Of a stretch of 15,086 nucleotides of DNA, positions 1 through 15,086 are shown piece by piece. The notes under the pieces are model-generated. The model saw only the letters and a list, made by a program, of their open reading frames with translations. It was not told the DNA's origin and did not search any database. A program made the position numbers and the translations under genes. Within the stretch, counting starts at the first letter, position 1. Each line of letters begins with the position of its first letter. The stretch comes from Candidatus Odinarchaeota archaeon (GTDB lineage Archaea > Asgardarchaeota > Odinarchaeia > Odinarchaeales > Odinarchaeaceae): NCBI GenBank assembly GCA_038826135.1, contig JAWBON010000029.1, forward strand, positions 1-15,086, in the 5' to 3' direction.

Positions 1-458
1 GAAGTCTCGCTCTCCACAATAGAGAGTGTATCTAAAGATTCTGCTAATTTACTTGTAGTATTACCAGGTTTATCTTCTAATATTAATCTACCTGTCGAGG
101 CTTCAATCCGTCCTTTAATTTCCCCTTTACCGATAGCCTCTATTACTATTGCTTTAACGTCAGAATACTCCATGTTCAGCTCAGCAGATAGTTTATCTAA
201 ACTTACACTATCATATGCTTTAATTGAATTAACAATCTGTTCAAACGCTCTTCTACTCTTAAAATAACTTTCAGCTGCTGCTATATACAGGAAGAAGGCT
301 GGTATGAAAAGCCAGAAACCCCACCACGCCAAACCTAAAAATAATATTTGCAGTAACCCGAAAACTATGCTTAACACACCTATAATGGTGAAAACTATTG
401 CTACCCCTAGGGTTGTTATATACGGTTTTTTATTGTACTCTAATTTCTCCGGTCCCAT
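1..458 (-). CDS. Membrane protein with N-terminal TM helices and a PCI-like winged-helix domain (3' end runs off the window)
   Basis: Manual translation from ATG at 458, with an in-frame TAG just upstream at 471-473; open to the window edge: MGPEKLEYNKKPYITTLGVAIVFTIIGVLSIVFGLLQILFLGLAWWGFWLFIPAFFLYIAAAESYFKSRRAFEQIVNSIKAYDSVSLDKLSAELNMEYSDVKAIVIEAIGKGELKGRIEASTGRLILEDKPGNTTSKLAESLDTLSIVESET... The segment YDSVSLDKLSAELNM-x-DVKAIVIEAIGKGELKGRIEASTGRLIL resembles the C-terminal winged helix of PCI/PINT domains. Confidence 0.75.
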   Translation of the reverse strand, partial: MGPEKLEYNKKPYITTLGVAIVFTIIGVLSIVFGLLQILFLGLAWWGFWLFIPAFFLYIAAAESYFKSRRAFEQIVNSIKAYDSVSLDKLSAELNMEYSDVKAIVIEAIGKGEIKGRIEASTGRLILEDKPGNTTSKLAESLDTLSIVESET

Positions 459-546
459 GCTATCAGCCTTCTACTAATATATTTTAAATCTTGATTAAAA
501 AATCTTCTATTTATATTACTCACTCGGATTTTTTAAAGATTTGAAA

Positions 547-1839
547 TTATATGATACTTATTACTGTTAAAAATATTGACGCTGTTGAAAGAAACACTAG
601 GTTTAATAAACCCACTTTCGCATAGTCTCTTACTCTAATTTTAGCCCCATAATCTTTAGCTAAACTCATAGCTATCAGACCTGAAGTTGTAGCCCACGGT
701 AGGAATGTGATACCGATATCAGCCCCTAGCAGAAGAGCGTAGGCCATCGGTAGTAGCGGTATTGTAGCAGAGAAAATCCTGATAATAGGTATGAACATAA
801 GAGTTACGGCCAGATTATCCAAAAAACCTGTGAGAGCGGCTGTAACCCACATAATAAGGATTAACGCTATTACAGCGCTGCCCCCTATGACATAAAATAA
901 TGAATCTCCAAGTGTGTTTAAAATCCCGCTTTCACTAACTCCGCCTATTGTGATTGATATTCCGATTATATATATTATGGTCTCCCAGTCTGTTTTTTGA
1001 AAAATTCGCTGCAAATCCGCTCTGTTAACTAAAAGGCTGATCGCCGCGGATAGTAGTGCAATAAATCCTAAGCTAACCCCCATAATACTGCTTAAAAAAA
1101 ACATAAGAAATGTGAAGCCTAGTATGCCTGTTGTAAAATAGAATATTTTTTTTCCAGGTACAACACTCCAAGGATCCACAAGCTCTAATTCATACAATAC
1201 TTCTCTTGAAACTTTTTGAGATTTTATTTTTTTTCTTTGAAGTTTAGGAGCTATTAAAATTGAGAAACCTAGAAATATAAGCCCCAGAGGATAGGCTATT
1301 GAAGCCCACTCTAAATATGTTATTTGAAGCAGTTGGGATGCTACAATTATGGACACGGAGCCGCTTACAAGAGTAGTCCCGGCCATATCCGCTATAAAAG
1401 ACTCTACTATAAGAAAAGGCACAGGATCATAGTCACATGTGGCACTGGTTATAACAGTCATAGACCCGATTATCATCATCGTGGTTATGCTTCCTACAAC
1501 CCCTGCTAAGAAGAAGGTTAAAACCATGAAGGCCATGTAAAGGGGGTAGATTCTACCGCCTGTTTTTTTAACAATCTTTAATGTTATAAACTGGAATAAT
1601 CCGCTATCCTTAGTAACCTGAATTAATATGAATAACCCTAGTATAAGGAATATCGCATCAAAATCTATGAACCCTAACGCGTCTGTGAAATTAAATAAAC
1701 CTGAAAAATAGCCTACGGCTATAACAGAAACCGCTCCCAGCAGGCCGACTAAAGCGTTTGAAATACGTTGAAACGCAAGCAGCGCATTCACTAGTATTAA
1801 TATAGCTACTAGAATCCAGGTTACCAATAAACTCACCAT
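547..1839 (-). CDS. ArsB/NhaD (ion transporter superfamily, P-permease/SLC13-like) membrane transporter
   Basis: 430 aa with about 11-12 hydrophobic segments; IDFDAIFLILGLFIL-x-DSGLF, IDW-like TDWETIIYIIG, GFLDNLAV and ALLLGADIG-x-LPWATTSGLIA motifs typical of ArsB/NhaD permeases. Substrate unknown. Confidence 0.8.
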   Translation of the reverse strand: MVSLLVTWILVAILILVNALLAFQRISNALVGLLGAVSVIAVGYFSGLFNFTDALGFIDFDAIFLILGLFILIQVTKDSGLFQFITLKIVKKTGGRIYPLYMAFMVLTFFLAGVVGSITTMMIIGSMTVITSATCDYDPVPFLIVESFIADMAGTTLVSGSVSIIVASQLLQITYLEWASIAYPLGLIFLGFSILIAPKLQRKKIKSQKVSREVLYELELVDPWSVVPGKKIFYFTTGILGFTFLMFFLSSIMGVSLGFIALLSAAISLLVNRADLQRIFQKTDWETIIYIIGISITIGGVSESGILNTLGDSLFYVIGGSAVIALILIMWVTAALTGFLDNLAVTLMFIPIIRIFSATIPLLPMAYALLLGADIGITFLPWATTSGLIAMSLAKDYGAKIRVRDYAKVGLLNLVFLSTASIFLTVISII

Positions 1840-2094
1840 TTACTATGTTGGTACGATTCTATAGCTCTGTTTAAACATTCTTTAATCTTTTAAAATATTA
1901 TTTTAAATAAACTTTCTAAAAAACCTTTACAAAAAAAGTCTAAAAACAGTTTTTTATATCATATCAATCTTAGAAAAATTAACTTGAATAACTATAATAT
2001 ACTAGAATACTTTAAGATAAACCTTTATTAGTGATTATTTTAATTATATTTTCGAACTAGGATTGGGATCTTTTTAGAGTAAACATGTTTCCAC

Positions 2095-3234
2095 ATGATG
2101 GAAGCTGAGATGATTATGCTTCGAAGCGGATTAGCAAATTTACCGTTACACGGGGGTAAAGCCCCTCCATGGCTTATAGCTAAAATGACTGAGCTTGGTA
2201 AAGCAATATTCTCCGTCATGTTCTTAGAACACGGGGTGGATGAGATTCTAAAGAGATTATCAGACCCATTCTGGTTTCAATGCCTTTCATGCGTGTTAGG
2301 ATATGATTGGCATAGCAGCGGCACCACAACCGTTACTATGGGTGTTCTTAAATCTTTTCTAAAACCGCACGAGTATGGTTTAGCTGTAGTTGGTGGCAAA
2401 GGCTCTAGAAGCCGGAATACTCCTGTTGAAATCGATAGGGTTGCTGACAGTTTAAATATTGGAGAAACACGTGTTCAAGAACTTAAGAGGATAAGTCGTT
2501 TGACTGCTAAGGTTGATAACGCGGCTCTGCAAGATGGTTTTCAACTCTACCATCACACTATGGTGATTGGTAAAAAACAGTGGGCTGTAGTCCAGCAAGG
2601 CATGGATAAAATCAACTTGTATGCTCGGCGATATCACTGGCTGTCTAAACCGTCAAGCAGTTTAATAGTTGAACCTCACACCGGTATTGTAAGTGATGTA
2701 CTGCGGGAAAAAGTTTTAGATATGTGCGCTAAGCAAAGTGAAAGCTGTCGTAAAACAAGCCTGGATCTCGTTAAAGATAATCCGCGTCATTTGAAACGCG
2801 TTTTCAACAATTTAAAAGATCCATTTCAAAAAACTTTAACCGCATCCTCGAATAACTATAATATTCAAATTCTATCTATGCCTCGTAGAATTGACTGGGA
2901 CGCTCTTCAAAAAGCTTATGAACTTCAACCCGGCAGCTATGAGGATTTTCTGCTTATTCAAGGAATAGGCCCCGCCGCGGTCCGCGCTCTAGCGTTAATC
3001 TCACAGTTAATGTGGGGGGCCTCCCCTAGTTGGAGGGACCCGGCTAAATTCTCTTTCGCTCACGGGGGTAAAGACGGTGTCCCGTATCCTGTTAACCGGA
3101 AACTTATGGAGAGATCAGCTCAGTTTTTAACTGATGTAGTTCAAGAGGCTAAGATTGGGAGTAAAGATAAAATGAATATGCTAAAAAGACTGTCAGACTT
3201 CATTAAACCAGTTGTTGAAAGTGAAAGCATATAG
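2095..3234 (+). CDS. DUF763 domain-containing protein (HhH motif; putative nucleic-acid/DNA-repair related)
   Basis: RSGLANLPLHGGKAPPWL, RLSDPFWFQ-x-VLGYDWHSSGTTT, GGKG, SRLTAKVDNAALQDGFQLYHH, WAVVQQGM, ARRYHW, GIGPAAVRALAL and FSFAHGGKDGVPYPV are characteristic of DUF763. The true start may be ATG 2110 or 2116. Confidence 0.9.
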   Translation: MMEAEMIMLRSGLANLPLHGGKAPPWLIAKMTELGKAIFSVMFLEHGVDEILKRLSDPFWFQCLSCVLGYDWHSSGTTTVTMGVLKSFLKPHEYGLAVVGGKGSRSRNTPVEIDRVADSLNIGETRVQELKRISRLTAKVDNAALQDGFQLYHHTMVIGKKQWAVVQQGMDKINLYARRYHWLSKPSSSLIVEPHTGIVSDVLREKVLDMCAKQSESCRKTSLDLVKDNPRHLKRVFNNLKDPFQKTLTASSNNYNIQILSMPRRIDWDALQKAYELQPGSYEDFLLIQGIGPAAVRALALISQLMWGASPSWRDPAKFSFAHGGKDGVPYPVNRKLMERSAQFLTDVVQEAKIGSKDKMNMLKRLSDFIKPVVESESI

Positions 3235-3242
3235 AAATAATT

Positions 3243-3869
3243 TCACATCTTACACCAGTCTCCAACAGGCCAGCCGAGCCCCGCATCCACATACAGGTGT
3301 TCGAACGTTTCCTTAGCGTCAGCTGTGAAATACGGGTAAGGACAAACCCATTCGCCGTTATCAATTATTCCAAAGTGTATGTGAGATCCTGAACCGTGAT
3401 GTAATAATTCACCCAGCGTTTGATTAGCCTCCACGTGATCCCCAACATTAACAATTAAGGCATCTAACTGATATCTGCCGTATGTTTCATTTAAAGCCCA
3501 TGATTCGAATGCTATAATCACACTCCACCTGCTGTTCAATCTTAAACGGAGATTAGTCTGCCATGTATTCATGGCCTCGTTTTCAAAAAAGCTTATATCC
3601 TCCACATATGCTTCACACGGTGCTACTATAATAGTTGTATCGTTAACTAGAAAGTCGAAGCCGTTGTGAAAGCGATCCGGTTCTACTTGACCGTAGCCTT
3701 GAATCATGGAGAGATTAGAGTAATCATATAACGGTAAAATTAACTGTGGATCCCGGTCTAAAGGCAAGGTGTCAGGTAAACTTGTATTAACATGCCATAA
3801 TGTGAAGCCTATAATGCAGGCTGCTATTATCACGGTTGAACCTGCTAAAATCAGTTTCTTATTTGCCAA
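3243..3869 (-). CDS. Membrane-anchored M23 metallopeptidase-like protein (paralogue A)
   Basis: TTG start with SD GGTGAGG upstream; N-terminal TM/signal anchor; HNGFD (HxxxD), IVAPCEAYV, VNVGDHVEANQTLG and HIHFGI (HxH) match M23/LytM zinc motifs. Confidence 0.8.
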   Translation of the reverse strand: MANKKLILAGSTVIIAACIIGFTLWHVNTSLPDTLPLDRDPQLILPLYDYSNLSMIQGYGQVEPDRFHNGFDFLVNDTTIIVAPCEAYVEDISFFENEAMNTWQTNLRLRLNSRWSVIIAFESWALNETYGRYQLDALIVNVGDHVEANQTLGELLHHGSGSHIHFGIIDNGEWVCPYPYFTADAKETFEHLYVDAGLGWPVGDWCKM

Positions 3870-3965
3870 TTAAATCCCTCACCCTGGTTTAAAATATTTT
3901 ATTAATAATAAGATATTATTATATTTGTAAATATTTTTTTCGATTAAATGTTTAATCTGCTTATC

Positions 3966-3979
3966 AAAAAAAAGAAAAA
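3966..3979 (-). terminator. Oligo-T archaeal-type terminator for paralogue B
   Basis: Minus strand reads TTTTTCTTTTTTTT about 30 nt after the stop of the 4010..4663 gene. Confidence 0.45.
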
Positions 3980-4009
3980 TATTTCTAATATAGATGTTTC
4001 TACGTGATT

Positions 4010-4663
4010 TCAGGGGGGTGTTAGCTTACACCAGTCATCTGACGGCTGGCCGATTACAGTATATAATTCTTCAAATTTTATTTTCGATTCCTGTGTAAAA
4101 TACTGGTAGGGGCATTTATCCTCGTAACAGCTTTCATTTCCAGGATCCGGGTAGTATCTCACTGTAAAATGTAAATGACTGTCGCCTAGTGAAAAGCATA
4201 GGAGCTGCCCTAGTGTTTGATTGGTGGAAACTATTTGACCGACAGATACTGTTATAGCCGCCAGTTGCTGTTCAGCCCCTGCTTCACTATCAGCATTGCA
4301 TTCGAATGCTAGTAGTATTCTCCAGTACTTGTTGAGTCTCAGCTCCATGTTAACCTGCCACCGACTGGAAATTTCATTATGCCATGCGTTTAAGTAATTT
4401 ACATACGCGTCACACGGTGAGACGATAACGGTAGTGTCATTTATCACGTAATCGAATCCTGGATGGAAGTAGTCTGATGTAACCCATCCGAATCCCTGAA
4501 TTTTATATAAATTCGAATATTCATATACTGGGAGTATCAGCTGCGGGTCTTCTCCTTCAGGTAGCGTGTCTGGTATACTTGACATGAGATTCCATACTGC
4601 AAACCCTGAAACGCAAGCAACTATCACTACAACTCCTAAACCAGCTAAAACCGTATGCTTCAA
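4010..4663 (-). CDS. Membrane-anchored M23 metallopeptidase-like protein (paralogue B)
   Basis: TTG start with SD GGTGGT; N-terminal TM; HPGFD, IVSPCDAYV, VSVGQIVSTNQTLG and HLHFTV motifs; colinear with paralogue A (PDTLP, DPQLILP, NDTT, CPYxYFT, DWCK). Confidence 0.8.
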   Translation of the reverse strand: MKHTVLAGLGVVVIVACVSGFAVWNLMSSIPDTLPEGEDPQLILPVYEYSNLYKIQGFGWVTSDYFHPGFDYVINDTTVIVSPCDAYVNYLNAWHNEISSRWQVNMELRLNKYWRILLAFECNADSEAGAEQQLAAITVSVGQIVSTNQTLGQLLCFSLGDSHLHFTVRYYPDPGNESCYEDKCPYQYFTQESKIKFEELYTVIGQPSDDWCKLTPP

Positions 4664-4802
4664 ATATTACACCATTAATTTTTAAATTGAAATTATTCTA
4701 GATTTTATTATATAAATTTTTAAAAGCATAACGGTTCTCTCATCTAACATGTTTATTAATTTTAAAGGTTTGTAAGATAAGCTTGTAGAGGCCTACCGTA
4801 AT

Positions 4803-5423
4803 ATGACACGTATAGAAAATTTTTTAGCAACCCTCCCCGGCTACGCTGTAGAATTAGGTCTCAATCTTCATGATCCGGATGACCGTTTTAAATGGTTTTT
4901 AGCCGCTTTCCTTTTTGCTAAGCGTATCTCTGTTGAAATAGCGAAGAAAACTATTCGTCTTTTCATCTCGAAGGGGCTTGTAACGCCGGCGGCTTTGCTT
5001 AAAGCTGGCTGGCATAGGCTTGTGGATGTTCTTGATAAGGGAGGTTATGTACGTTATGATTATTCTACAGCTTCTAACCTGCTTCTTCTAGCTGAAAATA
5101 TATTAAACAAGTATGGTAGTTTAGAAAATCTGTATAATTGTGCTGGCAGCTCTAAGGATTTAGAGGCGCGGTTACTGGAGTTTAAGGGTATCGGACCAGT
5201 GTGTGTGAATATTTTTCTAAGGGAGTTAAGGGGTATTTGGGAGAAAGCCCAGCCCGCGCCCTCTCCTATAGCTGTGGAAATGGCTGGTGTTCTCGGCGTG
5301 GAAGATTTTGTAAAATATGAGGCTGCTTTAGTAAGGTTGAATCTGGAATACTGTAAGAGAAGTAAATGTACTCAATGCCCGGTTAAAGAATTCTGTAATA
5401 AATTTAAAAATAATTTAAGGTGA
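4803..5423 (+). CDS. HhH-GPD superfamily (endonuclease III-like) protein with a C-terminal 4-Cys Fe-S motif
   Basis: HhH motif LLEFKGIGPVCVNIFLREL; C-terminal CKRSKCTQCPVKEFC; helical N-terminus FKWFLAAFLFAKRISVEIA. Confidence 0.75.
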   Translation: MTRIENFLATLPGYAVELGLNLHDPDDRFKWFLAAFLFAKRISVEIAKKTIRLFISKGLVTPAALLKAGWHRLVDVLDKGGYVRYDYSTASNLLLLAENILNKYGSLENLYNCAGSSKDLEARLLEFKGIGPVCVNIFLRELRGIWEKAQPAPSPIAVEMAGVLGVEDFVKYEAALVRLNLEYCKRSKCTQCPVKEFCNKFKNNLR

Positions 5424-5450
5424 TTTTACAGGTTTAATTCAGCCGGTGAT

Positions 5451-6314
5451 GTGGTGAAAATCTTTGAATATCCTATAATATCATGTTCGCGTAGAACTGA
5501 TATCCCAGCTCACATGATGAACTGGGTTTTAGATAGGGTTAGAGCTGGGTATGTTGACGTTAGAAACCCGTTTAACCCTCATATAATTCAACGTGTTAAT
5601 CTTAAACCATCTGTTGTTAAATGCTGGGTTTGGTGGTCTAAGGATTTCGGTGAATGGATTAAAAGCTATTATGAGAACATTGAACTGTTCAGATTATTTA
5701 AAGGACATTTCTTCCAATTCACTATTAACACTCCATGCGAGCTGGAACCCGGGATTAAAACCACCCTTTATGAAAGACTTATCCAGCTTGAACGCCTAGT
5801 AGGTGAGTTCTCCTCTTCAGCTATAACTCTTAGATTCGACCCGATAGTATTCTATAAGAAATCAGATTCAACCCAGGTTAAAGATAATTTACAATTCTTC
5901 GAATACATTGTTCGGAGAGCTGCTGATTTAAATATAAGAGAATTAGTTTTCTCATTCATCGAATTATATCCAAAGGTTGTTTCACGCATGATCCGTCGTG
6001 GTAAGATACCTGTTCAACTCTCTGTTAATGATAAAACACGTGTTGTTAAACATCTTCTGGAGGTTTGCAACAGTTACGGGGTTAAGTTAAAAGCCTGTTG
6101 TCAACCCGAACTGCTCAATATTCCTGGAATAGACCGGTCTTGTTGCATCGACGCGTATAGGATTGAGCGGTTAATAAAAGTGAATTTACCTAAGGTGAAA
6201 GATAAAGGTCAGCGGGTAAACTGTGCATGCCATAGATCTGTTGATATAGGCGGATATACCGGAATCTTCTCCTGTAAGCATAGCTGCGATTACTGCTACG
6301 GGGCACCGAGGTAG
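5451..6314 (+). CDS. DUF1848 family protein (radical-SAM/SplB-related, with CxxxCxxC at the C-terminus)
   Basis: IISCSRRTDIPA, V-x-NPFNP, WSK, FQFTIN, LRFDPI, CCID, CACHRSVDIG and terminal CKHSCDYCY match DUF1848. SD GGTGAT lies just upstream; the start is GTG 5451 or 5454. Confidence 0.88.
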   Translation: MVKIFEYPIISCSRRTDIPAHMMNWVLDRVRAGYVDVRNPFNPHIIQRVNLKPSVVKCWVWWSKDFGEWIKSYYENIELFRLFKGHFFQFTINTPCELEPGIKTTLYERLIQLERLVGEFSSSAITLRFDPIVFYKKSDSTQVKDNLQFFEYIVRRAADLNIRELVFSFIELYPKVVSRMIRRGKIPVQLSVNDKTRVVKHLLEVCNSYGVKLKACCQPELLNIPGIDRSCCIDAYRIERLIKVNLPKVKDKGQRVNCACHRSVDIGGYTGIFSCKHSCDYCYGAPR

Positions 6315-6405
6315 TATTAAATTCTCCGTTAATCCTGGTATCCGCTCTTCTAATCTTTAAAATAAAAAAATTCAAGGGAAGGATGCGTAAAAAATATTTA
6401 CTACT

Positions 6406-6567
6406 TTACCTTCTCCTCTTAGCAAAACACTCTCTACAGTATACGGGTCTGCCCTCAGCGGGTTTGAACGGGACTTCGCATTCAGCACCACACTCTGAGC
6501 AGATAGCCTTATACATTTGTCGCGGCTCAGAGCTGCCTCTAAAGCCGCCGCCACCTGATCTTCTCAA
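6406..6567 (-). CDS. Small CxxC-x17-CxxC zinc-binding protein (53 aa)
   Basis: Manual translation, below the ORF-track cutoff: MRRSGGGGFRGSSEPRQMYKAICSECGAECEVPFKPAEGRPVYCRECFAKRRR. There are exactly 17 residues between CSEC and CREC, with the family-typical VPFKP-x-GRPVYC; TTG start with upstream GGAG/GAGTGA. Confidence 0.9.
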   Translation of the reverse strand: MRRSGGGGFRGSSEPRQMYKAICSECGAECEVPFKPAEGRPVYCRECFAKRRR

Positions 6568-6656
6568 AACTCACTCTACTCCTTTTATAATATAATAACA
6601 TATACCACTATAGAAAAATAGTAATATATGTTACAATTGGAGTATAGTTTATTACT

Positions 6657-6670
6657 GCTTATAAGCTTTC
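6657..6670 (-). promoter_or_regulatory. Candidate BRE/TATA box (GAAAG-CTTATAAG) for the CxxC-x17-CxxC gene; the palindromic core GCTTATAAGC could also serve the divergent gene
   Basis: Purine-rich GAAA directly 5' of TTATAA on the minus strand, within the divergent intergenic region. Confidence 0.4.
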
Positions 6671-6726
6671 ACTTTTATCAGCATTAATCCTAAAACTTAT
6701 TATTTTTATTCTATCTCTATTCTCTC

Positions 6727-7731
6727 ATGCTGAAAAGAAGGCTGGGTAGAACAGGTCTTACAGTCTCCGTGATAGGATTCGGCGGGATCCCTATTCAAAG
6801 AGTTGCTGTAGATGATGCAGTTCGAATCATTCAAAGAGCGTTAGAGCTGGGGGTTAACTTCATAGACACAGCTAGGGTTTACACTGATAGCGAGTTGAAA
6901 ATAGGTTTAGCTGTTAAAAACTATAAGAATAAGTGTATCATCGCCTCTAAATCAAGAGCTTTAACTAAGCTGGAAATGGAGAATGATATAAAATCAAGTC
7001 TTAAAGATTTAGGGGTTAATCAAATAGATATTTACCAGCTTCATAATGTAAGCGATTTTGAAACTTATAATAGAATACTTCAATCCGACGGAGCTTTAAC
7101 AGCTTTAAAAGAAGCTCAGGAAACCGGTATTATAAAATATATCGGTATAACAAGTCATGTACCAGACCTATTAAAAAAAGTAATACCTTGCGGTTTATTC
7201 GACACAATTCAATTTCCCTTCAACCCGCTTGAAACAGCGGCGGTGGAACTTATTAAAATAGCCAGAGAACACGATATCGGTACTATTATTATGAAGCCGT
7301 TAGCTGGAGGTGCCTTCTATAATGCTGGTGCTGCTTTGAAATGGGTTCTCAAGCACGATGTCTCCGTGGTCATACCCGGAATGGATAGTGTTCAGCAAGT
7401 TGAATATAACACCAGTCTACCAGGGGTTGATCTAACAGATGATGAGCTTAAAGCTTTAAAACAGGAGATAGCGGTTATAGATAAACAGATATGTCGTCGA
7501 TGTGAGTATTGTCAGCCGTGTCCTCAAGGTATCAGAATCCCTGTTATTCTATTATTAGATGCATATTATCAGAGATACGGGTTACCAGGTTGGGCTAGAG
7601 AGCGTTATAAGAGTCTTGTAGACGTGTCCCCTGAAAACTGTACTGAATGCGGTGTTTGCGAGGAAAGATGCCCTTATAAGCTGCCAATTCGGAAGCTTAT
7701 TAGAGAAGCGCATCAACGCCTTTCATCATAA
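6727..7731 (+). CDS. Aldo/keto reductase with C-terminal 2x[4Fe-4S] ferredoxin-like domain
   Basis: RRLGRTGLTVSVIGFGG, GVNFIDTARVY, IASK, IDIYQLH, IGITSH, MKPLAGG; C-terminal CRRCEYCQPCP and CTECGVCEERCP. Confidence 0.92.
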   Translation: MLKRRLGRTGLTVSVIGFGGIPIQRVAVDDAVRIIQRALELGVNFIDTARVYTDSELKIGLAVKNYKNKCIIASKSRALTKLEMENDIKSSLKDLGVNQIDIYQLHNVSDFETYNRILQSDGALTALKEAQETGIIKYIGITSHVPDLLKKVIPCGLFDTIQFPFNPLETAAVELIKIAREHDIGTIIMKPLAGGAFYNAGAALKWVLKHDVSVVIPGMDSVQQVEYNTSLPGVDLTDDELKALKQEIAVIDKQICRRCEYCQPCPQGIRIPVILLLDAYYQRYGLPGWARERYKSLVDVSPENCTECGVCEERCPYKLPIRKLIREAHQRLSS

Positions 7732-7737
7732 CATGTA

Positions 7738-7744
7738 TTTTTTT
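7738..7744 (+). terminator. Oligo-T terminator after the aldo/keto reductase
   Basis: T7 tract 6 nt after the stop codon. Confidence 0.45.
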
Positions 7745-7816
7745 AAAAAATAACTATTAATGTCTGATTACTGTGAACTTTAAATTTAATTTTAATAATA
7801 TGTTCACGGTGATGGT

Positions 7817-8383
7817 TTGCTGCGGATACTGTTGCAGGCTATAGGGGATGTTGCATTAAACATTTTAGAATGGTTGAAAGAAAAAATACCCGATCAACTT
7901 CCTAGTTTTCCCCTTATATTCGAAATATCAGAGAAAACTGTGAACATCTCGCCTTCATTATATAACTCTAATCGCTCCCAGTTCAAAGCCTCAGGCATCC
8001 TCAAAGAAATCTTAACTCTTTCAAAAGAATCGGGATTTTTCAGAATTTTAGGGGTTACTGAATACGATATTTACGTGGAGGGATTGAATTTCATCTTCGG
8101 ATTAGCTCAAAAACCCTTACATATCTTTGATAAAACTCCGCTTTCAGCTTTAATCTCCACAAACAGGCTTACAACAGGTTTACCTAAATCTGACACTCAA
8201 GGTTTCAAACTCCGCCTTCTCAAAGAAGCAGTCCACGAATTAGGGCACACCTTCAGTCTGGATCACTGTACTAATAATTGTGTTATGAGATTCTCTAATA
8301 CTATTTTTGAAACAGATTTGAAACCCCCATCGCTGTGTGATAAATGCTTGGAGCAAGCTAAACTATTCATATCTGATAAGTGA
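7817..8383 (+). CDS. amzA: Archaemetzincin-family zinc metalloprotease
   Basis: RILGVTEYDIYVEGLNFIFGLA, ALIS-x-RL, KEAVHELGHTFSLDHC-x3-CVMRFSN and C-terminal LCDKC (structural Zn site). TTG start with SD GGTGAT. Confidence 0.88.
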   Translation: MLRILLQAIGDVALNILEWLKEKIPDQLPSFPLIFEISEKTVNISPSLYNSNRSQFKASGILKEILTLSKESGFFRILGVTEYDIYVEGLNFIFGLAQKPLHIFDKTPLSALISTNRLTTGLPKSDTQGFKLRLLKEAVHELGHTFSLDHCTNNCVMRFSNTIFETDLKPPSLCDKCLEQAKLFISDK

Positions 8384-8402
8384 ACTCAAAATCTTATACT
8401 GA

Positions 8403-9020
8403 CTAACACAGGGGTTTAATGTTAATATTACCGCCAGCTAGAACCCCCCCACTATAATCATAAAGCTGCCCGTCTTCCATGTATATCCAAAGATTGAATG
8501 TGTCATTCCAAGCAGGCTCTCCCTGATCAGAGACTTCTAATCGGAAAATATAGATTTGACCACGAATCTCTCCAACACCATAAACTTGTATAATATACCC
8601 ATCCTCGATTTTTTCAAGTGTAGCATTAGTGAACATTAAACTTTTAAAATGATATTTCCCCACTCTATCAATATAGTTTACATGTCCTTCAATACTTGTG
8701 TTAAAGTGAACGTTGAAACCGAAATTATTCTTGGAACAATTCTCATATATGTACCCCCCGCCTTCTCCCTTAAACGGGATTGTTTTATTATCACCCGGCT
8801 CTATTATCCCATCATCGCTTATAAAACCATTATCAACACTGGGAGGTGTCACATTCTCTTTACACGGCGGCTCAAAGCGGTTATTATCGGTGGGGCAGAT
8901 TACCTGTCCACTTGTAGGAGAATGAGTTATTAACAGCCCGGCTTGCTGGAATGAGAAAGGTATAGATGTGAATACTAGGATTGTGCAGAATATAACTGGG
9001 AGAATTATATTTTTATTCAT
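8403..9020 (-). CDS. Secreted/surface protein with a post-COAP-1-like beta-rich domain
   Basis: Start reassigned to ATG 9020 (MNKNIILPVIFCTILVFTSIPFS, signal-peptide-like; SD-like GGGCGGGA). The C-terminal part GGGYI-x-NFGFNV-x-GHVNYID-x-F-x-VSDQGEP-x-DTFNLWI-x-GVLAGGNINI resembles the post-COAP-1 domain as I recall it. Confidence 0.6.
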   Translation of the reverse strand: MNKNIILPVIFCTILVFTSIPFSFQQAGLLITHSPTSGQVICPTDNNRFEPPCKENVTPPSVDNGFISDDGIIEPGDNKTIPFKGEGGGYIYENCSKNNFGFNVHFNTSIEGHVNYIDRVGKYHFKSLMFTNATLEKIEDGYIIQVYGVGEIRGQIYIFRLEVSDQGEPAWNDTFNLWIYMEDGQLYDYSGGVLAGGNINIKPLC

Positions 9021-9191
9021 TATCCCGCCCTTCTTAATCAGCCCTAACATTATTATATTTTATTCGCTGCTTCTTAATATTATGTGTACTCCAGTATTAA
9101 TATTTAACCATCAGCTTGTTTTTAAGAGTTTCAACCTGTTTTTTAAAGCTATTGCAAGTAATCTTAATATTTTAAATTGGAGGGTTTAACC

Positions 9192-10118
9192 ATGGATGTT
9201 CATGACACTGCTCCTAAATTTAAAACTGAGATTAGCAGGGTGGGGGCTGAATCAATCCGTTTAATTTTGAAGACTAAGAGAACAGGTGCTATAAATATTC
9301 TTTACCCTTCTATAAGTCTTTATGTTAACCTTCCTATTTACATGAAGGGCGTCCACATCTCTAGGAGTTTAGAATCTATTTATGATGTTCTAGCAATGTT
9401 TAAGAATAAACCTGTCCGCTATCTTGAATCATTCTGTTTAAAAATAGCTAAAGCCTTGTTAAAGAAACACGAATACTCCACGCTATCAGAGGTTTCTTTA
9501 AGCTCTGACTACTATATTTCCCGGATGGCGCCTCTAACAGATAATGTTTCAGACGAGTATTGTAAGGTTCACGCTTCCGCTTTAGCTGAAAGAGCAGACG
9601 GCCGGATAAGAACCAGGCGTTTTATAGGCGCTGAAATAGTAGGGTTAACTTACTGTCCGTGTTTAATAGAGGAGTTGAAAGATGAGTTTTATGCATCTCT
9701 TAAAAAAAATTTTAGTTTAACAGATGATTTAGCTAAGAGAATAGTGAGTGAAACCCCCATAGCCTCCCATAATCAGAGATGTAAGATATATGCTTTAATA
9801 GAAACCTCTAATAGTGTGCATGTGGACTTGGATGATTTAATCGAGATTTTAATAGCGTCACCGAGCGCGGCTACTTTCTCAATATTAAAACGCGAAGATG
9901 AACTTCACCTTATAAAACAAGCAGCCAGCAGAGCTATGTTTGTAGAAGATGTTTTAAGAGAACTTTCATATAATTTAGTTAAACTATTCCCTAATATCCC
10001 GGATGATTTTATAGTTCATATACGAGTGGAGAGCGAGGAGAGCATTCATAAGCATAATCTTGTCTGTGAGAATAAGACAAGTTTCGGAAAGTTGAAGAGC
10101 GATTTAAAAATCTCCTAA
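9192..10118 (+). CDS. mptA: GTP cyclohydrolase MptA (FolE2/GCH-IB family)
   Basis: MDVHD-x-ISRVG, KGVHISR, GLTYCPC, ASHNQR, LKREDE, AMFVEDVLR, ESEESIHKHN. Start placed at ATG 9192 behind SD GGAGG (9179-9183). Confidence 0.9.
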   Translation: MDVHDTAPKFKTEISRVGAESIRLILKTKRTGAINILYPSISLYVNLPIYMKGVHISRSLESIYDVLAMFKNKPVRYLESFCLKIAKALLKKHEYSTLSEVSLSSDYYISRMAPLTDNVSDEYCKVHASALAERADGRIRTRRFIGAEIVGLTYCPCLIEELKDEFYASLKKNFSLTDDLAKRIVSETPIASHNQRCKIYALIETSNSVHVDLDDLIEILIASPSAATFSILKREDELHLIKQAASRAMFVEDVLRELSYNLVKLFPNIPDDFIVHIRVESEESIHKHNLVCENKTSFGKLKSDLKIS

Positions 10119-10130
10119 CATTATATGCTT

Positions 10131-10235
10131 TCAAATCTCATCTTTTCTAGCCATCACTATGTAGATTAATAAGAGAATTATTACCACTGCACCTAATCCT
10201 ATGACCAGATCCTGGATTACGGTAAATGGAATCAT
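10131..10235 (-). CDS. Small single-pass membrane protein (34 aa), hypothetical
   Basis: Manual translation: MIPFTVIQDLVIGLGAVVIILLLIYIVMARKDEI. It has an approximately 20-residue hydrophobic core followed by RK, SD-like GTGATAGGT upstream, and fills most of the intergenic gap. Confidence 0.6.
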   Translation of the reverse strand: MIPFTVIQDLVIGLGAVVIILLLIYIVMARKDEI

Positions 10236-10244
10236 ACCTATCAC

Positions 10245-10643
10245 TTAATTATCTTCAATTTTTCTCCACTCGCACATAAACTTTTCGTACTTGTTATCCT
10301 CCACTTTAATCTCTTCGAAACAGCCTAAAGCCTCAGCGATTCTCCTAGCTAATATATGGTAGCAGACTATAGCGTTTTTTCTTAAAACCACATTTATATA
10401 GAAGTCCTCGCATCCGCAATACAGTTCTGATACAAGCAGGTAATCTCTTTTTTTACCAACGATTATCCACTCCACTCTATTACTAGGGGTGAAAACATAT
10501 TTTTTTATCAACCCATCCACAGCCGCTTTAAGCGCCTTCCAAAATCTTTCACCAAAAGTCTCTGAAAAAAACCTGAGAGCGTCTAAGCTTAGAACACGCG
10601 TTCTAGCAAGCTCACTAAAATATTTTTCAGCATCATCCACCAT
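10245..10643 (-). CDS. SWIM zinc-finger domain protein (archaeal type)
   Basis: WIIVGKKRDYLL-x-YCGCEDFYINVVLRKNAIVCYHILA gives the CxC-xn-CxH SWIM motif. Confidence 0.85.
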   Translation of the reverse strand: MVDDAEKYFSELARTRVLSLDALRFFSETFGERFWKALKAAVDGLIKKYVFTPSNRVEWIIVGKKRDYLLVSELYCGCEDFYINVVLRKNAIVCYHILARRIAEALGCFEEIKVEDNKYEKFMCEWRKIEDN

Positions 10644-10769
10644 ATTATCTAACCTGAAACTGTTTTCATAAAATATTTAACAATAATTATATTAAAAGTA
10701 AAGTTTATATTTTAATCGATTAAATACTAAATGGTTTTCTCTTTTAGACCTCTCATAGGTGATGGGCTT

Positions 10770-12140
10770 TTGGAATATGATGTTATTATTATCGGCGCGG
10801 GCCCAGCTGGAATGTTCGCCGCATATGAAATAGTTAAAAACTCTAATTTGAAAACACTCATCATAGATCGAGGCTACGATGTTGATAAGCGAATATGCCC
10901 GGTTTCAACTTATTCACTCTGCACTAAGTGTAATCCATGTAATGTGATGGCAGGCGTTGGAGGGGCGGGAACCTTATCCAGCGGCCTTCTTAATCTCAGA
11001 CCGGATATCGGTGGGGATATAACAAGTCTTGTTAAGGATGAGGAGGAAGCCTACGCTCTTGTAAAATATGTCGACGATGTTTTTCTATCGTTCGGAGCCC
11101 CTACGGAAATATATGAACCTAGCCCGAAGGACACTGAAGAACTCTCCAGAAAAGCTGCAGCGGTAGGTATAGAATTCGTTCCAATCCCGCAAAGACATAT
11201 GGGTACTGATAAATCCCCTGAAGTTATCAAGAATATGAAAAACTATCTGGTGGAGAAAGGCGTCAGCTTCATGTTGAAAACTGATGTTGAAGTAATAGAA
11301 CCTCACAAGATCTCTTTAAAATCAGGTAAACAGTTAACATGTAAATATATTCTGGCAGCTCCAGGTAGAGTAGGCGCTGAGTGGATGAAGCAGCAGGGTA
11401 AGAATCTTGGCATTCACACCAGTCATATGCCGATCGATGTTGGGGTTAGAGTGGAAATCCCATCCGTGGTAATGGCGCCTATTTATAATATAGCTAGGGA
11501 TCCTAAATTTCATATTTACACAGATACATATGACGACTTTGTTAGAACATTCTGTGTGAACCATCGCGGCTTCGTCGTCGAAGAGGTTTACGATGGATTT
11601 GTAGGCGTTAACGGTCATGCGATGGTTGGGCAAAGATCGCCTAACAGTAACTTCGCCTTCCTTGTCCGGGTGGCTTTAACCGAGCCTTTAGAGGATACAA
11701 CCGCTTACGCGATATCCATAGCTCACCAAGCCTCCATACTGGGCGGTAAACGCCCTATACTGCAGAGACTGGGTGATTTAAAACACGGCAACCGCTCCAC
11801 ATGGGAGAGAATCAGACGGAGTAATGTTAAACCGACGATGAGTTCTGTAACCCCGGGGGATATAGCTATGGCTTTACCTCACCGTATTCTAACCGATATA
11901 ACTGAAGGCCTTGAAAAATTAGACGCCGTCATGCCTGGTGTGGATAGTCCAACCACACTGCTCTACGCGCCTGAGATAAAATTTTCAGCTAACAGGTTCC
12001 CTGTAGACGCAAACTTGGAGACTACTGTTGAAGATCTTTTCGTAGCCGGGGACGGTGTAGGATTGTCAAGGGGGCTTGTTCAAGCAGCAGCTACAGGAGT
12101 TATCGCAGCTCGTGGTATAATAAACAAGAACAATAAATAA
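10770..12140 (+). CDS. NAD(P)/FAD-dependent oxidoreductase, COG2509-type
   Basis: YDVIIIGAGPAG Rossmann motif, GVGGAGTLSSGLLN, APGRVG, DVGVRVE, VRTFC-x-N-x-GFVV, VNGHA, LLYAPEIKF, FVAGDGVGLSRGL. Start reassigned from 10731 to TTG 10770 because SD GGTGATGG lies at 10758-10765. Confidence 0.85.
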   Translation: MEYDVIIIGAGPAGMFAAYEIVKNSNLKTLIIDRGYDVDKRICPVSTYSLCTKCNPCNVMAGVGGAGTLSSGLLNLRPDIGGDITSLVKDEEEAYALVKYVDDVFLSFGAPTEIYEPSPKDTEELSRKAAAVGIEFVPIPQRHMGTDKSPEVIKNMKNYLVEKGVSFMLKTDVEVIEPHKISLKSGKQLTCKYILAAPGRVGAEWMKQQGKNLGIHTSHMPIDVGVRVEIPSVVMAPIYNIARDPKFHIYTDTYDDFVRTFCVNHRGFVVEEVYDGFVGVNGHAMVGQRSPNSNFAFLVRVALTEPLEDTTAYAISIAHQASILGGKRPILQRLGDLKHGNRSTWERIRRSNVKPTMSSVTPGDIAMALPHRILTDITEGLEKLDAVMPGVDSPTTLLYAPEIKFSANRFPVDANLETTVEDLFVAGDGVGLSRGLVQAAATGVIAARGIINKNNK

Positions 12141-12175
12141 TTAGTCTGTGAAAATTATTGGTGGGCGGGAAGGGA

Positions 12176-12194
12176 CTTTCAGTATAAATATACT
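12176..12194 (-). other. tRNA intron at position 59/60 (T-loop), 19 nt, strict hBHBh' motif
   Basis: Intron AGTATATTTATACTGAAAG; central helix TTCA/TGAA, 3-nt bulges AAA and AGT, intron helix GTAT/ATAC, outer helix formed by the T stem. Confidence 0.88.
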
Positions 12195-12233
12195 TTTGAA
12201 CCCCTGACCTCCGGTTCCCGAAACCGGAATCCT

Positions 12234-12249
12234 AGCCGGTTAAACCTAT
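12234..12249 (-). other. tRNA intron in the D-loop (about position 20a/21), 16 nt, relaxed BHB
   Basis: Pre-tRNA reads TTGGCTA-TAGGTTTAA-CCGGCTA-GGAT; central helix TTGG/CCGG with two CTA bulges. The exact junction can slide within the duplicated GGCTA. Confidence 0.75.
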
Positions 12250-12310
12250 AGCCAAACTAGACTACCCGCCCAGCGGTTTTCAATCAACCACTCTAAACTA
12301 GTAAATTATC

Positions 12311-12320
12311 TATTTAAAAA
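12311..12320 (-). promoter_or_regulatory. Candidate TATA box of the tRNA gene (TTTTTAAATA)
   Basis: Archaeal TTTAAATA-type box about 40 nt upstream of the mature tRNA 5' end. Confidence 0.4.
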
Positions 12321-12418
12321 TGTTTAACCCTATACTATTTAGACCATCATAATATCCAATATTTTATCCTAACTAATATATGCTGATTTAACATCTAATA
12401 ATATTAAAGGTGAAGTTT

Positions 12419-12757
12419 ATGCTAATTTTATTCGGAGAGGAGGTAATTAATTTTATTAAAAGTAAACTCCCTGTTTTAGATGAGAATCTTATTGAAATAA
12501 TTGTTTTCGGAAGCTTCGCTCGTGGAGATTACACTCCTCAAAGCGATATTGACTTATTATTAATAACTAAAAATATTAAAGCCACAGAAAATGTTTTCTC
12601 AAATTTGAGAATAACCATATTAATGAATTTCGAGATTGTTGTATCCGCCATATACTACACGCCTGAAACATTCAAGAAATCTGTTGAAAAAGGTCTGCCT
12701 TTAATAAAAACCATTTTAAAGGAGGGTAAAACAATTTGGAGAAGAAGCGCAACCTAA
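12419..12757 (+). CDS. Minimal nucleotidyltransferase (MNT), antitoxin of an MNT-HEPN pair
   Basis: IIVFGSFARGDY-x-SDIDLLLI (GSxxRG...SDxD). Start placed at ATG 12419 behind SD AGGTGA rather than GTG 12410. Confidence 0.88.
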   Translation: MLILFGEEVINFIKSKLPVLDENLIEIIVFGSFARGDYTPQSDIDLLLITKNIKATENVFSNLRITILMNFEIVVSAIYYTPETFKKSVEKGLPLIKTILKEGKTIWRRSAT

Positions 12758-13143
12758 TGGAAATAGCATTCAACCTCTTAAGTAAAGCTGAGCAGAAAGT
12801 TAAAAGCAGTAAAATACTCTTAGAGCACGATCTCATTGACGACTCTGTGAGCAGAGCGTACTACGCTGCCTTTTTAGCGGCTAAAGCAGCTTTACTTATT
12901 TTAGGAGAAGACCCTAAAACACATCAAGGAACTCTCACCTTATTCGGGCTAAAACTAGTTAAAAAAGGGTTACTCCCTGAAATACTAGGAAGATACTTAT
13001 CAGATCTATTAGAGAAAAGACAGGCTGCAGATTACGCGGTTATAAACTATCTGTCAAAAGAAGACGGTCAAGAATTAATCGTGAAAGCTGAGAAAATTAT
13101 TCAAGAAATAACTAAATTCCTAAACTCAAATTTTAAAAAGTAA
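12757..13143 (+). CDS. HEPN domain protein (COG1895/UPF0332-like), cognate of the MNT
   Basis: AEQKVKSSKILL, SVSRAYYAAFLAAKAALL, KTHQG, KRQAADY. ATG 12757 overlaps the MNT stop (TAATG), consistent with translational coupling. Confidence 0.88.
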   Translation: MEIAFNLLSKAEQKVKSSKILLEHDLIDDSVSRAYYAAFLAAKAALLILGEDPKTHQGTLTLFGLKLVKKGLLPEILGRYLSDLLEKRQAADYAVINYLSKEDGQELIVKAEKIIQEITKFLNSNFKK

Positions 13144-13218
13144 ATATTATAACCTCTCACGACCGTTTTCTTAATATAAATTTATATTTTACATTAAAGA
13201 TTTGTATGTGGTTTTGGA

Positions 13219-14259
13219 ATGGAGACACGTCATATCTTATTATTTCAGGATTCACGGAATTTAAACAATATTGATAGTGAATCTGTTGATTTAATCGTAA
13301 CCTCACCCCCTTATCCTATGATAGGTATGTGGGATAGTTTATTCTCATCTTTAAACTCCAAAATTTCAAACGCTCTTGAAGCTGGTAATAGTGAACTAGC
13401 ATTCGAGCTGATGCATAAAGAATTAGAAAAAGTTTGGGTTGAATCCTACCGTGTTTTAAAACCTGGTGGACTAGCTTGCATCGTAATCGGTGACGCTACT
13501 AGAACCGTGAACAGGGAATTTCAAATGTTTCCCTCCCACGCTAAAATCACATCTTACTGTTTAAGCTTGGGGTTTAAGGCTTTACCGGTAATAATCTGGC
13601 GTAAGCAAACAAACGCTCCTAACAAGTTTATGGGATCAGGTATGCTGCCACCAGGGGCTTACGTGACCTTAGAACATGAATACATACTATTATTCCGGAA
13701 AAATGGTAAAAGAATCTTCAAAACAGTGAAGGATGTTAAAAACCGTGGAGAGAGTGCCTTCTTCTGGGAGGAGCGTAACAACTGGTTTTCAGATATTTGG
13801 ATTGATCTCAAAGGAGTTAAACAAAATTTAAATGATAGCAAACTCCGGGGTAGAAGCGCAGCCTACCCCTTCGAGCTAGCTTACCGTTTAATAAACATGT
13901 TCTCAGTTAAAAATGACACTATTCTAGACCCTTTCCTCGGAACAGGGACAACAACAATAGCGGCTATAGCATCCCAGAGAAACAGCATCGGAGTTGAATT
14001 AGATACAAGCTTCAGAAACCACTTAATTAAAAAAATATTATCCGCAGAAGACTCATTAAACACTTACATCGAGGAGAGACTTCGTAAACACATGGATTTC
14101 ACACAACAATACGTAAAAACACGCGGACAACTAAAATACATTAATCGCAATTATGATTTCCCGGTAATGACAAGACAGGAAGAAAAAATCATACTACCAG
14201 TTATTAAAAGAATACTGCAAACAGATTCTAATACATTTATAGTAGAATATTTAAAGTAG
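13219..14259 (+). CDS. Beta-class N4-cytosine/N6-adenine DNA methyltransferase, orphan in this window
   Basis: Catalytic motif IV VTSPPY near the N-terminus and SAM-binding motif I LDPFLGTGTT near the C-terminus (beta order); SPPY favours m4C. Confidence 0.9.
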   Translation: METRHILLFQDSRNLNNIDSESVDLIVTSPPYPMIGMWDSLFSSLNSKISNALEAGNSELAFELMHKELEKVWVESYRVLKPGGLACIVIGDATRTVNREFQMFPSHAKITSYCLSLGFKALPVIIWRKQTNAPNKFMGSGMLPPGAYVTLEHEYILLFRKNGKRIFKTVKDVKNRGESAFFWEERNNWFSDIWIDLKGVKQNLNDSKLRGRSAAYPFELAYRLINMFSVKNDTILDPFLGTGTTTIAAIASQRNSIGVELDTSFRNHLIKKILSAEDSLNTYIEERLRKHMDFTQQYVKTRGQLKYINRNYDFPVMTRQEEKIILPVIKRILQTDSNTFIVEYLK

Positions 14260-14301
14260 CTAACCTATGATTTTATAAAATTAACATGTTAGAAAAATTT
14301 A

Positions 14302-14308
14302 TTTTTTT
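14302..14308 (+). terminator. Oligo-T terminator after the methyltransferase
   Basis: T7 tract in the convergent gap between the MTase and ICMT-family genes. Confidence 0.4.
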
Positions 14309-14311
14309 CAG

Positions 14312-14893
14312 CTATTCTTCCAAGATTTTGCTATCAGACGGTTGTTTTTCATCCTCAGGATTATGCCAGACTTTACCCGGGTAAGGTATTATAAACGGGA
14401 CTTTCCTCATATATTTAATATACTCTGAGCCGAATCTTTTAATCAACCTAGGTTCTTCAACTGTTTTCAACCATATAATCATTATAGTGAAAATAATCAG
14501 AGTGATGAAAACAGTCATCCCTATTGATCTGAATAATAAACCCATACCGGCTGGAAGCATACAGTACCCTAGGGTCATAGGATGCCTTATACGCGAGTAT
14601 AAACCAGTTCTCACCAGCCTCTTAGTGCTATCCTCTTTCACCAGCTCCCCCCAGGGGAGTCCTTTACCGTTTTTAAGAAGTGTCAGAGTAGCTTTTCTCC
14701 CAATAGCTATACCAGTAATTAAAACAGTTAAGCCGAATATAATATTAAGCGGAAAGGGAGGCCAGCTTGGTAATCCTAAAAGTATATCGAAACCCCAACC
14801 TCCGAAAAATGTTATCAAAGGAAAGAATACGATGAAAAGCAGTGAATAACCGCAAAGCGTTTTTCTTTTAATTTTCGGAATAGAATTAGACAT
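14312..14893 (-). CDS. Isoprenylcysteine carboxylmethyltransferase (ICMT/PEMT) family membrane methyltransferase
   Basis: Four hydrophobic segments; LVRTGLYSRIRHPM and EEPRLIKRFGSEYIKYMRKVPFIIP signatures. Start placed at ATG 14893 behind SD-like GGTGTG. Confidence 0.85.
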   Translation of the reverse strand: MSNSIPKIKRKTLCGYSLLFIVFFPLITFFGGWGFDILLGLPSWPPFPLNIIFGLTVLITGIAIGRKATLTLLKNGKGLPWGELVKEDSTKRLVRTGLYSRIRHPMTLGYCMLPAGMGLLFRSIGMTVFITLIIFTIMIIWLKTVEEPRLIKRFGSEYIKYMRKVPFIIPYPGKVWHNPEDEKQPSDSKILEE

Positions 14894-15086
14894 AAAAGGC
14901 ACACCAAATTACAGAAATTAAAAACAATTTCACACTAATTAATCTATCTATTAAAGAAAACAAGTTAATTTTTTTAAAAAATTAAAAATATAAAATAGTT
15001 CAAAGATTTTACCTATTTCATTTTCAACACATGTTTAATAGGTTACCTGTATTTCGATATCATGACTGGTAACATCCGGTCTCCCT

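What the first reader, a model, noticed from the sequence alone, without database searches (positions are those of the whole stretch)
3243..4663. Tandem surface-anchored M23 (peptidoglycan-hydrolase fold) paralogues in an archaeon
Seen: two adjacent diverged duplicates, each with its own SD and TTG start, an N-terminal membrane anchor, intact HxxxD and HxH zinc motifs, shared N-glycosylation sequons (NDT, NQT) and a shared CPY...DWCK Cys pair suggesting an extracellular disulfide; no LysM, SH3b or other cell-wall-binding domain. Known: characterised M23 enzymes (lysostaphin, LytM, zoocin A) cut peptidoglycan cross-links; archaea lack peptidoglycan, and some archaeal M23 proteins have been reported to attack bacteria. 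Inference: a surface-displayed, contact-range antibacterial or cell-wall-scavenging system diversified for different cross-bridges, or an S-layer/surface remodelling protease on a new substrate.
Basis: partly seen in the sequence, partly recalled or inferred. Interest (0 to 1): 0.72.

Follow-up and report, generated by a model that had tools for sequence, protein, structure and literature searches.

The report
Membrane-tethered variant M23 peptidase pair
A wall-less hot-spring Asgard archaeon (Odinarchaeia) carries two neighbouring genes for membrane-tethered zinc peptidases of the bacterial wall-cutting M23 fold, but they belong to an uncharacterised subfamily with a rebuilt active site and no wall-binding parts, so their target is probably not an intact bacterial wall.

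Summary
Two minus-strand genes, 3243-3869 and 4010-4663, encode 208 and 217 aa paralogues that are 49% identical. Each has an N-terminal membrane helix, HxxxD and HxH motifs, shared sequons and no wall-binding domain. Both fold confidently as M23/LytM domains (pLDDT 94; Z 14 to Csd3). The host is an Odinarchaeia-like Asgard genome without Mur ligase, amidase or SLT genes.

New here: the pair belongs to a distinct M23 subfamily. The second catalytic His (LytM H260) is replaced by a 13-residue insert headed by an invariant Glu (E122) and closed by an invariant Gln (Q134). E122 is kept in 252 of 253 intact domains and is lost only where zinc ligands are also lost.

The close clade is Asgard-restricted among named records and patchy (126 of 400 genomes). 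It often occurs as adjacent genes or as fused double or triple domains. Remote members are bacterial.

The tether is only about 8-12 residues, the ectodomains are very acidic (pI 4.4), and 0 of 62 long relatives carry a murein-binding module. These points argue against a contact-range antibacterial weapon. The best reading is an active juxtamembrane ectopeptidase whose substrate is unknown.

First-stage notes of this scan flagged the same family on other genomes.

The parts
3243..3869 (-). Gene for P0001, 208 aa: membrane helix 4-29, short Pro-rich tether 30-41, M23-fold ectodomain about 37-187, C-terminal helix and DWCK tail. Key residues: Zn triad H68, D72, H165; H163; E122; Q134.
   Evidence: PF01551 32.6 bits; pLDDT 93.7; Z 14.4, rmsd 2.5 A over 124 aa to Csd3 4rnz. 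dN/dS is 0.12 against the O. yellowstonii orthologue.
4010..4663 (-). Gene for P0002, 217 aa: same architecture, the faster-evolving paralogue. It has a 9-residue insert after the HxH strand, has lost W124 and the NET sequon, and has three extra Cys. It keeps H67, D71, E121, Q133, H163 and H165.
   Evidence: PF01551 21.4 bits, below cut-off; branch length 0.64; pLDDT 94.5; Z 13.6 to Csd3.
3876..3884 (-). Shine-Dalgarno-like GGGTGAGGG, 7-15 nt upstream of the TTG start of P0001.
   Evidence: read directly from the sequence.
4670..4673 (-). Shine-Dalgarno-like GGTG, 7-10 nt upstream of the TTG start of P0002.
   Evidence: read directly from the sequence.
3966..3979 (-). Oligo-T run (TTTTTCTTTTTTTT) about 30 nt after the P0002 stop codon. 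It is a likely archaeal terminator, which would make the two genes separate transcription units (inferred).
   Evidence: That archaeal termination occurs at oligo-T runs is established knowledge.
3916..3926 (-). A/T-rich TATA-like stretch about 47-57 nt upstream of the P0001 start (inferred promoter).
   Evidence: Inference only.
4708..4716 (-). TATA-like TTTATATAA, 45-53 nt upstream of the P0002 start (inferred promoter).
   Evidence: Inference only.

Best explanation
Two separately transcribed paralogous genes each encode an N-in/C-out, single-pass membrane protein. Its probably N-glycosylated ectodomain is an M23/LytM-fold zinc peptidase held within a few nanometres of the archaeal membrane. 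They belong to an uncharacterised M23 subfamily. The zinc triad (H68, D72, H165) and the first His of HxH (H163) are kept. The second catalytic His is replaced by a 13-residue insert that begins with an invariant Phe-Glu (E122) and ends with an invariant Gln (Q134). I infer that E122 has taken over the water-activating or general-base role and that Q134 is structural. The most likely function is an active juxtamembrane endopeptidase that cuts soluble or self-surface peptides next to the cell. My best guess is trimming of environmental peptides, possibly including murein-derived stem peptides, for uptake by a peptide-fermenting Asgard cell. It is probably not a weapon that reaches into a bacterial wall. 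Shown here: genes, fold, motifs, subfamily signature, distribution. Inferred: topology, glycosylation, catalytic role of E122, substrate.
For: Fold: pLDDT 93.7 and 94.5. The top 50 Foldseek hits are all M23/LytM. VIA Z is 14.4 and 13.6 to Csd3. Motifs and signature: H68, D72, E122, Q134 and H163 are invariant, and H165 nearly so, in 21 close homologues. In the 168 best hits of 1.84 billion representatives, E122 is 164/164, Q134 is 162/165, H68 is 160/161 and D72 is 162/162. The canonical Y-x-H-L His aligns with Q134, with a 13-column insert starting at F-E-P (phmmer, hmmsearch, hhalign probability 98.8). Domain census: E122 is present in 252/253 domains with an intact metal site. It is lost in 5/19 degenerate domains, all of which have also lost H68 or D72 (Fisher p 6e-6, not corrected for relatedness). 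Q134 is kept in 18/19 degenerate domains. Eight domains replace H163 yet keep the triad and E122. Surface location: N-terminal hydrophobic segment in 154/170 single-domain members, and the N76-x-S/T sequon is kept in 21/21 with variable x. Short tether: the helix ends at residue 29 and structural alignments start at 37-42. Function retained: dN/dS 0.12. Not a wall enzyme of the host: no Mur_ligase_M, Amidase_2, Amidase_3 or SLT in a 93% complete genome. No murein-binding module in 0/62 long relatives; instead PKD, fn3, Big_2, TIG, propellers, dockerin and a T9SS tail.
Against: Every characterised active M23 enzyme cuts murein peptides or Gly-Gly bonds (review PMC9662197), so a murein-derived substrate remains the prior. 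No coordinates of the models were available, so I could not measure whether E122 or Q134 faces the zinc site. On strand register alone F121, not E122, would take the place of the lost His. No expression data were obtained. The family is absent from one congeneric genome and from many Asgard families, so its role is dispensable. The nutritional reading rests on context, not on a conserved transporter or operon, and none was found.
Confidence: 0.5

Rival explanations
1. Antibacterial or wall-scavenging murein hydrolases. The two paralogues cut different peptidoglycan cross-links of neighbouring bacteria on contact.
For: M23 fold and intact zinc motifs. Archaeal M23 hydrolases that kill bacteria exist (Woldo, PMC12352652). 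The patchy, multi-copy, fast-duplicating distribution resembles that of weapon genes. The host lacks murein.
Against: The tether of about 8-12 residues keeps the domain at the archaeal membrane. The ectodomains have pI 4.4 and charge -15 to -18, whereas most M23 domains are basic and none falls below pI 4. There is no murein-binding domain here or in 62 long relatives, unlike the Woldo-type enzymes. One catalytic His is missing. No partner amidase or glycosidase is present.
Confidence: 0.15
2. Self-directed surface protease. It matures or remodels the archaeon's own membrane-anchored or envelope glycoproteins, and this would be an Asgard-specific envelope function.
For: The juxtamembrane position suits substrates on the cell's own surface. 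The close clade is confined to Asgard genomes among named records. The conserved sequon points to a glycoprotein of the envelope.
Against: It is present in only 126/400 Asgard genomes and 37/85 genera. It is absent from a congeneric genome that is 93% complete and from whole families. No conserved neighbouring substrate gene was found.
Confidence: 0.2
3. Non-catalytic zinc-binding LytM module, like EnvC/NlpD, SpoIIQ, Csd2 or mammalian LECT2. It would act as a binding or activating partner, and the two paralogues might work as a pair.
For: A catalytic His is missing and an extra element sits at the active centre, as described for LECT2. LECT2 matches the models with Z 10.4 and 9.8. Adjacent gene pairs and fused double or triple domains recur, and the distal domain is often degenerate, which recalls Csd1-Csd2.
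Against: Both window proteins keep all three zinc ligands, H163 and E122. [quoted passage not shown]
Confidence: 0.1

Closest known systems
M23B peptidases with solved structures: H. pylori Csd3 (4rnz), C. jejuni Pgp3 (6jmx), S. aureus LytM, lysostaphin, V. cholerae ShyA
   Same: Same beta-sheet fold (Z 12-14, rmsd 2.5-3 A over about 125 residues). Same H-x3-D and H-x-H zinc motifs. Same lipoyl-like hairpin before HxH.
   Different: The His about 30 residues before HxH (LytM H260, Pgp3 H216) is missing. In its place is a 13-residue insert with a helix (128-136) bounded by an invariant F-E and an invariant Q. The conserved D/N-P after HxH is C-P here. The protein has a single-pass membrane anchor, is very acidic, and its host has no murein.
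Archaeal modular peptidoglycan hydrolases (Woldo/Danwoldo of Halogranum salarium; Strock et al. 2025, PMC12352652)
   Same: An M23 domain encoded by an archaeon that has no murein, with a patchy distribution.
   Different: The Woldo type carries two PG_binding_1 domains, branches within Bacillota M23 domains and is secreted. It was reported for Halobacteriales and Nanoarchaeia, and Asgard is not mentioned in the main text. The proteins here have no binding module, are membrane-tethered, and form a deep Asgard clade of a variant subfamily.
Degenerate LytM-fold proteins (EnvC, NlpD, SpoIIQ, Csd2, human LECT2)
   Same: M23 fold with a departure from the full catalytic set. LECT2 also lacks a catalytic His and has an added loop at the active centre.
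   Different: [quoted passage not shown] The family here keeps the whole triad, H163 and an extra invariant Glu under strong constraint.
Csd1-Csd2 heterodimer of H. pylori (5j1l): one active and one degenerate M23 domain
   Same: In this family, paired domains recur as adjacent genes or fusions, often with a degenerate distal domain.
   Different: Both window paralogues keep a full site, and no binding between them has been shown.

Membership tests
Peptidase family M23 (MEROPS M23 / Pfam PF01551) | M23/LytM beta-sheet fold | tested here: met
   Both AF2 models have pLDDT 94. The top 50 Foldseek hits are all M23/LytM. VIA Z is 14.4 and 13.6, rmsd 2.5 A over 124 and 121 aa, to Csd3.
Peptidase family M23 (MEROPS M23 / Pfam PF01551) | Pfam PF01551 score above the gathering cut-off (28.7 bits) | tested here: met
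   P0001 scores 32.6 bits. P0002 scores only 21.4 bits, below the cut-off, but is 49% identical to P0001.
Peptidase family M23 (MEROPS M23 / Pfam PF01551) | H(x)nD zinc motif | tested here: met
   H68-N-G-F-D72 in P0001 and H67-P-G-F-D71 in P0002. The motif is invariant in the family and aligns with the motif of Pgp3.
Peptidase family M23 (MEROPS M23 / Pfam PF01551) | HxH motif (first His catalytic, second His a zinc ligand) | tested here: met
   H163-I-H165 in P0001 and H163-L-H165 in P0002, aligned with the H-L-H of Pgp3.
Peptidase family M23 (MEROPS M23 / Pfam PF01551) | Second catalytic His about 30 residues before HxH (LytM H260, lysostaphin H329; review PMC9662197) | tested here: not met
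   Sequence and profile alignments place the invariant Q134 at this position, after a 13-residue insert that begins F121-E122. No His is conserved there in 168 relatives.
Peptidase family M23 (MEROPS M23 / Pfam PF01551) | Zinc bound and peptide-bond hydrolysis | not testable with these tools
   This needs metal analysis and enzyme assays.
Peptidoglycan hydrolase (functional class) | Cleaves murein stem peptides or cross-bridges | not testable with these tools
   Indirect pointers only: no murein-binding module, acidic pI, short tether.
Modular archaeal PGH (Woldo type) | Catalytic domain joined to a peptidoglycan-binding domain | tested here: not met
   Pfam finds only PF01551 in both proteins. 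0 of 62 long relatives carry LysM, SH3b, PG_binding or SPOR.
Degenerate LytM factors (EnvC/NlpD/Csd2 type) | Loss of zinc ligands or catalytic motifs | tested here: not met
   H68, D72, H163 and H165 are all present in both proteins and in 253 of 272 family domains.

The most novel reading that the evidence does not exclude
The F-E...Q group is a new catalytic variant of the M23 fold in which a glutamate replaces one of the two water-activating histidines. Its Asgard-restricted clade would act on a non-murein substrate of the Asgard cell surface, for example the cell's own envelope or protrusion glycoproteins. That would make it a lineage-specific surface-remodelling protease, often working as paired active and degenerate domains.
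Probability: 0.2. Interest if true: 0.7.

Novelty: new variant of a known kind. Interest (0 to 1): 0.5.

Why it matters
Asgard archaea are the closest known relatives of eukaryotes, and almost nothing is known about the enzymes on their cell surface. This work defines a widespread but patchy family of membrane-tethered zinc peptidases. The family uses a bacterial wall-cutting fold in wall-less cells, and its active site has been rebuilt around a glutamate. If the glutamate is catalytic, it extends the known chemistry of the M23 family. It would also mean that database names such as 'peptidoglycan DD-metalloendopeptidase' for these Asgard proteins are unproven. The substrate would say whether Asgard cells feed on bacterial debris, shape their own envelope, or interact with partners through these enzymes. 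The proteins are small and single-domain and come from a thermophile, so they are easy targets for expression and crystallography.

Tried and rejected
1. Complex prediction on the P0001 and P0002 ectodomains gave no verdict (score 0.00). This says nothing about binding either way.

2. Public sequencing runs: no RNA holder is listed. Two runs labelled metatranscriptomic but flagged 'probably DNA' hold short contigs over 3610-4017, which cannot show expression. A DNA contig of 844 nt from the best holder, possibly the source sample, bridges 3343-4186, so the tandem arrangement is in the assembly data.

3. The search for related loci with the broad alignment A2 failed because no stretch was conserved enough. 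The scan with A1 used a single peptide pattern, so it undersamples.

4. The search for homologous proteins with lengths 'longer' found nothing. That is weak evidence, since fused forms were found by other routes.

5. The viral contig scan found no relative. PHROGs gave only weak generic M23 matches.

6. The listing of cluster members gave almost no taxon names for distant members. I therefore could not build a taxon-labelled tree or infer a donor lineage.

7. I looked for a conserved gene neighbourhood and found none beyond within-order synteny.

8. I considered a class III (pilin-type) signal peptide. There is no K/R-G/A cleavage motif, so I rejected it by eye.

9. I considered a lipobox (I-A-A-C, I-V-A-C). 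The Cys lies inside the helix and is not conserved outside Odin and a few other copies, so this is unproven.

10. Model coordinates are not exposed by the tools, so zinc-site geometry, the position of E122 and Q134, and the C176-C206 distance could not be measured.

Full report
**Observation.** The window holds two minus-strand ORFs at exactly the stated coordinates, 3243-3869 (P0001, 208 aa) and 4010-4663 (P0002, 217 aa). They are 49% identical over their whole length (E 8e-69). Each starts at the first TTG after an in-frame stop, and homologues begin at the same point with M-x-K-K. SD-like GGGTGAGGG and GGTG lie 7-15 nt and 7-10 nt upstream. An oligo-T run follows the stop of the upstream gene, and each gene has its own A/T-rich TATA-like stretch. 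I therefore infer two transcription units.

Both proteins have a strongly hydrophobic N-terminal helix. Both have H-x3-D and H-x-H, the shared sequons NDT and NQT, and the shared Cys residues C85, C176 and C206. Pfam finds only PF01551. P0001 scores above the cut-off and P0002 below it. C176 is kept in homologues that lack both possible partner cysteines, so the proposed disulfide is not established.

**Host.** The best homologues are from Ca. Odinarchaeum yellowstonii (85% and 57% identity), followed by other Asgard lineages. The locus is syntenic with the complete O. yellowstonii chromosome: DUF763, the EndoIII-like gene, DUF1848, aldo-keto reductase, archaemetzincin, MptA and the rest. The window's own genome is 1.26 Mb and 93% complete, and these two genes are its only M23 matches. 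It has no Mur ligase domain, so it makes neither murein nor pseudomurein. It also has no Amidase_2, Amidase_3 or SLT. Near-identical DNA occurs only in hot-spring metagenomes.

**Fold.** AlphaFold models built with family alignments are confident: pLDDT 93.7 and 94.5, pTM 0.84 and 0.86. The top 50 Foldseek matches of P0001 are all M23/LytM proteins. VIA-align gives Z 14.4 (rmsd 2.5 A over 124 aa) for P0001 and Z 13.6 for P0002 against Csd3. LytM, lysostaphin, ShyA, EnvC, SpoIIQ and human LECT2 follow further down the list. Structural alignments begin at residues 37-42, while the membrane helix ends at residue 29. The catalytic domain is therefore tethered by only about 8-12 Pro-rich residues.

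**A variant active site.** The M23 review (PMC9662197) lists two groups of key residues. The zinc ligands are the His and Asp of H(x)nD and the second His of HxH. The two water-activating residues are the first His of HxH and a His about 30 residues upstream (LytM H260). In this family the triad (H68, D72, H165) and H163 are present, but the upstream His is not.

Three alignments agree on this. phmmer and a family profile against Pgp3, and hhalign of the family (A2) against seven canonical M23 domains taken from bacterial genomes (A3; probability 98.8), all align the canonical Y-[GA]-H-[LM] with Y-A-F-E-P, then a 13-column insert, then Q-L. In the models the insert forms a helix (128-136).

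E122 and Q134 are essentially invariant. E122 is 164/164 and Q134 is 162/165 among the best 168 hits of a profile search of 1.84 billion representatives. That search found 992 clusters at E<=1e-3 and 325 at E<=1e-10.

A census of 272 domains separates the two residues. E122 is present in 252 of 253 domains with an intact metal site. It is lost in 5 of 19 degenerate domains, and all five have also lost a zinc ligand. Q134 persists in 18 of the 19 degenerate domains. Eight domains have replaced H163 by R, L, I or Q yet keep the triad and E122.

I infer that E122 is part of the catalytic machinery and that Q134 is structural. Three caveats apply:
- The sequences were retrieved with a profile that rewards these residues.
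- The counts are not corrected for relatedness.
- I could not measure geometry, because model coordinates are not exposed. By strand register alone, F121 rather than E122 takes the place of the lost His.

**Distribution and evolution.** All named close homologues are Asgard: Odin, Hel, Sigyn, Njord, Atabey, Loki/Promethearchaeota, Thor and Heimdall. Two records labelled Bathyarchaeia and Deferrimicrobium are the same genomes that the GTDB-based search places in the Asgard phylum (G403 = G091 and G404 = G124).

Within the phylum the family is common but patchy. It occurs in 126 of 400 genomes, 27 of 90 high-quality genomes and 37 of 85 genera. Some families have 0/12 or 0/19 while others have 19/31 or 9/12. 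One congeneric genome that is 93% complete lacks it. Some genomes have up to 8 copies.

Adjacent gene pairs recur in G125, G123, G020, G324, G331, L005 and L009. Other Asgard genomes fuse two or three domains behind one membrane helix (398-569 aa), often with a degenerate last domain.

A maximum-likelihood tree puts all Odin copies in one clade (support 99/97). P0001 groups with the O. yellowstonii orthologue (100/99), and P0002 sits on a long branch of 0.64. In O. yellowstonii and a second Odin genome the second paralogue lies beside a DNA methylase (in O. yellowstonii between the PEMT gene and the methylase, about 8 kb from the first copy). In this window that gap is empty, and the second copy sits next to the first. 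P0001 is under purifying selection, with dN/dS 0.12.

More remote members are bacterial. One lies on a contig with BamA, Skp and LpxD. One lies beside chemotaxis genes. Several have lipoprotein-type N-termini.

Among 62 long members the added domains are PKD, fn3, Big_2, TIG, beta-propellers, dockerin and a T9SS sorting tail. None is LysM, SH3b, PG_binding or SPOR. No gene neighbour is conserved across lineages.

**Function.** The strict conservation of the metal site and of E122, together with purifying selection, argues for an active enzyme rather than a degenerate LytM adaptor.

Four points argue against a contact-range antibacterial weapon:
- The tether is very short.
- The ectodomains have pI 4.4 and net charge -15 to -18. 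The review reports most M23 domains as basic and none below pI 4.
- No murein-binding module occurs anywhere in the subfamily sample.
- The genome has no partner murein hydrolases.

The patchy, expandable distribution argues against an essential envelope housekeeping role. My best reading, at confidence about 0.5, is a juxtamembrane ectopeptidase acting on soluble or self-surface peptides. Trimming of environmental peptides, possibly murein-derived, for uptake is the most likely use. The rivals are:
- self-surface remodelling, 0.2;
- antibacterial murein hydrolase, 0.15;
- non-catalytic adaptor, 0.1.

**Comparison with known systems and novelty.** The proteins are M23 by fold and by the two defining motifs, but they fail the test for the second catalytic His. 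They differ from the archaeal hydrolases shown to kill bacteria (Strock et al. 2025, PMC12352652). Those carry PG_binding_1 domains and branch with Bacillota M23 domains. They were reported for Halobacteriales and Nanoarchaeia, and Asgard is not mentioned in that paper's main text.

Full-text searches for Asgard with M23 or LytM found no paper on this family. Databases already name these proteins 'M23 family metallopeptidase' or 'peptidoglycan DD-metalloendopeptidase family protein', so their existence is catalogued. What appears undescribed in the literature I could search is the variant site, the Asgard-restricted clade and the paired-domain habit.

First-stage notes of this scan flagged the same family on other genomes (e1-5382810, e1-5415140, e1-4846295). 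One of them proposed by eye that F-E122-S replaces Y-x-H-L. My profile alignment and domain census partly support that.

I rate this a new variant of a known kind, with interest 0.5.

Noticed in passing
L016, L017, L020 (DATKZI01, labelled Ca. Bathyarchaeia) and L010 (DATKTP01, labelled Ca. Deferrimicrobium): The matches in these two genomes have the same contig numbers and coordinates as genomes G091 and G124. The GTDB-based search lists G091 and G124 in the same phylum as the window (Asgard). The NCBI organism labels therefore look wrong, and the L010 neighbours are homologous to a Helarchaeota contig.
   Followed up: partly
window 14259-14312, compared with L004:6001-6621 and L007:6001-6576: In O. 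yellowstonii the second M23 paralogue sits between the PEMT gene and the DNA methylase gene, and in a second Odin genome it likewise sits beside the methylase. In this window that gap is about 50 nt and empty, and the second copy lies beside the first, so one copy has moved within the genus.
   Followed up: partly
L039:749-1945:-, L040:761-1969:-, L042:652-1848:-, L041:367-2076:-: Other Asgard genomes encode double and triple fusions of this domain behind one membrane helix. The first domains keep the full site, while the last domain of L041 and of L042 has lost zinc ligands.
   Followed up: partly
P0024, P0029, P0034, P0036, P0041, P0042, P0160, P0164: Eight family domains replace the first His of HxH (H163) with R, L, I or Q while keeping the zinc triad and E122. 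This suggests that H163 is less critical here than in canonical M23 enzymes.
   Followed up: no
window 3815-3826 and 4610-4621 (minus strand; residues 15-18 and 14-17): A lipobox-like I-A-A-C / I-V-A-C lies inside the membrane helix of both proteins and of several Odin and Sigyn homologues. It is not conserved across the family, and hydrophobic residues continue after the Cys.
   Followed up: no
window 3610-4017: Two hot-spring runs labelled metatranscriptomic but flagged 'probably DNA' hold short contigs covering the 5' part of P0001 and the intergenic spacer. This cannot be read as expression.
   Followed up: partly
window 12410-13143 and 13219-14259: A nucleotidyltransferase/HEPN pair lies next to an N6/N4 DNA methylase. 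The same trio flanks the second M23 paralogue in O. yellowstonii.
   Followed up: no
window 3-458 (minus strand): A PCI-domain protein lies at the window edge (Pfam PF01399, E 1.2e-7). The syntenic O. yellowstonii gene is 130 aa.
   Followed up: no
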